A DNA stretch of 64,000 bases from an uncultured Chloroflexia bacterium (lineage in GTDB: Bacteria; Chloroflexota; Limnocylindria; Limnocylindrales; CSP1-4): assembly GCA_963813705.1 (NCBI GenBank), contig CAWFAH010000010.1, positions 921,085 to 985,084 on the forward strand, in the 5' to 3' direction. The translations under genes were made by a program, and so were the position numbers. This document shows, one piece after another, positions 1 through 64,000 of this stretch (the first letter of the stretch is position 1; the number at the start of each line of letters is the position of its first letter). The notes under the pieces are model-generated. The model was not told where the DNA came from. It did not search any database and was given only the letters and a program-made list of their open reading frames with translations.

Positions 1-334
1 CGAGCTTCTCGAACGTCTGCTTGATCTGCTCCGGGACGTCGTCCCAGGACTTCTCCTCGCGCTCGGACGGCTTGCGGTAGTAGACGATCCGGTCGAAGTC
101 GATGTGGGTCAGGTCGCCGCCCCAGGCCGGCATCGGCCGGGTCAGGAAGTGGTCGTACGCCCGCAGCCGGAACGCGAGCATCCAGTCCGGCTCACCCTTG
201 ATCCGGCTGATCTCCTCGACCGTCTCCCGGGTCAGGCCGCGCTTCGTCTGCTGGAGGTAGACGATGTCGTCCTTGAAGTCGAACTTGGAGCGGTCGTTGT
301 CGACGACGGGCTTGGTGACGGCCATGCGGCGCAT
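1..334 (-). CDS. sufB: Fe-S cluster assembly protein SufB, N-terminal ~111 aa; the gene continues beyond the window start
   Basis: Reverse-strand translation MRRMAVTKPVVDNDRSKFDFKDDIVYLQQTKRGLTRETVEEISRIKGEPDWMLAFRLRAYDHFLTRPMPAWGGDLTHIDFDRIVYYRKPSEREEKSWDDVPEQIKQTFEKL matches the conserved SufB N-terminus (EPxWM, DFDxIxYY motifs). ATG candidates lie at 325 and 334. Confidence 0.85.
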   Translation of the reverse strand, partial: MRRMAVTKPVVDNDRSKFDFKDDIVYLQQTKRGLTRETVEEISRIKGEPDWMLAFRLRAYDHFLTRPMPAWGGDLTHIDFDRIVYYRKPSEREEKSWDDVPEQIKQTFEKL

Positions 335-363
335 GCCTCCGGCGGCGGGTCTGGGGATTCCCT

Positions 364-405
364 AATTCCGACTCATATTATCGGAATTGACGGCGATTCC
401 GTCAA
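364..405. promoter_or_regulatory. Two adjacent palindromes (AATTCCGA-N9-TCGGAATT at 364-388; TTGACGG-N5-CCGTCAA at 387-405) in an AT-richer island 30-70 bp upstream of the sufB start; candidate operator for a suf regulator
   Basis: Perfect 8-bp and 7-bp inverted repeats read directly from the sequence. The local AT-rich stretch is unusual in a 72% GC genome. Position is appropriate for a promoter/operator of minus-strand sufB. Confidence 0.4.
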
Positions 406-464
406 CGCGCCGGTCGCTGCGCACGATGGCCGGAAGGAGGGGGCGGCTCCCCGGCCCGGGTCCA

Positions 465-747
465 CTACGTCCCGCGGTACGCCGAGTACTCCTTGCGACT
501 GGAGAGGAACCCGATCCCCCACGTCCCGAGATCGGCGCACACGGCCGCGATGAGGAACACCCAATTGAGGGGGCTGAGGCCGTTTCGCTGGACGAACCCG
601 TAGATGAAGGTCGTCCACGGGAGGACCAGGAACCCTCCCAGGAGCCAGACCGGGGAACCGAAGACCGACCCCCAGTAGGCCGCGTCGTTGTACCAGCCGA
701 CGAAGAGGAGCAACCGGGGCACGACCGCCCCGAAGATCGCAAGCATG
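465..747 (-). CDS. Small integral membrane protein (~93 aa, 3 predicted TM helices), hypothetical
   Basis: ORF MLAIFGAVVPRLLLFVGWYNDAAYWGSVFGSPVWLLGGFLVLPWTTFIYGF... is hydrophobic with high GC3. GGAAGG RBS lies 6 nt upstream of the ATG at 747. Confidence 0.5.
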
Positions 748-935
748 ACTCCCGCCTTCCTTGGAGGTCGTGTCGCACAAGGTCCGCACGACACGACGTC
801 TGCCCAGCCTACGGCAACGATGGCCGCGCTCCGATAGGACCTTCGGCCCGGACTGCCGCGAGCCCTCGCCCGACAGTTCGGCTGCGCGGCCCGTGCCGCG
901 AGAACCCACCGGGTGGACGCAATCCTGGCGGGCGC

Positions 936-2570
936 TCACGATGCCAGTGGCGCCTCGACCCGGACCGTTTCGCGCTCGTCCTTGTGCTCGTAGACCGTCG
1001 CGAGCGGGTCCTGGTGGCCGAGGAACAGCCACGCGATCGCGCCGCCGGCCATGGCCACGACCGCGCCGAAGACGAGGGCCACCCGGACGCCGGTCGTGTA
1101 GGCCTCGGCGTACGGAGCGATGCGACCCGCGTCCACTCCGTGCGAGAGCGTGGCGAATGCCGGCGTCCCGACGGCGGTCAACAGGTCGCGGAACCCGCCG
1201 AGGGCCGCGTCCGCCTCGGTGGCGGACAGGCCGCTCAGTGTCGCGCTGAACGCGGCGAGCGCGGCCTGCGCCACGATCGCCGTCACGAGGACGATCCCGA
1301 TCCGCGTGCCGACGGCGATCGACGCCTCGTTCAGGGCGGCCGCGGTCGCCGGCAGGCCACGCGGGACGCTGGCGAAGATGATCGCGGTGCGGACGGTCGT
1401 CGCGACGACGAACCCGGCGCCGACGAGAAGGCACGGAACGATGAAGCCGAGGTAGCCCGCGCCCGGTGTCGCGACGAGCGCGAGCACGAGGTCGCCGAGC
1501 CCGACGGCCAGCACCCCGGCCCCGACGAGCGTCCGCGGGGCGAAGCGACCGAGGAGGATCCCGGCGACCGGGCCGGCCAGGACGAGCCCGGCGAAGAGCG
1601 GGCCGAGGGCGACGACCGCCAGGAGCGGTCCGTAGCGCAGGATCAGCTGGAAGAACAGCGGCAGCTCGAGCATCGGGACCGTCTGGGCGAGCGCGAGCAC
1701 GAGCCCGACGAAGACCGCGATCGCCACCGGCCGGCGCCGAACGTTGATCGTCCCGGTGCCACGCCGTCGACGGTCGTGGGCGGCGGCCCCCGCGAGGGCG
1801 GCGCCACCAAGGAGGATCAGGGCCCAGCGAATGGGGTTGTCCCAGCCGCTCCCGAACCAGATGATCCCGGAGGTCAGCATGATGATGCCCAGCCCCCACA
1901 GGGCCGTCGCGACCACGTAGGGTCGCTCGACGACGGTCGGTCGGGCCAGGTCGGGCAGGCGGCCCCGGGCGATCGTCAACGCGATCAAGCTCGCCAGGAT
2001 CGCGGCGGCGAACGCGGGCCAGCGGGTGTCGGGCTGTAGCTGGAGCAACGTGGGCGCCAGGCCCTGCGATGCCCCGTAGGCGCCGTAGGCCAGGCCGATC
2101 GCCGTGGCGCGAGCGACCCCGCGGTAGCTCGTGGCGACCGCCGCGAGCGAGACCGGGATGACGAACGAGGCGGCGGCCGTCCCGGCGAACCGGCTCGCCA
2201 CGAAGATCGAGCCGTCCGGTGCGATCAACGAGATCGCGCTTGCGACGAGCTCGACGAGCAGCCCGCCGAGGACGATGGGACGGGCTCGCCGCGAATCACC
2301 CAGCACGCCACCGACAAGCAGGAGGGCGGCCCCGACGACGGCTGCCACGAGGCTTACCGCCTCGAGCTCCGGCCGTTCGCGGATCGCCGCCTGGACCGAC
2401 GGCAGCGAGGCGCTCCAGACTTTTGGATCCAGGCCGGCAGCGAAGAGGGCCGCCGAGCCGGCCAGCAAGGCGTTGCGCGCCGCAGGCTCCGCAAGGACGT
2501 CGGCAACGAAGGTCGGCAGCGGTGGTGTGCGCACGTGATGGGCTACCCGCACCGTCTGTCGCCGGGGCAA
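936..2570 (-). CDS. MFS transporter (14-TM drug:H+ antiporter-like)
   Basis: 544-aa ORF with ~14 hydrophobic helices and typical MFS loop motifs (GRLPDLARP..., RRRGTG between helices 6/7). Start codon uncertain. Confidence 0.85.
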   Translation of the reverse strand: MPRRQTVRVAHHVRTPPLPTFVADVLAEPAARNALLAGSAALFAAGLDPKVWSASLPSVQAAIRERPELEAVSLVAAVVGAALLLVGGVLGDSRRARPIVLGGLLVELVASAISLIAPDGSIFVASRFAGTAAASFVIPVSLAAVATSYRGVARATAIGLAYGAYGASQGLAPTLLQLQPDTRWPAFAAAILASLIALTIARGRLPDLARPTVVERPYVVATALWGLGIIMLTSGIIWFGSGWDNPIRWALILLGGAALAGAAAHDRRRRGTGTINVRRRPVAIAVFVGLVLALAQTVPMLELPLFFQLILRYGPLLAVVALGPLFAGLVLAGPVAGILLGRFAPRTLVGAGVLAVGLGDLVLALVATPGAGYLGFIVPCLLVGAGFVVATTVRTAIIFASVPRGLPATAAALNEASIAVGTRIGIVLVTAIVAQAALAAFSATLSGLSATEADAALGGFRDLLTAVGTPAFATLSHGVDAGRIAPYAEAYTTGVRVALVFGAVVAMAGGAIAWLFLGHQDPLATVYEHKDERETVRVEAPLAS

Positions 2571-2754
2571 CGGCTCACGATCGCCGTCCGAAGATCGCCC
2601 CGAACACGCCGCGCAGGAGGCCGAGCGCCGCGGCGATGGCGAACACCACGATCAGGCCGATGATCAGGACCGGCCAGAGCGGCCACGGCACGACGACGAA
2701 CAGGACGATGACGAGCAGCCCGACGAGGACGCAGCCGAGCACGCCCGGAGCCGC

Positions 2755-4893
2755 CTAGCTCGCCGCGACGGGCGCTGCCGACTCCGGCGCCGCCGCGACC
2801 GGCGCGGGTGTCGCGGCCGTGCGACCGAGCTCGATCCCGATCGACTCGAGCCAGCGCCGGATGTTGCGGTAGATCGCCGGCGCCCCGAGCGGGATCGGCT
2901 CGTCGAGCTCCCACTCGGTCGGGTGGAGGATGAACGGCTCGGTCTGCGGACCGCCGAGCCCGCCGTGCGATCCGATCAGCTCCTCGAACGCGGCCACCTC
3001 GCCCAGCTCGGGGTCGTACTGGCTGATGAGCAGCAGGTCCGGGGCGTGGGTCATCGCGTCCTCGCGCTTGAGGCTCATGATCGTGTGCGGCCCGAACAGG
3101 GCCGTCGGGTCGTCGCCGTCGACCCGGTCCTGGTCGAGGTAGCGCACGCCCTTCGGGCCGAGCACGACGGCCCCCTGGCTTGCCGTGCGGACCATCAGCA
3201 TCGCCACGCCCGGGTGCGCGGCCAGCGTCGTGACGAGGTTCGGGTGGAGCTCCTCGAGCTCCTCGGCCGTCAGCCGATGATCGTTCCCGGTGAACCAGAC
3301 GAGACCGAGGTTGCCCGACCCGACCACCACGATCGTCGACTCGTCGGCCGGCGGGGGGAGCTCCTCCTGGTCGAGATCGACGACGCCGTCGGTCGTCCGG
3401 CTGGCCAGCGCGGCCCGGGCGACGGTGGGGCCTACCCCGCGGCTCCGGGTGATCTCGGACAGGAACGAGTTGACGAACGTCGATCCCTCGGCCTGGGTCG
3501 TCGTCTGCACGACGGTTGCGCGTCCGCTCATCAGGTCGCGGACCACCTCGCCGAGGCTCTTCCCGTAGCGCTGCTTGAACGTGGCGCCGAGGCTCTGGCC
3601 GTGGTCCGACAGGACGATGAACCGGTACGGGCGGGGAGCATCCTCGGCCGCCTTGGCGAGGACCGCGATCGCCGCGTCGACGCCGTCGAGCGCCTCGAAC
3701 GACTCGACCCGCTCGGGTCCGCAGTGGTGGGCCAGCTCGTCGTAGTCGGTGAAGTCGCAGTAGATGACGTTCGTGCCGCGGTACATCTCGTCGATGACGA
3801 GCGACGTGTTGACGTCGCGCAGGAAGACGTTGCTCGCGGCGCGCATCCCCGCGTACTTCATCCCCCGGTGCATCTGCGGCTGGATGCCGGCCCGCCGGGT
3901 GCGCCGCGCCTGGACGAGCTCCTTGATGAACTCGCCGAGGAACAGGGTGAACGAGCGGAGGTAGCCGGTCGGGCTGAAGAAGAAGCCCATGAACGCCTTG
4001 CTGTCGCCGATCCCCTGCGATTCGTCCTTGATCGCCGCCGTGGTGAGGTAGGAGCGCGTCGCATCGCCGGTCATCAGGTTGCAGATGCTGGCGCCGTTGT
4101 TCGACAGGAGGCCCTCGCCGTTCGACAGGCGCCGGACGATCTCGCCCGCGTCGACCGGGTTGCTCGAGACCATCAGGTGCTGACGATCGCGCTCGTACCA
4201 GCGGAAGGCGGGGATCCCGTCGTTCGTCCCGTGGAGGATGCCGGCCTGGGAGGCCGAGGTCATCGACGGCAGGATCGCCTCCCAGCGCGACAGGGTATGG
4301 CTCTTATCGCGGACCCAGCCGGCCATCGTGTTGACCGAGCCGGCCCGGATCCGACCGGCCAGGATCGGGTAGGCGAGACCGTCGATCTGGAGGATGACGA
4401 CGCCCGGCTTGTCGCTCTTCGGGCCGGCTCGCTGGACGAGCAGGCTCTGGACGAGCAGCCCGTAGAACGACCCGCCGCGGTCGACCCCGAGGATGGAGGT
4501 GAGGATCGTGTTCACGATCGCGTACACGAACGACCCGACGAGCGCGGTCAGGAACGCGTCGACGTGGACGCCGGGCGACCACTGGGCGACCACGAGGAAG
4601 GCGACCACCTGGAGGACGAGGACGAGGACGCCGGTCAGGATGAGCGAACGGGCGGCCACGAACGCCAGCAGGACGGTCCGCACGACCGCGTTGAACAGCG
4701 CCATCAGGATCACGGCGAGGACGGCGGCCCACAGCGAATCGAGGGTGATCCTCGGGAGCAGCCACGCCGTGATGACGAACGAGACCGTCGCGACGAGCAG
4801 GGTGAGGATCAGTCGTCGGACGAGCGCCCACGGGCCGCCGCGCCACTCCCAGAGGACCCGCAGCTGGGTCCGGTACAGATCGAGCAGGCCCAT
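2755..4893 (-). CDS. Membrane-anchored alkaline phosphatase / nucleotide pyrophosphatase-phosphodiesterase (type I phosphodiesterase) family protein with N-terminal holin-like 4-TM domain
   Basis: N-terminal 140 aa forms 4 TM helices. Catalytic domain motifs VVILQIDGLAY, PSMTSASQAGILHG (PTKTFPNH-like) and SDHGQ match the NPP/AlkP superfamily. Confidence 0.85.
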   Translation of the reverse strand: MGLLDLYRTQLRVLWEWRGGPWALVRRLILTLLVATVSFVITAWLLPRITLDSLWAAVLAVILMALFNAVVRTVLLAFVAARSLILTGVLVLVLQVVAFLVVAQWSPGVHVDAFLTALVGSFVYAIVNTILTSILGVDRGGSFYGLLVQSLLVQRAGPKSDKPGVVILQIDGLAYPILAGRIRAGSVNTMAGWVRDKSHTLSRWEAILPSMTSASQAGILHGTNDGIPAFRWYERDRQHLMVSSNPVDAGEIVRRLSNGEGLLSNNGASICNLMTGDATRSYLTTAAIKDESQGIGDSKAFMGFFFSPTGYLRSFTLFLGEFIKELVQARRTRRAGIQPQMHRGMKYAGMRAASNVFLRDVNTSLVIDEMYRGTNVIYCDFTDYDELAHHCGPERVESFEALDGVDAAIAVLAKAAEDAPRPYRFIVLSDHGQSLGATFKQRYGKSLGEVVRDLMSGRATVVQTTTQAEGSTFVNSFLSEITRSRGVGPTVARAALASRTTDGVVDLDQEELPPPADESTIVVVGSGNLGLVWFTGNDHRLTAEELEELHPNLVTTLAAHPGVAMLMVRTASQGAVVLGPKGVRYLDQDRVDGDDPTALFGPHTIMSLKREDAMTHAPDLLLISQYDPELGEVAAFEELIGSHGGLGGPQTEPFILHPTEWELDEPIPLGAPAIYRNIRRWLESIGIELGRTAATPAPVAAAPESAAPVAAS

Positions 4894-5016
4894 CGGTTGG
4901 CTCCCTCGCGGCCGGTACGTCGGTTCGACGAGCCCTGAGCATAGTCGAGCGAATCCCGGCCAACGTCACCCGAATCGGGTGGTTCCGCGGCGCGGGCCAA
5001 CGGGTACGCTTGTCCC

Positions 5017-5445
5017 GTGAAGGCCGTTCGGCGGGTCCCGTTCGGGGTGTGGGTGGTGGCGATCCTCGAGATCGTCCTGACCGGGATCCTGTTCCTCGAC
5101 GCGACCGGGATCCGCCCGTCGAACAGCACCAGCATCCTCGCCCAGCTCGGTGGGACCGGCGGTCCGCTCTCGTGGGCCATCGGCGGCCTCGCCGTGGTCG
5201 GGGTCGTCGCTGCCATCGCGCTCCTCCGGCTGATGCCCATCGGGTTCGTCGCGACGACGCTCCTGGCCGGAACCGGCCTCCTCAACGAGCTCGGCTCACG
5301 GCTCAGCGGCCACACGGACGACCTCCGGCTCGGGATTCTCGTCGTCGTCGTCCTCTACCTCAACCAGCCGGCGGTGCGGGCCGTGTTCGGCCGCGATAAC
5401 CCGGCCGAGCGGGCCCCGACGCCACGCGGAGCGGAGGGCGAATGA
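5017..5445 (+). CDS. Hypothetical integral membrane protein (142 aa, 4 TM)
   Basis: GTG start. Hydrophobic helices. Its stop overlaps the ATG of the next gene (ATGA), implying translational coupling. Confidence 0.55.
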   Translation: MKAVRRVPFGVWVVAILEIVLTGILFLDATGIRPSNSTSILAQLGGTGGPLSWAIGGLAVVGVVAAIALLRLMPIGFVATTLLAGTGLLNELGSRLSGHTDDLRLGILVVVVLYLNQPAVRAVFGRDNPAERAPTPRGAEGE

Positions 5446-7247
5446 CGTCCGACCTCGAGCTCCTGCGCGCCTACGAGCCGGTGATCCAGTACACCGAGGG
5501 GGAGCTGTTCTTCCCGACCGCCGTCGAGCCGTACCTGGCCGAATGCGACCTCCTGGTGGGGACCGCCGCCGGTCACGCCCGGCTGCTCATCCCGCGGGGC
5601 GAGCTCGATGCCGCGACGCTCGCCCGCCAGGTCGCCCCGCCCGGGGAGACGCTGTTCCTGCGGCTGGTCCAGGAGCCGCTCGGTGGCCTGGCGCTCGCCC
5701 AGTGGTCACGACGACCCGACCACCCCGTCTTCCGGGCGCCCGGACGGCTGGCTCGGGTCGGGCTCTTCGCCCGGCTGGTCGACGCCGGATTCAACGCCTC
5801 GCTCCTCCTCCGCGGAACGGTCCCTGGCGGGACGGCCGCGGCGGCGTCGGTCAAGTACGAGGCCGCCCGGGCGCGTGACCCGCGCTACGTCTACCACGGA
5901 CGGGTCGTCCGGCGGGGCGGCTGGATCGTCCTCCACTACCTGTACTTCTACTTCATGAACGACTGGCGATCGACCTTCGCAGGCGCGAACGACCACGAGG
6001 CCGATCTCGAGCAGGCCTTCGTCGTGCTCGAGGACGCGCCGGAGGGTCCGCGCCCGATCTGGTTCGGCTGCGCGGCCCATGACTACTCGGGCGACGAGCT
6101 CCGCCGGCGCTGGGACGACCCGTTCATCACCCTCGTCGGGGACCATCCGGTCATCCACGCCGGGGCCGGCTCGCACGCGGCGTACTTCGAGGCCGGGGAG
6201 TACATCACGACGGTTCCCCTGCCAGCGTTCCGGGGGCTCCGCGGGCTGTTCGACGGTCTCCGTCACGTCTGGCGCGACACGCTCCGCCAGGGCGACCCGG
6301 GTGACCTCGGGGCACGGGTCGAAGCGGCGCTGAGCATCCCGTTCATCGACTACGCGCGCGGCGACGGCCGGGCGATCGGTCCCGGGCAGACGTCCGAATG
6401 GTCGGTCGTCGAGGTCGACGACGACGTCCCGTGGGTCGACGGCTACCGCGGCCTGTGGGGCCTCGACACGCGCGACCGCTTTGCCGGGGAGCGGGCGCCG
6501 GCCGGTCTCAAGTACACCCGGACCGGGTCCGTCCGGCCGTCGTGGAACGACCCGATCGGGTTCCTCGGCCTCGACAAGGTGGCGCCGCCGTTCGCGGTCG
6601 TCGGCGCGATCGACGACCGGCGCGCCGAGCTCGACGACGAGGCCGCAAAGCTCGACGCCGAGATCGCCACGGCGGCCGACGGGATCACCGGCCGCGACCA
6701 GGCCGTCAAGGCGCTGGCGGCCGACGGGGCGCTCGTCAAGGCCCACGAGCGACGGGCCGCCGAGCTGGCGGCCGAGGAGGCCGAGCTCGCGCGGCTCCGC
6801 GCCGGGCGGGTCGAGCTCGACGACGAGCGGGCCGCCCTCGACCATCGTCGCGCCGCCGCCCTCGCCGGCGAGCGGGGTGACCCGCGGGCCCACCTCCACC
6901 ACGACCACCACCCCCAGACGACCGGCGACCAGCATTACGGCCGCCTGGTCGAGTTCTGGTCGGCCGTGAGCGTGGGGCTCGGGATGATCGCCCTCATCGC
7001 CCTGCTCTTCGTCGTCCATCTGCCGATCTGGGCCGGCATCGTGCTCGCCGTCGGCGGCTACCTCGTGCTCGAGGCGGCCTTCCGCCGTCGCCTGGTCGAC
7101 CTGCTCCTCCGGATCACGCTCGTGCTCGCCCTGCTCGGCGCGGTGATCCTCGCCGTGACGTATGCCGTCGTGATCGTGGTGCTCGCGATCGTCGGCGTCG
7201 CGGTCCTCACCCTGATCGACAACATCCGCGAGATCCGCGCGAGCTAA
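5442..7247 (+). CDS. Hypothetical protein, 601 aa: N-terminal ~390-aa globular domain with aromatic motif GWIVLHYLYFYFMNDW (Vps62/DUF946-like), central coiled coil, His-rich linker (HLHHDHHP), C-terminal 3-TM anchor
   Basis: Long GC3-biased ORF. No N-terminal signal peptide. Residues ~395-470 are heptad-like Ala/Glu/Leu/Arg-rich. The last ~100 aa are strongly hydrophobic. Confidence 0.8.
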   Translation: MTSDLELLRAYEPVIQYTEGELFFPTAVEPYLAECDLLVGTAAGHARLLIPRGELDAATLARQVAPPGETLFLRLVQEPLGGLALAQWSRRPDHPVFRAPGRLARVGLFARLVDAGFNASLLLRGTVPGGTAAAASVKYEAARARDPRYVYHGRVVRRGGWIVLHYLYFYFMNDWRSTFAGANDHEADLEQAFVVLEDAPEGPRPIWFGCAAHDYSGDELRRRWDDPFITLVGDHPVIHAGAGSHAAYFEAGEYITTVPLPAFRGLRGLFDGLRHVWRDTLRQGDPGDLGARVEAALSIPFIDYARGDGRAIGPGQTSEWSVVEVDDDVPWVDGYRGLWGLDTRDRFAGERAPAGLKYTRTGSVRPSWNDPIGFLGLDKVAPPFAVVGAIDDRRAELDDEAAKLDAEIATAADGITGRDQAVKALAADGALVKAHERRAAELAAEEAELARLRAGRVELDDERAALDHRRAAALAGERGDPRAHLHHDHHPQTTGDQHYGRLVEFWSAVSVGLGMIALIALLFVVHLPIWAGIVLAVGGYLVLEAAFRRRLVDLLLRITLVLALLGAVILAVTYAVVIVVLAIVGVAVLTLIDNIREIRAS

Positions 7248-7258
7248 GGAGCCCCGTC

Positions 7259-8635
7259 ATGCCGGACATCGAGCAGCCATCCGCCGCACCCGTGGCGCCG
7301 CGGCGACGGCGCCCGAGAGCCAGGGCGATCGCGGCCGTCGTCCTCGGCCTGCTCGCCTGTGTCGCCCTGGTCGCCACCACGACGATCGGCTGGATCCACC
7401 AGGTCGCCCTCAACACCGATCGGTTCGTCGCCCTGACGTCGGCCGTCGTGGAGGACCCGGCGGTCATCGACTCGCTGAGCCACCGGGTGAGCCAGCAGGT
7501 CGTCGTCGCGCTCGACGTCGAGGGCCGGCTGGCGACCGCCCTGCCGGGCAACGCCAAGCTCCTTGCCGGGCCGATCGCCGGTTCGGTCGAGGACCGCCTC
7601 CAGGTCGGGCTCGCCAACCTGATGCAGACCGAGGGCTTCCAGCGGGCGTGGGAGCAGTCGACCCGGTTCGCCCACCAGCAGATCGTGGCCATCCTGCGCG
7701 GTGATTCGACGGTCATCACGATCGACAACGGGGTGGTGACGCTCAACGTGTTCCCGCTCGTCAACGGCGCGCTGGCGACGCTCCAGGCCGAGGGCGTGAT
7801 CCCGGCTTCGGTCACGCTGCCCGAGCTGTCGGCCTCGTCGACCCCCAGCGTGGCGCGGACGGCGCTCCAGTCGGCGCTCGGGATCACCCTCCCGGCGGAC
7901 TTCGGGACGATCGCCCTGGTCCAGGCCGACCGACTCGAGGCCGCCCAGACCGCGGTTCGCGTGTTCGACCTCCTGGTGATCGTGGCGATCGTGGTCACGA
8001 TCCTGCTGTTCGTCGCCGCGGCATACATCGCCCGTGACCGGCGCCGGGCGGTGATCCTCCTCGGGGTCGGGGCAGTGATCGCGCTCCTCGTCGCCCGGGC
8101 CGGCCTGCGCGGGCTCGAGAACGCGATCGTCGACTCGGTGGCCAACGCCGACGGGGCGGTGATCGCCCGCGGCCTGTTCGACACCGTGCTCAACGACCTG
8201 TTCGGGCTGATGGTGATCGTCACGGCGATCGGCGCGGCGGTCGCGATCGTGGCCTGGCTGATCGGACGGCGGGAGCAGATCCGCGAGCTCGCCGGGTCGA
8301 CCGGCTCGGTGGTGCGCCAGAAGACGGCCGCGGGGACCGGCGCCGCCAAGGCGATGGCCGCGTCGGCCTCGGACCGCGCCGGCGGAGCGGCGGCGGGTGG
8401 TGCGGCCGCGGCGGTGCCGGCGACCGTGGTGGCCCGGACCTGGGCCCGTGCGAACCTGCGGCTGCTCCGGCTGTCCGGGATCGCCGTCGCGGCCGCCTGG
8501 CTGGCGATCATCGCCGTCGGCTGGGAGCCGGTCGTCGTGATCGGGGCGCTGCTCGTCCTCTTCGAGGTCGGGCTCGAGCCGCTCCTGGGCGAATCGGCCG
8601 ACGGCACCGAGACAGCCGCCGAGGCCGGCGCCTGA
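7259..8635 (+). CDS. Hypothetical polytopic membrane protein (458 aa): N-terminal TM, ~200-aa extracytoplasmic domain, then multiple TM helices
   Basis: Starts 11 bp after the preceding gene. Hydrophobicity pattern and GC3 bias support it. No family recognised. Confidence 0.75.
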   Translation: MPDIEQPSAAPVAPRRRRPRARAIAAVVLGLLACVALVATTTIGWIHQVALNTDRFVALTSAVVEDPAVIDSLSHRVSQQVVVALDVEGRLATALPGNAKLLAGPIAGSVEDRLQVGLANLMQTEGFQRAWEQSTRFAHQQIVAILRGDSTVITIDNGVVTLNVFPLVNGALATLQAEGVIPASVTLPELSASSTPSVARTALQSALGITLPADFGTIALVQADRLEAAQTAVRVFDLLVIVAIVVTILLFVAAAYIARDRRRAVILLGVGAVIALLVARAGLRGLENAIVDSVANADGAVIARGLFDTVLNDLFGLMVIVTAIGAAVAIVAWLIGRREQIRELAGSTGSVVRQKTAAGTGAAKAMAASASDRAGGAAAGGAAAAVPATVVARTWARANLRLLRLSGIAVAAAWLAIIAVGWEPVVVIGALLVLFEVGLEPLLGESADGTETAAEAGA

Positions 8636-8659
8636 CGGGCCTCCGACCGGCCGGCGTCG

Positions 8660-9295
8660 TCAGCCGAAGCGGGCGCCCTCCGGGTCGAGCACGTAGGTCG
8701 GGGTCGACCGGACCTGGGCCAGGATCCCGGCGATCGCGACGACGACGAAGACGAGGATCCACAGCGTCGACTGCTTGACGATCGCGTCGACCGGGCCCTG
8801 CTCGAGGTCGGACAGCTTGATCGTGCCGAAGATGAGCAGCACCCCGGCGACCGCCGTGGCCGCCCCGATCACCGCCGTGAGCACGATCACCAGGTACTTC
8901 GGGACCGCCAGGAGGACCCCGGCGATCGCCAGGACGATGGCCGCCCCGGCGGCGACGATGAACTCGAGGATGCCGCCGCCGAGTCCGATCGCGTTCATCA
9001 GCGCGGCCCCGAGCGCGGCGCCCACGGCGCCGCACAGGATGATGACGTCGATGATGAAGAAGAAGTAGGCGAGCAGCCCGAAGGCCACGCCCCCGACCAG
9101 GCCGACGACCCAGCCGGTCACCGTGCTCAGGAACCCATCGCCGAACAGGGCCGTCACCGCGGCCGAGCCGACGTAGAAGCCGGCGACGAACCCGAAGATC
9201 GGGAGCAGGATCAGGAAGAACCGGTAGCCGGCGACGACGAGCCCGGCTCCGATGAGCAGGGCGACGAGCCCGACGACGAGCGTCTCCAGGGTCAT
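8660..9295 (-). CDS. Hypothetical integral membrane protein (~211 aa, 6 TM)
   Basis: Start chosen at MTLETLVV, which has a GGGAGG RBS 8 nt upstream. Highly hydrophobic, Gly/Ala-rich helices. Confidence 0.75.
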   Translation of the reverse strand: MTLETLVVGLVALLIGAGLVVAGYRFFLILLPIFGFVAGFYVGSAAVTALFGDGFLSTVTGWVVGLVGGVAFGLLAYFFFIIDVIILCGAVGAALGAALMNAIGLGGGILEFIVAAGAAIVLAIAGVLLAVPKYLVIVLTAVIGAATAVAGVLLIFGTIKLSDLEQGPVDAIVKQSTLWILVFVVVAIAGILAQVRSTPTYVLDPEGARFG

Positions 9296-9396
9296 GACGA
9301 GCAACCTCCCTCAGCGGTCGAGGGGATGCTAGCGCCCGCGACCATGCCGGGACAACCCGCGGAGGCGGGCCGGTCTGCCGGTCGCCGCTGCCCGGT

Positions 9397-12300
9397 TCAG
9401 GCCGGCGTTCCCTCGACCGAGCCCGGGAGCGACTCCGCCGTCCTCGCCTGGACCCGTCGCTTGAGCCCGTCGACGAGCGAGTAGAGCACCGGGATGACGA
9501 GCAGGGTCAGGAACGTCGAGGTGAACAGTCCACCGATGACGACCGTTCCGAGCTCCGCCGCGATGATCGAGCCCTCGTTGAACCCGGCCGCCAGCGGGAT
9601 CAGGGCGAGGATGGTCGCGATCGCGGTCATGAGGATCGGCCGCACACGGGTCTTGCCGCCCTCGATCAGGGCGTCGTGGGTCGAGTACCCGCGCGAGCGG
9701 AGCCGCTCGACCAGGTCGAGCAGCACGATCGCGTTGGTGACCACGATCCCGATCAGCATCAGCATGCCGATCAGCGCGCTCACCCCGATCGGCCGGCCCG
9801 TGACGAACAGCGCGATGAAGGCGCCGATGGTCGCCAGCGGAAGGCTGAACAGGATGATGAACGGGGTGACGAGGCTGTTGAAGAAGAGGACCATCATCAC
9901 GTAGACGAGCAGGATCGCGACGCCCATCGACGCGAACAGCCCGCCGAACGCCTCGCTCTGCTGCTGGGTCACCCCGGCGAGGCGGACGTCGACGCCGGCC
10001 GGGATGGCTCCCGACGCGGTCAGGCTGTCGATCGACTTCTGGACCGCCAGGCTCACGGCCCCGGTGTCCTTGCTCGTGATCTGGGCGGTGATCGAGGCGG
10101 CGGGCGCCTGGTCGATCCGGGTGATGCTTCCCTGGGCCTCGACCTGGTCGACCGAGGCGATGCTGCCGAGGGGGACCTTGCGCGCCGTCCCGACGGGGAG
10201 GGCCTTGAGGTCGTCGAGCGAGGTGGTCGCCGCCGGATCGAGCTGGACGACCACCGCGGCCGTCTCGCCGCCGTCGAGCGACACCGTCGTCGCCGTCGTC
10301 GGCGAGAGCGCGCTGCGCACCTCGGCGGCGATCTGGGCGGCCGTGGAGCCGGCCGCGATCGCCTTGTTCGGGTCGACCGTGACCTGGACCTGCGTGTTCG
10401 CCTTCGCAGCATCGCTCCGCAGGTTGCCGAGGTCGGTCCGCTTGGCGAGCTCGGCGATCACGGCGTCGCTGGCGTGCTGGACCTGGGTCGGGTCGGCGCC
10501 GCTGACGATGACGTTGAGGTTGTTGGAGGTGAACCCGGCCGCTTCGCTGATATGGATCTCGTAGCCGTCCGTGCCGACCGGTGCCAGCGCCTCGTCGAGC
10601 GCCGTGGTCTCGGTGGCGAGGTCGGTCGTCGGGACGAGCCGGACGGTGATCGTCGCGCTGTTTGCCGGCCGGCCGCTGAACGCCGCGAGGAGGGTCGCGA
10701 AGCCCGTGGCTCCTTCGCCCGGGACGGTTGTCTGGACGAGCTCCACCTCGGGCCGGGCACGGAGGATCGCTTCCGCCTTGACCGCCTGGTCGAGGACCGC
10801 CTTGGAGTCGGTCCCCGTCGGCGGCGCCACGGTCACGGCCAGGATCTTCTCCGAGCCGGCGTTGATGAACTGCGTCGGCAGGCTCGGCACGAGGGCAGCG
10901 GAGGCGACGAAGAGGATGCCGGCGACCGCGAGGACGGCCCATTGGGTGCGCCGGTTGCGGAGGGCCGCCGTGATCAAGGGCACGTAGGCGTGGACCCAGA
11001 TCGAGCGCTTCGGCTCGCCGGTCTCGTCGACGCTCACCGAGACTCGCCCGATGAACAGGAAGGCGAGGACCGGGACGACGGTCAGGGCACAGATCAGGGA
11101 GGCCAGCAGGGCGAACGTCACGGTGAGGGCGAAGGGCAGGAAGAACTGGCTCACCAGGCCGCCGACGAAGCCGAGCGGCAGGAAGACGGCAACGGTCGTC
11201 AGCGTGCTGGCCGTGATCGCCCCGGCCACCTCCCGTGGCCCGCGCGTCACCGCCGTCAGCCGGTCCTCGCCGAGCGAACGGTGGCGATAGATGTTCTCGA
11301 GCACCACGATCGCGTCGTCGACCACTCGCCCGACGGCGACGGCCAGGCCGCCCAGGGTCATGATGTTCAGGCTGATCCCGGTCAGCTGCATGACGACGAG
11401 GGCGGTCAGGATCGACAGCGGGATGCTGATCGCCGCAACGAGCGTGGAGCGGAGGCTGCCCAGGAACAGGAAGATCGTCGCCACGGCGAAGATCGCGCCC
11501 AGACCGCCCTCGCGCAGCAGGCCGTCCTGCGACTCCTTGATGAAGGTCGACTGGTCGGACACCGTGGTGACCGTCACCTGCCCCTGGTGGGCGGCGGCGA
11601 CCTCCGCCAGCTTGGCCTGGACGGCATCGGCCACCTCGACCGTGTTCGCCGACGACGTCTTCGTGACCGTCAGGGTGAGCGCCGGCTGGCCGTTCGTCCG
11701 GGCGAAGCCGGTGCTCGCCACACCGGCCTGCTCGACGGTCGCGACGTCGCTCAGCCGAACCGGAGTCGGGACAGTCGGCGCCGCGGATGGCTGGGGAGCG
11801 GACGACGCGCCCGCGCCGGGGCTCCCGCTCGCGGCCGGCGAACCGGTCCCCGTCGACGACGGGACGCGGAACCCGACGACGAGGGCCTCGAGGTCCTGGA
11901 CGGAACGGAATGTGCCGTTCGTCGAGACCGGGATTCGGCTCGCCCCGGCCGAGATCTGGCCGGACGGGACGGTCAGGTTGTTGGCCTGGAGGAGCTGGAC
12001 GACCTGCTGGCTCGAGACGTTGGCGGCGGCAAGCTTCGCCGGGTCGAGGGTGATCACGACCTGCTGCTCCAGACCGCCGGTCAGGTCGGCCTGCGCGACG
12101 CCCTCGACCGACTGGACGGCCGGGACGATCTCGCTCCGGGCGATGTCCGCGGCGGCCGTCAGTCCGTCCTGGCTCGTCGCCGCGATCGAGGCCACGACCA
12201 CCGGCGACGAGTTGATGTTGAACGCCGACACGTCGGGCGTGACGTTCGCCGGCAAGCCGGCCCGGGAGAGGTTCTCCTGGATCGTGGCCACGGCCTCCTT

Positions 12301-12606
12301 GACGTCGGTTCCGAAGCTGAACTGCGCGACGACCAGGGCGATCGAGTCGGCCGACGTCGATTGGAGGCTCTCGAGCCGGGCGACGCCGCCGACCGACCGC
12401 TCGATCGGCTTTGCCACCTGGTCTGCGACGTCCTCGGCACCGACCCCTGGGTAGGTCGCCACGACCGTGACGACGGGAAAGTCGATGTTCGGCAGGAGCT
12501 CCTGCTGGAGACTGCCCCACGCGGAGATCCCGGCCAGGAACAGGCCGAACGCCAGCAGGAGGGTGACGCTGCGCTTGGCGACGGCCAGCTCGGACAGGCG
12601 ACTCAT
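9397..12606 (-). CDS. Efflux RND transporter permease subunit (AcrB/HAE family)
   Basis: 1069 aa with 12-TM topology, large periplasmic loops and conserved N-terminus MSRLSELAVAKRSVTLLLAFGLFLAG...LPNIDFPVVTVVATYPG. Confidence 0.9.
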   Translation of the reverse strand: MSRLSELAVAKRSVTLLLAFGLFLAGISAWGSLQQELLPNIDFPVVTVVATYPGVGAEDVADQVAKPIERSVGGVARLESLQSTSADSIALVVAQFSFGTDVKEAVATIQENLSRAGLPANVTPDVSAFNINSSPVVVASIAATSQDGLTAAADIARSEIVPAVQSVEGVAQADLTGGLEQQVVITLDPAKLAAANVSSQQVVQLLQANNLTVPSGQISAGASRIPVSTNGTFRSVQDLEALVVGFRVPSSTGTGSPAASGSPGAGASSAPQPSAAPTVPTPVRLSDVATVEQAGVASTGFARTNGQPALTLTVTKTSSANTVEVADAVQAKLAEVAAAHQGQVTVTTVSDQSTFIKESQDGLLREGGLGAIFAVATIFLFLGSLRSTLVAAISIPLSILTALVVMQLTGISLNIMTLGGLAVAVGRVVDDAIVVLENIYRHRSLGEDRLTAVTRGPREVAGAITASTLTTVAVFLPLGFVGGLVSQFFLPFALTVTFALLASLICALTVVPVLAFLFIGRVSVSVDETGEPKRSIWVHAYVPLITAALRNRRTQWAVLAVAGILFVASAALVPSLPTQFINAGSEKILAVTVAPPTGTDSKAVLDQAVKAEAILRARPEVELVQTTVPGEGATGFATLLAAFSGRPANSATITVRLVPTTDLATETTALDEALAPVGTDGYEIHISEAAGFTSNNLNVIVSGADPTQVQHASDAVIAELAKRTDLGNLRSDAAKANTQVQVTVDPNKAIAAGSTAAQIAAEVRSALSPTTATTVSLDGGETAAVVVQLDPAATTSLDDLKALPVGTARKVPLGSIASVDQVEAQGSITRIDQAPAASITAQITSKDTGAVSLAVQKSIDSLTASGAIPAGVDVRLAGVTQQQSEAFGGLFASMGVAILLVYVMMVLFFNSLVTPFIILFSLPLATIGAFIALFVTGRPIGVSALIGMLMLIGIVVTNAIVLLDLVERLRSRGYSTHDALIEGGKTRVRPILMTAIATILALIPLAAGFNEGSIIAAELGTVVIGGLFTSTFLTLLVIPVLYSLVDGLKRRVQARTAESLPGSVEGTPA

Positions 12607-13115
12607 GAGGGCTCCTTCGATGTGGCCGCGGTCGGAGCCGTGGCGGACGCGGGGGCGGGGACGGCCATCTCGGTGACGGCTTTGGTCAGGATGCGGATCG
12701 AGCGGTCGACCGTGGCCAGGTCCGCGGTCGCCACGCGGTCGAGCATCGCTCGCATGTGCCCGGCGTTCAGCTCGCGCATCCGATCGAGGCTGGCGGCCCC
12801 GACGTCGGTCATGGTCAGGAGGACCTGGCGGCGGTCGGCAGGGTCGTCGCGGCGGTCGACCAGGCCCGCCTCGACGAGCCGCTCGACGAGGCCGCTGGCC
12901 GTCGACACCGTCACCCCGAGCCGGGCTGCCAGCTCGGACATCCCGAGTGGCGTGGACGCCTGGACGAGGTAGAGGACCTTGGCCTGGGACATCGTCATGC
13001 CGACTTCGGTGAACTCCGGGGCATGGGTTGCGGCCATGCGCTGCATGAACGCGTCGAAGCCAGTCATCACGTTCGCCAGCAGCGTGGCGCGGTCCGGGCT
13101 GTCATTCGGTGTCAT
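12603..13115 (-). CDS. MarR family transcriptional regulator
   Basis: 170 aa with winged-HTH region (MSQAKVLYLVQAS...ELAARLGVTVSTASGLVERLVEAGLVDRRDDPADRRQV). Its stop overlaps the RND start by 4 nt, forming an operon. Confidence 0.9.
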   Translation of the reverse strand: MTPNDSPDRATLLANVMTGFDAFMQRMAATHAPEFTEVGMTMSQAKVLYLVQASTPLGMSELAARLGVTVSTASGLVERLVEAGLVDRRDDPADRRQVLLTMTDVGAASLDRMRELNAGHMRAMLDRVATADLATVDRSIRILTKAVTEMAVPAPASATAPTAATSKEPS

Positions 13116-13214
13116 CTGATCATTCGGCTCTTACGAACGGTTTGGTCCGAGCGAACTCTATCCGGTCACGACGAATCTCGCAGCCGGACCAATTCCTGAC
13201 AGTCCCTGACCATC

Positions 13215-14603
13215 GTGGCGGCTACCATCGGGCCGGTGACCGAGCCGATCTCCATCAGCCTGCGCGTCGCCCGCCGCTTCTTCGCCCTCCGCCACCTGCT
13301 TGCCCCGCCGCGCTCGCTGCCGGCCCGGCCGGAGAGCGTCCTGGCGGTGGTCGATCGGCTCGGGTCGCTCCAGTTCGATCCGCTCGACGTGGCCGGCCGG
13401 AACCACGACCTCGTGCTCCTCGCCCGGATCGCGGGCTACCGCCGCGCGTGGACGGACGCGCTGCTGTACGAGGAGCGACGGCTGTACGAGACCTACAACA
13501 AGGGGCTCAGCCTGGTCCCGACGGCCGAGCTGCCGTGGTTCCGGGTGACCTGGGACCGCCAGCGGGTCGACCACGAGGGCGGCACCTTCGACGAGCACGC
13601 CCCGCTCGTCGAGGAGCTCCTCGGGCGCATCCGGCGCGACGGACCGCTGAGCGCCACGGACGTCGAGACGCGAGCGAGCATCGACTGGTACTGGCGCCCG
13701 ACGAACCAGGTCCGGGCGATCCTCGAGGCGCTCGCCGAAGCGGGCATCCTCGCCCTCCGCCGGCGCGACGGCAACCGGCGCGTCTACGACCTGGCCGAGC
13801 GGCTCTTCCCGGCCGACCTCCTCGCCCGGCGCGAGCCGGTCCGGGACGCGTTCCGCCACAAGCTGCTGTCGCGCTACCGGGCCCACGGCCTGCTCGGCCC
13901 CTCGGGGAGCGCCGAGATCTGGCTGGGAACGATGCCGCGCGTCGAGATCGGGATGGAGGGCGGGCTGCCGCTCAAGAGCGCGGCCCGGAAGGTGCTCCAC
14001 GCCGAGCTCGCCGAGGCCGGGGTCCTCACGCCGGTCGCGATCGACGGGTTCAAGGGGCCACGGTTCCTGCTCACCGCCGAGCTGCCGATCCTCGCCCAGG
14101 CCGAGGAGGAGGTCGTCGCCGAAACGGACCGCCGCAACGGACACGGCGCGGCGGACGGGACCGGCCGGGCTGACTGGGCGGTCGGGCGGCCCGGCGGCCA
14201 CGATCCCGGCGTCGCCTTCCTCGCGCCGCTCGACCCGTACGTCTGGGACCGCGACTTCCTGCGCGCCCTCCACGGCTTCGACTACGTCTGGGAGGTCTAC
14301 GTCCCGGAGCCGAAGCGACGCTGGGGCTACTACGTCCTGCCGATCCTGTACGGGGACCGGCTCGTCGGACGGACCGAGCTGCGAATCGACCGGAAGGCGG
14401 GCGTCCTGCGCGTCCTGGGCCTGTGGTGGGAGACTGGGTTCGACCCGCTGGCGCAGCCCGAGTTCGCGGACGCGTTCACGGCCGCCCTGGTCGCCCACGG
14501 CCGGTTCGGGGGAGTGGCGCGATACGCCTTCCCTCGGACCCACGCCCATCGCCCGTTCGTCGCGGCGATCCGCGAGCGGACCAGCACGGAGGCACGACCA
14601 TGA
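13215..14603 (+). CDS. Winged-helix DNA-binding domain protein, YcaQ/AlkZ-like DNA glycosylase family (DUF1006/HTH_42)
   Basis: 462 aa. Conserved blocks RDGPLSATDVE, WYWRPTNQVRAILEALAEAGILA and YVWDRDFLRALHGFDYVWEVYVPEPKRRWGYYVLPIL are typical of the family. Confidence 0.8.
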   Translation: MAATIGPVTEPISISLRVARRFFALRHLLAPPRSLPARPESVLAVVDRLGSLQFDPLDVAGRNHDLVLLARIAGYRRAWTDALLYEERRLYETYNKGLSLVPTAELPWFRVTWDRQRVDHEGGTFDEHAPLVEELLGRIRRDGPLSATDVETRASIDWYWRPTNQVRAILEALAEAGILALRRRDGNRRVYDLAERLFPADLLARREPVRDAFRHKLLSRYRAHGLLGPSGSAEIWLGTMPRVEIGMEGGLPLKSAARKVLHAELAEAGVLTPVAIDGFKGPRFLLTAELPILAQAEEEVVAETDRRNGHGAADGTGRADWAVGRPGGHDPGVAFLAPLDPYVWDRDFLRALHGFDYVWEVYVPEPKRRWGYYVLPILYGDRLVGRTELRIDRKAGVLRVLGLWWETGFDPLAQPEFADAFTAALVAHGRFGGVARYAFPRTHAHRPFVAAIRERTSTEARP

Positions 14604-15043
14604 CCGCCATCCGCACCGCCGAAGCCGCCTGGGAGGGCGACCTGGCCTCCGGCCGGGGCACCGTCAGCGCGACGTCCAGCGGATCGTTCCGCGACCTTCC
14701 CGTCAGCTGGGCCGCCCGGACCGAGGCGCCCGAGGGCAAGACGAGCCCCGAGGAGCTCCTGGCGGCCGCCCACGCCGCCTGCTTCGAGATGGCGCTGTCG
14801 GGCGCACTGGGACGGGGCGGCACGCCACCCGAGCGGCTGACCGTCACGGCGGCGGTGACGTTCGACAAGACCGACGCCGGCTGGCGGGTCGTGTCGAGCG
14901 CGCTGACGGTCCGCGGCCGGGTGCCGGGGATCGACGCCGCCGGGTTCCGCGCCGCGGCCGAGGCGACCCGCGACGGGTGCCCGATCTCGCAGGCGCTCAA
15001 GGGCAACGTCGCCCTGTCGGTCGAGGCGTCCCTGGAGGGATAG
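14600..15043 (+). CDS. OsmC/Ohr family peroxiredoxin
   Basis: 147 aa MTAIRTAEAAWEGDLASGRGTV...AAAHAACFEMALS...TRDGCPISQALKG with both conserved cysteines. ATG overlaps the upstream stop. Confidence 0.85.
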   Translation: MTAIRTAEAAWEGDLASGRGTVSATSSGSFRDLPVSWAARTEAPEGKTSPEELLAAAHAACFEMALSGALGRGGTPPERLTVTAAVTFDKTDAGWRVVSSALTVRGRVPGIDAAGFRAAAEATRDGCPISQALKGNVALSVEASLEG

Positions 15044-15061
15044 GCCAGCGGCGGGCCGCGG

Positions 15062-16009
15062 TCACCCCCTGGCTGCGAGCGTCAGGATCCGGGCCGGGTT
15101 GTCGACCGTCAGCGTCCGGATCGTCGCCTCGTCGAACCCGGCATCGCGGAGTCGTGGCAGGAACTGCTCGTGGAGATACACGTAGCCGTTCCCGCCGTAG
15201 GCCTTGAGCTGCGCGTTGTGGCAGACGTCCTGGCTGAGCAGGATCCGGTCGGCGTGGCCGCGGGCGACGAGCTCGCCGAGCAGGTCGATCGTGCGCGCCT
15301 CGCCGTGCCGCTCCATGACCGTGAAGCTCATCCCGAGGAAGTCGAACTCGAGGTTGGCGCCGCGCCGGACGATCTCCAGGTAGTGGTCGAGGACCGGGTA
15401 CGAGTCGGCGTGCCCGATCACGACGCGGGCCGGATCCAGGCCCTCCTCCTCGAAGACGCGGAGCTGGTCGAGACCGACGGGCGACAGCACGGCGTGAGTC
15501 GTGATCGCCATGCCGGTTCGCCGCGCGGCCCGGGCGCAGGCCCGGTGGACCCGCTCCTCCTGGGCGCTCAGCCACGGCTTGTCCGTCCCGATCTCGCCGA
15601 TGATCCCGGGCCGGATCCCGGTCCCGGCGACGCCGTACTCGAACTCGCGGACGAGCTCCTCGGCCAGGTCGTCGGCGGTCCGCCGGTCGACGCGCGCTTC
15701 GGCCGGGTAGTAGGCCGTGCGGTACCAGCCGCAGCCCATCACGACGTTCAGGCCGGTCGCCTCGGCGTAGCGGCGCAGGCGCTCCGGGTCGCGCCCGACC
15801 CCGGGCAGGGTCAGGTCGACGAGCGTCCCGCCGCCGGCCGCCCGGAACGCCTGGAGCTCGGGCAGGACGACAGCGTCGTCGACGGTCAGCTCCCAGTAGT
15901 CCCAGCGGTCGGGCACGTGCCACAGCGCGATCCCGGTGTGCTCGTGGGGCAGGACGAACCCGAGCGCGTCGGACGGGACGCGGCCGCTGACGGTCTGGAC
16001 CTCGGGCAT
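15062..16009 (-). CDS. Phosphotriesterase family protein (PHP / aryldialkylphosphatase-like amidohydrolase)
   Basis: 315 aa with HEH metal motif (VLPHEHTGI), GxIGEIG and HADS motifs of PTE-homology proteins. Confidence 0.85.
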   Translation of the reverse strand: MPEVQTVSGRVPSDALGFVLPHEHTGIALWHVPDRWDYWELTVDDAVVLPELQAFRAAGGGTLVDLTLPGVGRDPERLRRYAEATGLNVVMGCGWYRTAYYPAEARVDRRTADDLAEELVREFEYGVAGTGIRPGIIGEIGTDKPWLSAQEERVHRACARAARRTGMAITTHAVLSPVGLDQLRVFEEEGLDPARVVIGHADSYPVLDHYLEIVRRGANLEFDFLGMSFTVMERHGEARTIDLLGELVARGHADRILLSQDVCHNAQLKAYGGNGYVYLHEQFLPRLRDAGFDEATIRTLTVDNPARILTLAARG

Positions 16010-16038
16010 GGTCCGATTATCGGGGCTGCGCGGCCGGC

Positions 16039-16746
16039 CTACGAGGCGATGTCAGCCTCGCCCGGGGTCGCGGGCACGAAGCGGAACGGCTCGCGCGGCG
16101 GCGGCGCGATCCGGGGTCGCTCGGGGAGCACGGCCGCGCCGAGGAGGAGATCGAGGAGGGCGAACGCCCGGCGCTCGGCGTCGGCGCGCCGCCACGACGC
16201 GCCGTCCTCGACGCGCTGGAGCACGAGGCCGTCAAGCAGCGCGCTGTAGCCGAGGGCGACGGCCTCGACATCGAGCCAGGCCGGCAGCTCGCCGCGGGCC
16301 ATCCCGTCGCGCAGGAGGAGCTGGCCGACGGCGCCGATCTTCTCGCGCCGCCGGATCAGGGTCTCCCGGACGGTCGGTGCCTGGCCGGCCTCCGCCCAGG
16401 CCTGGACGAGGTAGGTCGCCTCGCCGGGCTCCTCCGGGTCGCCGGTGTCCACCGAGTCGATGAAGAAGCCGATGGCGATCGCCAGCCGCTCCGCGGTCGA
16501 CCCGCCGCGAGCCAGCCGCGCGCCGAGCTCGTCGAAGCCGCGGTCCATCGACAGCGAGCACGACGCGAGGAACAGCTCGTCCTTGCCCGAGAAGTGGGTG
16601 TAGATCGCGCCGACCGACAGGCCGCTCGCGCGCACCACGTCCTGGATCGTGGCCCGGTGATAGCCGCGCTCGCTGAACACGCCGATGGCGGCGCGGACGA
16701 TCCGGTCACGGACCTGCTGCTCGTGGGCAGCGCTGACCCTGGGCAT
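16039..16746 (-). CDS. TetR/AcrR family transcriptional regulator
   Basis: N-terminal HTH RIVRAAIGVFSERGYHRATIQDVVRASGLSVGAIYTHFSGKDELF. Divergent from the MmpL gene. Confidence 0.9.
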   Translation of the reverse strand: MPRVSAAHEQQVRDRIVRAAIGVFSERGYHRATIQDVVRASGLSVGAIYTHFSGKDELFLASCSLSMDRGFDELGARLARGGSTAERLAIAIGFFIDSVDTGDPEEPGEATYLVQAWAEAGQAPTVRETLIRRREKIGAVGQLLLRDGMARGELPAWLDVEAVALGYSALLDGLVLQRVEDGASWRRADAERRAFALLDLLLGAAVLPERPRIAPPPREPFRFVPATPGEADIAS

Positions 16747-16765
16747 CGCGGCTCCCTTGGAGAAC

Positions 16766-16851
16766 GAACGTTCCCTTGGAGTGTAGTCAGACGTGCACGA
16801 TCAGGTCAAGGCGATCGTCGGTTGACAAGGAGAACCGCGGTTCTTTATGGT
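16766..16851. promoter_or_regulatory. TetR-MmpL divergent promoter/operator region: GAACGTTC palindrome (16766-16773) flanked by CCCTTGGAG direct repeats; TTGACA -35 (16822-27), perfect 12-bp palindrome GAACCGCGGTTC (16832-43) in the spacer, TATGGT -10 (16846-51)
   Basis: Motifs read directly from the sequence. Two related GAAC-N-GTTC palindromes fit a TetR dimer operator overlapping the mmpL promoter. Confidence 0.45.
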
Positions 16852-16909
16852 AGCCGTCCGCCGTGCGGCCGCCCTCGGCGCCGCGTCCCGGACCTGGAAG
16901 GACCATCCG

Positions 16910-19246
16910 ATGTTCACTCGCTGGGGAGCCTTCGTCTACCGCTTCCGCCGGCCGGTCGTGGTCATGGCCGTCGCCGTCGCCGTCGTCCTCGGGGCGTTCG
17001 GGCTGCAGGCGTCGAGCCACCTCAGCTCGGGCGGCTGGCTCGACACGTCGTCGGAGTCGGCCCGGGTGGACGACACGCTCGCCCGCGAGTTCGGCGTCGG
17101 GCGGAGCAGCCTGATCGTCCTCTTCCGCTCGACGGCGTCGAGCGACGCGACGTCCCCGGCCTACCAGGCGGCGATCGCGCAGACGGTCGCCCCGCTCCGC
17201 AGCGACCCGAACGTTGCCGGCGTCGTCGGGTACGCCGAGACGCACGACACGCGGTTCATCAGCACGGACCGCAGCGCGGCCTACGTCGTCGTCCAGCTCA
17301 ACGCCACCGACGAGGGCTCGGTCGGGCTGGTCGACCAGCTCCGGGCGAAGATCCAGCCGCCGGCGGGCTACACCACCCAGCTCACCGGCTACGCCCCACT
17401 GACGAAGGATTCGGCGGCCCAGTCCGAGACCGACCTGCAGCGTGCCGAGACCGTCTCGCTGCCATTTGCCGCGCTCATCCTCCTGTTCGTCTTCGCCACG
17501 GTCGCGGCGGCGTTCATGCCGCTCCTGATCGCCGGGCTGGCGATCCCGACGACGCTCGGCCTGATCTACTTCGTGAGCCAGCAGGTCCAGATGAGCATCT
17601 ACGTGCTGAACATCGCGACGATGCTCGGGCTCGCCCTGTCGATCGACTACTCGCTGTTCGTCGTGAGCCGGTTCCGCGAGGAGCTCGCTCGCGGGCGGAC
17701 GGTCGAGGAGGCGGTCGAGAAGGCGGTCGCCACGAGCGGCAAGGCGGTCACGTTCTCCGGCTTCGCCGTCGTGATCGGCCTGTCGGGGCTGCTCCTCTTC
17801 CGCGCCTCGGCGATCGCCTCGATCGGGATCGCCGGCGGCCTCGTCGTCGCCAGCACCCTGTTCTTCGCGTTGACCTTCCTGCCGGCGATGCTCGGCATGC
17901 TCGGGCCGCGGGTCAACGCGCTGAGCCTGCGCGGCCTGCTCGGCCGGCGGATCGGGCCGCCGCGCAGCCAGCTCGACGGCTGGTGGGGTCGCGTCGCCCG
18001 CCAGGTCATGCGCCACCCGGTGCTCGTCCTCATCCCGACGCTGGCCTTCCTGTTCGTCCTCGGCTCGCCGTTCTTCCGCCTCCTGCAGGGCGTGCCGGAC
18101 GCGTCCGCCTACCCGGCCGGTCTCGAGAGCCGCGACGCCTACGTCGCGATCCAGACCGAGTTCCCGAAGGGCGAGACGAGCCCGATCGTGGCCCTCGTCA
18201 CGGTCCCCGGCGATCCGACGACGCCCGACAACGCGCTGGTCCTGGCCCGCTATGCGGCGGCGCTCGGGGCCGTCCCCGGGATCGACCACGTCGAGGGGGC
18301 GTACGTGCTCACCGACCCGGCGACCGGCCGGGCGATGACCGCGGAGCAGGTCGCGGCGCTGTACGCCCTGCCGGCGGCGCAGCGGCCGCCGCAGGTCGCG
18401 GCCGCGCTCGAGGCGCTCCAGAAGGCGTACGTCCGCGGCTCGACGGTCCGCTTCGACGCGATCAGCCCGCTCGACGCCGCCACCCCGACCGCGACCTCGA
18501 TGACGAAGGACATCCGCGCCGTCAGCGCCGGCGGCGGGGCGACCGTCGCGATCGGCGGCCAGGCGGCGGCCGGCTACGACTTCCTGCAGTCGCAGGCCGA
18601 GCGGATGCCCTACGCGATCGGGCTCACCCTGGTCGCCAGCGCGTTCGTCCTGTTCCTCCTGTTCGGGTCGATCGCGATCCCGATCAAGGCGGTGGTCATG
18701 ACCCTGCTGTCGATCAGCGCGAGCTTCGGGGCGCTCGTCTGGATCTTCCAGGAGGGCCACTTCAGCGACGCCCTCAACTTCACGCCGCTCGGCTACACGA
18801 TCGCCGGCAACCCGATCATCATGTTCAGCGTGATCTTCGGGCTGTCGATGGACTACGAGGTGCTCCTCCTGTCGCGCATCCAGGAGGCGTACCGGCGGAC
18901 GGGCGACAACACCGCCTCCGTCGCCGAAGGGCTCACCCGGACCGCCGGCGTCATCACCGGGGCGGCCCTGATCATGGTCTCGGTGTTCGCGGCGTTCGCC
19001 CTGGCCGACATCATCACGATCAAGAGCATCGGGGTCGGGATGGCCATCGCCGTCCTCCTCGACGCGACGGTCATCCGGGTCCTGCTCGTGCCGGCTACGA
19101 TGCGCCTGCTCGGCGACTGGAACTGGTGGGCCCCGGGTCCGCTCAAGCGGTTCGCCGACCGGCTCGGCTTCGACCACGTGGAGGACGAGCCCGGTGAGCC
19201 GCCGGCGCCGGGATCCCGGCCGACCCTCGAGGGCGTGACCGGATGA
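16910..19246 (+). CDS. MMPL family RND transporter
   Basis: ~778 aa. Start chosen at MFTRWGAFVYRFRRPVV with a GGAAGGA RBS. Two 6-TM bundles with large extracytoplasmic domains. MMPL/SSD signatures present (SIDYSLFVVSRFREEL, GLSMDYEVLLLSRIQE). Confidence 0.9.
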   Translation: MFTRWGAFVYRFRRPVVVMAVAVAVVLGAFGLQASSHLSSGGWLDTSSESARVDDTLAREFGVGRSSLIVLFRSTASSDATSPAYQAAIAQTVAPLRSDPNVAGVVGYAETHDTRFISTDRSAAYVVVQLNATDEGSVGLVDQLRAKIQPPAGYTTQLTGYAPLTKDSAAQSETDLQRAETVSLPFAALILLFVFATVAAAFMPLLIAGLAIPTTLGLIYFVSQQVQMSIYVLNIATMLGLALSIDYSLFVVSRFREELARGRTVEEAVEKAVATSGKAVTFSGFAVVIGLSGLLLFRASAIASIGIAGGLVVASTLFFALTFLPAMLGMLGPRVNALSLRGLLGRRIGPPRSQLDGWWGRVARQVMRHPVLVLIPTLAFLFVLGSPFFRLLQGVPDASAYPAGLESRDAYVAIQTEFPKGETSPIVALVTVPGDPTTPDNALVLARYAAALGAVPGIDHVEGAYVLTDPATGRAMTAEQVAALYALPAAQRPPQVAAALEALQKAYVRGSTVRFDAISPLDAATPTATSMTKDIRAVSAGGGATVAIGGQAAAGYDFLQSQAERMPYAIGLTLVASAFVLFLLFGSIAIPIKAVVMTLLSISASFGALVWIFQEGHFSDALNFTPLGYTIAGNPIIMFSVIFGLSMDYEVLLLSRIQEAYRRTGDNTASVAEGLTRTAGVITGAALIMVSVFAAFALADIITIKSIGVGMAIAVLLDATVIRVLLVPATMRLLGDWNWWAPGPLKRFADRLGFDHVEDEPGEPPAPGSRPTLEGVTG

Positions 19247-19845
19247 CCGGCGGGCCACCGCCGGGCGAGCCGCCGCCGGTCCTCCACGGCGAGGTCCAGG
19301 AGACCGGCCCGTCGTTCGACCGGGACTCGTTCCGGTTCGACTCGCGGACCTGGACCTGGGGCGACGAGGACGTCCGCCGGGGCCTGCCCTGGATCGGCGT
19401 GTTCCTCGTCGTGTTCGGCGGGATCCTGCTCCTCGGCACGGCCTACCCGGACGCCCACATCCTCGGCTCGGCGCTGACCACGGCCCTCGGGGTCGCGCTC
19501 CTCGCGTCGTGGGCGACCGGGCGCGGCTGGGGGCTCTACCCGGGCCTGCTGATCACGGCCTACAGCCTGCCCGGGCTGCTCGTCGACCTCGGCGCGCTCC
19601 CGGCCGGCGGCGGCTACGGCACGTTCCTGTTCGGCGTCGGGCTGCTCGGCGTCGCGGTCGTCCGCTGGGTCGGCCGCCACACCTGGGGCTGGCAGCTGGT
19701 CGTCGGCGCGATCCTCGCCCTCGCCGGCGGCTCGGAGATCGCCGGCCGGCTGTTTCCCGGTGCGCCGACGCTCGGTGACCTGCTCGGGCCGCTGGTCCTG
19801 ATCCTGCTCGGGCTGGTCATCCTCACCCGGGCGGTCCGCCGCTAG
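19243..19845 (+). CDS. Hypothetical membrane protein (200 aa) translationally coupled to MmpL
   Basis: ATGA overlap with the MmpL stop. 5-6 hydrophobic helices. GC3 bias. Confidence 0.65.
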   Translation: MTGGPPPGEPPPVLHGEVQETGPSFDRDSFRFDSRTWTWGDEDVRRGLPWIGVFLVVFGGILLLGTAYPDAHILGSALTTALGVALLASWATGRGWGLYPGLLITAYSLPGLLVDLGALPAGGGYGTFLFGVGLLGVAVVRWVGRHTWGWQLVVGAILALAGGSEIAGRLFPGAPTLGDLLGPLVLILLGLVILTRAVRR

Positions 19846-21181
19846 CGTCGGCGCGCCCCGCCAGCGCGGCGTCGAGCGCGCCGGCCAGCCCGCGGGCGAT
19901 CCGCTCGAGCTCGTCGTCCGTGACGACGAACGGCGGTCCGAGGAGGATCGAGTCGCCGTCGACGCCGTTGGCGAGCCCGGTCCCGCTGTACAGCAGCAGC
20001 CCGTCGGCCCGGGCGGCCCGGACGACCCGCTCGGTGAGCCGGTCGGCCCGCGGGAAGGGCTCGCGGGTCGACCGGTCGGCGACGAGCTCGAGCCCGATGA
20101 GCAGCCCGCGGCCGCGGATCTCGCCGACGTTGGGATGCTCGGCCAGCCGCTCGTCGAGCAGGTCGCGGAGCCGGGCGCCCCGTTCCGCCGCGGCCTCGAC
20201 GAGCGACTCGGCCTCCAGGATCCGGAGCACCTCGCGGGCGACGGCCGCGCCGACCGCGTGGTGGCTGTACGTGAAGCCGTGGACGAACCCGGCCCCGGGC
20301 GCCGTCACGGCGTCGTACACGGCGGCCGAGGCGGCGACGAACCCGAACGGCCAGTAGCCCGAAGTCGCGCCCTTGGCCGCCACGAGGATGTCTGGCCGGA
20401 CGCCCCAGTGGTCGAGCCCGAACCAGCGCCCGGTGCGCCCGAACCCGGTCATCACCTCGTCGGCGATGAGCAGGACGCCGTGCTGGCGGCAGACCTCGGC
20501 GATCGCCGGCCAGTAGTCGTCGGGCGGGACCGCGGCGGCGAGCGTGGCGCCCACGATCGGCTCGCCGACGAACGCCGCCACCGTCCCGGGCCCCGCGGCG
20601 TCGATCGCCCGCTCGAGCTCCACGGCGAGCTCGGTCGCGTCCCCCAGCGCGTTCGCCCCGGGCTGACCGGCTCGGTACGGGTAGGCGGCGCTCAGGTGGC
20701 GGAACCGGCCCAGCCAGCCCTCGTACGGCCGGCGGAGCGGCTTGCGTCCCGACAGGTCGAGCGCCCCGATCGTGTTGCCGTGGTAGCTCCCCCACCGGCT
20801 GAACACGACGAGCCGATCGGGCTCCCCGCGCGCGAGGTGGTAGGCGCGGGCAAGCTTGAGCGCCGTCTCGATCGCCTCGGAGCCGCCGGACACCGGGTAG
20901 ATCGCCGGGTCGTCGAGCGGCAGGTGCGGGCCGAGCTCGGCCGCGTAGGCCTCGAGCGGCTCGCTCGTGAAGGCGCTGCCGTGGGCGTAGGCGAGCCGGC
21001 CGGCCTGCTCGGCCATGGCCTCGGCGACCGAGCGACGGCCGTGACCCACGTTGACGACGATCGCCCCGCCCGCCGCGTCCAGGTAGGCGCGACCGGCGGC
21101 GTCCCAGATCGTCGACCCCTCGGCACGGACGGCGACCGGGGGATCCGGATCGAGCGAGCGGTGGAAGACGTGGCCGGTCAC
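19823..21181 (-). CDS. Aspartate aminotransferase family (class III, omega-aminotransferase-like) PLP-dependent enzyme
   Basis: 452 aa with class III motifs (LIADEVMTGFGRTGRWFGLDHWGVRPDILVAAKG) including the PLP lysine. Confidence 0.9.
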   Translation of the reverse strand: MTGHVFHRSLDPDPPVAVRAEGSTIWDAAGRAYLDAAGGAIVVNVGHGRRSVAEAMAEQAGRLAYAHGSAFTSEPLEAYAAELGPHLPLDDPAIYPVSGGSEAIETALKLARAYHLARGEPDRLVVFSRWGSYHGNTIGALDLSGRKPLRRPYEGWLGRFRHLSAAYPYRAGQPGANALGDATELAVELERAIDAAGPGTVAAFVGEPIVGATLAAAVPPDDYWPAIAEVCRQHGVLLIADEVMTGFGRTGRWFGLDHWGVRPDILVAAKGATSGYWPFGFVAASAAVYDAVTAPGAGFVHGFTYSHHAVGAAVAREVLRILEAESLVEAAAERGARLRDLLDERLAEHPNVGEIRGRGLLIGLELVADRSTREPFPRADRLTERVVRAARADGLLLYSGTGLANGVDGDSILLGPPFVVTDDELERIARGLAGALDAALAGRADASGGPPG

Positions 21182-21286
21182 GCGCCGAGTCTAGCGGCCC
21201 GCGCGCGGCCAGAACCCCTGCCGGAGCCGGCCGGGAATCGGCGCGGCCGCCGGGTGAACCGGCGGCCAGGAGATCGCGCCGGCGAA

Positions 21287-22445
21287 CTAGACGCGACCCT
21301 TTGGAACGGTGTGCCAGTAGGTCTTGTTGAAGACGATCTTGCCGAGGTGCCACAGCCGGTTCGGCTTCGGTGGCTTCGGCGGGTGGTCGTAGTCGAACTG
21401 CAGCAAGGTGCCCTTGCCGTCGCCGATCTCGAAGAAGCACATCACCTTGCCCTGGTAGTCGACGTGCTTGCCGGCCGGCTCGCGACCCTCGACCGCCGCC
21501 GCGATCCGCTCGGCGACGACGGGCGCCTCGAAGTGGGCCGTCGACCCGGCCTTCGAGAGCGGCAGGTCGGTTGCATCGCCGAGGGCGAAGATGTCCTCGT
21601 GACCGCCGACCTGGAGCGTGTTCCGGTCGGTCGGCAGCCAGCCGCCGGGCGCCGGGGCGAGACCCGAGTCGATGAGGTACTGCTGGCCCTTGTGCGGCGG
21701 GACGAGGATGAGCAGGTCGTAGGGCAGCTCCTCGCCCTCCAGGCTGAGGACGACCTTCCGCTCCGGGTCGATCGCCTCGACGTTGAAGAACGTGTGGAGC
21801 TCGATCCCCTTCTGCTCCAGGATCGGGGTGGCCATCTCGCTGACCGATTCGATCGTGAACGCGCGCCCGATCGGCGAGCAGAAGTGGAGCTCGCTCTTCG
21901 AGCGCAGGCCGCGCTCGCGGAGCTCGGCCTCGATGAGGAAGGCGACCTCGAGCGGCGCGGGCGGGCACTTGTACGGCATTCCGGCGATGCCGATGACGAT
22001 CCGTCCGCCCGTGAACGCGTCGAGGGCGGTCGCGCAGCCTGGCGGCGGCCGCCGCGGTGTAGAAGTGCTGCGCCTCGGTGTCGAAGTGCTCGATCGACTC
22101 GGGCACGATCCGCGACCCCGTGGCGAGGACGAGCTGGTCGTAGAGCAGCTGCAGGCCGTCGGTCAGCGTGACGATCCGCGACGTCGGGTCGACCGTGGCG
22201 ATCTCGCCCACGATGAGCTGGACGCGCCGGTCGAGCAGCGAGCGCTCGGGTCGCTTGAGGTTCGCGGCGCGCTCGCCGCCCATGGCGATGTACATGAACC
22301 CGGGCTGGTAGACGTGGCTGCCGGTCTGGTCGACGACGGTCAGCTCGACCTCTCCGCGATCGATCCGCTCGCGGAGCTTCTTGACCAGGAGGTTGGCGGT
22401 CAGCGTGCCACCAACCCCGCCGCCGAGGATCAGGATCCGGTCCAT
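21287..22445 (-). pseudogene. sqr: Sulfide:quinone oxidoreductase / NAD(P)/FAD-dependent oxidoreductase (SQR-like), interrupted by a single-base frameshift near 22024-22028
   Basis: N-terminal part MDRILILGGGVGGTLTANLL...HFYTAAAAARLRD is in one frame. C-terminal part ALDAFTGGRIVIGIAGMPYKCPPAPLE...TYWHTVPKGRV is in the -1 frame. An extra G/C in a GGG/CCC run (+ strand cgagGGcggtc) explains the shift. Confidence 0.8.
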
Positions 22446-22449
22446 CGAG

Positions 22450-22713
22450 CTACCGCACCTTCTCGACGATGATCGCGTCGTACCCGTCACGGGTCTCGAC
22501 GGAGATCAGCCGGTGGCCGGCCTTCTCGATCCACTTGGGGATGTCGATCCGGCTGCCCTTGTCGGACGAGCGCACCTCGAGCACGTCGCCGACCTGGCCT
22601 TCGCGGATCGCCCGGATGAGCTCCATCAGCGGGCCCGGGCAGAAGCTGCCCCGGGCGTCGATGGTCCGGGTGATCGTGGGGATCTCGAGCGTGTCGGTCA
22701 TCGCGGGTTCCAT
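22450..22713 (-). CDS. tusA: Sulfurtransferase TusA family protein
   Basis: 87 aa with CPxP motif (DARGSFCPGPLMEL). Lies 4 nt upstream of the SQR start. Confidence 0.8.
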   Translation of the reverse strand: MEPAMTDTLEIPTITRTIDARGSFCPGPLMELIRAIREGQVGDVLEVRSSDKGSRIDIPKWIEKAGHRLISVETRDGYDAIIVEKVR

Positions 22714-22754
22714 GCCTTTCGGTCTGGGTCGGACGCGCAGGCCCGACGGTTCGT

Positions 22755-23312
22755 TCAGATGAACAGCGGAGCCGAGCCCTCGGTCATCAGGCCGATGACC
22801 GTGGCCGCGCCGACCGGCTCGGCCATGCCGTCGATCATGTCCTCGGGCTTGAGCCCGAACATGTCCATGGTCATCTGGCAGGGGATGAACTCGACGCCCA
22901 TGAGCTGGGCGGCCTCGAGCAGCTCCTTCGGGCTGGCGACGTGGTACTGCTTCGCCAGGCGGCCCATCATCCAGGGGCCCATCCCGAGGAAGTTCATCTT
23001 CGACAGCTTGCGATGGCTCATGCCGGGTCGCTGCATGGCCGACAGCATCTTCTGCATCCAGTTGTCGCCGGTGATCCGGCGCTCGTCCTTGACGAAGGCC
23101 TGGAGGCCCCAGAACGTCACGAAGACGCGGGTCTTGACGCCCATCGCCGCCGACGTGGAGGCGAGGATCGTCATCGCCCAGACCTTCTCGAGATCACCGC
23201 TGTAGTCGATGATCAGGACGTCGCGCAGCTTGGACTCCGGTTCCTGGACGACCTGCGGGACCGGCTCGGGGATCGGCGTCTCGCGAACGGGCGCCTCCGC
23301 GATCATGGTCAT
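22755..23312 (-). CDS. DsrE/DsrF/DsrH-like family protein (DsrE2-type)
   Basis: 185 aa. Conserved DsrE-like blocks (VWAMTILASTSAAMGVKTRVFVTFWGLQAF...GVEFIPCQMTMDMFG) including the cysteine. Confidence 0.8.
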   Translation of the reverse strand: MTMIAEAPVRETPIPEPVPQVVQEPESKLRDVLIIDYSGDLEKVWAMTILASTSAAMGVKTRVFVTFWGLQAFVKDERRITGDNWMQKMLSAMQRPGMSHRKLSKMNFLGMGPWMMGRLAKQYHVASPKELLEAAQLMGVEFIPCQMTMDMFGLKPEDMIDGMAEPVGAATVIGLMTEGSAPLFI

Positions 23313-23328
23313 GGTGCGTTCCTTTCGC

Positions 23329-23577
23329 TCAGCGGACGCGGATGACGAAGCGGTAGACCGCCCCGTCGGAAGTGGACTCGAGGAGCTCGTTGGCGGTCGT
23401 CTTCGACCAGGCGGCGAAGTCCTTGATCGAACCCGGGTCGGTCGCCAGAACCTCGAGGGCCTGGCCGGAGGCCATGGTCTTCACGGCCTGGGCCGTCTTG
23501 ACGATCGGCAGCGGGCAGGACAGCCCGCGCGCGTCGACGGTCTGGGCGATCTCGACGATCGGTGTCATGGTCGGCAA
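23329..23577 (-). CDS. tusA: Sulfurtransferase TusA family protein (second copy)
   Basis: 82 aa, DARGLSCPLPIVKT CPxP motif. Confidence 0.85.
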   Translation of the reverse strand: MPTMTPIVEIAQTVDARGLSCPLPIVKTAQAVKTMASGQALEVLATDPGSIKDFAAWSKTTANELLESTSDGAVYRFVIRVR

Positions 23578-23608
23578 CTCCCTTCGGTGGTGACCGCGGC
23601 TCCGGCGG

Positions 23609-24022
23609 TCAAATGAACACGACCTGGCCCTCGCCGGCGTTCAGGTAGAAGGCCGTCACGCCTTCGACCCCGTCGACGAGCGGATCGAGATCCGTCTGCT
23701 CGAGCCCGAGCAGGTCCATGGACAGCGAGCACGCCTCGATGTCGATCGAGCCGAGCTCCTTGGCCATCCGCAGCGTGTCGGCCCAGCTGGCCTGGCCGGC
23801 CGTCCGGAGCGCGTCGACCTGACGGCGACCCTCGTCGCCGGCCTCGGGGGCGAGCCCGTGGTCGCGGCCGATGCGGTCCGCCCGGAAGGCGTCGAGCGCC
23901 CAGTACTGGAGGAAGACGTTGACCGGCTTGCCGAGCGCGGCGGCGCCGGCGGCAAGGACGGAGGCGGCCTGGAGCCGATCGTCGGTGCCGGAGAAGAGGA
24001 CCAGGTTCAGGGGCTCGTCCAT
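23609..24022 (-). CDS. DsrE/DsrF-like family protein (DsrE3-type)
   Basis: 137 aa, LNLVLFSGTDDRLQAASVLAAGAAALGKPVNVFLQYWAL...IEACSLSMDLLGL. DsrE fold motifs with the active-site Cys. Confidence 0.75.
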   Translation of the reverse strand: MDEPLNLVLFSGTDDRLQAASVLAAGAAALGKPVNVFLQYWALDAFRADRIGRDHGLAPEAGDEGRRQVDALRTAGQASWADTLRMAKELGSIDIEACSLSMDLLGLEQTDLDPLVDGVEGVTAFYLNAGEGQVVFI

Positions 24023-24035
24023 GGTTCAGGTGACC

Positions 24036-24449
24036 TCAGCTGACGATTGAGATGGCAGGGTGCTTGCGGACACGGGCCGGTTGGCCGGAACCCGATCGTC
24101 GGGCGCCCGCCGCGGGGCCTGAGGACGGCGTTGCCGGCGCGTCGTCGGGCAGCCCGGCGAGCCGGCGGATGCGCCGCTCGAGGACGCCGCGCATGATCGA
24201 GCAGGCGACCATGACGTCGGGGTCGGCCAGGCGGTAGCGGACCTCACGTCCGTCGCGCTCCGCCTCGACCACGCCCGCGCTGCGGAGCAGCGCCAGGTGC
24301 TGGGAGGCGTTGGGCTGGGTCATCCCGAGCTCGTCGGCCAGCCGGCCGACCTCGCACGGCCCGTCGGCCAGCCGGTGCAGGATCTCGAGCCGGCGCGGGC
24401 TGGCGAGCGTCTTGAGCACTTCGGCCTGGAGCGAGTTGATGTCGTCCAT
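24036..24449 (-). CDS. ArsR/SmtB family transcriptional regulator; candidate persulfide-responsive SqrR/BigR-like repressor
   Basis: HTH LKTLASPRRLEILHRLADGPCEVGRLADELGMTQPNASQHLALLRSAGVV with two Cys (GPCEV, VACSIM) placed like the SqrR/BigR sensing cysteines. First gene of the sulfur cluster. Confidence 0.9.
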   Translation of the reverse strand: MDDINSLQAEVLKTLASPRRLEILHRLADGPCEVGRLADELGMTQPNASQHLALLRSAGVVEAERDGREVRYRLADPDVMVACSIMRGVLERRIRRLAGLPDDAPATPSSGPAAGARRSGSGQPARVRKHPAISIVS

Positions 24450-24606
24450 GGCCCGAGCATCGACCTATGCGCAGATGCTGATGAGTGCCGCCCGGCCCGG
24501 GCCGGGGGGCCGCCGGTCATCCGTGCGGCAGGCCGGTCGGCCGGCGCGGTTCGGCCGTGGCCACGGCCTCGTTCGTGGCCGTCGGCCACTCTCCGTCACC
24601 ACCTAG

Positions 24607-24663
24607 CGGTCCGCGTGGTGCGTGCCGGGACCCGGCCGGGGTCCGGTCTCGGTCCGCGTGGTG
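24607..24663. repeat. Direct repeat CGGTCCGCGTGGTGC (x2, 42 bp apart), each followed by a CCGGCCGGGTCCGG-like segment, in the arsR upstream region
   Basis: Seen directly. Located between the hemerythrin gene and the arsR-like start. Confidence 0.3.
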
Positions 24664-24877
24664 CCCGGCCGGGTCCGGGTCCCTCGTATCATCAGCGAGC
24701 AATGGGGGCGCTGCATGATGTCGATCGGGGCCGCTCGAACGCGGCGGGCCGATCTCCGACTACCCGCGCTGCTAGGTGGCGATTGGTCGACCGCGCCGGC
24801 ATGCGCCGACGACGCGAGCAGCGGCAGACTCCGATCGAACGCGGCCGGACCCCGACCGGTCTCACTCGGCCGAGAGG

Positions 24878-25357
24878 TCAGACGGTGGCTGCCGTCGAAT
24901 GGCTCTCGGTGGCGTCCAGCAGCGGGACGAGGAACCGTTCCTCGCGCTCCACGTGACAGTGGATGAGCGCGTGGAGGGCGTACAGCCGGGCGCGGATCTC
25001 GCCGAGATGGCGGTGCGTCGGCTCGCGCCGGAGGAGCTCCCAGTCGATCTCGAGCCGATCGATCAGCTCGCGGATCTGGCGGTGGTCGAAGCGCATCGAG
25101 CGGGTCACCCAGGGCGTCCCGGCGATCCGGTCGAGCTCGGGATAGAGCCACGAGTCCTCCCAGTCGCAATGCGGCAGGAACGACTTGTGGAGCCAGTCGA
25201 GGACGCTGCGCAGGGAGGCCGAGAGGTCCGGCGCGGCCAGGCTGCCGGCCAATCCGGCGACATCGTCGATCCGGCCGATGCCGGGCAGCATCTCACGGTG
25301 CTCGCTCTCGACGAAGCGGCGCTCGACCTCGGCGCCGTGGCGCAGATCCATGGACAT
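24878..25357 (-). CDS. Hemerythrin domain-containing protein
   Basis: 159 aa with H...HxxxE...H...HxxxxE spacing (HREMLPG, HKSFLPHCDWED, FDHRQIRE, HALIHCHVEREE). Confidence 0.8.
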   Translation of the reverse strand: MSMDLRHGAEVERRFVESEHREMLPGIGRIDDVAGLAGSLAAPDLSASLRSVLDWLHKSFLPHCDWEDSWLYPELDRIAGTPWVTRSMRFDHRQIRELIDRLEIDWELLRREPTHRHLGEIRARLYALHALIHCHVEREERFLVPLLDATESHSTAATV

Positions 25358-25540
25358 CGTCGCCTCCCGGGCCGTCTAACGTCGACCCTGCTCGCCGGTC
25401 CGGAACGGCCGATCGAGTGACCTCATGGTCGGCCCGGTGAACGCGACCAGATAGGGCGATGAGTCACGACGGCCGGGTCGGTCCGGCCCGTTCCGGCGTG
25501 CCGCACGCCCCCCGGACATGCGGCCCGCAGCGTGATCGGG

Positions 25541-26452
25541 TCAGCGCGCGGTGGCGCTCTTCGGGACCCAGCCGGACCGGCCACCGAACGTCAGCACCTG
25601 GAGCCAGGTGCGGCCGTGCACCGGGTGCCGGGCGAGGACGACGAACCGGTCCCCGGCATGGATCCGGCCGACGGCCGATGCCGCCGAGCCCGGCGCTGCC
25701 CGGAGCACGACGGTGCGGGTCGCGTGCCGGACCGTGTGGAGGTGGCGGGCGAGATCGAGCTCCCAGGCCGGCCGGACGATCCCGGCGAGGTGGGTGTGGA
25801 GGTAGGCCGTGAACGGGGTGAACATCGCGTGGACCCGGTGGACGCGGACGCCCTGGATCAGGGCGCTGATCGCGCGACCCCCGCCGATGTAGACCCCGAC
25901 ATGGCTGCCGTTGCCCCAGATCACGAGGTCGCCGACCTGCGGGGCGTGGCGCGAGGCGAGGCCCCGCCGGCGATAGGCCAGGTAGATGGCGCGCGCGCTC
26001 GTGCTGCTGACCTTGCTGCCCAGCCCGGCCTCGTGGAACACCCGCCACATGAGCCCGCTGCAGTCGAACGCCCCGGGTCCGGTGCTGTCGTACCGGTAGG
26101 GGGCCCGGAGATGGCTCCGCGCGAAGGCGATCACGACCGCCGCGGCCGGCACCTTGGCCGGCGCCGCCGGCTTCGCCGCGGCGGCGGCGACCGGCGGAGA
26201 CACCGAAGCGATCGTTGACGGGACGAGCTCGCGGGTGCTGTCGAGCAACGACGGCGTGAGCGCGTCCGGGCTCGGCGACGGCTCACCGGTCGCGGCCGCG
26301 ACGGTCTCGGGGAGGACCGCCGATGCGACAGTGGCGTCGGTCGCGGTGCTCGAGCCCGGAGCGGCGGCTCCGGCGAGGACCGCCTGGCCGGGCAGGGCGG
26401 TGAGGAGGATGACGGCGATCAGGGTCGTGGCAGCGAGCGCCCGGAGGCGCAT
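25541..26452 (-). CDS. C40 family peptidase (NlpC/P60) with signal peptide and C-terminal SH3b-like domain
   Basis: Start taken at MRLRALAATTLIAVILL. The catalytic Cys motif is YRYDSTGPGAFDCSGLMWRVF. Downstream His lies in HVGVYIGG. C-terminal RTWLQVLTFGGRSGWVP is SH3b-like. Confidence 0.8.
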   Translation of the reverse strand: MRLRALAATTLIAVILLTALPGQAVLAGAAAPGSSTATDATVASAVLPETVAAATGEPSPSPDALTPSLLDSTRELVPSTIASVSPPVAAAAAKPAAPAKVPAAAVVIAFARSHLRAPYRYDSTGPGAFDCSGLMWRVFHEAGLGSKVSSTSARAIYLAYRRRGLASRHAPQVGDLVIWGNGSHVGVYIGGGRAISALIQGVRVHRVHAMFTPFTAYLHTHLAGIVRPAWELDLARHLHTVRHATRTVVLRAAPGSAASAVGRIHAGDRFVVLARHPVHGRTWLQVLTFGGRSGWVPKSATAR

Positions 26453-26784
26453 GGGGATCCGGCTCAATGTGCTCCTTTCCACCAGGACATCGCGGGTGGC
26501 GCGATGGCGATGGGCTGGGCCGCACGAAGGCAGGGGCACCCCGGTTCTGGCCGCAGGGCGGCGGCAGATGGGAACGGGCGCCAGCGGGGCTGGCGTCGGG
26601 ACGACGACACACGGTCGGCCGTTCGGGCGGCGTTCTTCGGTTGTCGTGTCCCGTTCGGAGGGTCGCGTTCCGGCGGAGGATACCCGGGATCGGGGTTCTG
26701 TGCACCCGGCGCGACGATCCAGTGGTGCATCCGGGCCACGACATCGGAGCCCACGGGCCGGAACCGGACGCCGCGGCGCGGTGT

Positions 26785-27399
26785 ATGAAGGCTGCAGGCG
26801 AACCGTGGGAGGGCCGTCCGACGGAGGAGTCCGAGCTCATCGAACGCGCGCAGCGAGGCGACGCGATGGCCTACGAAGACCTGGTCCGGCGCCATCAGGA
26901 CGCGGCGCTGCGGACGGCCGGCCTCGTCCTGGCCGGCGCGGCCGAGACGGAGGACGCCGTCCAGGACGCCTTCGTCAAGGCCTACACGTCGCTCAGCCGG
27001 TTCCGAGCCGGATCGCCGTTCCGGCCGTGGATCCTCCGGATCGTCGCCAACGAGGCGCGCAACCGGCGGCGATCTGCGGGACGGCGGACCGGGCTCGCGC
27101 TGCGACTCGCTGAGGATCGCCCCTCGGACGGCGCGGCTCCGTCGCCCGAGGCGGCGGTCCTCGCCACGGAGCGACGAACGGCGCTCCTCGGGGCGATCGC
27201 CGGGCTGAGCGTCGACGATCGGCTCGTCCTCGGGTATCGCTACTTCCTCGAGCTCGGCGAGGCCGAGATGGCCGAGGCGCTCGGGGTTCCGCGGGGAACC
27301 GTGAAGTCACGCCTGTCCCGGGCGCTCGAGCGGCTGCGTCGCGAGATCGGCCCGACGTCGGTGCTCGCCCCGCGGCCCGGGACGGAGGACGAGCGATGA
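26785..27399 (+). CDS. RNA polymerase sigma-70 family ECF sigma factor
   Basis: Region 2 ELIERAQRGDAMAYEDLVRRHQDAALRTA...FRPWILRIVANEARNRRR and region 4 EAEMAEALGVPRGTVKSRLSRALERLR. Start codon uncertain (ATG 26785 proposed). Confidence 0.8.
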   Translation: MKAAGEPWEGRPTEESELIERAQRGDAMAYEDLVRRHQDAALRTAGLVLAGAAETEDAVQDAFVKAYTSLSRFRAGSPFRPWILRIVANEARNRRRSAGRRTGLALRLAEDRPSDGAAPSPEAAVLATERRTALLGAIAGLSVDDRLVLGYRYFLELGEAEMAEALGVPRGTVKSRLSRALERLRREIGPTSVLAPRPGTEDER

Positions 27400-28346
27400 C
27401 CGCGCGCTGGGATCCCGGGCTGGACGGTGAGCTCGAGGCCGCCCTGCTCGACCTGGCCCGTGCGATCGCCCCGGTCCCGGCTCCGCGGCTGGCCGAGACC
27501 GTGCGGCGCCGGATCGAAGGCCGGCCGGCGCCGGGGGCGGCCGGGCTGCCCCTCGGCGCCCGGCTCGCCGCATGGGCGGAGCCCCTCGTGGGCCGCCGGC
27601 GACCGCTGCGCCGCGGACTCGTCCTCGCGCTGGTCGCCCTGCTCGTCATCGCCGGGGTCGCAGCCGCGATCGGGTTCGGGCTGCCCGGGCTGCGCATCGT
27701 CATCCTCGGACCCGGACCGTCGGGGACACCGGCGGCGACCATCGCGCCGACCATCGCGGCGACCATCGCGCCGACACCGGCGACGACGCCCGCTCGGTCG
27801 CCCGGGTCGCCCCCGCCGAGCCCGTCGCCCACGGCGCCGCCGCTCGACTCGCTCGGTCTCGGCCAACGGGTGGATCCGGGCGGCCTTGACGCCGCCGCCG
27901 GCCGGCGCGTCCTGCTCCCGTCCCCGGCCGAGCTCGGCGCTCCACTCGCGGCGTTCGTCCGCGGCACGCCGCCCGACGCGATCGTGACCGTCGCCTACGG
28001 TCCGGCGCCGGCGATCCCGGCCGGCTCGCTCGCGCCCGTCGACGCTGGCGGGCCGGTTGCGATCCTCGTGACCGAGCTGCCCGGGACCACCGACGGCGCC
28101 TATCTCCAGAAGATGCTCCCGGCCGGGACGACGATCGACCAGGTCGGGGTCGGCGGGCACGCCGGGTTCTGGATCGCCGGCCGGCCGCACGAGCTGCTGT
28201 ACGTCGCCCCGAACGGCGACGTGCTCGACGAGCCCGCGCGCCTCGCCGGGAACGTGCTGGCCTGGAACGACGGCGCCGTGACGTTCCGGATCGAGGGCGC
28301 GCCCGATCTCGCGACCGCCCAGCGGATCGCCGCGACGCTGCGCTGA
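27396..28346 (+). CDS. Putative anti-sigma factor (single-pass membrane protein with Pro/Thr-rich linker and extracytoplasmic domain)
   Basis: ATGA overlap with the sigma gene. One TM (LVLALVALLVIAGVAAAIGF). PT-rich linker. Typical sigE-rseA-like arrangement. Confidence 0.7.
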   Translation: MTARWDPGLDGELEAALLDLARAIAPVPAPRLAETVRRRIEGRPAPGAAGLPLGARLAAWAEPLVGRRRPLRRGLVLALVALLVIAGVAAAIGFGLPGLRIVILGPGPSGTPAATIAPTIAATIAPTPATTPARSPGSPPPSPSPTAPPLDSLGLGQRVDPGGLDAAAGRRVLLPSPAELGAPLAAFVRGTPPDAIVTVAYGPAPAIPAGSLAPVDAGGPVAILVTELPGTTDGAYLQKMLPAGTTIDQVGVGGHAGFWIAGRPHELLYVAPNGDVLDEPARLAGNVLAWNDGAVTFRIEGAPDLATAQRIAATLR

Positions 28347-28438
28347 CCCGGGGAACCGGCCGACGGGCGCCGGTGTAGATGGGGCAGCGGACGCCGACCG
28401 GCGCCCGACCGGCGATCCCGGCGACGAGGACCACGACG

Positions 28439-29806
28439 ATGCGATCGAACCATCCGACGATCTGCCGCCCACTCGGGGCGGCCGCCCTGCTGCTTGCCCT
28501 CGCCGGCGCATGCACGAGCACGAGCACCGCGTCCGGGAGACCAACGACCGGCGCATCAACGCCGGGTGCGGCCGCCACGCCGCCCGCGACCGCCGCCGCA
28601 CCGGCCGCCACGGCCTCGGCCGGCGCGGAGGCCTCGACCGACGCCTGGCTCGCCGTCGGCCGGAAGGGCGCCCGCGACCTCGAGGTGATCCTCGCCAGCA
28701 GCGGCGACCGCATGTTCGACGCGCTGCCGGCCGGCGTGCCGACCCAGCGTGACTGGGGCCGGCTGGTCGTGGCCCGGCCCGACGGGACGAAGACGCGGGT
28801 CGAGAGCCTCGCCGTCCAGCCCGGCTTCGGCGGCCCGTCGACGACCCTCGACGGCGCCTGGCGGCTGCCGACGATCGGGCCGGACCCGGTCCCGGTCGGC
28901 GTGTCGGCCAACGGGCGGACGATCGTGCTCGTCGAGGCCGACCGGGCCGCCGGCGCGGGGACGAGCCGGTTCGCGATCCTCGACCAGGGCGTCGAGGGAC
29001 CCGCCCGGGTGATCGCGCTCAAGGGCCGGTTCGACTACGACGCGCTGTCGCCGGACGGACGGACGCTGTACCTGGTCGAGCACCTCGATGCCGCCGCCGG
29101 CGGTACCTACCAGGTCCGTGCGCTGGACGTCGCCAGCGGCGCCCTGAAGGACGGGGTCGTCGTCGACAAGCGCAACATCGACGAGCAGATGGCCGGCTAT
29201 CCGCTGGCCCAGGTGCGACGCGACGATGGCTCGGTGTTCACCCTCTACCGTGGCCTCGAGCACCCGTTCATCCACGCGCTCAACACGACGGACGGCTGGG
29301 CGCTGTGCATCGACCTGCCGGCGACCGGGGCGATCTCCGAGGTCGCGGCCGGTGACTGGGGCCTCGCCCAAAGTGCCGATGGAGGCTCGCTCTACGCGGC
29401 CGATGCCACCCTGGGCCTGGTCCTCGAGGTCGATCCGGTCGACTACGCGGTCCGGCGCTCGACGAGCGTCAAGCCGCTCGCCGGGAGCGGGATCGTCCTG
29501 ACCAAGTTCGGCCACGAGGAGAGCGGCCCGACCGGTCGCCGCGTCGTCGTCGCCCCCGATGGCAAGACGCTCTACGCGGCCGGGATGGGCGGGATCCTGG
29601 CGATCGACACGGCAACGCTGAAGGTCCGCGCGACCCTCGTTGAGGGCACGGCCGTCAACGGCCTGGCCGTGACGACCGACGGCGGCACGCTCTACGCACT
29701 GCTCATGGACGGCCACATCGTCAAGCTGGACGCGGCATCCGGCCGGCGCCTGGCCACCGTCCCCGGCGACGGCTACGACCGGCTCGTGGCCGTGGTCCCG
29801 TGGTGA
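28439..29806 (+). CDS. Lipoprotein with beta-propeller (YVTN/LVIVD-like) repeats
   Basis: Lipobox LLLALAGAC. Repeated DGRTLYLV / GGSLYAAD / DGKTLYAAG / DGGTLYAL propeller-blade motifs. Confidence 0.75.
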   Translation: MRSNHPTICRPLGAAALLLALAGACTSTSTASGRPTTGASTPGAAATPPATAAAPAATASAGAEASTDAWLAVGRKGARDLEVILASSGDRMFDALPAGVPTQRDWGRLVVARPDGTKTRVESLAVQPGFGGPSTTLDGAWRLPTIGPDPVPVGVSANGRTIVLVEADRAAGAGTSRFAILDQGVEGPARVIALKGRFDYDALSPDGRTLYLVEHLDAAAGGTYQVRALDVASGALKDGVVVDKRNIDEQMAGYPLAQVRRDDGSVFTLYRGLEHPFIHALNTTDGWALCIDLPATGAISEVAAGDWGLAQSADGGSLYAADATLGLVLEVDPVDYAVRRSTSVKPLAGSGIVLTKFGHEESGPTGRRVVVAPDGKTLYAAGMGGILAIDTATLKVRATLVEGTAVNGLAVTTDGGTLYALLMDGHIVKLDAASGRRLATVPGDGYDRLVAVVPW

Positions 29807-29848
29807 CCGGGCAGGCAGAACGGCCGCCGGCCGCCGCCGAGCAGGCCG

Positions 29849-31051
29849 CTAGGGGAGCCGGCGCAGCGCCGGGACGCCGGACAGGGCAGCCGCGGTCAGG
29901 GCGAGCAGCCCGCCGCTGATTGCGACCGAGATCGGCGCCCCGAAGGCGACCGCCGCGGCGCCCAGCCCGAGGTGGCCGAGCGGCCCGAACCCGATGGCGA
30001 AGTACCAGACGCCCATCGCCGATCCGCGCTCGTGGTCGTCGACGCTGCGCTGGATCAGCGACTGGCCGAGCGTGTCGAGGGCGGCGGCCGCGGCGCCGAC
30101 CGCGAGCAGGATGACGAGCGACAGCGCGAATGAGGCGCTGAGGGCGAACGCCACGAGCGCGACGCCCAGCCCGAACGCGGTCGACAGGAACAGCCGACCG
30201 CCGCGGCCGCGCAGGCCGAGCCGGGCGAGCAGGAGCAGCCCGGCGATGGCCCCCGCGTTGCGCGCGGCCGCGAGCGCGCCGAGCCCGGTCGCGTCGGTGT
30301 GGAGCACGTCCCGGGCGAACGACGGGAAGACGGTCAGGCTGGAGAAGCCGAACACCTCGCCGACGACGACGACGAGCGCAATCAGGGCGACCAGCCGGTT
30401 GCGGGCGATGAGGGTCATCGACCGGCGGAGGTCGTGGATCTCGGCCGGGCCCTCGCGCGCCCGGCGGGCGCGCAGGCCCGCGAAGAACAGGATCGCGGCG
30501 GCCACGGCTCCCAGTGCGGCCGCCATGAGGAAGGCGCTGCCCGCGCCCAACCGGTCGATCGCGACGCCACCGGCGATGGAGCCGACGAACGCGAGCAAGT
30601 AGAAGCCGAGGTTGGCGAGCGCGATCGCATTCGTCGCGCCCTCGCGACCGGCCAGGTCGAACGCATAGGACTGGCTGGCGGTGCCACGAATCGTGTCGAG
30701 GATGCCGAGGACCAGGCTCAGGACGAGCAGGCCGGCCAGGTCGAGCCGCCCGCCGCCGGCCAGGGTCGCCGCGCCGAGCATCGGGACCACCGCGATGAGG
30801 TAGACCGTGGTGAGCACGGTTCGCCGGTCGAACCGGTCGACGAGCCCGCCGAGCGGGATCCCGAGGATGAGCGACGGAGCGAACCGGGCCGCGAACGTCG
30901 CCCCGACCGCGAGCGCCGAGTTCGAGACCTCGAGCGCGAGCCAGCCGATCGCCACGAGGCCCGCCGACACCGCCACGGCGTTCGTGGCCCCGCTCAGCCA
31001 GAGCGCCGGATAGCCCTGGACGCGGAACGCGGCCAGCGTCGGCCCGGCCAC
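29849..31051 (-). CDS. MFS transporter (12 TM)
   Basis: 400 aa. The motif-A-like GIPLGGLVDRFDRR lies between TM2 and TM3. Hydrophobicity pattern fits. Confidence 0.85.
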   Translation of the reverse strand: MAGPTLAAFRVQGYPALWLSGATNAVAVSAGLVAIGWLALEVSNSALAVGATFAARFAPSLILGIPLGGLVDRFDRRTVLTTVYLIAVVPMLGAATLAGGGRLDLAGLLVLSLVLGILDTIRGTASQSYAFDLAGREGATNAIALANLGFYLLAFVGSIAGGVAIDRLGAGSAFLMAAALGAVAAAILFFAGLRARRAREGPAEIHDLRRSMTLIARNRLVALIALVVVVGEVFGFSSLTVFPSFARDVLHTDATGLGALAAARNAGAIAGLLLLARLGLRGRGGRLFLSTAFGLGVALVAFALSASFALSLVILLAVGAAAAALDTLGQSLIQRSVDDHERGSAMGVWYFAIGFGPLGHLGLGAAAVAFGAPISVAISGGLLALTAAALSGVPALRRLP

Positions 31052-31104
31052 GAGCGCCGCCCGGGACCGAGCCCGCAGGCCACCCGGGACCTCCGGCGGG
31101 ACGC

Positions 31105-31842
31105 TCAGTCCGCCTCCCCGACCTCGTAGGTCTGGAGCCGCCGGACCGCGATCAGCAGCGCGAGCGCGGCGACCGCGACTGCGAGGATGACCGCCGAGCT
31201 GCCGGGCAGCAGGTCACCGGCCGCCGCCCGCTGGCCGCCGGCGATCGCGTCGGCGATGCCGAGCGCGTACTGGCGGATGCTGAACGTTCGCGTCCCTTCG
31301 AACAGCCCGGCCAGGATCCCCTCCCAGACGAGGACGTAGATCAGCCCGATCGCGAGCGCCCGCGAGGTCACCAGGCTGAGGGCCAGGAAGACGACCACGT
31401 ACAGGATGGCGGCGACCGACGCGCCGACGGCGTAGCCGACCGCGGCCGCCGGCCCGGTTCCGGTCAGCCCGTGGATGATCGCAGTCGCCAGGAGCGCCGA
31501 CGGCGCCGCGATGGCCACCGCGAGCCCGGCCGCCACGATCACCTTGGCGACCACGATCTGCCAGCGCGGGATGGGCTTGGCGAGCAGGTAGATGGCGGTC
31601 CCGTCGTCGAGCTCCGAGCCGAGCGCCGACGTCCCGAACACCAGGGCGACGAGCGGCACGATCGTCGAGATGACGAGCCGATCGACGACCGCCGCGGTCG
31701 TCCCGTCGAGGTTCGTGACCCGCCCGGACGCGCGGACGAGGAGGGCGACGAGAACCGGCAACAGCCCGAGCAGGCCGACGAGGATCACCCGGCGGCGGCC
31801 GGCGAGCGAGCGCACGGTCAGCCCGGCGATGACCCGGATCAC
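31105..31842 (-). CDS. ABC-2 type transporter permease
   Basis: GTG start overlapping the upstream ATPase stop (GTGA). 6 TM. Typical ABC-2 exporter permease profile. Confidence 0.8.
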   Translation of the reverse strand: MIRVIAGLTVRSLAGRRRVILVGLLGLLPVLVALLVRASGRVTNLDGTTAAVVDRLVISTIVPLVALVFGTSALGSELDDGTAIYLLAKPIPRWQIVVAKVIVAAGLAVAIAAPSALLATAIIHGLTGTGPAAAVGYAVGASVAAILYVVVFLALSLVTSRALAIGLIYVLVWEGILAGLFEGTRTFSIRQYALGIADAIAGGQRAAAGDLLPGSSAVILAVAVAALALLIAVRRLQTYEVGEAD

Positions 31843-32831
31843 CGCCGCACCAGGTAGCCGAAGACGCTCTCGAGGTCCTCGTCGGTCGGGCGGACCTCGC
31901 GGAGCGTCAGCCCGGCGTCGCGGGCGATGACCGCCAGGGCCCGGGTGAACGCCGCGTAGTCCGAGGTCCGGACCGCGAGCCGGCCGTCGGTCAGCTCGAC
32001 CCCGTACACGGCGGGATGCCCGACGAGGCCCGCCGCCAGCCGGCGGTCGTCCGACGAGTGGATCGTGAACGTGTGCGGCCGATCGGTCATCAGGCGGCGG
32101 ATCTCGCGGAAGTCCCCGGACGCGGCCAGCCGTCCGGCGACGATCACGAGCACGTTCTGGGCGAGCCGCTCGACCTCCTCGAGGATGTGCGAGCTGAACA
32201 GAATGGTCCGTCCCTCGCTCGCCATCCGCCGGAGGAGCTCCATCATGTGCAGCCGCTGGCGCGGGTCCATCCCGTTGAACGGCTCGTCGAGGAGCAGGAC
32301 CGGCGGCTCGTGGACGAGGGCACCGGCGATCTTCGCCCGCTGGCGCATCCCCTTCGAGTACGTCCCGATCGGGCGGTCGGCGGCGTCGGTCAGCTCGACC
32401 GTGGCGATCGCCCGGGCCGCCGCTCCGTCCGGGTCGGGCATCGCCTGCAGCCGGGCGTTGAGCCGGGCGAACTCGCGGCCGGTCAGGAACGGGTAGACCG
32501 CCTCGCGCTCGGGCACGAGACCGATCCGCCGGTAGACGTCCGGGTCCCGCCAGGCCGGCTGCCCGTCGATCACCACCCGCCCGGCCGACGGCCGGAGGAG
32601 GCCCGAGATCATGTGGAGCAGGGTCGACTTCCCCGCCCCGTTCGGTCCGAGCAGCCCGGTGACCCCGGGGCGCAGGGTGAACGAGATGTCGTTGACGGCG
32701 ACGACGTTGCCGTACCAGCGCGACACGTCCTGGAGCTCGACGGTCGCCGTCGGGTCGAGCGGGCGGGGCGGACGCAGGACGGCGCCCGAACCGGCGGCCG
32801 GTCCCCACAGCGGAGCGCGCTCGTCGGTCAC
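31839..32831 (-). CDS. ABC transporter ATP-binding protein
   Basis: Walker A GPNGAGKST. Signature YSKGMRQRAKIA. Walker B LLLDEPFNGMD. Start (GTG at 32831) uncertain. Confidence 0.85.
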   Translation of the reverse strand: MTDERAPLWGPAAGSGAVLRPPRPLDPTATVELQDVSRWYGNVVAVNDISFTLRPGVTGLLGPNGAGKSTLLHMISGLLRPSAGRVVIDGQPAWRDPDVYRRIGLVPEREAVYPFLTGREFARLNARLQAMPDPDGAAARAIATVELTDAADRPIGTYSKGMRQRAKIAGALVHEPPVLLLDEPFNGMDPRQRLHMMELLRRMASEGRTILFSSHILEEVERLAQNVLVIVAGRLAASGDFREIRRLMTDRPHTFTIHSSDDRRLAAGLVGHPAVYGVELTDGRLAVRTSDYAAFTRALAVIARDAGLTLREVRPTDEDLESVFGYLVRR

Positions 32832-33715
32832 GCCTGGATCCGCAGATAGCGCCAGACGAGGGCCAGGCTCGCCCCGATCCCGAGCGCGACCGCCCCGAGC
32901 GTCAGCGCCTCGACCGGCACCCCGGAGTTGGCCGTCGCCTGGCCGTTCGGCGCGACGCCGAAGAACCACGCGTTCGTCCCGTCGAGGAGCGACCCGACGT
33001 CGAGCAGGATGATCCACTGGGCGGCGCCGCCGACATCGAGGCCGATCACGATCGCGGCCACGATCCCCGGGATGATGAACACGCCGAAGATCGCCGCGGT
33101 GGCGTACGCCCGGCGCGGGGTGATCGAGGCGATGAGCAGCGCCAGCGACGCCGTCACGACGGCGATCACGAGGGACGAGCCGAGGATGGCCGGCAGCGCC
33201 CCGACCTCCTTCCCGAGCGCCGCGCCGATGTCCGGGTCGAGGAGGATCGCCCCCACGCCCAGGACCGCCTGCGGCACCAGGACGATCGTCAGGACGCCGA
33301 TGCTCAGAGCCGTCAGCTTGGCGGCCACGTAGTCGGTCCGCCGGAGCGCTCGCGAGAAGTACAGGGTCAGGACGCGGTAGCGCTGATCACGACCGAGCAG
33401 CTCGGGCGCCTGGGCGGCCACGAACAGGACCGGGAAGGCGGCGATGAGGCTGAACATGCCGTCATGGCCCGGGATCACCGGCAGCTCGCCGACGCCACTC
33501 CGTGACGCCAGGGCACGGACCCCGACGAGGACGAGGGCGATGAGCGCGGGCAGACCGACGCAGATCAGCGGCAGGACCTTCGCCCGGCCGCTCCGGCCGA
33601 TCCCGAAGACGCTCCGCGTCGAGTAGCGCGCCAGCGCCCCGACCGCGTGGCGACGGCCGAGGCGCGGGCCGTCGTAGCCGCGGTAGCCGAGGTCGTAGAT
33701 GCTGCCGGTCGTCAT
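32828..33715 (-). CDS. ABC-2 type transporter permease
   Basis: 295 aa, 6 TM. ATGA overlap with the upstream ATPase. Confidence 0.8.
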   Translation of the reverse strand: MTTGSIYDLGYRGYDGPRLGRRHAVGALARYSTRSVFGIGRSGRAKVLPLICVGLPALIALVLVGVRALASRSGVGELPVIPGHDGMFSLIAAFPVLFVAAQAPELLGRDQRYRVLTLYFSRALRRTDYVAAKLTALSIGVLTIVLVPQAVLGVGAILLDPDIGAALGKEVGALPAILGSSLVIAVVTASLALLIASITPRRAYATAAIFGVFIIPGIVAAIVIGLDVGGAAQWIILLDVGSLLDGTNAWFFGVAPNGQATANSGVPVEALTLGAVALGIGASLALVWRYLRIQA

Positions 33716-34761
33716 CGGCCGGCCTGTCCGCCACCGGCGTCGGCCGCAGGTCCGCCTGGAGCCGGCCCATCGGCAACCATCGCCGGCCGGGCCGCGTCCC
33801 CACGGTCGGGCGGCTCGGTCGGGCCGCCGTCGCGGAACAGGTCCTCGAGGCTGTGGCGGCGGCGCTCGATCCGGACGAGCGGGAGCCCGAGCTCGGCGAC
33901 GGCGTCGCGGATCAGGTCATACGGCTCGCGGTCGTCGAGCGCGATCTGGACCAGCCGGCCGTCCGCCGCCGTGGCGAGCACGCGCAGGCCGCGGTCGCCG
34001 AGCCGGGCGGCGAGGGCGTCGCGGCCCTCCTCCACCTCGACCGTCAGCACCCCCGTCTCGGTCGTGAACTCGGCGAGCGGCGCGGCGCGCAGGAGCCGGC
34101 CGGCATCGATCGCGACGAGGAAGTCGCACACCTCCTCGATCTCCCCGAGCAGGTGGCTGGCGAGGATGATCGCGATCCCGAACTCGTGACCGGTCCGCTC
34201 GATGAGCCGGAGCATCTCGTCGCGGCCGGCGGGATCGAGCCCGTTGGTCGGCTCGTCGAGGAGGAGCAGGCGGGGATCGTGGACGAGCGCCTGGGCGAGC
34301 TGGACGCGCTGGCGCATCCCCGTCGAGTAGCCGCCGATCGGGCGGTAGCGCTCCTCGTACAGCCCGACGTGGCGGAGCACGTCGGAGGTCCGCTCCCGCG
34401 CGGCCGCGCCGGGCAGCCCAGAGAGCTGGGCGAGATGGGCCACCAGCTCCGTCGCGCTGATATCGGGAGGCAGCGCGTTGTGCTCGGGCATGTAGCCGAC
34501 GTACTGGCGCAGCGCGGTGCCGTCGGCGACCGGATCCATGCCCAGCACGGCGATCCGGCCGCTCGTCGGCGGCAGCAGCCCGAGCAGGATCTTGATCAGG
34601 GTCGACTTGCCCGCCCCGTTGGCCCCGACGAGGCCGATGATGCCGGGCCGGATCTCGAGGCTCAGGTCGTCGAGCGCGGTGACCGTGGCGAATCGCTTGG
34701 TCAGCGCTTCGACGTGGACGATGGGCGCGCCGTCGTCGGGCAGGTTTCGCTGGGCCGTCAC
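33712..34761 (-). CDS. ABC transporter ATP-binding protein
   Basis: Walker A GANGAGKST. Signature YSTGMRQRVQLA. Walker B LLLDEPTNGLD. H-loop present. Confidence 0.9.
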   Translation of the reverse strand: MTAQRNLPDDGAPIVHVEALTKRFATVTALDDLSLEIRPGIIGLVGANGAGKSTLIKILLGLLPPTSGRIAVLGMDPVADGTALRQYVGYMPEHNALPPDISATELVAHLAQLSGLPGAAARERTSDVLRHVGLYEERYRPIGGYSTGMRQRVQLAQALVHDPRLLLLDEPTNGLDPAGRDEMLRLIERTGHEFGIAIILASHLLGEIEEVCDFLVAIDAGRLLRAAPLAEFTTETGVLTVEVEEGRDALAARLGDRGLRVLATAADGRLVQIALDDREPYDLIRDAVAELGLPLVRIERRRHSLEDLFRDGGPTEPPDRGDAARPAMVADGPAPGGPAADAGGGQAGR

Positions 34762-35068
34762 CGGGTCATGGTAGCCGCCGAACGAGGCCGTCTGGCCGCG
34801 CTCGCGCCGGCCCGGATGCCGCGATCAGCGCGCGACAGGGCCCGGTCGGTGGATCAGGGGGTGATGCGGCCGCGCTCGGTGGTCGTGTGCGAGTTGGTCG
34901 CGGCCGCTCAAGCGAAGAGGATGGGCGCCGGGCGTCCCCTCCGGCGCCCATCACAGCGAGAGGATGCGACGGCTCGCCGCGTCAGGCGAGGGCCGAATGG
35001 CCCGGTCGCAGACCCAACGTTCGGCCTGTTCCGCGCCGCGAGGATCCGGCCTGGCTGGACTCTCCGGC

Positions 35069-36340
35069 CTACAGCTCGTGGAGCCGGCGGGCGGCGGCGG
35101 TCAGCTCGTCGCGGAAGTCCGGGTGGGAGATCGCGATCAGTCGCTTGGCCCGCTCGCGGAGGCTCTGGCCGTAGAGCTCGGCGACGCCCCACTCGGTCAC
35201 CACGGTCCGGACGTGGGCGCGCGTCGTGACCACTCCCGCCCCCTCCTGGAGGGCCGAGACGATCCGCGAGGTGGACCCGCCGGCCGCCGTCGACGGCAGG
35301 GCGATGATCGCCCGACCCTCGGGCGCCAGGGCCGCGCCTCGGATGAAGTCCATCTGCCCGCCGACTCCGCTGTACATCCGGTGGCCGATCGAGTCGGCGC
35401 AGACCTGGCCGGTCAAGTCGACCTCGATCGCCGAGTTGACCGCGGCCATCCGGCTGAAGCTCCGGATCACGGCCGTGTCGTTCGTGAAGTCGGTCGGCCG
35501 CATCTCGACCATCGGGTTGTCGGCGACGAACGCGTAGAGGCGAGGCGTGCCCATCATGAACGTGGCCACGATCTTGCCCCGGTTGCGCTCCTTCGCCCGT
35601 CCGGTCACCACGCCGGCCTCGACAAGGTCCACCACGACGTCGGTCATCATCTCGGTGTGGACGCCCAGGTCGCGCTTGCCGAGGAGGGCGCGACCGACCG
35701 CGGCCGGGATCGCCCCGATGCCCATCTGGATCGTCGCCTGATCGGGGACGAGGTCGGCCACGTACTCGCCGATCCGCTGCTCGACCTCGCCGATTGGGAG
35801 GCCGTGATAGACGTAGGGCGGGACGTCGACGTCGACGGCCAGGTCGATCTGGTCGACGTGGACGAAGCTCTCGCCGAGCGTCCGCGGCATCGCCCGGTTG
35901 AGCTGGGCGATGACGGTCGTGGCGGAGCGGATGGCCGCCTGCATCGCCTCGACCGAGGTGCCCAGCGAGCAGTAGCCGTGGGCGTCCGGTGGCGACACGT
36001 TGATCACGACGGCGTCGAGCGGGAGCAACCCGCTCGCGAGCAGGTGGGGTACGTCGGACAGGAAGATCGGGATGTAGTCGGCCCGGCCTTCGGCCACCGC
36101 CGCGCGGGCGTTCGGGCCGATGAACAGCGCCCGGTGCCGGAAGTGACCGGCCATCTCGGGCGCGAGGTGGGGTCCAGGCCCCTCGCAGTGGAGATGGACG
36201 ATCCGGACGTTCTCCAGCTCGGGGGCCCGCGCGACGAGCGCGTCGAGCAGCACCGACGGGGTGGCCGCCGCGCACTGGAGGTAGATCTGCTGGCCGCTCT
36301 GAATCCCCGCGACGGCCTCGGCGGGATCGACGATACGCAT
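35069..36340 (-). CDS. Acetyl-CoA hydrolase/transferase family protein (4-hydroxybutyrate / succinyl-CoA:acetate CoA-transferase-like)
   Basis: 423 aa from MRIVDPAEAVAGIQSGQQIY. Conserved GIGAIPAAV and ALPSTAAGG...SRIV blocks match the family. Confidence 0.85.
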   Translation of the reverse strand: MRIVDPAEAVAGIQSGQQIYLQCAAATPSVLLDALVARAPELENVRIVHLHCEGPGPHLAPEMAGHFRHRALFIGPNARAAVAEGRADYIPIFLSDVPHLLASGLLPLDAVVINVSPPDAHGYCSLGTSVEAMQAAIRSATTVIAQLNRAMPRTLGESFVHVDQIDLAVDVDVPPYVYHGLPIGEVEQRIGEYVADLVPDQATIQMGIGAIPAAVGRALLGKRDLGVHTEMMTDVVVDLVEAGVVTGRAKERNRGKIVATFMMGTPRLYAFVADNPMVEMRPTDFTNDTAVIRSFSRMAAVNSAIEVDLTGQVCADSIGHRMYSGVGGQMDFIRGAALAPEGRAIIALPSTAAGGSTSRIVSALQEGAGVVTTRAHVRTVVTEWGVAELYGQSLRERAKRLIAISHPDFRDELTAAARRLHEL

Positions 36341-36493
36341 CCGGGCGAGTGTAGGGCCGCGGCGGGGCCGCTCGCGGGGCCTGACGGACCGATCGCGCGG
36401 GCTGGTCGGCCCCGTCGACCCGGGACGCCGGCCCACCCGCTCCCCGGGCCGGCCGGTCCATCCGGCGCACGGTTCGCGGCTCAGGGACCGGGC

Positions 36494-37180
36494 TCAGCCC
36501 TCCCCGGAAATCCGGTGCTTGGCGACGAACGCGGCCGCCTGGGCCCGGCGCTCGAGGTTGAGCTTCGAGAGGATCGAGCTCACGTAGTTCTTGACGGTCT
36601 TGTCCGACAGGAAGACGTCGGCCGCGATCTCCTTGTTCGTCTTGCCCTCGGCGACGAGCATCAGGATCTTGCGCTCCTGCTGGGTGAGCGCCGCCAGCTC
36701 GTCGTTGAACGTCCCGGTGGCGATCCGCCGGACCCGCTCGAGGACCTTCTCGGTGACCGCCGGGTCGAGCAGCGACTCGCCGCGTCCCACGGCCTCCAGC
36801 GCCGCAACGAGGTCACGCGCCCGGATCTGCTTGAGCAGGTAGCCGCTGGCACCGGCGATGATCGCCGACAGGACCGCTTCCTCGTCGGGGTAGCTGGTCA
36901 GGATGACCACCCGCGTCGCCGGGAGCTCGGCCCGGATCTCGCGGCAGGCCTCGATCCCCGAGCCGTCGGGCAGCCGGACGTCCATGATCACGATGTCGGG
37001 CTCGAACTTGCGGGTCATCTCGAGCGACTCGGCCACGGTCCCGGCTTCGGCGACGACCTGGAACGCCTCACGCCGATCGAGGACCGAGGACAGGCCCTGG
37101 CGGACGACCTCGTGGTCGTCGACGATCACGAGGCGGAGCGGTCGCGCCGGGGTGACATCGCGGGGAGTGGTCTCGGCCAC
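36494..37180 (-). CDS. NarL/LuxR family response regulator (DevR/DosR-like)
   Basis: GTG start with a GAGGAG RBS. Receiver LRLVIVDDHEVVRQGL...DIVIMDVRLPDGSG. C-terminal LuxR HTH LTQQERKILMLVAEGKTNKEIAADVFLSDKTVKNYVSSILSKL. Confidence 0.9.
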   Translation of the reverse strand: MAETTPRDVTPARPLRLVIVDDHEVVRQGLSSVLDRREAFQVVAEAGTVAESLEMTRKFEPDIVIMDVRLPDGSGIEACREIRAELPATRVVILTSYPDEEAVLSAIIAGASGYLLKQIRARDLVAALEAVGRGESLLDPAVTEKVLERVRRIATGTFNDELAALTQQERKILMLVAEGKTNKEIAADVFLSDKTVKNYVSSILSKLNLERRAQAAAFVAKHRISGEG

Positions 37181-37194
37181 GGGCGGCTCCTCGA

Positions 37195-38409
37195 TCAGCC
37201 CGGGACCCGGGACCCGGGACGCGGGACATGAACGATGATACGCGTGCCCACCTGCGGCTCGCTCACGACCTCCAGGCGGCCACCGGTGGCCGTCGCCCGC
37301 GAGCCCACGTTGACGAGCCCACGATGCTCGTCCGAGCGCCCTGCCTCGGGGTCGAAGCCCGCCCCGTTGTCGGCGATCTCCAGGACGATCTCGTCCGCGT
37401 TGTCGGGCGGCACCGCCAGCGAGACGTGGACCCGGCTCGCGCCGGAGTGGCGGGCGACGTTGCTCAACGCCTCCTGGGCGATCTGGAGGAGCTGGATCGT
37501 GACCTCGGCGGGCAGCTCGGCGTTGAGCGACTCGTCGGCGGTCAGCTCGAGATCGATCACCGTGTTCAGCCGGAACTCGTCGGCGACCGCGGCCAGACCG
37601 CCGACCAGCCCCACCTCGGCGAGCCGTTCGGGTCGCAGCCCGAAGATGAAGTTGCGGATGTCGCGGATCGCGAGATGGATCCCGTCGATGCCGCGCTCGA
37701 TCCGGGCCCGGGCCTCCGGCGGGTCGGTGTCCATGAACTCCGGGACGTCCTCGAGCGACAGGCTGACGCCGTACAGGCTCTGGATGATCCCATCGTGGAG
37801 GTCCTGGCCGATCCGCTCGCGCTCCTCGACCACCGCCAGCCGCTGGATCTGGTCGTGGAGCCGGGCGTTCTCGATCGCGATGCCGGCGTGGCGGGCGAAG
37901 ATCTCGACGACCGCCTGGTCGGCCGCGCTGAACTCGGCGGCGCCGCGCTTGTTCGTGAGGTAGAGGTCGCCGAGGACGCGCCCGCGAACGTTGATCGGGA
38001 CCCCGAGGAACGAAACCATCGGCGGATGGTTGGGCGGGAACCCGTAGCTCCGCGGGTGACGGGCGATCTCCGGGATCCGGACCGCGACGCTCTCGTGGAT
38101 CAGCAGGCCCAGCAGCCCGTGGCCGCGCGGCAGCGGGCCGATCCGCTCGCGCGCCTCGCGCGACAGGCCGCTGGTCACGAACCGCTCGAGGACGCCGCGC
38201 GAATCGGCGATTCCGAGCGCCGCGTACTCCGCATCGACGAGCTCGCGAACCCGGTCCACGATGAGCTGGAGGACGCGCTCGAACGACAGGATGCCGGCGA
38301 TCCCGCGCGTGGCCACGTCGAGGGCGTCGGCGAGGTCGAGGAGCTCCTCGCGCGAGAGCCCGAGGGAGCGCAGCGGGTTGGCCGACGCGAGCTGATCCGG
38401 GTCTGGCAT
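37195..38409 (-). CDS. GAF domain-containing sensor histidine kinase (HisKA_3 + HATPase_c; DevS/DosS-like)
   Basis: N-terminal GAF domain. H-box ERERIGQDLHDGIIQSL. N/G boxes LQIAQEALSNVARHSGA...IADNGAGF. Sits directly upstream of the NarL-type RR. Confidence 0.9.
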   Translation of the reverse strand: MPDPDQLASANPLRSLGLSREELLDLADALDVATRGIAGILSFERVLQLIVDRVRELVDAEYAALGIADSRGVLERFVTSGLSREARERIGPLPRGHGLLGLLIHESVAVRIPEIARHPRSYGFPPNHPPMVSFLGVPINVRGRVLGDLYLTNKRGAAEFSAADQAVVEIFARHAGIAIENARLHDQIQRLAVVEERERIGQDLHDGIIQSLYGVSLSLEDVPEFMDTDPPEARARIERGIDGIHLAIRDIRNFIFGLRPERLAEVGLVGGLAAVADEFRLNTVIDLELTADESLNAELPAEVTIQLLQIAQEALSNVARHSGASRVHVSLAVPPDNADEIVLEIADNGAGFDPEAGRSDEHRGLVNVGSRATATGGRLEVVSEPQVGTRIIVHVPRPGSRVPG

Positions 38410-38515
38410 CGCCAGAGCCTAGCAGCCCGAACAGCCCGGTTCTGCCGTCCGGCCCGGGAGGGATGGGCCGGACGTCACTTCTGCCTGACGGCGCCGGCGG
38501 CGACACTGACCGACC

Positions 38516-39931
38516 ATGGGCAGCACGACCGTCCCCCAGCTCCCGCGCACCCTCGAACCCGCACCGACGGCCGCGTCCGAGCCCGCCTCGAGCGCGCTCG
38601 GCCCGGCGGACCAGCCAACCGATGGACCGATCCCGTCGGCCCTGTCGCGGCGCGGCTTCCTGCGCGGCGCGGCGATCGCCGGCGGCGGGCTGGTCGCTGC
38701 GACGCTCGCCGCCTGTGCGCCGGGCGGCGCGCCGAGCTGGACCTACGGCCCCGGCTCGAGCGCGGCCGCGGGCGCGGCGAGCCCCAGCTCCGCGGCGAGC
38801 CACCACGAGTCGCCCAGCGCGGCCGCGACCGCCGCGGCCTCGGCCGCCGCTTCGCCCTCCTCGTCGGCGACGAGCGGAGAGCCGATCCCGGCGGGCTGGA
38901 CCCAGCACGACCTCGATGCGCGGACGGTCATCCGGCGCTACGTCGGGGATCTCGCCCCGGCCTTCAAGGACATCTACGGCCCGGCCGTGTTCGCCAAGCT
39001 CGCCGAGATCCTCGGCGTCGCCGATGGCTACCCCGAGCTCCAGAAGAAGCCGGCCTTCGTCCAGGTCCCGAACCTCGTCCTGACCGACGCCCTCCAGCCG
39101 CTCATGCCGACGGTCGAGAACGGGGTCAAGGTGTTCAACCTGACGATCGACGAGATCAGCCAGCAGATCGACGAGATGAAGCCGCCGGTCGCAGCGCTCG
39201 GCTACAACAAGCAGTGGCCGGGCCCGACGATCCGGGTCAACCAGGGCGACAGGGTCAGGGCCGTCTTCACGAACAACCTCAAGGAGACGACGAGCGTCCA
39301 CTTCCACGGGGTCGAGCTCGACGACTTCTTCCAGGACGGCATCCCGTTCGTCACCCAGCTGCCGATCACTCCGGGCGAGACGTACACGTACGAGTTCACC
39401 GCCCGGACCGCCGGATCGCAGATGTACCACTCGCACCACAACGCGACCGACCAGGTCGGGCGCGGCCTGCTTGGGGCGTTCATCGTCGAGCCGAAGGACA
39501 ACCCGGTCACGTACGACCGGGAGTACGTCTGGATCTCGAACGACTCGCTCGGCGGGTTCACGATCAACGGCCACGGCTTCCCGGCGACGGTGCCGGTCCT
39601 CGCCGCGGTCGGCGAGACGGTCCTCGTCCGGTTCATGAACGAGGGGATCATGATGCACCCCTGGCACAGCCACGGGTACGCCATGAAGGTCATCGCCCGC
39701 GACGGCCATCCGCTCGGGTCGGCGGCGTTCTCCGCTGACACGCTCGGCGTGAACCCCGGCGAACGGTGGGACGCGACGCTCACCGTGGACCGGCCGGGGA
39801 TCTGGGCGTTCCACTGCCACATCCTCCCCCACGTCGAGGGCGCCAGCGGGATGTTCGGGATGGTCAACACCCTGATCGTCGTTCCCGAGAAGGCCCACGT
39901 CGACGCCATCGTCAAGGCCCTGGTCAGCTAG
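38516..39931 (+). CDS. Multicopper oxidase family protein with Tat signal peptide
   Basis: Tat motif SRRGFLRGAAIAGG. Four copper-site motifs (HFHG, HSHH, HPWHSHG, HCHILPH). Confidence 0.9.
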   Translation: MGSTTVPQLPRTLEPAPTAASEPASSALGPADQPTDGPIPSALSRRGFLRGAAIAGGGLVAATLAACAPGGAPSWTYGPGSSAAAGAASPSSAASHHESPSAAATAAASAAASPSSSATSGEPIPAGWTQHDLDARTVIRRYVGDLAPAFKDIYGPAVFAKLAEILGVADGYPELQKKPAFVQVPNLVLTDALQPLMPTVENGVKVFNLTIDEISQQIDEMKPPVAALGYNKQWPGPTIRVNQGDRVRAVFTNNLKETTSVHFHGVELDDFFQDGIPFVTQLPITPGETYTYEFTARTAGSQMYHSHHNATDQVGRGLLGAFIVEPKDNPVTYDREYVWISNDSLGGFTINGHGFPATVPVLAAVGETVLVRFMNEGIMMHPWHSHGYAMKVIARDGHPLGSAAFSADTLGVNPGERWDATLTVDRPGIWAFHCHILPHVEGASGMFGMVNTLIVVPEKAHVDAIVKALVS

Positions 39932-39982
39932 CGACCGAAGATGACGAACATGACGCCGCCGGGGGGAAACGCGGACGGGACG

Positions 39983-40429
39983 ATGGCCCGGTTCGGGAAG
40001 ATCCTCCTGGCCACCGACCTGACCTCGGCGTCGAGCTCGGCGACGGAGGAGGCCGTCGAGCTCGCGGTCCGGCTCGACGCGCGCCTCCTCGTGATGTCCG
40101 TCCTCGAGACCGGCAAGGGTGGCATGCCCCGGCGCGGCGTCCGGCCGGAGGTTCGCGATGCCCGCTCGCGGGAGATCCAGGCCGTCGTCGGCCAGGCACG
40201 CGCGGCGGGCGCCGATGCCAGCTTCCTCGTATGGGAAGGCGAGGCCGGAGAGGCAATCACCTCCGCGGCCGAGGCCGAGCAGGTCGACCTCATCGTCGTC
40301 GGCTCGCACGGACGGAGCACGGTCGGCCGCTTCCTGCTGGGCAGCGTGTCCGATCATGTCGTCCACCACGCCACGTGCCCGGTCCTCGTCGTCCGGGCCC
40401 CCGAGGACCTTCCGACCCCGATGGGCTGA
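39983..40429 (+). CDS. Universal stress protein (UspA family)
   Basis: [23 protein letters not shown]...[37 protein letters not shown] with the ATP-binding G-2X-G-9X-G(S/T) motif. An alternative ATG at 39941 is possible. Confidence 0.85.
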
Positions 40430-40439
40430 GGCGCGACCA

Positions 40440-40530
40440 CGGGCTGTTGCGCCGGCCCGGGTTGTGGCACCGGCGCGGGCCGTGGCATCGGCGCGGGTTG
40501 TGGCACCGGCGCGGGCGAGGCGTTCCGCGG
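40440..40530. repeat. GC-rich ~20-bp tandem repeats (GTGGCACCGGCGCGGG x3, imperfect) between convergent genes; possible bidirectional terminator
   Basis: Seen directly. Contains GCGCCGG/CCGGCGC inverted elements capable of alternative hairpins. Confidence 0.4.
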
Positions 40531-40531
40531 G

Positions 40532-41335
40532 CTACCTCGTGTACGTACCGTCCGGGTCGAGCTCGACCCGGATGAGCCGGAGCTCCTCGGCGGTCGGCTC
40601 GGGGGTCGTGGTCAGTTCGGGCGCCACTTTCGGCTCCCAGCCGATCGTGTCCCGGACGGCGTCGACCGTCGCGCCGGGATGGAGGGCGTCGAGCCGCATC
40701 TCGCCGGTCTCATCGAAGTGATAGACGGCCAGGTCGGTCACCACCACGCTCGGTCCGCTCCCGAGCCAGCCCTGTTCGCGTCGGATCGACGCGGCGCCGG
40801 CCGCGCCACCGAGGTTGCCGGGGCTCGTCCGGAAGTCGATCCGCTCGACGAACGAGCGCTTCGACTGGCGCATGATTACGAACACCCGGCGCGCGTTGAT
40901 GGCGATCTCGCAGGCACCGCCCGAACCGGGCAGCCGCGTCAAAGGATGGGCGTAGTCGTCGCCGATGACCGTAGTGTTGATGTTGCCGAACCGGTCGATC
41001 TGTGCGGCGCCCAGGAAGCCGACGTCGATCAGCCCGCCCTGGAGGTAGTAGCTGAACAGCTCGAACATGCTCGTGACCGCGATCGCCCCGCTGACGATCG
41101 TCGGGTCGCCGATGCTGAGCGGCAGGCGCGCCGGCTGCGCCCCGAACACGCCCGCCTCGTAGACGAGCTCGAGATCGGGGGCGACCGTGCGCTTGGCGAG
41201 GTTGACCGCGATGTTGGGCAGCCCGACCCCGACGAAGCAGACCCGCTGGCCGGCGAGCTCGCGGGCGGCCGCCACGATCATCATCTCGGACCTCGAGAAG
41301 GGCGCGCCGGTTCCCGCGTTCCGTTCAGTCATGCC
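40532..41335 (-). CDS. CoA-transferase subunit B (3-oxoacid / glutaconate CoA-transferase beta subunit family)
   Basis: ~267 aa from MTERNAGTGAPFSRSEMMIVAAARELAG. Conserved block in sequence: GAAQIDRFGNINTTVIGDY. Confidence 0.85.
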   Translation of the reverse strand, partial: GMTERNAGTGAPFSRSEMMIVAAARELAGQRVCFVGVGLPNIAVNLAKRTVAPDLELVYEAGVFGAQPARLPLSIGDPTIVSGAIAVTSMFELFSYYLQGGLIDVGFLGAAQIDRFGNINTTVIGDDYAHPLTRLPGSGGACEIAINARRVFVIMRQSKRSFVERIDFRTSPGNLGGAAGAASIRREQGWLGSGPSVVVTDLAVYHFDETGEMRLDALHPGATVDAVRDTIGWEPKVAPELTTTPEPTAEELRLIRVELDPDGTYTR

Positions 41336-41735
41336 GCACCGGTTCGCCGGTTGTCCTGACCCGCGGGCGCGTGCGTTGCCGGAGCATGTTGCTCGTGATG
41401 CCTGTCGCCGCATCGGCGGGCCGGGCCGGCGGGACTCGGGCCGGGCGCGCCTCGGCGGTCATGCCGGCGTCGCCAGGCCGGACGCCGCGGGCCGTGGCGC
41501 CTCTGGACCGCCGAACCTGGGACGTTCGAATGGGCGGTTCAGAGGTGACCGACCGCCGGATCGTTCGCCCGGTGTTCCATCCGGCGGCCGGCACCCCGAT
41601 CTGCCCCGCACCTGAACACCAGGCGTTCGAACCGCGACCCGGCCAGGGGTCCAACCGCCCGTCGGAACACCCGGCGTTCGGCGGAGGCCCCAACGGGAGC
41701 CGCGGGCCCACGGGCCCAGCGGTAACGCTCAGGCT

Positions 41736-41864
41736 GATGCGGCGACTCGCATCACCGACGAGGTGCCCGGACGGCGCGATGCGGCGACTCGCATCACCGA
41801 CGAGGTGCCCGGACGGCGCGATGCGGCGGAAGCTCGCATCACCGACAGAGGTGCCCGGACGGCG
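41736..41864. repeat. Tandem repeat, 42-bp unit x3 (third copy 45 bp), GATGCGGCGACTCGCATCACCGACGAGGTGCCCGGACGGCGC; each unit begins with a hairpin GATGCG-N6-CGCATC; MIRU/VNTR-like intergenic repeat
   Basis: Units at 41736-41777, 41778-41819 and 41820-41864. Copies 1 and 2 are identical. Copy 3 carries small insertions. Unit lengths are multiples of 3. Confidence 0.7.
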
Positions 41865-41936
41865 CGGAAGGCGGGCTCCACGCGGGAGGCCGGCGGGCGT
41901 TCGCGGGGGCCAGGGCCGGCGAGCCGGCCGCCGGGC

Positions 41937-42836
41937 TCATCGGTACTGCCCGTAATCGACCGAGCCGGACGGCGCCGAGCCGCTCGGCTGGAGCGCCGCG
42001 ACGCGCTCGGAACCGAGCTTCGCGACGTAGTCGGCACGCCCGTCGAGGCCATAGACCCAGTCGCCCAGCCAGGCCTGGATCGCCGCCTCGTCGCGGCTGA
42101 TCGGATCCCAGTCGAGGTAGAACCGGTTGTCGCGGTCGTAGGCGCCCTGGACGTACGACGGGTGCGCGCCCCACGGCTCGACGACGACGGCGTCGACGAT
42201 CAGCCCGGGGATGATCGTCCGGTTCGGGTCGGCCCGGACGACCGCCTCGTCGACCAGCTCCTCGACGACGACGATGACCCGCTCGGCGGCGAACGCGGCC
42301 TCCTTCTGGCAGCCGAGGAGGCCCCAGACCTGGGTGTTGCCGGCGGCGTCGGCGCGCTGGGCGTGGATCACCGTGACGTCGGGGCGGAGCGGCGGGACGG
42401 CGTAGACGACCCCGTCGCCGTACGGCGAGGCGATCTCGCGGATCAGCGGGTTCGCCTTCGGCAGGTCGGTCTCGAAGTAGCTCCGGAGCGGGTAGAACGG
42501 CAGGTTCGCCGCCCCGGCCGTGTACCGCCCGACCATCCCGAAGTGGCTGTACTCCTCGATCTCGAGGGGTGCCGGGTCGGCGTCCTCGATCCGCCGCCGG
42601 ATCGCGTTCAGCCCACCGACTCCCGGGTTGCCGAGCCAGCTGAAGATGAGCTTCCGGGCCACGCCGCCGGCGACCATCTGGTCGTAGATCAGGTCCGGCG
42701 TCAGGCGGGCGAGGGTGAGGTCGCGCTTCCGCTGGCGGATGATCTCGTGCCCGGCGGCGAACGAGATGAGATGGGTGAAGCCCTCGATCGCCACGGTGTC
42801 GCCATTCCGGACGAGCTCGGCGACGGCGTCGCGCAT
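41937..42836 (-). CDS. CoA-transferase subunit A (glutaconate/3-oxoacid CoA-transferase alpha subunit family)
   Basis: MRDAVAELVRNGDTVAIEGFTHLISFAAGHEIIR...; the start may be further upstream (VSSSKVAT). Confidence 0.8.
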   Translation of the reverse strand: MRDAVAELVRNGDTVAIEGFTHLISFAAGHEIIRQRKRDLTLARLTPDLIYDQMVAGGVARKLIFSWLGNPGVGGLNAIRRRIEDADPAPLEIEEYSHFGMVGRYTAGAANLPFYPLRSYFETDLPKANPLIREIASPYGDGVVYAVPPLRPDVTVIHAQRADAAGNTQVWGLLGCQKEAAFAAERVIVVVEELVDEAVVRADPNRTIIPGLIVDAVVVEPWGAHPSYVQGAYDRDNRFYLDWDPISRDEAAIQAWLGDWVYGLDGRADYVAKLGSERVAALQPSGSAPSGSVDYGQYR

Positions 42837-43003
42837 CGTCGCGACCTTGGAGCTGCTCACGGTCCGATTATCGCGGGCCTGCCGCCCAGCCGTCGCTCCC
42901 CCGGCGACACGGTTTCGTACGATGTCGGACGGGAGTGCGGTCGGACGGGAGTGTCGCGGCGACGCGGGAGATCGCCGCGCGGAGGGAACGGGAGGGTCGC
43001 CGG

Positions 43004-44222
43004 GTGGCCTCGGTTCAACGCGCCCAGGCGGGCTGGGCATCGCTCGCCCGGGGGCTCTTCCTCGTGGCGATGGCCCTGTTCGTGATCACCGTCGCGATCG
43101 GCATCGTCAACGGGCTGGACCTCTACACGTTCGACCACAACCAGCTGCTGACCCACGTCCACTCGGGGACGCTCGGCTGGATCACGCTCAGCCTCGTCGC
43201 CGGTACGTTCTGGCTCGTTCGCGACGGTGACCGCCGGCTCGCGGCGACGCTGGCGATCCTGATCCCGATCTACGTGGCTGCGTTCTACTCGGGCAGCCTG
43301 CCCGCCCGCGCCATCACCGGCACGGCGCTCCTCGTGGCGATCCTGTGGCTCGTCGGGTGGGTCTGGCTCGCCGTCCGCCGCGAACCGACGATCCCGCTCC
43401 TCGCGGTGACCCTTGGGCTCACCTCCTTCGCCTACGGCGCGATCATCGGCGTCCTGATCCAGATCCAGCTCGCGAGCGGGACGAACCTGTTCCCCGGCGG
43501 GGCGGACGCGATCGGCGCGCACGCGGGAACGATGGTCTTCAGCTACCTCATCCTCGTGGCGATGGGGCTGCTCGAGTGGCGCGTCGTCGGCCTGCGCCGG
43601 CGCTCGCGGACCGGGCTCGTCCAGATCGCCGCCCTGTTCGGCGGCGGGCTCCTGCTCGCGCTGAGCCTGCTCTTCCTCGACGCCGCCGCGGTCCAGGCGG
43701 TCGGCGGCATCTACCTCCTGGTCGAGGTCGTGGCCGTCGCCCTGTTCACCGGCCGGGTCGTCCGGCACGCCGTGCGGATCGACTGGCGTGCGGCCAGCCC
43801 GGAGCGCCATCTCGCCGCATCGGCCGCGTTCGTCCTGGTGGCCACGGCGATCTTCCTGTACGTCGTCTTCCTGTTCATCTCGACGGGCGACCAGTCGAAG
43901 ATCCCGGCCGGCGTCCTGATCGCCAGCGACCACGCCGCGTTCATCGGCGTGATCACCAACCTGATCTTCGGGCTGGCGCTGCGGCTCGGCACCGACCGGC
44001 GCGACCGCTGGCCGTGGGCCGACCAGGTCGTGTTCTGGGCGATGAACGGCGGGCTGCTCGTCTTCCTCGCTGGGACTGATCGCGGTGTCGCCGGAGCTCA
44101 AGCGAGTCGGCAGCCCGATCATGGGCATCGCCATCCTCCTCGGCCTGGCGACGATCGCCGTGCGCCTCTGGTCGTCGGACCTGCGCGAGGCCGACACGGT
44201 GGACGAGATCGCGGTCTCCTGA
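43004..44222 (+). pseudogene. Hypothetical polytopic membrane protein (~10 TM) with single-base frameshift near 44072-44075
   Basis: GTG start with a GGGAGGG RBS. Frame 1 gives TM helices up to ...LLVFLAG. A coherent C-terminus (LIAVSPELKRVGSPIMGIAILLGLATIAVRLWSSDLREADTVDEIAVS*) continues in frame +1 to the stop at 44220-22. An extra G in a GGG run explains the shift. Confidence 0.55.
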
Positions 44223-44253
44223 CGGCGTTCCGCCGCCACCGGCAGGCCAGCCG

Positions 44254-45615
44254 TCAGCCGCCGACCTCGCCATCGTGCATTGCGCCGGCTTGGGCGGCCT
44301 CGCGACCCAGCGCCGCGCCGCGCTGAGCCACGTCGGCAACGGCCTCGCCGAAGATCCGCAGGGCGGTCGCCATCTCGGCGGCGCTGACCGTCAGGGCGGG
44401 CGACATCCGGACGCTCTTCCGGCCGCACTCCAGCACGAGGAGCCCGCGCACGAAGCAGGCCCACTGGACCTCCTCGGCGTGCTCGGGCGTGTCGAGCTCG
44501 ATCCCGATCATCAGCCCGCGACCGCGGACGTCGACGATCAGGCCAGGGTGCCGTACGGCCAGCCGGCGGAGCCCCGCGAACGCCTCCTCGCCACGGGCGG
44601 CCGCGTTCTCCACGAGGCCGCCCTCGAGGAGCTCGATCGTGGCCAGGGCGGCCGCGCAGGCGACCGGGTTGCCGCCGTACGTCGAGCCGTGGGCACCGGG
44701 GCCCCAGGCCTCGAGGATCGACGACCGGGCGACGAGCGCGCCGAGGGTCATGCCGCTCGCGATCCCCTTCGCCGCGAGCAGGATGTCGGGCTGCACGCCC
44801 CAGTGCTCGACGGCCCACATCTTCCCGGTCCGCCCGGCGCCCGACTGGATCTCGTCGGCGACGAGGAGAATCCCGTGCTGGTCGCAGATCGCGCGCAGCC
44901 CCTCGAGGAAGCCGTCCTCGGGGACGATGTAGCCGCCCTCGCCCTGGATCGGCTCGACGACGATCGCCGCCACCTCGTCCGCCGGCGCGAGCTTGTCGAA
45001 CAGGACCTCGTCGAACCAGCGCAGGTCCTCGACCCGCCCGAACGGGGCGTGGAAGACGCCCGGCAGGAGCGGCCCGAAGCCGGCGTGGTACTTCGCCTTC
45101 GAGGCAGTCAGGCTGACCGAGCCGTAGCTCCGGCCGTGGAAGGCGCCAAGGAAGGCCACCACGTAGGGGCGGTGCGTCGCGTAGCGGGCGAGCTTGATCG
45201 CCGTCTCGACGACCTCGGTGCCGGAGTTGCCGAGGTAGACGCGCACCGGGCCGTCCATCGGGGCCAGCCCCGCGATCCGCTCGCACGTCTCGGCGTAGAT
45301 CGGGAGGTAGAAGTCCGAGGCGCTGAAGTGGATCAGCTCGGCCGCCTGCTCCTTGATCGCCGCGACGACCTGGGGATGGCTGTGCCCGGTCGAGTTGACC
45401 GCGATCCCCGCCGCGAAGTCGAGGAACAGGTTGCCGTCGATGTCCTCGACCGTCAGGCCCTCGCCGCGAACCGGCACGATCGGGTAGGCGCGGGGCAGGC
45501 TGGGCGAGGTCCAGGTCTCGTCGTAGGCGACGTGGGCGCGGGCTTTCGGGCCGGGAATCTCGGTGACGAGGTCGGGAACCGGCCGCGCCTGAGCGAGCCG
45601 CGATGCCTGGGCCAA
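44254..45615 (-). CDS. gabT: 4-aminobutyrate aminotransferase-like class III PLP enzyme (GabT family)
   Basis: 453 aa. N-terminal GPKARAHVAYDETWTSPS. LVADEIQSGAGRTGKMWAVEHWGVQPDILLAAKG with PLP Lys. STYGGNPVACAAA. Confidence 0.9.
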   Translation of the reverse strand: MAQASRLAQARPVPDLVTEIPGPKARAHVAYDETWTSPSLPRAYPIVPVRGEGLTVEDIDGNLFLDFAAGIAVNSTGHSHPQVVAAIKEQAAELIHFSASDFYLPIYAETCERIAGLAPMDGPVRVYLGNSGTEVVETAIKLARYATHRPYVVAFLGAFHGRSYGSVSLTASKAKYHAGFGPLLPGVFHAPFGRVEDLRWFDEVLFDKLAPADEVAAIVVEPIQGEGGYIVPEDGFLEGLRAICDQHGILLVADEIQSGAGRTGKMWAVEHWGVQPDILLAAKGIASGMTLGALVARSSILEAWGPGAHGSTYGGNPVACAAALATIELLEGGLVENAAARGEEAFAGLRRLAVRHPGLIVDVRGRGLMIGIELDTPEHAEEVQWACFVRGLLVLECGRKSVRMSPALTVSAAEMATALRIFGEAVADVAQRGAALGREAAQAGAMHDGEVGG

Positions 45616-45692
45616 GGGACACCTCGACGCATAGGGTTTATGCAGACTGGATACTCGAGCCAGTCTATCAGACGGCCCGCTAGGATTCGGCC

Positions 45693-46589
45693 GTGAGGCC
45701 GCCGATCCGCTTCGGGCTGTTCATGAGCCAGGCCGGCCGGACCTGGGACGAGGTCCTCGACGGCTTCCGGCTCGCCGAGGACCTCGGCTTCGACCATGGC
45801 TGGCTCGTCGACCACCTCGTGGACACGGACCACGGGCCGGGCGTCCCGGTCCTCGAGGCGTGGACGCTGCTCGCGGCGCTCGCTGCACGGACGAGCCGGA
45901 TCCGGCTGGGCGTCCTCGTCACGAGCAACACCTTCCGCCACCCGGCCCTCCTGCTCAAGGAGGCCGTCACGGTCGACCACGTCAGCGGTGGCCGGCTCAC
46001 CCTCGGCCTCGGGTCGGGCTGGAACGTGGACGAGCACCGGCGCTACGGGATCGACCTCCCGGAGCCGAAGGAGCGGGTGGACCGCCTCGCCGAGGCGGTC
46101 GAGCTCATCGACCGCCTGCAGCGCGAGGAGCGGACGACGTTCGCCGGCCGCTTCTACCACGTCGACGACGCGCCGCTCGACCCGCGGCCGCTGCAGCAAC
46201 CCCGGATCCCGCTGCTCATCGCCGCCCACCGGCCGCGCATGCTCCGCCTCGCGGCGCGCTACGCCGACCAGTGGGACACGTTCCCGACGATCCCCGGGGC
46301 GTCGACCGACGGCGTCGCCCTGTCGATCGCCGAGCAGTCCGCACTTCTCGACGCCGCCTGCCGCGAGCTCGGCCGCAACCCCGACACGATCCGTCGCTCG
46401 ACCTGGGCCGAGTGGGCCGACGTGCTGGTCACCACCGGAGCGTTCGAGGCGTTCGTGGAGTCGCACCGCCGGCTGGGCTTTACCGACTTCACCGTGGTGC
46501 TGCCGCCGCCGGGCCGGCGCAACGTCCTCGAGGCGGTCGCGCGCGACGTGATTCCCCGGCTGCGCGTGGAGGACGTGGCCGCGCGCTGA
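45693..46589 (+). CDS. LLM class F420-dependent oxidoreductase (luciferase-like monooxygenase family)
   Basis: IRFGLFMSQAG...LGFDHGWLVDHL...RIRLGVLVTSNTFRHPALLLKEAVTVDHVSGGRLTLGLGSGW, classic LLM blocks. GTG start. Confidence 0.85.
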   Translation: MRPPIRFGLFMSQAGRTWDEVLDGFRLAEDLGFDHGWLVDHLVDTDHGPGVPVLEAWTLLAALAARTSRIRLGVLVTSNTFRHPALLLKEAVTVDHVSGGRLTLGLGSGWNVDEHRRYGIDLPEPKERVDRLAEAVELIDRLQREERTTFAGRFYHVDDAPLDPRPLQQPRIPLLIAAHRPRMLRLAARYADQWDTFPTIPGASTDGVALSIAEQSALLDAACRELGRNPDTIRRSTWAEWADVLVTTGAFEAFVESHRRLGFTDFTVVLPPPGRRNVLEAVARDVIPRLRVEDVAAR

Positions 46590-46731
46590 CATCGGGGCGC
46601 GGAGTCGCGGCGGTGCGGTCGCACGGTACCGACGGCTCGTCGGATGGCCCGAAGGTCGTAGGCGGGAATGGTCCACCCGCTGGCCCGTACGACCTATCGC
46701 CATGCGTTTGGATGGGGACTAGGCTCGTCCG

Positions 46732-47247
46732 GTGACCTCCGCAGCATCCCCCAAGCGTCGGATCGCGATCGGGTCGACGTTCACCCTCTACGCGGTGCTG
46801 GGCGTGACACCCGACGCCGACCCAGAGACGATCCGCAACGCCTACCGCGAGCTCGCCCGTCGCTACCACCCGGACGCCGGCGGCGACGCCCGCTACATGG
46901 CCGCGATCAACAAGGCCTGGGGCGAGCTGCGCGACCCGGAGCGGCGCGCGGCGTACGACCGCAAGATGCGGCTCGACCGCCCGGTGACGGTGTCGCCCGC
47001 CCCGCGACCCGAGGCCGCCAGCGCGGCGAGCACCGCCACACCCGCCGACGTCGCACCGCCGCCGGCCCCGGCGGCGCCGCGGGCGACGTCGAGCTCGGGG
47101 ACCATCCTCGACTTCGGACGCTACGAGGGCTGGACGATCGGGCAGCTCGCCAGCCGGGACCCGGAGTACCTGCTGTGGCTCGAGCGGACGCCGATCGGCC
47201 GCCCGCTGCGGGCCGAGATCGAGGCCGCGCTCACCGCTCGACGCTGA
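46732..47247 (+). CDS. J domain-containing protein (DnaJ-like co-chaperone domain protein)
   Basis: J-domain with HPD tripeptide (TLYAVLGVTPDADPETIRNAYRELARRYHPDAGGD). Pro/Ala-rich linker and C-terminal domain. Confidence 0.75.
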   Translation: MTSAASPKRRIAIGSTFTLYAVLGVTPDADPETIRNAYRELARRYHPDAGGDARYMAAINKAWGELRDPERRAAYDRKMRLDRPVTVSPAPRPEAASAASTATPADVAPPPAPAAPRATSSSGTILDFGRYEGWTIGQLASRDPEYLLWLERTPIGRPLRAEIEAALTARR

Positions 47248-47276
47248 CGGCGGGCTCGTCCGGGCCGCGTCGCGCG

Positions 47277-48856
47277 CTAGTCGACGATCGTCTGGCTCTG
47301 CTCGCGCATGAACTGCTGGACGTAGTAGAAGCCCGCCGCCGGCCTTGCCCGTCGCGGTGCTGCCCTTCCAGCCGCCGAACGGCTGGATGCCCGGCCAGGC
47401 GCCGGTCGTCGCGCCCGCGCGCCGGTTGACGTAGACCACGCCGGCCTCGATCTCGTCGAGGAACTTGTCGACCTCGTCCTTGTCCTCGGAGTAGAACCCG
47501 GCCGTGAGCCCGAGGTTCGTGTCGTTCGACAGCGCGAGCGCCTCGTCGATCGAGTCGACCGGGGCGACGGCAGTGAACGGGATGAACAGCTCGTCGCGGA
47601 ACAGCCGGTGGTCCTTCGGCAGGTCGAGCGCCACCGTCGGAGCGACGAAGAAGCCGGCGTCGAGCCCGTTCTCGGTCACCCGCTCGCCGCCGATCGCGAG
47701 TCGGCCGGCCGAGCGCGCCTCGGCGACGGCCTGCTCGTACCGCGCGACGGCCCTGGCGTTGATCACCGGGCCCAGCCAGTTGCGCCGGTCGGTCGGATCG
47801 CCGATCGTGATCGCCTCGGTCTTCTCGACCAGCCGGCGGACGAGCTCGTCGTGGACCGGCCGCTCGACGTAGACCCGGCTGTTCGCCGAGCACTTCTCGC
47901 CCGAGAACCCGAACGCCGAGCGCATGATCCCCTCGGCCGCCTCGTCGAGGTCGGCATGGCGCGACACGATCGCCGGGTTCTTGCCGCCCATCTCGACGAT
48001 CACCGGCTTCGGGTAGGTCCTGGCGAAGCTCTTGTAGAGCCCGAAGCCGACCTCGAACGAGCCGGTGAAGATGACGCCGTCGACGCCGGGGTTCGTCTGG
48101 ATCTCGTCGCCGACCGTCTCGCCCGCGCCCATGACCATGTTGAACACGCCCGTCGGGGACGCCCGCGTCGCGCATCGCCCGCAGGAGGCAGGCGCCCGAC
48201 AGCGGCGCGTCGGACGACGGCTTGTAGACGACCGTGTTGCCGGCCACGAGAGCCCCGCCGGCCGGCCCGCCCGACAGCGCGAACGGGAAGTTGAACGGGC
48301 TGATCACGCCCCACACCCCGTACGGCTTGAGGACCGATCGGGTGTGGACGGTCGCGTCGCCGAGGTTGCCCATCGGATCGTCGAAGCCGTGGTTGCGCTC
48401 CATCATGTCGCACGACCAGCGGATCAGGTCGGCGGTCTCCTCGACGTCGCCGAGCGCCTCGAGCCGGTTCTTGCCGACCTCCATGGACAGCAGGGCGCTG
48501 AACTCCATCTGGCGTTCGCTGATGACGTCGGCGACCCGGCGCAGGATCTCGACGCGCTCCTGCCACGGCCGGCGCCCCCAGGCCGGGAACGCCGCCCGGG
48601 CCGCGGCGATGGCGTCCTGGACGTCCTTGCGCGATCCCTTCGCGAACGTCCCCATGACCGAGCCGTCGATCGGGGAGCGCTTCTCGAAGGTGCCGTCGCC
48701 GTCGCGCTCGGCGCCGCCGACGAAGTTGCGATAGGACCCGCCGAGCATCGTCCGCGCCTTGGCGAGCCCCGCCTCGTACTGGGCGTGAAGCTCCTCGTTG
48801 TCGTTGCGCAGCGTGGCGTAGGTGATCTTCAGGCGGGGCTTCGCCTCGGTCGACAT
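47277..48856 (-). pseudogene. Aldehyde dehydrogenase family protein, L-glutamate gamma-semialdehyde (1-pyrroline-5-carboxylate) dehydrogenase-like (RocA/PruA type), carrying two single-base frameshifts (near 48149-48151 and 47332-47334)
   Basis: Three frames concatenate to a full ALDH: MSTEAKPRLKITYATL...KPSSDAPLSGACLLRAMRDAGVPDG | VFNMVMGAGETVGDEI...VEMGGKNPAIV...FGFSGEKCSANSR...GIQPFGGWKGSTATGKAGGG | FYYVQQFMREQSQTIVD*. Catalytic Cys and Glu are present. Both shifts are an extra G/C in GGG/CCC runs. Confidence 0.8.
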
Positions 48857-48931
48857 CGTGGTGCTCCTGGTTTCGTGATCCGCGGGCCGAGCGTGGTCCA
48901 GTGACCTTCCAGTGTAGCCGGAGCGACCGGC

Positions 48932-49807
48932 TCAGCCGAGCGCGGCGACCACCGCCCGAAGGTCCGCGGCGATGGCGTCGGGCCGCCCGCCGCGGGCCGC
49001 AGCCGCGGCAGCGACGTCGCCGAGTCCGTGCTTCCCGGTCAGCACCAGGACGGTCCGAATCCCGAGCCGCCGGGCGGCCTGGATGTCGGACCGAAGGTCG
49101 TCGCCGACCATCACCACGTCGTGCCGGACGAGCCGTCGTCCGCCCCCCGCGCGGACGGCCGCGTCCAGCTCGGCCGTCGCCTCGCGGAAGAACGCGGCGG
49201 AGGGCTTGCCGAGGATCCGGGCCGGCTGCTCGGTCGCGAACTCGAGGCCGGTCACGAGGGCGCCCGAGTCGAGGGTCGGGCCGGCCGGCGTCAGCCACCA
49301 CGGGTTGCGGTGCATCCCGATCAGCTCGGCGCCGCTGCGGACGAGCCGGAACGCGCGGTTGAGGTTGTCGAACGTGAACGCCTCCGGCGCGTCGCCGATG
49401 ACCACCGCCGCGGCGCGCGCGCCCGGCGCGTCGGCCTCCTCGGCGGTCAGCAGGCGCTGGCCGGCGAACTCGGTCAGCGCGTCGGTCGAGGCCATCACGA
49501 ACAGCCGCTCCCCGGGGTGGCGCTGGCGGGTGTAGGCCGCGCTGGCCGACAGCGCGCTCAGGATCCGGTCCGCCGCGATCGGGGCGCCGAGACGGTCGCC
49601 CCAGCGCGACAGGCTGGACCGGCTGACGAGCGAGGTGTTCGTGACGATGCGGTACGGGACGGCCCGGGCGTCGAGGGCGGCGAGGGCGGCACCCGCGCCG
49701 TCGATGAGCGCGCCCTTCAGGACGATCACGCCGTCGAGATCGAGCAGCAGCGCGCGGACGCCGGCGAGGGCGACCCGCAGCTCGGCCGGCGTGCTCGGGG
49801 AGGTCAT
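48932..49807 (-). CDS. HAD-IIA family hydrolase (NagD-like sugar phosphatase family)
   Basis: 291 aa from MTSPSTPAEL. Motif I LLLDLDGVI. Motif II IVTNTS. C-terminal VGDDLRSDI. Only 33 bp separate it from divergent fabI. Confidence 0.8.
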   Translation of the reverse strand: MTSPSTPAELRVALAGVRALLLDLDGVIVLKGALIDGAGAALAALDARAVPYRIVTNTSLVSRSSLSRWGDRLGAPIAADRILSALSASAAYTRQRHPGERLFVMASTDALTEFAGQRLLTAEEADAPGARAAAVVIGDAPEAFTFDNLNRAFRLVRSGAELIGMHRNPWWLTPAGPTLDSGALVTGLEFATEQPARILGKPSAAFFREATAELDAAVRAGGGRRLVRHDVVMVGDDLRSDIQAARRLGIRTVLVLTGKHGLGDVAAAAAARGGRPDAIAADLRAVVAALG

Positions 49808-49840
49808 CGCCACAGCGTACCCGTCTGCTACCCTCGGCCG

Positions 49841-50620
49841 ATGGGACTGCTCGACGGCAAGCGGGCGCTCATCTTCGGCGTCGCGAACGACCACTCGATC
49901 GCCTGGGGCATCGCGAAGGCGCTCCACGAGCAGGGCGCGACCGTCGGGTTCAGCTCGGTCGAGAGCCTGATCGAGAAGCGTGTCCGGCCGCTCGCGACGT
50001 CGATCGGGTCGACCTTCGTGGAGCCGTGCGACGTCCAGTCCGACGAGCAGATCCGGGGCGTCCTCGCGAAGTGGGGCGGGGCCTACGGCCGGCTCGACAT
50101 CCTCGTCCATGCCCTGGCCTTCGCCCGGCGCGAGGACCTCGAGGGTGCCTTCGTCGACACGTCCCGCGACGGCTTCGCGCTGGCGCTCGACGTCAGCGCC
50201 TACTCGCTCGTCGCGCTCGTCCGCGAGGCGCGCCCGTTCATGGATCCGGGTGCGAGCGTGATCACGCTGACCTACTACGGCGCCGAGAAGGTCGTCGACA
50301 ACTACAACGTGATGGGCGTCGCCAAGGCCGCCCTCGAGGCATCCGTCCGCTACCTCGCGGCCGACCTGGGGCCCGACGGCGTGCGGGTCAACGCCATCAG
50401 CGCCGGACCGGTCCGCACGCTGGCGGCCGCCGGGATCGCCGGGTTCAAGAAGATGTACGGGTCGTTCGCGGAGGTCGCTCCGCTCCGGACGAACATCACC
50501 CCCGAGGACGTCGGCCGGACGGCCGTCTACCTCGCCGGCGACCTGTCGAGCGCCGTGACCGGCGAGGTCATCTACGTCGACGGCGGGTTCAACATCCTGG
50601 GCGTCCCGACGGCCGACTGA
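49841..50620 (+). CDS. fabI: Enoyl-[acyl-carrier-protein] reductase FabI (NADH-dependent, InhA-like SDR)
   Basis: MGLLDGKRALIFGVANDHSIAWGIAKALHEQGA... with catalytic Y/K (YNVMGVAKAALEASVRYLA) and C-terminal GEVIYVDGGFNI. Confidence 0.9.
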   Translation: MGLLDGKRALIFGVANDHSIAWGIAKALHEQGATVGFSSVESLIEKRVRPLATSIGSTFVEPCDVQSDEQIRGVLAKWGGAYGRLDILVHALAFARREDLEGAFVDTSRDGFALALDVSAYSLVALVREARPFMDPGASVITLTYYGAEKVVDNYNVMGVAKAALEASVRYLAADLGPDGVRVNAISAGPVRTLAAAGIAGFKKMYGSFAEVAPLRTNITPEDVGRTAVYLAGDLSSAVTGEVIYVDGGFNILGVPTAD

Positions 50621-50703
50621 GCCGGCCACAGCCGGACGCCGCGGCGTCGCGCGTGGCATCCCGGTCCGCCGAACGGTGAGCCGTTCCGGGTATCGTCCAG
50701 GGC

Positions 50704-51228
50704 ATGGCCCTGCGAGTCGTCCTCGGTCACGGCGCGTCCGGCACGGCCGCGAGCATGGCGCCCTTCGTCGAGGGGCTGCGTGCCCGCGGGATCGACGCGG
50801 TCGCGGTCGACCTGCCGCGGCGCAAGGCGGAGGATGTCGTCCCACGCTGGCTCGAGCTGGCGCCGCCGGGACCCGGGATCGTCGCCGGCGGCCACTCGTT
50901 CGGCGGGCGCGTGGCCAGCCTCGCCGCTGCGGCGGCCGGCGAGACGGGCGGCTACCGCGGGCTCGTGTGCTACTCCTACCCGCTCCATCGGCCCGGCGCG
51001 CCCGAGCTGGGGCCGCGAGTCGCGCACTGGCCCTCGATCGCCTGCCCGGTCCTGCTGCTGTCGGGCGAATCCGACCCGTTCGCGCGGATCGACCTCCTGC
51101 GGGCGGCGGTCCCGCTGCTCCGTCACGGCGAGCTCGTCACGTACCCCCGGCTCGGTCACGGCCTGAAGCCGGTCCTCGACGACGCCCTGGACCGGACGGC
51201 AGCGTTCATCCGCGCCCTGCCCGCATGA
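50704..51228 (+). CDS. Alpha/beta hydrolase fold protein (dienelactone hydrolase-like, 174 aa)
   Basis: Nucleophile elbow GGHSFGG. C-terminal His in RLGHG. Its stop overlaps the next gene. Confidence 0.75.
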   Translation: MALRVVLGHGASGTAASMAPFVEGLRARGIDAVAVDLPRRKAEDVVPRWLELAPPGPGIVAGGHSFGGRVASLAAAAAGETGGYRGLVCYSYPLHRPGAPELGPRVAHWPSIACPVLLLSGESDPFARIDLLRAAVPLLRHGELVTYPRLGHGLKPVLDDALDRTAAFIRALPA

Positions 51229-52271
51229 GCGCGCGGGTCGGCATCGGTCTGGTCGGCGCCGGGCGGATGGGCTCGGTGCACGCCCGGCTCATCGCCGGCG
51301 GCATTGCCGGGGCGCGGCTCGCAGGGATCGCCGATGTCGATCGCGCGGCGGCGCGGCGGCTGGCGGCCGAGGTCGGCGACCCGCCCGCCTACGGCTCGCT
51401 CGATGAGCTCCTCGTGGCTCCCGGGATCGACGCCGTGCTGATCGCCATCTCCTCGCACCGCCACCTCGACGCGATCCGCGCTGCCGCGGCGGCCGGCAAG
51501 GACATCCTGTGCGAGAAGCCGATCGCGCTGACGATCGAGGACACCGATGCGGCCATCGCGGCGACGGACGCGGCCGGCATCCGGCTGCAGGTCGGGTTCA
51601 TGCGCCGCTGGGACCCCGACTACGCCCGGGCGAAGGAACGCCTGGCCTCGGGCCGCTACGGACGACCGACGCTGTTCACCTCGCTCCAGTTCGACCCGGC
51701 GCCGCCGCCGCTCGCGTTCGCCGATCCAGCCGTCAGCGGCGGGATCATGGTCGACATGGGGATCCACGAGTTCGACCTGGCCCGCTGGCTGATGGCGGAC
51801 GAGGTCGCCGAGGTCCACGCCTACGGCAGCGCGATCGCCAGCCCAGCGTTCGGGGCGATCGGCGATGCCGACACCGTGGCGGTCGCGCTGCGCTTCGCCG
51901 GCGGCGCGCTCGGCAGCGTGCTGCTCGCCCGGTCCACGACCTACGGGGAGGACGTCCGGACGGAGGTCCTCGCCACGAACGGCTCGGTCTGGATCGGCGG
52001 CATCCCGACGACGCCGGGCGCTTCGAGCGGTGGCCTCCCGCGCGCTGCGGGCGGGCCGTGGACCGGCGCGCTCGCGACCGATACCCTCGACCCGTCGATC
52101 CCGCGGTTCGAGCGTGGCTACGCCGATCAGACCCGCGGCTTCGTCGAGGCGATCGTCGCCGACCGTCCCGTCGCGGTGCCGGCGTGGGAGAGCCGAGCCG
52201 CGCTCCGGATCGCCGTGGCAGCCGATCGCTCGATGCACGAGGGTCGCCCGGTAGCGGTCGCCGTCGGGTGA
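51225..52271 (+). CDS. Gfo/Idh/MocA family oxidoreductase
   Basis: N-terminal Rossmann VGIGLVGAGRMGSVHA and EKP motif ILCEKPIALT. ATGA overlap with the upstream gene. Confidence 0.85.
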   Translation: MSARVGIGLVGAGRMGSVHARLIAGGIAGARLAGIADVDRAAARRLAAEVGDPPAYGSLDELLVAPGIDAVLIAISSHRHLDAIRAAAAAGKDILCEKPIALTIEDTDAAIAATDAAGIRLQVGFMRRWDPDYARAKERLASGRYGRPTLFTSLQFDPAPPPLAFADPAVSGGIMVDMGIHEFDLARWLMADEVAEVHAYGSAIASPAFGAIGDADTVAVALRFAGGALGSVLLARSTTYGEDVRTEVLATNGSVWIGGIPTTPGASSGGLPRAAGGPWTGALATDTLDPSIPRFERGYADQTRGFVEAIVADRPVAVPAWESRAALRIAVAADRSMHEGRPVAVAVG

Positions 52272-52345
52272 CCGGGCTGCAGCGCGGGCTTGTCCCGCTC
52301 GGCGCGGGTGCCTATCGTGCCGTCATAGGAAGGAAGGATCCCGCC

Positions 52346-53440
52346 ATGGACGTCGCGACCGACACGCCGCTCGCCCGGATGACCCGGACCACGCCGACCG
52401 AGTACTGGAACAATTCGCCCGCCGTGGCCGAGCTCGAGTACGCGATCGCGAACGGGGCGGTCGGGGCGACCTCGAACCCGACGATCGTCGGCGAGGTCCT
52501 GCGCAAGGAGCTCGACGCCTGGCGGCCGCGGATCCGTGAGCTGAGCGAGGAGCGCCCGACCGCGACCGACGTCGAGGTCACCTGGGCGGTCGCCGAGGCG
52601 ATGGCCGTCCGCGGCGCCGCCCTGCTCGAGCCGATCTTCGTCCGCGAGCGCGGGCGCAAGGGCCGCCTGTCGATCCAGACGAACCCGACCTTCCATCGGG
52701 ACGCCGAACGGATGCTCGACCAGGGTCGCCGGTTCGCCGGCCTGGCGCCGAACATCCAGGTCAAGTTCCCGGCGACGAGCGCCGGGCTCGAGGCGATCGA
52801 GGCGGCCACCTTCGACGGCATCTCGATCAACGCGACGGTGTCGTTCACCCTGCCGCAGGCCCTCGCGGTCGGCGCCGCCGTCGAGCGCGGCCTGGCCCGC
52901 CGCGAGGCCGCCGGCCTGGACGTGGCCGCGATGAGCCCGGTCTGCACCCTGATGATCGGCCGGCTCGACGACTGGGTGAAGGCGGTCTGCGAGCGCGACG
53001 ACATCGTGGTCGACCCGGCCGCCCCGAACTGGGCGGGGATCGCCGTGTTCAAGCGCGCGGCCGGGATCTACGCCGAGCGGGGCTACCGGACCCGACTCCT
53101 GGCGGCGGCCTACCGCCATCGCCTCCACTGGACCGAGCTTGTCGGCGGCGATGTCACCCTGACGATGCCTCACCAGTGGCAGGTCCGGTTCAACGCGTCC
53201 GGGATCGACGCGCCCGCCCGCTTCGCCGAGCCCGTCCCCGCCGAGATGCTCGACGACCTCCTGGCCCGCGTTCCCGACTTCGGGCGCGCCTATGAGCCGG
53301 ACGGCCTGAGCGTGGCCGAGTTCGACACGTACGGGGCGACGGTGCGGACGCTGCGGGCCTTCATCTCGAGCTACTGGGACCTCGTCCGCGCCGTCGACGA
53401 GCTGCTGCTGCCGAACCCGGACGTGCGCTCGGCGCGGTGA
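52346..53440 (+). CDS. Transaldolase family protein
   Basis: GGAAGGAAGG RBS. Motif GATSNPTIV. Schiff-base Lys in IQVKFPATSAGLEAIEA. Confidence 0.85.
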   Translation: MDVATDTPLARMTRTTPTEYWNNSPAVAELEYAIANGAVGATSNPTIVGEVLRKELDAWRPRIRELSEERPTATDVEVTWAVAEAMAVRGAALLEPIFVRERGRKGRLSIQTNPTFHRDAERMLDQGRRFAGLAPNIQVKFPATSAGLEAIEAATFDGISINATVSFTLPQALAVGAAVERGLARREAAGLDVAAMSPVCTLMIGRLDDWVKAVCERDDIVVDPAAPNWAGIAVFKRAAGIYAERGYRTRLLAAAYRHRLHWTELVGGDVTLTMPHQWQVRFNASGIDAPARFAEPVPAEMLDDLLARVPDFGRAYEPDGLSVAEFDTYGATVRTLRAFISSYWDLVRAVDELLLPNPDVRSAR

Positions 53441-54054
53441 ACCGGATCCGGCTCACCCCGACGGAGCGGCGATTCCTCGAGTCGACCCGACGCATCGTGC
53501 TCGTGACCGTCGACGTGCACGGCCGGCCGCGTGCCGTGCCGATCTGCTTCACCGTCGCCGACGAGCCGGACGGGACCGTGGTCTGGAGCCCGATCGACGA
53601 GAAGCCGAAGCAGTCCGGCGATCCGCGCGACCTCGCCCGGGTGCGCGACGTCGCCGAGCGACCCGAGGTCGGCCTCCTGGCCGACCGCTGGGACGAGGAC
53701 TGGGGCCGGCTCGCCTGGCTCCGCCTCCGGGGCGCCGCGGCGCTGGTCGAACCCGACGGCGCCCCGAGCGACCGCCGCCCGTTGTGGCCCGGACCGCGCG
53801 CGATCGCCGGGCTCCGGGCGCGCTATCCGCAGTACGCCGATCACGACCTCGAGTCGCGGCCGCTCATCCGGATCGAGCTGTCCGAGTCGCTCGCCTGGGG
53901 CGATCTCGGCGCGCGGAGGCGGACCCGCGGCCGGCGGCTGACGGCCCGGCGTCGACCGCCGCCCGCGACCCGGCGCCGAGTCGAGCGGCCTGCCGGCGGC
54001 GTCCAAATGGCACTGGCCGGCTCGGGCTCGGCCAGGACGACACTCCCGGGATAG
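53437..54054 (+). CDS. PPOX class F420-dependent / pyridoxamine 5'-phosphate oxidase family protein
   Basis: GTG start overlapping the transaldolase stop. RRIVLVTVDVHGRPRAVPICF...WGRLAWLRLRGAAALVEPDG is split-barrel PPOX-like. The Arg-rich C-terminal ~60 aa are of uncertain reality. Confidence 0.7.
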   Translation: MNRIRLTPTERRFLESTRRIVLVTVDVHGRPRAVPICFTVADEPDGTVVWSPIDEKPKQSGDPRDLARVRDVAERPEVGLLADRWDEDWGRLAWLRLRGAAALVEPDGAPSDRRPLWPGPRAIAGLRARYPQYADHDLESRPLIRIELSESLAWGDLGARRRTRGRRLTARRRPPPATRRRVERPAGGVQMALAGSGSARTTLPG

Positions 54055-54066
54055 GGAGGTACGACC

Positions 54067-54276
54067 GTGCGCAGGCGATCAACCAACCCCGAGCTCGGTG
54101 CGCTCCTGATCGGGGCCATCCTGCTGCTCGTCGGCGGCTACTACCTGCTGACCAGCACCCTCGGGCTCGCCCTGCCCGAGCTCAACTGGGACGCAATCTG
54201 GCCGCTGTTCGTCATCGCCCTCGGGATCGGGATCCTGTGGCGGGCGGTGGACACGCACGCCGCCGATCGTTCCTGA
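54067..54276 (+). CDS. Small membrane protein (69 aa, 2 TM), hypothetical
   Basis: Short hydrophobic ORF 13 bp after the previous stop. GC3 bias. Weak support. Confidence 0.45.
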   Translation: MRRRSTNPELGALLIGAILLLVGGYYLLTSTLGLALPELNWDAIWPLFVIALGIGILWRAVDTHAADRS

Positions 54277-54427
54277 CCCGCTCGGCACGGTCCTGGCGCG
54301 GTCCTCGCGGGACCGGCACGGACCGGCCAGTCGCGCAACGCGGCAACGACGACACCGCCCGGGGCCGTTTGGGCCGCCGGGCGGTGGGGTGTTGGGCTGC
54401 GAGTGTCGGTCGAGACCGACCGGTCGG

Positions 54428-54713
54428 TCAGACCGGACCGCGTCCGACCCGGCGCGAGCCGGTCAGGAAGCCGGCGATGACGACGACGATGATCGCGCCC
54501 ACGACCGAGATGACGATCGTGCTGAGATCGAGCGGACCCTGGATCGGGTCCTTCACGTTCAGGAGCACGCCGGCGAGGAAGCCGCCGAGCAAGCGCGCCG
54601 ACGACACCGAGCACGATATGGCCAATGATCCCGAGCCCCTCGTCGCCCTTGACGAGGAACCCGGCGAGATAGCCGGCGATCGCGCCAAGCACGATCCAGG
54701 CGATCAGGTTCAT
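54428..54713 (-). pseudogene. GlsB/YeaQ/YmgE family (transglycosylase-associated) stress-response membrane protein with single-base frameshift near 54590-54594
   Basis: GGAGG RBS then MNLIAWIVLGAIAGYLAGFLVKGDEGLGIIGHIVLGVVGAL in one frame. The continuation LGGFLAGVLLNVKDPIQGPLDLSTIVISVVGAIIVVVIAGFLTGSRR is in another frame. Together they form a canonical ~90-aa family member. Confidence 0.6.
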
Positions 54714-55007
54714 GTGTTGACCTCCGTCGTTGTCGGGCCGGGGTAGCCGCAGGGTCGCGACCGGCCAGGGCCGTAGCGGCACCTTGGCGGGCGGCTCGTT
54801 TCGGCGACGGCGTTCGGAGACCGGCGGCCATTGCGGTTCGATAACGACCGCGGCTCCCGAACGGCCGCGCGAACCCGGCGCGGCGCTCCGCTCATGCCGA
54901 TGCAATGCCCGACCCCGGGCCTGTGATGGGGACCGGTCCCCCGAGGTGCCACCGTCAGATGCCCCCGAGCCGGAGTGCCGGAGGCCACCGACGGAGGTTC
55001 AACTCCG

Positions 55008-55400
55008 ATGAACGAAGAGCGAACCCTGGTCCAGCGGACCGACGTGGAGAGCGGGCTCCCGGCACGGCGGACGGTCGTCGATGAGACCATCCGCCGATCG
55101 CCGAGCGGCGCGGAGGTCGCACGCCGGATCGTCGTCTTCGCGTTCGGCATCGTGCAGCTGCTGATCGTCCTGCGGATCGTCCTGCTGCTCGTCGGTGCCG
55201 ATCGCGCCAACGCGCTCGTGCGCGCGATCTACGACGTCAGCGGCGTCCTCGTCGCCCCGTTCGAGGGCATCCTCCGGACCAACGCAATGTCGGCCGGTGG
55301 CGCGGTCCTCGACGTGTCGGCGCTGGTCGCCCTCGTCGGCTGGACGATCCTCGAGCTCGTGATCGTCGCCGCGATCGGGATCGCCCGGCGCGAGCCCTGA
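55008..55400 (+). CDS. YggT family membrane protein (Ycf19/YlmG-like)
   Basis: GGAGG RBS 10 nt upstream of the ATG. Two YggT-like half repeats (FGIVQLLIVLRIVLLLV...AIYDVSGVLVAPFEGIL; LDVSALVALVGWTILELVI). Confidence 0.65.
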   Translation: MNEERTLVQRTDVESGLPARRTVVDETIRRSPSGAEVARRIVVFAFGIVQLLIVLRIVLLLVGADRANALVRAIYDVSGVLVAPFEGILRTNAMSAGGAVLDVSALVALVGWTILELVIVAAIGIARREP

Positions 55401-55540
55401 ACCGTCGGCGAACGAGCGCGGCAGCGGCTCCGATATGGCGCTGTAATGCGGCGCCGGACTCGGCGCGCTCGCGCGTCAGGCCCGGTCACGCCATCGTCAG
55501 CGTCGCGAGCAGACCGCCTCCCTCGATCCGGTCCGCTCCT

Positions 55541-55616
55541 GGGCCCGCCCCTCCCTCGGGGGCGGGCCCGCCCAGAACGACCGCCCGATCTCCTCCCTCC
55601 TCAGATCGGGCGGTCG
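55541..55616. terminator. Two consecutive GC-rich stem-loops (GGGCCCGCCCC-N6-GGGGCGGGCCC at 55541-55567; CGACCGCCCGATC-N13-GATCGGGCGGTCG at 55578-55616) with CT-rich (CCUCC-containing) loops; candidate factor-independent terminators or a structured leader/sRNA
   Basis: Perfect 11-bp and 13-bp inverted repeats read directly. No U-tract. Located between yggT and the small stress-protein gene. Confidence 0.4.
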
Positions 55617-55834
55617 TCGGTGTCCGGGCAACCTGCCACCAGTCCCCGGATTGGCTGCCGTCGTCAGGTCGCTGGGCCGGCGTCGGGTGCCCGGGGCGGA
55701 CGGGCCGACCCACCTTGCGAGGGGGCTGCAAGCGACCGCCCGGCGGCCCGAGCGGCCGGCGCAACTCGGGCCACGCGACCGTTGCGGAAGACGGCCGGGG
55801 TTCCCGGTCGACCCAGCCCAGGAGGTTCGCAACC

Positions 55835-56059
55835 ATGGACCAGGCCAAGAAGACGTACCGCGACGTGGAGACGGACGCGAAGGAGACCCTGCGCGACGTG
55901 GACGGCCACGACCTCAAGGACGACCTCGGCAACGCTGGCGACAAGGTCCGCCGGGATCTCGGCAATGCCGGTGACGACCTCCGCGGAGGCATCGACCAGA
56001 CGGGCCGGGAGATGGACCGCGAGGAGGAGCCCGCGACCACTCGTCCGATCGACCGCTGA
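55835..56059 (+). CDS. Small hydrophilic repeat protein (74 aa), CsbD/stress-protein-like
   Basis: AGGAGG RBS. Sequence MDQAKKTYRDVETDAKETLRDVDGHDLKDDLGNAGDKVRRDLGNAGDDLRGGIDQTGREMDREEEP has the internal repeat DLGNAGD(K/D)(V/L)R. Confidence 0.6.
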   Translation: MDQAKKTYRDVETDAKETLRDVDGHDLKDDLGNAGDKVRRDLGNAGDDLRGGIDQTGREMDREEEPATTRPIDR

Positions 56060-56267
56060 GCCTGCGGGCGGCCCGGCCGAGCCCGCGCCGGGCCGCCCGT
56101 TCTCCACGGCGCCTGCAATGCCGCTGCAACGGATCCGCGGCGGAGCCGCGCGTGCGAGTGACGACCGGGCTGCCATGCTGCCGCGGGGCCGGCCCACGTC
56201 CCTGGGCCGGCCTACCTCCAGGCTCGCAGGTCCCCGATCGCGGTACAGTCCGCTGGAGAGGAGCCGC

Positions 56268-57011
56268 ATGAAGAACCAGCCCCTCGTGCTCGTCGCGGAC
56301 GACGAGCCGCGGATCACGAAGCTCGTCGCGGTCACCCTGACCGACGAGGGGTTCCGGGTCGTGACCGCCGACGGCGGCGAGGAGGCCCTCCGGAAGGCCG
56401 AAGAGATCCGGCCGGACATCGTGCTGCTCGACATCGTGATGCCGGACCTCGACGGCATCGAGGTCATGCGCCAGCTGCGCGAATGGCGGCCCGTCCCGGT
56501 GATCCTCCTGACGGCGAAGGGCTCGACGGCGGACAAGGCGAAAGGGCTCGACCTCGGCGCCGACGACTACATCGCCAAGCCGTTCCATCCCGACGAGCTT
56601 GCGGCCCGGGTCCGGGCCGTCCTCCGCCGGGCCGCCGGCGTCACGCCGGGCGGCGGGATCGTCCGGATCGGTAACGTCGAGATCGACCTCGAGCGCCGGT
56701 TCATGACCCGCGACGGTGAGCTCGTCCAGCTCAGCCGGACGGAGTGGCTGCTGCTCCAGCACCTGGCCGCGAACGCGGGCAAGGTCGTCCTCCACAGCGA
56801 GCTGCTCACGAAGGTCTGGGGGCCCGAGTACCGGGACGACCTCCAGTACCTCCGCGTCTGGGTGAGCCGGGTCCGGCGCAAGCTCGGCGCGGCCCCCGGT
56901 GAGCCCGGTCCGATCACGACCTTCCAGGGCATCGGCTACGTGCTCAACGTCGACGAGGCCCCACCGCTCGAGCTCGTCCAGCCGGCGACTGCGGCCGGTC
57001 ATGCTGGCTGA
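56268..57011 (+). CDS. OmpR/PhoB family response regulator (KdpE-like)
   Basis: GGAGAGGAG RBS. Receiver LVLVADDEPRITKLV...DIVLLDIVMPDLDGIEV...LLTAKG. Winged-helix output domain (LVQLSRTEWLLLQHL...LRVWVSRVRRKL). Confidence 0.9.
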   Translation: MKNQPLVLVADDEPRITKLVAVTLTDEGFRVVTADGGEEALRKAEEIRPDIVLLDIVMPDLDGIEVMRQLREWRPVPVILLTAKGSTADKAKGLDLGADDYIAKPFHPDELAARVRAVLRRAAGVTPGGGIVRIGNVEIDLERRFMTRDGELVQLSRTEWLLLQHLAANAGKVVLHSELLTKVWGPEYRDDLQYLRVWVSRVRRKLGAAPGEPGPITTFQGIGYVLNVDEAPPLELVQPATAAGHAG

Positions 57012-57543
57012 GTCGCTGCCCAACACCGGGACCGGGTCGGGGATCCTCGTCGCGCTCGAGGTCCTCATCAACGACGACCCGATCGATCCCCGCCCGCTCG
57101 ACGAGGCGCTCCCCGCCCTCGAGCGACTGGGCTGGGTCGGGCGGCCGGTGATCCTGGCCGGGCGGACCCTCCTCGGCCGGCGCCTGCCGGATGGGCCGGC
57201 GGACCGGACGGCCTGGGTCCGGACCGTCCTCGGGCGGCACGAGCTCGACGTCGCCGGCTTCGACGAGCCGGCCTCGGACCGGCCGGGCGACGACGCCGAT
57301 CGGCTCGCCGTCGAGGCCTGGTCGGACCTGCGCCGGACGTGGCGCGCCGACTGGCTGCTGACCGCGCGCCCGACGAGCGTGGGCCCGGCCCGCCGCGCGG
57401 GCCTGTCGGTCGCCCGGATCGGGCCGCGAGGCCGGGCGATCACGGAATCGGTCGAGCGGCCCGACCACGAGGCGCGCGACCTGCTCGACGCGGTCGGGCA
57501 CCTGCTCGTCGGTGATGCCTTCGCGGTCGACCACCCGGGCTGA
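57001..57543 (+). CDS. Hypothetical protein (180 aa), possibly a degenerate HAD-like (GmhB-type) domain, translationally coupled to the OmpR-family regulator; in-frame TGA at 57541 is followed by ~89 further coding-like codons
   Basis: ATG overlaps the RR stop. Weak similarity of GILVALEVLINDDP...VILAGRT...WLLTARP to HAD-IIIA phosphatases without the DxD nucleophile. Downstream same-frame sequence (57544-57810) has strong GC3 bias. Confidence 0.55.
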   Translation: MLAESLPNTGTGSGILVALEVLINDDPIDPRPLDEALPALERLGWVGRPVILAGRTLLGRRLPDGPADRTAWVRTVLGRHELDVAGFDEPASDRPGDDADRLAVEAWSDLRRTWRADWLLTARPTSVGPARRAGLSVARIGPRGRAITESVERPDHEARDLLDAVGHLLVGDAFAVDHPG

Positions 57544-58002
57544 CGCACCGGAGCGGACGACGTCTACGCGGCGCGCCGGGACGAGCAGGGCTCCGAGATC
57601 GTCGTGATCGTCACGGCCTGGCGCGACTGGGCCTCGCTGACCGCCGCGCTCGGCGACGATCCGGCCAGGCCGTACCTGCTGACGCTCGAGTCCGGGCTCG
57701 TGGACGAGGTGACGGTCGAGCACTTCGAGGGGCTCGATCTGCCGGGTCGCTCGGCCGGCGGCAACCGAACGTCCGAGGCAGCAGCACCGGCTGCGTCCCC
57801 CGTGGGGTGACCCACAGGATGATCACCGCGTCATAGGCCGCGGCGTCGGCGGCGAGCTCCAGGATCTCGTGGGCGTCCATCCGTCGATCGTGGACCGCTC
57901 GCCGTCTCGCGGGCATCGCCCGATGGGACCATGACCTTGCGGCCATGTCGTCGGCGCGGCGCCGGTCGGCGGTCCGACCGGCGACAGGTGGCGGTCCCGG
58001 CC

Positions 58003-59187
58003 TCAGACGCGGACGGGCTCCCCGACGCGGGCCCGCCGCGGCACGGCCTCCGCCGCGGCGGCCCGGGTGAACACGCTGCGATAGGCGGCCCCGACCGTGG
58101 GCCAGGTCATCGTCCGCCCGAGGGCGTAGGCGCGCCGTGACAGCGTCGCCCGACGCTCGGGGTCGGTGAGCAGGTCGGCCAGCGCGTCGCCGAGGGGACC
58201 GGGCGAACCCGGCGGGACGAGCACGCCGCGACCCGGGCTGAGCAGCTCGCGCGCGTACGCGTACGGCGTGGACACGATCGCGAGCCCGGCCCCGAGCGCG
58301 TACGACAGCGTGCCCGACACGATCTGGTCGAGGTTGGGGTATGGGGTGACGAAGACATCGCTCGCCTGGAGCCAGCGGCCGAGCTCGACGGGGCTGACGA
58401 AGCGGTCCACGAACCGGACCGCCTCGCCGAGCCGGAGCGCCTCGACCCGGGACTGCAGTGTCTCCCGGTAGCGCTCCCCCTCTCGTCGGAGCAGGTCGGG
58501 GTGCGTGGCCCCGAGGATGACGTACAACGCGTCGGGGACGACCCGCCGGACGGCCGCCATCGCCTCGATGGCCGTTTCGTAGCCCTTGCCTGGCCCCACC
58601 AGCCCGAAGCTCAGGATCGTCGGCCGGTCCGGCAGCCCGAGCTCGGTCTTGCGCTGGGCCGGGTCGACCTTGGGCAGGTCGGGCACGCCGTGCGGGATCA
58701 CCTGGATCCGGACGGGCTCGAGCCCGTAGCGGTCGACGAGCAGGGTCGCCGCGCCCTCGGACATCACCACGTTGGCGGCGGCGCGCCGGCCAATCTCGTG
58801 GATCGCGTGCCGCTGCGTCTCCGATGGTCGGCTGAGGACGGTGTGGAAGGTCGCCACGAGCGGCGTCCGGAGTCGCTCGACGAGCTCCAGTACGTGCCCG
58901 CCGTCCGGCCCGCCGTAGATGCCGTACTCGTGCTGGAGCGACAGGACGTCGGCCCCCCAGCCGTCGATCGCGACGGCCGCGCTGCGGTAGTCGGCGACGT
59001 CGTGGTCGCGGATCGTCGCCCGGACCTCCGGCGGCTCGAGCTGCGACGCGTCCAGCCCGTCGTCCTGCCGGCCGAGCGCAAAGACCGCGCCGCCGGCGCC
59101 GACGGCCGCCCGAAGGTTGCGCGTGAACGTGGCGATCCCGCAGCGGCGCGGCGGGTAGGTGGAGAGGTAGGCGATCCTGGGGTCCAC
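58003..59187 (-). CDS. Glycosyltransferase family 4 protein
   Basis: 394 aa. N-terminal STYPPRRCGIATFTRNL. C-terminal GT-B motifs (ILSFGLVGPGKGYETAIEA...DVFVTPYPNLDQIVSGTLSYALGAGLAIVST) including the EX7E-like region. Confidence 0.85.
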   Translation of the reverse strand: MDPRIAYLSTYPPRRCGIATFTRNLRAAVGAGGAVFALGRQDDGLDASQLEPPEVRATIRDHDVADYRSAAVAIDGWGADVLSLQHEYGIYGGPDGGHVLELVERLRTPLVATFHTVLSRPSETQRHAIHEIGRRAAANVVMSEGAATLLVDRYGLEPVRIQVIPHGVPDLPKVDPAQRKTELGLPDRPTILSFGLVGPGKGYETAIEAMAAVRRVVPDALYVILGATHPDLLRREGERYRETLQSRVEALRLGEAVRFVDRFVSPVELGRWLQASDVFVTPYPNLDQIVSGTLSYALGAGLAIVSTPYAYARELLSPGRGVLVPPGSPGPLGDALADLLTDPERRATLSRRAYALGRTMTWPTVGAAYRSVFTRAAAAEAVPRRARVGEPVRV

Positions 59188-59387
59188 GCGAGCTCCTGAC
59201 GGGCTGGGATCGGCCCGGCCGGGACGCCTGCGTACACCCCGCCGGCCGATCGACCTCTACGTTCGCCGCGGGCGCGTTGCCCAGGGGTCGCAGAGCGTGG
59301 GAGGAGGCTTGCGGAAGCGTGACGCCGGGCGTCCGACATGAGGTTGAAACCTTGACGCGATCGCGGTCCCGTGCGTTCATTCGACGG

Positions 59388-62300
59388 ATGACCCCCGTGA
59401 CCACGCCGCGGCGCGACGGGGCCACCGAGCTCGACCACCCTCGCCGAGGCCTCGGCTGGCTCCAGCGAGACGAAGGCTGGGCGCCGGGCGAAGGCGCGGG
59501 CCGCCTGGCCGCGGCGATCCTGATCGCGCTCGTCGCCGTCGGCTTCAAGGTGGCCGTCGTGCGCGGGCTGGGTGGCGAGCTCGGCTACCTGTCGTACGTG
59601 GGCGCGGTCGTCCTCGGCGCCTGGGTTGCCGGCCTGCGCGGCGGCCTGATCACCACCGCCATCTGCGCCCTGGCCGAGATCCTGCTGTTCAGCGGATCGG
59701 TGGCCGATGCCAGCGGCTCCGAGCAGGCGCTTCTCCACGTCGCGCTGTTCCTGTTCGACGGCGCCCTGGTCAGCGTGATCACCTCGGGGCTGCGCCGGGC
59801 GACCTACCGGGAGCGGACGGCGCGCGCCGAGCGCGAGGTGCACTTCCAGGCCGAGCTCGCCGCGCGCGAAGCCGCCGAGCGGGACCAGGCCGCCCTGCTC
59901 CGGCTCCAGACGGTCACCGCCAGCCTCGCGGGAGCGGCGACACCGTTGGAGGTGGCGGACGCGATCCTCGATCGCGGCCTCACCGCGCTCGGGGCCGACG
60001 CGGGTGGCGTGAGCCAGTTGAGCGCCGACGGCACGGCGCTCGAGCTGATCGCGGCGCGCGGCTACCCGCCGGCCGAGGCGCAGCCCGGCCGCCTCTTCGA
60101 GCTGGACGGTTCGACTCACCTGGCCGATGCCGTCCGGACGGGCCGGCCGATCCTGCTGGGCAGCGCGGCCGAATGGACCGCCCGCTACCCGGCCAGCCCG
60201 CCCCATCCACTGGCCGGATCGACCGACGGCGGCGCGATCGCCGCCCTGCCCCTGATCTCCGGCGGGCAGCTCATCGGCGGGGCGGTGTTCCGCTTCGCCG
60301 CGGCCCATGACTTCGACGACGGCACGGGCGAGCTCGCGGTGCGGCTGGCCGAGCAGGGAGCCCTCGCCCTCGACCGGGCGATCGCGTACGACCGCGAGCT
60401 GCGGGCGCGCGCCGCGCTCGAACGCGGCCAGGACCGGCTCGCCTTCCTGGCCGAGGCGAGCGACCGGATCGGCGCCCGGCTGGACATCGCCGCCGGCCTC
60501 GACGAGGTCGCCCGGCTGGCCGTGCCGGCCGTGGCCGACTGGTGCGCGATCGAGCTGCTCGACCTCGACCGTCCGCTGCTTGCCGTCGCAGCCGGCGACG
60601 AGCGCCGCCGGGCCGCGATCGCGGATCTCGCCTCGATCGCTCCGCGCAGCCTCGGACCATGGCTGGCCAGCGACGCGGTCGAGGCCGGGGCGGCGATCGT
60701 GACGATCGAGGCGAGCTGGTCCGAGCGGCTCACCGATCCGCGAGCCGTCGCCCTGCTCGCGGAGCTCGAGACGAAGACCTGCCTCGTCGCGCCGATCCTC
60801 GGACCCGCCGACGCACCGGTCGGCTCGATCGTCCTGGGCGCGGCCCGGCCGGATCGCTTCGAGGCCGACGACCTGGCGCTCGTGCGCGATCTCTCCGGGC
60901 GCATCGGCTCGGCAGCCGGGCACGCCCGGCTGTTCGGCGCCGTGGACCGGTTCAAGGCGACCGTCGATGTCAGCGCCGACGCGGTGTTCATGTTCGACCC
61001 GCAGACCCTCCGCCTGACGTACGTGAACCGTGGCGCGTCCGAGCTGGTCGGCCAGCCGCCCGACGCGCTCATCGGCTCGAGCGTGCTCCGGCTCCAGCCG
61101 TCCGCCGTCGCCGACCGGTTTCTCGAGCGGATCCGCCACCTGCGCGACGAGGCCGACGCCTCGACGACGTTCACCGGGACCGTCGCCCGCGGCGACGGCG
61201 GCGAGGTCCCGATCGAGGCGTTCATGCAGGAGGTCACCCTGCCGGACGGCGGGACGACCGCGATCCTCACGGCGCGCAACGTCAGCGAGCGGATCGACGT
61301 CCAGGCACGGCTGACCAGGATCGCCGGCGACGAACGCCGCCAGGCCGCCGAGCTCCGGGCCGTCATCCAGGCCATGGGTGAGGGCATCCTCGTCGTCGAT
61401 CATCGGGGCGGCATCTCGCTCGCCAACGATGCCGCGACCGACATCCTCGGCGAGCTGCCGAAGACCCTCGTCGAGCTCGCCTCGCGGCTCGGCGACGACG
61501 CGATCGATCCCCCGACGACCGAGCGCTCCGAGGTCGAGGCCGACGGCGAGCCCCGCACGGTCGCCCTGGCCGACGGACGCTGGCTCGAGGTCTCGACGTA
61601 CGCCGCGGACCTCGGCGGCGGGCTGATCGACGCGGCCGGACCGTCGCGGATCGTCGTTCTTCGCGACGTGACCCGCGCCCGCGACGCCGAGGCCGCGCGG
61701 GAGGCCTTCCTTGGCGTCCTGTCGCACGAGCTGCGGACCCCGGTGACGACGATCTTCGGCTATGCCAAGGTCCTCCAGCGATCGGCCCGGCGCGAGGACC
61801 GCGACGAGATGCTCGGTGACATCGAGGTCGAGGCCGACCGGCTGTACCGGATCGTCGAGGACCTCCTCGCGCTCAGCCGGGTGGAGGGCGGCGGGCTCGC
61901 GATCGAGGGCGAGCCGTTGCTGATCCAGCATCTCGCCGGGCCGGTGATCGACTCCGAGGCCCAGCGCTGGAACCGGATCCAGTTCGAGACCGACCTCCCG
62001 CCCGGCCTGCCGGCCGTGTTCGGCGAGCGGACATACGTGGAGCAGGTCCTCCGGAACATGGTCTCGAACGCCGGCAAGTACAGCCCGCCCGACTCGGTCG
62101 TCACGATCTCGGCCTCGACGACGCCCAGCGAGGTCCTGATCCGGGTCCTCGATCGCGGGGCCGGGATCCAGGCGGACGAGGCCGAGCGGCTGTTCGAGCT
62201 CTACTACCGCTCGCCGGCGACGGCCCGCAGCGCCGCCGGCGCCGGGATCGGGCTGTACGTCGGTCGCGGCCTGATCACGGCGATGGGTGGACGGATCTGG

Positions 62301-62405
62301 GCGCGCCCGCGGTCGGGCGGTGGCTCGGAGTTCGGGTTCAGCCTGCCGCGTTGTGACGAGGACCCCGTCCCGACCGCGCCGGAGGGCGCCGTTGCCGGCG
62401 TTTGA
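59388..62405 (+). CDS. Multidomain sensor histidine kinase: DUF4118 (KdpD-type membrane domain) - GAF - GAF - PAS - PAS - HisKA - HATPase_c
   Basis: ~1005 aa from MTPVTTPRRD. Four N-terminal TM helices resemble the KdpD C-terminal membrane module. H-box GVLSHELRTPVTTIFGY. N/G boxes VLRNMVSNAGKYS...DRGAGI...GAGIGLYV. Confidence 0.9.
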   Translation: MTPVTTPRRDGATELDHPRRGLGWLQRDEGWAPGEGAGRLAAAILIALVAVGFKVAVVRGLGGELGYLSYVGAVVLGAWVAGLRGGLITTAICALAEILLFSGSVADASGSEQALLHVALFLFDGALVSVITSGLRRATYRERTARAEREVHFQAELAAREAAERDQAALLRLQTVTASLAGAATPLEVADAILDRGLTALGADAGGVSQLSADGTALELIAARGYPPAEAQPGRLFELDGSTHLADAVRTGRPILLGSAAEWTARYPASPPHPLAGSTDGGAIAALPLISGGQLIGGAVFRFAAAHDFDDGTGELAVRLAEQGALALDRAIAYDRELRARAALERGQDRLAFLAEASDRIGARLDIAAGLDEVARLAVPAVADWCAIELLDLDRPLLAVAAGDERRRAAIADLASIAPRSLGPWLASDAVEAGAAIVTIEASWSERLTDPRAVALLAELETKTCLVAPILGPADAPVGSIVLGAARPDRFEADDLALVRDLSGRIGSAAGHARLFGAVDRFKATVDVSADAVFMFDPQTLRLTYVNRGASELVGQPPDALIGSSVLRLQPSAVADRFLERIRHLRDEADASTTFTGTVARGDGGEVPIEAFMQEVTLPDGGTTAILTARNVSERIDVQARLTRIAGDERRQAAELRAVIQAMGEGILVVDHRGGISLANDAATDILGELPKTLVELASRLGDDAIDPPTTERSEVEADGEPRTVALADGRWLEVSTYAADLGGGLIDAAGPSRIVVLRDVTRARDAEAAREAFLGVLSHELRTPVTTIFGYAKVLQRSARREDRDEMLGDIEVEADRLYRIVEDLLALSRVEGGGLAIEGEPLLIQHLAGPVIDSEAQRWNRIQFETDLPPGLPAVFGERTYVEQVLRNMVSNAGKYSPPDSVVTISASTTPSEVLIRVLDRGAGIQADEAERLFELYYRSPATARSAAGAGIGLYVGRGLITAMGGRIWARPRSGGGSEFGFSLPRCDEDPVPTAPEGAVAGV

Positions 62406-62480
62406 TCGCCACCCGTCGCCGTCGGCTAGAGTGGGCTGCGCGTCAGACCCCGGCTGAGGGATCCGTCCAGGAGGCGATGG

Positions 62481-63344
62481 TTGCGGGTTTCCCCGCGCGA
62501 GCTCAAGGCAGTCCGCGCGAACGGGATCGTCACCCGCTACGCCGCGCTGGGCCAGGCGGTCTTCATCATCGCCGACCTGCCCGATGGCGGAAGCGCCGGG
62601 ACCTCGATCGAAGCGCCCTGCGAGCTCGAGCACTGGGGTCTCGTCCTGCACGGCTCCCTGGTCCTCGAGTCGACTGGGCGGCACGCCTTCGCGGCGGGCA
62701 CCGCCTTCTACGTCCGACCCGGTTCCCCGGCTCACCACTTCACGACCCGCAGCCGAACCGTCGTCGCCGGGTTTGCGCCGCTGACCGAGCCGCTCGACGA
62801 CACGCCGAAGGCCCTGCGGGCACGCGGGATCGAGGTGATCCGGCGAGCCCCGACGCCGGTCGCCCCGCCGGAGACGGTCCGGGTCAAGGGCAGCCCGACC
62901 CGACGGACCTCGGTCGGCCAGATCGAGACCGAGTCCGGGGTGATGGGCGCCTGGCTGTTCACGCGAACGACGTTCGGCCCGCTCAGCGGCTACACCGACG
63001 GCTGGTGCGACCTGCCCCACTGGGGGCTCGTCCTCGGCGGCGACCTCGTCCTGCGCTGGGAGGACGGCGCGCTCGAGCTCCTCGGACCCGGTGACGTGTT
63101 CCACGCGCCGGCGGGCGCGCCGGGTCATCGGTTCGAGGTGGCCGACGTGGCCACGATGATCGACTACACGCCGATCTCGGCGATCGACGACGAGCAGCGT
63201 CGCCGGGCAGCGCGGACCGTCGTCGCCCGGGCCGCCGGGCAGCGTCCGCGCACGCCGCGGGCGCCCGAGCCGGGCGAACCGGCGCGCTCTCGCGCGCGGC
63301 GCCGATCCGCACCGGACGACGCGCTGGGGGCGGGCACGGTCTGA
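62481..63344 (+). CDS. Cupin domain-containing protein (bicupin-like)
   Basis: Two repeats of the HWGLVL(H/G)G..VL motif (EHWGLVLHGSLVLE; PHWGLVLGGDLVLR) with G.AFYV/GDVFHAPAG cupin strands. Start uncertain. Confidence 0.7.
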   Translation: MRVSPRELKAVRANGIVTRYAALGQAVFIIADLPDGGSAGTSIEAPCELEHWGLVLHGSLVLESTGRHAFAAGTAFYVRPGSPAHHFTTRSRTVVAGFAPLTEPLDDTPKALRARGIEVIRRAPTPVAPPETVRVKGSPTRRTSVGQIETESGVMGAWLFTRTTFGPLSGYTDGWCDLPHWGLVLGGDLVLRWEDGALELLGPGDVFHAPAGAPGHRFEVADVATMIDYTPISAIDDEQRRRAARTVVARAAGQRPRTPRAPEPGEPARSRARRRSAPDDALGAGTV

Positions 63345-63469
63345 CCCGCGGGCCGGCACCCCCGGCCCCGCCCGCAAGTTTCCTGCAACCCGGCATCCGC
63401 GACCGCGCGGACCGCTGCAACCGCCCGGCATCGATGCTCGGTGGGACCACGTGTCGCCACGGAGGCCGC

Positions 63470-63940
63470 ATGGACGCCCTCAGCCTGCTGCGCCGCGATC
63501 ACCGCGAGCTCAAGAAGGTGCTCGCCGAGCTGGAACCGACGACGGACCGCGCGGTGCGGACCCGGACGCGGCTGTTCGCGCAGCTCGAGCGGGAGCTGAT
63601 CGCCCACGAGACGATCGAACAGGAGCTGTTCTATCCAGCGCTGCAAGCCCGGCCATCGGCGGCCGCCACGGCCCGGACCCACGAGCGGCATGACGTGGTC
63701 GACGAGCTCGTCGAGCCAGTGCGGCGAATCCCCGTGTCCGATCCGACGTGGAGCGCCCAAGCCCGTCGCATGAAGGACGGACTCGAAAGCCACTTCCTCG
63801 AAGAGGAGAGCGAGCTCTTCGAGCTTGCCCGCCGGACGTTCAGCTCCGCCGAGCTCCAGGAGCTCGGGCTCCGGATGGCCGACCGTCGGGCGGCGGTCGT
63901 CCGCGAGCTGTCGGACGGCCCAACGCCGCCGAACCCCTGA
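63470..63940 (+). CDS. Hemerythrin domain-containing protein
   Basis: GGAGG RBS. LLRRDHRELKKVLAEL...HETIEQELFYPAL...HERHDVVDEL...HFLEEESELFELA metal-ligand pattern. Confidence 0.8.
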   Translation: MDALSLLRRDHRELKKVLAELEPTTDRAVRTRTRLFAQLERELIAHETIEQELFYPALQARPSAAATARTHERHDVVDELVEPVRRIPVSDPTWSAQARRMKDGLESHFLEEESELFELARRTFSSAELQELGLRMADRRAAVVRELSDGPTPPNP

Positions 63941-63960
63941 ACCCACGACGAAGGAGAGAC

Positions 63961-64000
63961 GATGACCAGTGACAACGGTCCGCGGGCGACGCTGATCGCC
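63961..64000 (+). CDS. 5' end of an unidentified gene (MTSDNGPRATLIA...), truncated by the window end
   Basis: AAGGAGAG RBS 6 nt upstream of the ATG at 63961. Only 13 codons are visible. Confidence 0.4.

Follow-up and report, generated by a model that had tools for sequence, protein, structure and literature searches.

Organization of the Gene Pair and Its Spacer

Within the window, by which we mean the whole 64-kb stretch of DNA that was analysed, two ORFs on the minus strand match Pfam PF01144 (CoA_trans) and represent the subunits of a CoA transferase; the GC content is 72%. The gene for subunit A (41937-42836) encodes a glutaconate-CoA-transferase-like protein of 299 amino acids, has strong GC3, starts where the called ortholog in the related locus L001 starts and ends with a TGA at 41939-41937. 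The gene for subunit B (40532-41332, ATG at 41332-41330) is intact and encodes 266 amino acids, and none of the closest B proteins in the searched collection is more than 96% identical to it. The pair is indeed split, as the first-pass annotation had reported, by a gap that it put at 600 bp and that measures 604 nt (41333-41936, minus strand). This noncoding spacer is a lineage-specific insertion at what was ancestrally an ATGA stop/start overlap. An ATGA that includes the stop codon of A (41937-41940, minus strand) borders it on the left and pairs with a second ATGA on the right (41329-41332), the two forming direct repeats that flank the filled site.

The spacer holds one tandem array (41736-41866, minus strand), which TRF describes with a period of 42, 3.0 copies, 95% matches and a score of 226, making it the top-scoring tandem repeat of the window. 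Its three units measure 42, 42 and 46 nt, each being composed of a hairpin core and a linker of ~14-18 nt. Units 1 and 2 are identical 42-mers, and 0 of 100 shuffles gave any match of this kind. A GATGCG-loop-CGCATC hairpin is present in every unit, but the six-nucleotide loop that had been ascribed to all three is N9 in the third, which is longer by 3 nt in the loop and by 1 nt in the linker. The lengths of 42/42/45 originally given are hence right for the first two units and wrong for the third, and with the third unit falls the generalization that unit lengths are multiples of 3. The 42-nt unit is duplicated as a whole, linker between hairpins included, which leaves no unique spacers; a CRISPR array, in which identical repeats alternate with unique spacers of similar length, was therefore rejected.

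We described the hairpin with a model, R1, built from copies outside the window only. In the window R1 matches exactly four hairpins at 29-48 bits, the next best match reaching 13.8 bits, and by this measure the hairpin is confined within the 64 kb to this spacer. Three REP-like copies of a GAG loop subtype lie on the minus strand: copy 1 at 41730-41763 (forward on the operon sense strand; 48.2 bits, E 6e-11), copy 2 at 41772-41805 (47.5 bits, E 1e-10) and copy 3, with its 3-nt loop insertion, at 41814-41850 (29.4 bits, E 8.5e-6). Copy 4, of a CTG loop subtype, lies on the plus strand, is inverted with respect to copies 1-3 and forms the other arm of the cluster (36 bits, E 1.3e-7); this hairpin, at 41387-41420, is missing from the first-pass annotation. 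The inverted-repeat arms at 41395-41417 and 41733-41755 are 87% complementary.

The central segment of the spacer (41513-41679, unstranded) bears four GAAC-N7-GTTC-type palindromes, at 41513-27, 41563-77, 41614-28 and 41665-79, spaced 49-51 nt apart. The GTTCGAA motifs noticed earlier in the spacer are real, two of the three sites in the window falling there, within these palindromes. Outside the window, the GAAC-N7-GTTC motif occurs in orthologous spacers only (L003, L104, L105 and L046) and is absent from the other 103 loci. The central 300 nt likewise matched only orthologous loci when sought as a dispersed element by BLAST of all fetched loci and by a metagenome pattern scan. One palindrome, GAACGCCGGGYGTTC, is common to the window, L003, L104, L105 and the more distant L046, and appears nowhere else in 107 loci. 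The GAACGCCGGGCGTTC palindrome is also present in the L046 spacer, the central region of which otherwise gave no BLAST match to that of the window; its being shared with an otherwise unmatched spacer could mean function.

Empty and Filled Alleles in Related Genomes

The locus is collinear, at 89-98% identity, with that of the "uncultured Chloroflexia" MAG MFD03975.bin.2.87 and of Limnocylindria-type Chloroflexota MAGs. In six orthologous loci (L001 and L108-L112) the site is empty and A and B overlap by a single ATGA, as expected of genes that had been taken to be normally adjacent or overlapping. Filled alleles carry spacers of 122 nt (L002), ~406 nt (L003, L104 and L105), ~505 nt (L046) and 604 nt (the window). 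All four have ATGA on the right, and all have it on the left except L003, where it is GTGA. At least one hairpin was matched by R1 in each filled allele and none in the empty alleles. The comparison of copy number across strains proposed at first pass, which we ran between lineages that differ by ~8% in B, gave one unit in L003 and L105 versus three in the window. At the same A/B junction L113 carries a different insert, a doubly coupled gene for a 122-amino acid glyoxalase. Together these loci offer a natural allele series for the tolerance of the junction, from empty through 122, ~406, ~505 and 604 nt to a real inserted gene. The closest relative changes across the A/B junction.

Differences between B and its L003 counterpart fall mostly at third codon positions (5/6/51 by position), and B remains under purifying selection. 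The spacer appears to evolve roughly neutrally, at about the rate of synonymous sites, its divergence being close to that of third codon positions in B (0.15 versus 0.20, 0.066 versus 0.068 and 0.057 versus 0.060).

Dispersal of the Hairpin in Related Genomes

In Limnocylindria-type Chloroflexota the hairpin core, CGTCCGTGATGCGAGTCGCCGCATC, which has ~25-34 nt and a 6-7-bp stem, recurs dispersed through intergenic DNA. In a scan of a genome collection GTGATGCNNGTCGCCGCATC gave mostly single matches in unrelated taxa, at least 14 exact copies in MFD03975.bin.2.87 (spread over 6 contigs), at least six in MFD01561.bin.2.78 and more in Limnocylindrales MAGs; as a repeat family it is confined to Chloroflexota/Limnocylindrales MAGs. 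MFD03975.bin.2.87 is the closest relative of the window, and its A/B site is empty. R1 gave ~40 matches in 23 loci. The 41 copies from outside the window align over a conserved 25-nt core with the consensus nnnCGTCCGTGATGCGAGTCGCCGCATCA, in which 12 columns are invariant and 6 nearly so, an invariance that is partly built in for the stem, because the pattern used to select copies fixes it and so also makes stem covariation uninformative. It had been proposed that the 42-bp unit be sought elsewhere in the genome. What recurs in relatives is its hairpin core only; no two clusters share a linker, and the 42-nt unit, made up of hairpin and linker, is peculiar to this locus.

A regular expression for the hairpin matched 45 times in 20 loci (41 times outside the window), and 33 of the 45 matches fall in none of the ORFs with a coding GC3 signature. 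The remaining 12 are located within stop-to-stop ORFs, for the most part close to the 5' end and ahead of the probable start, although the copies in L068 and L090 are probably truly coding. The neighboring genes are ordinary (MurJ, Mur ligase, MscS, PhoU-like, HtrA-like and MerR), and many copies sit between convergent or divergent genes rather than inside operons. Inverted pairs with one arm tandemly amplified are frequent among the copies in the related genome. One CTG-loop unit faces one to three GAG-loop units in L026, L033, L047, L065, L066 and the window, and the L026 cluster has one CTG and three GAG hairpins with a period of 48-49 nt. That each of these five clusters outside the window has a linker of its own points to local duplication.

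We searched for a transposase using tblastn with approximate RAYT and IS200 queries and Pfam on 18 hairpin-adjacent ORFs in related loci. No RAYT/IS200-like or other transposase lies beside any copy in ~260 kb of related sequence, and neither this sequence nor the window has a Y1_Tnp-like ORF. Because no transposase accompanies the copies, we infer mobility of the hairpin, and some agent to mobilize it, only from its dispersal and from the empty and filled sites.

Origin of the Spacer

We consider it probable, at roughly 70%, that the spacer is a REP/BIME-like mosaic that was inserted where stop and start overlap and has grown through local duplication. DNA bearing a hairpin would have entered exactly at the ATGA overlap of A and B and left ATGA on both sides, although selection that maintains both the stop and the start codon, in place of a target-site duplication, could also account for the flanking repeats. 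In the resulting structure one CTG hairpin would face one to three inverted GAG hairpins, with the arms here enclosing ~315 nt that include the GAAC-N7-GTTC palindromes. The three tandem units would stem from local duplication of hairpin plus linker, by slippage or unequal recombination, and the two perfect 42-mers suggest that the duplication is recent. The insert is probably selfish or neutral DNA and the operon would still work, B being kept under purifying selection. A promoter and terminator scan of 40400-43300 found no sigma-70-like promoter and no terminator; since there is no terminator-like site, the spacer is presumably read through. Translation of B may then need ribosomes on an upstream open frame that ends at the B start, and the hairpins might affect mRNA stability or the A:B ratio. 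Such an origin would explain the odd split of two normally overlapping subunit genes by repeat invasion, and not by a hidden gene or a riboswitch.

A more specific alternative is that the insert is a functional analogue of the MIRU, a mobile element that targets ATGA overlaps within operons and relays ribosomes from A to B, so that its insertion is cheap. In its favor are the existence of empty beside filled sites, the latter bordered by ATGA on either side, and the fact that MIRUs are so described (PMC12548453, PMC3184786), and the junction has taken a real, doubly coupled gene in L113. A candidate relay is found in the window, where a predicted 45-codon upstream ORF (41325-41462, minus strand) has a TGA at 41327-41325 that overlaps the B start (ATGACTGA); its ATG is the B start codon used in L003-type alleles. 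In L003 itself a GTG overlaps the stop codon of A (GTGA), and an open frame of 135 codons ends in ATGA on the B start. In L002, the other L003-type alleles and L046 the frame likewise ends at ATGA, and the window has ATGACTGA there; in L002, L046 and the window it closes on the B ATG or 5 nt past it. From a reading of the sequence, the B start appears to be without an obvious Shine-Dalgarno motif in most alleles. However, an equal frame also stays open in dinucleotide-preserving shuffles (23-66% of trials, depending on the allele), the alleles, which are not independent, give a combined p of ~0.01-0.06, the 3'-end frames differ between alleles (indels of 17 and 24 nt) and the third unit disrupts the frame. 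The alleles thus weakly suggest a translational relay through the spacer. The other ~40 copies of the hairpin show no conserved ATGA or start-codon context in their flanks, and the many copies between convergent or divergent genes also speak against a preference for operon overlaps. On balance we regard a MIRU analogue as unlikely. Equally tentative is a bolder version, in which an undescribed, Limnocylindria-type mobile palindromic element inserts at ATGA, duplicates the tetranucleotide and keeps a relay frame, with its clusters acting as hotspots of tandem expansion and allele exchange. The change of closest relative across the junction fits such a hotspot of exchange by recombination, and, if this version is true, a distant phylum would have acquired by convergence a repeat that invades operons at low cost.

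A cis-regulatory role for the insert, with the GAAC palindromes as operators of a dimeric regulator, with the spacer encoding a structured RNA, or with an internal promoter that frees B from its coupling to A, seems to us distinctly improbable. The retention of GAACGCCGGGYGTTC in five spacers and the regular spacing of the palindromes are in its favor, and the whole spacer folds better than shuffles (z = -2.7 sense, -4.8 antisense). However, palindrome-rich DNA is expected to fold well on both strands, and single hairpins fold no better than shuffles (z ~ -1). Folding four orthologs to a consensus gave a covariation term of about 0 (+0.31), with ~14 broken against 2 compensatory pairs. Rfam gave 0 matches in the whole window at gathering thresholds and, for the spacer at E <= 10, sub-threshold eukaryotic and archaeal families only, so that the structured RNA suggested by the first-pass annotation finds no backing here. 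The near-synonymous divergence of the spacer, its frequent indels and the missing sigma-70-like promoter and terminator also argue against regulation, and L001, L002 and five other orthologs manage without the segment.

That the spacer is a gene or a recently decayed one, whether a 194-amino acid ORF on the plus strand, an open frame on the sense strand or a glyoxalase pseudogene, is very improbable and, we consider, already largely refuted. There are long open frames on both strands, and the L003 spacer (135 codons) is near the size of the 122-amino acid glyoxalase gene of L113. However, six-frame translation was negative, the spacer has a flat profile of GC by codon position where A and B have a strong GC3, Pfam and NCBIfam gave no matches on three spacer frames, and substitutions by codon phase (22/11/14) show no third-position excess, with indels that are not multiples of 3. 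The earlier judgment that the spacer holds no credible ORF was therefore sound. Two specific candidates were rejected: the 194-amino acid ORF (41371-41955), because stop codons interrupt its counterparts in L003, L104 and L105, and the glyoxalase pseudogene, since tblastn and blastn of the L113 gene against all spacers gave noise only. An assembly artefact, that is a collapsed, expanded or chimeric repeat, is scarcely credible, for although the short-read contigs L104-L106 break off within or close to the spacer and the upstream part of L106 seems chimeric, homologous spacers occur in independent assemblies from different samples (L003, L104, L105 and L107) and both flanks are collinear with L001.

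Comparison with Known Repeat Systems

An inserted REP/BIME-like mosaic, the reading that we prefer, can be set against three described kinds of repeat. With MITEs the spacer shares end hairpins that serve as 23-nt inverted termini (87% complementary), a noncoding body of ~315 nt and an ATGA direct repeat. In contrast to a MITE, the whole element is found at no other locus and the termini alone are repeated, and neither a transposase nor a parent insertion sequence is known to match it.

MIRUs, the mycobacterial interspersed repetitive units of Supply et al. 1997 (via PMC3184786 and PMC12548453), are DNA repeats that lie within operons at filled or empty sites, with tetranucleotide repeats and an ORF that overlaps the downstream start (PMC3184786, PMC12548453). 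The likeness is considerable: tandem units in the 40-100 bp range (here 42/42/46 nt) between co-oriented operon genes, sites found both empty and filled, with a direct repeat of four nucleotides (here ATGA), an open frame that overlaps the downstream start and a copy number that varies between lineages. However, the host here belongs to the Chloroflexota, dispersal is limited to the hairpin core and does not extend to the 42-nt unit, the length of the third unit departs from multiples of 3, the statistics leave the coupling ORF insecure and the remaining copies of the family show no preference for start codons. The first-pass term "MIRU-like" thus fits the form of the insert (its place within an operon, the filled and empty sites, the tetranucleotide flanks and the frame ending at the start) but not its family membership; nor can its traits be called those of a mycobacterial MIRU/VNTR locus, the nearest relatives being Chloroflexota/Limnocylindria-type MAGs. 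The array would be usable as a population marker only if within-species variation were shown.

The REP, BIME and REPIN elements of Enterobacteria and Pseudomonas (surveyed in PMC3733652, PMC3116915 and PMC3184786) resemble the hairpins in being short, imperfect conserved palindromes with many extragenic copies (here counted in relatives), single or clustered. Like BIMEs, the hairpins come as two subtypes in inverted pairs (heterodimers) with local amplification, and copies also occur within operons. They differ in their chloroflexotal host and in arms that lie ~315 nt apart here versus tens of nucleotides, and RAYT, the Y1 HUH transposase that partners REPs and REPINs, was sought in the window and ~260 kb of related loci and not found. 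REPs reported for Chloroflexi in the literature searched are of GTAG type only (PMC3733652). REPs of the two superfamilies carry an unpaired GTAG or CGTC tag at one end, and in CGTC families a CCA tail goes with loops of 4-5 nt and with stems of 8-9 bp whose first pairs are A/T (PMC3733652). Set against the GTAG and CGTC 1-4 families of that survey, the hairpin fits none, having a stem of 6-7 bp, a loop of 6 nt and no CCA tail; its majority consensus bears a weak CGTC-like tag 2 nt before the stem, of which one of four columns is invariant. The hairpins hence appear to form an undescribed REP/BIME-like family in an uncultured soil lineage of the Chloroflexota. In high-GC MAGs, clusters of this type interrupt short-read assemblies and lead gene callers astray, and the hairpin model could serve to mask them. 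The cluster in the A-B spacer is neither a gene nor a known RNA, nor is it a MIRU of the mycobacterial kind; it is of an ordinary selfish or neutral kind of bacterial repeat.

The CoA-transferase Pair Is Split by a Hairpin-rich Spacer

Within the window, which has a G+C content of ~72%, the two subunit genes lie on the minus strand, A at 41937-42836 (299 aa, with a start that agrees with the called ortholog and a TGA stop at 41939-41937) and B at 40532-41332 (266 aa, with its ATG at 41332-41330). Both match Pfam CoA_trans and are placed weakly by NCBIfam near the 3-oxoacid/acetate CoA-transferase subfamilies; the database name of homologues is "glutaconate CoA-transferase subunit B." The minus-strand spacer between them (41333-41936) measures 604 nt, in line with the ~600-bp split described in the first-pass annotation. 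It contains the top tandem repeat of the 64 kb as ranked by Tandem Repeats Finder (41736-41866, minus strand; period 42, 3.0 copies, score 226), with GATGCG-loop-CGCATC in every unit. The first two units are identical 42-mers, which no shuffle reproduced, and the reported 42/42/45 arrangement holds apart from the third unit, which is 46 nt (3 more in the loop and 1 in the linker). A fourth hairpin (41387-41420, plus strand) has the opposite orientation, and between the two hairpin arms lie four GAAC-N7-GTTC-type palindromes, spaced 49-51 nt apart, which account for the scattered GTTCGAA motifs noted earlier. The original observation of a repeat-bearing gap in the gene pair is confirmed, and its interpretation is supported in part.

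A second tandem repeat of 18 nt and 4.3 copies (CGGGCTGTGGCACCGGCG) is present at 40440-40516, where the convergent B and universal-stress-protein genes leave a short gap. In the related locus L001 the corresponding stretch differs, extends over 286 nt, which is longer than in the window, and has a 48-aa ORF called in it. L001, elsewhere collinear, also lacks the LLM-class luciferase-like monooxygenase gene found in the window at 45693-46589 (plus strand; Pfam PF00296, E 8e-53), a difference in gene content between close relatives.

Empty and Filled Alleles

A and B overlap by ATGA, the empty state, in L001 and L108-L112. In filled alleles the spacer is 122 nt (L002), ~406 nt (L003, L104, L105, and L107, homologous to that of the window but with one hairpin unit only), or ~505 nt (L046, the same A/B locus in the MAG MFD01561.bin.2.78). 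The L046 spacer combines a pair of inverted hairpins with a single GAACGCCGGGCGTTC palindrome and a tandem repeat (15 nt x6). All filled alleles carry ATGA (GTGA in L003) at the A stop and ATGA at the B start, and R1, a covariance model trained on 41 non-window hairpin copies, matches every filled allele and none of the empty ones.

The 15-nt unit of L046 (GGCACGCCCCGTGCA, about six copies at 4080-4200, minus strand) lies between the second hairpin and the ATG of B, in frame with B, and translates as (GTPRA)n. The L104 and L105 contigs start within the spacer. In the short-read contig L106, unrelated sequence of lower GC (1-160) stands ahead of the conserved 3' portion, probably reflecting chimeric assembly at the repeat. 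L113 (GCA_040960765.1, JBFOMR010000015.1) has at its A/B junction a real 122-aa glyoxalase/VOC-family gene (2136-2504), unrelated to the spacers and coupled at both ends, its start overlapping the A stop (TGATG) and its stop overlapping the B start (ATGA). Given this gene besides the hairpin spacers, the A/B junction took unrelated insertions more than once.

Divergence of the spacer follows that of B third codon positions (0.15 versus 0.20, 0.066 versus 0.068, and 0.057 versus 0.060) and is accompanied by indels of 17, 18, and 24 nt, which argues against strong constraint on the insert. Hence the insert drifts near-neutrally, with B intact under purifying selection. Identity between the window and L001 is 96-98% over A and the upstream membrane-protein gene (42025-43813), whereas B is nearer to L003-type alleles (third-position divergence 0.20 versus 0.26 for L001). 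This change of closest relative across the A/B junction is suggestive of recombination at the repeat cluster or close to it, which would explain a filled allele within an otherwise L001-like background.

The Hairpin Core Is Dispersed in Related Genomes

The pattern GTGATGCNNGTCGCCGCATC was scanned over 185,579 species-representative genomes and returned 100 stretches, mostly single matches in unrelated taxa, the chance level for 18 specified bases. At least 14 exact copies on six contigs were found in MFD03975.bin.2.87, an "uncultured Chloroflexia" MAG whose contig_139232 is collinear with the window over 12.8 kb (89-98% identity), at least six in MFD01561.bin.2.78, and 1-3 in each of several Limnocylindrales or Chloroflexota MAGs. 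Relaxing the search at the carrier loci gave 44 copies once oriented, three of the window's four hairpins among them; their consensus is CGTCCGTGATGCGAGTCGCCGCATCA, and their loops are of either a GAG or a CTG subtype. In the window R1 detects exactly the four spacer hairpins (48.2, 47.5, 36, and 29.4 bits), and the rest of the 64 kb scores no higher than 13.8 bits. What is dispersed is the hairpin core, in many copies, and not the full 42-nt unit.

Most copies are intergenic and adjoin ordinary housekeeping genes. Among 45 regex matches at 20 loci (41 of them outside the window), 33 avoid all ORFs whose GC3 signature is coding, and most of the other 12 precede the likely start codon of a stop-to-stop ORF, close to its 5' end. 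Two R1 matches from different MAGs (L068:217-250 and L090:2895-2928) share nearly the same flanking sequence and sit within stop-to-stop ORFs whose GC3 signal is that of coding DNA (...IDAATRITDEG... in translation); they may be conserved coding sequence rather than repeat copies, so not every pattern match is an extragenic element.

One CTG unit opposing one to three GAG units is the recurrent layout, seen in L026 (1+3 units, 48-49-nt period), L033, L047, L065, L066, and the window. Linker sequence is private to each cluster, indicating that arrays grow by local duplication and not by repeated insertion. The conserved 5' stem GTGATG of the family consensus (window 41730-41850) contains overlapping GTG, TGA, and ATG codons, classic stop/start overlap motifs, and the flank complementary to the hairpin tag is often the Shine-Dalgarno-like GGACGGAGG; both features may be coincidental.

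The Spacer Is Non-coding and Is No Known RNA

GC content by codon phase is flat in the spacer and strongly phased in A and B, three spacer frames gave no Pfam or NCBIfam match, and substitutions against orthologous spacers fall 22/11/14 by phase, compared with 5/6/51 in B. The claim that the gap has no credible ORF is thus borne out. A 194-aa plus-strand ORF was rejected, its frame being broken by stop codons in three orthologs.

The suggestion of a structured RNA fares poorly. Rfam yielded no match that reached its gathering score, and the matches below threshold were implausible; hairpins taken singly have no folding advantage over shuffles (z about -1), and the consensus fold of four orthologs is devoid of covariation signal. 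At full length the spacer does have a modest folding advantage over its shuffles, for either strand (z = -2.7 and -4.8), which is what palindrome-rich DNA would show.

Proposed Mechanism

Starting from what is directly observed, namely the insert anatomy, its membership in the hairpin family, the dispersal of that family in relatives, and the empty and filled alleles, we propose that insertion at the A/B ATGA overlap would have duplicated the tetranucleotide and that the array may then have expanded through slippage or unequal exchange. Neither sigma-70-like promoter nor intrinsic-terminator-like sites were found in the spacer, which, lacking the latter, would be transcribed by read-through. 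B could be translated by ribosomes arriving from an upstream frame that ends on its start: a 45-codon ORF (ATG 41462 to TGA 41325) overlaps the ATG of B as ATGACTGA, its own ATG is the B start codon in L003-type alleles, and L002, L003, and L046 have equivalent open frames ending at ATGA. Because frames stay open equally far in 23-66% of dinucleotide-preserving shuffles, they are only suggestive of such a translational relay. E. coli REPs are known to affect mRNA stability and stoichiometry (PMC3184786), and by analogy the hairpins could possibly influence mRNA stability or A:B stoichiometry.

Relation to Known Repeat Families

Like mycobacterial MIRUs (PMC3184786, PMC12548453), the element is intra-operonic, has tetranucleotide direct repeats and an open frame ending at a start codon, and varies in unit number between lineages. 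The resemblance is one of behaviour; membership fails on the host, which is no mycobacterium: the proteins nearest to B are from soil metagenomes and from MAGs of Chloroflexota, the collinear MAG is likewise from Chloroflexota, and further repeat carriers are labelled Candidatus Limnocylindrales. In addition, the dispersed part is the hairpin core, as opposed to the 42-nt unit. The inverted ends, with a short repeat beside them, recall a MITE, although the element does not recur as a whole.

The search for a transposase, RAYT or otherwise, covered a limited amount of sequence and came back empty, and the hairpin differs in stem, loop, and tail from the published GTAG and CGTC REP families (PMC3733652). 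Palindromic units paired in inverted clusters characterise REP/BIME or REPIN-like elements (PMC3733652, PMC3116915, PMC3184786), and the CTG-facing-GAG cluster of the window is built in this way. In kind, the spacer element is a REP/BIME-like repeat, showing those defining features that are open to testing.
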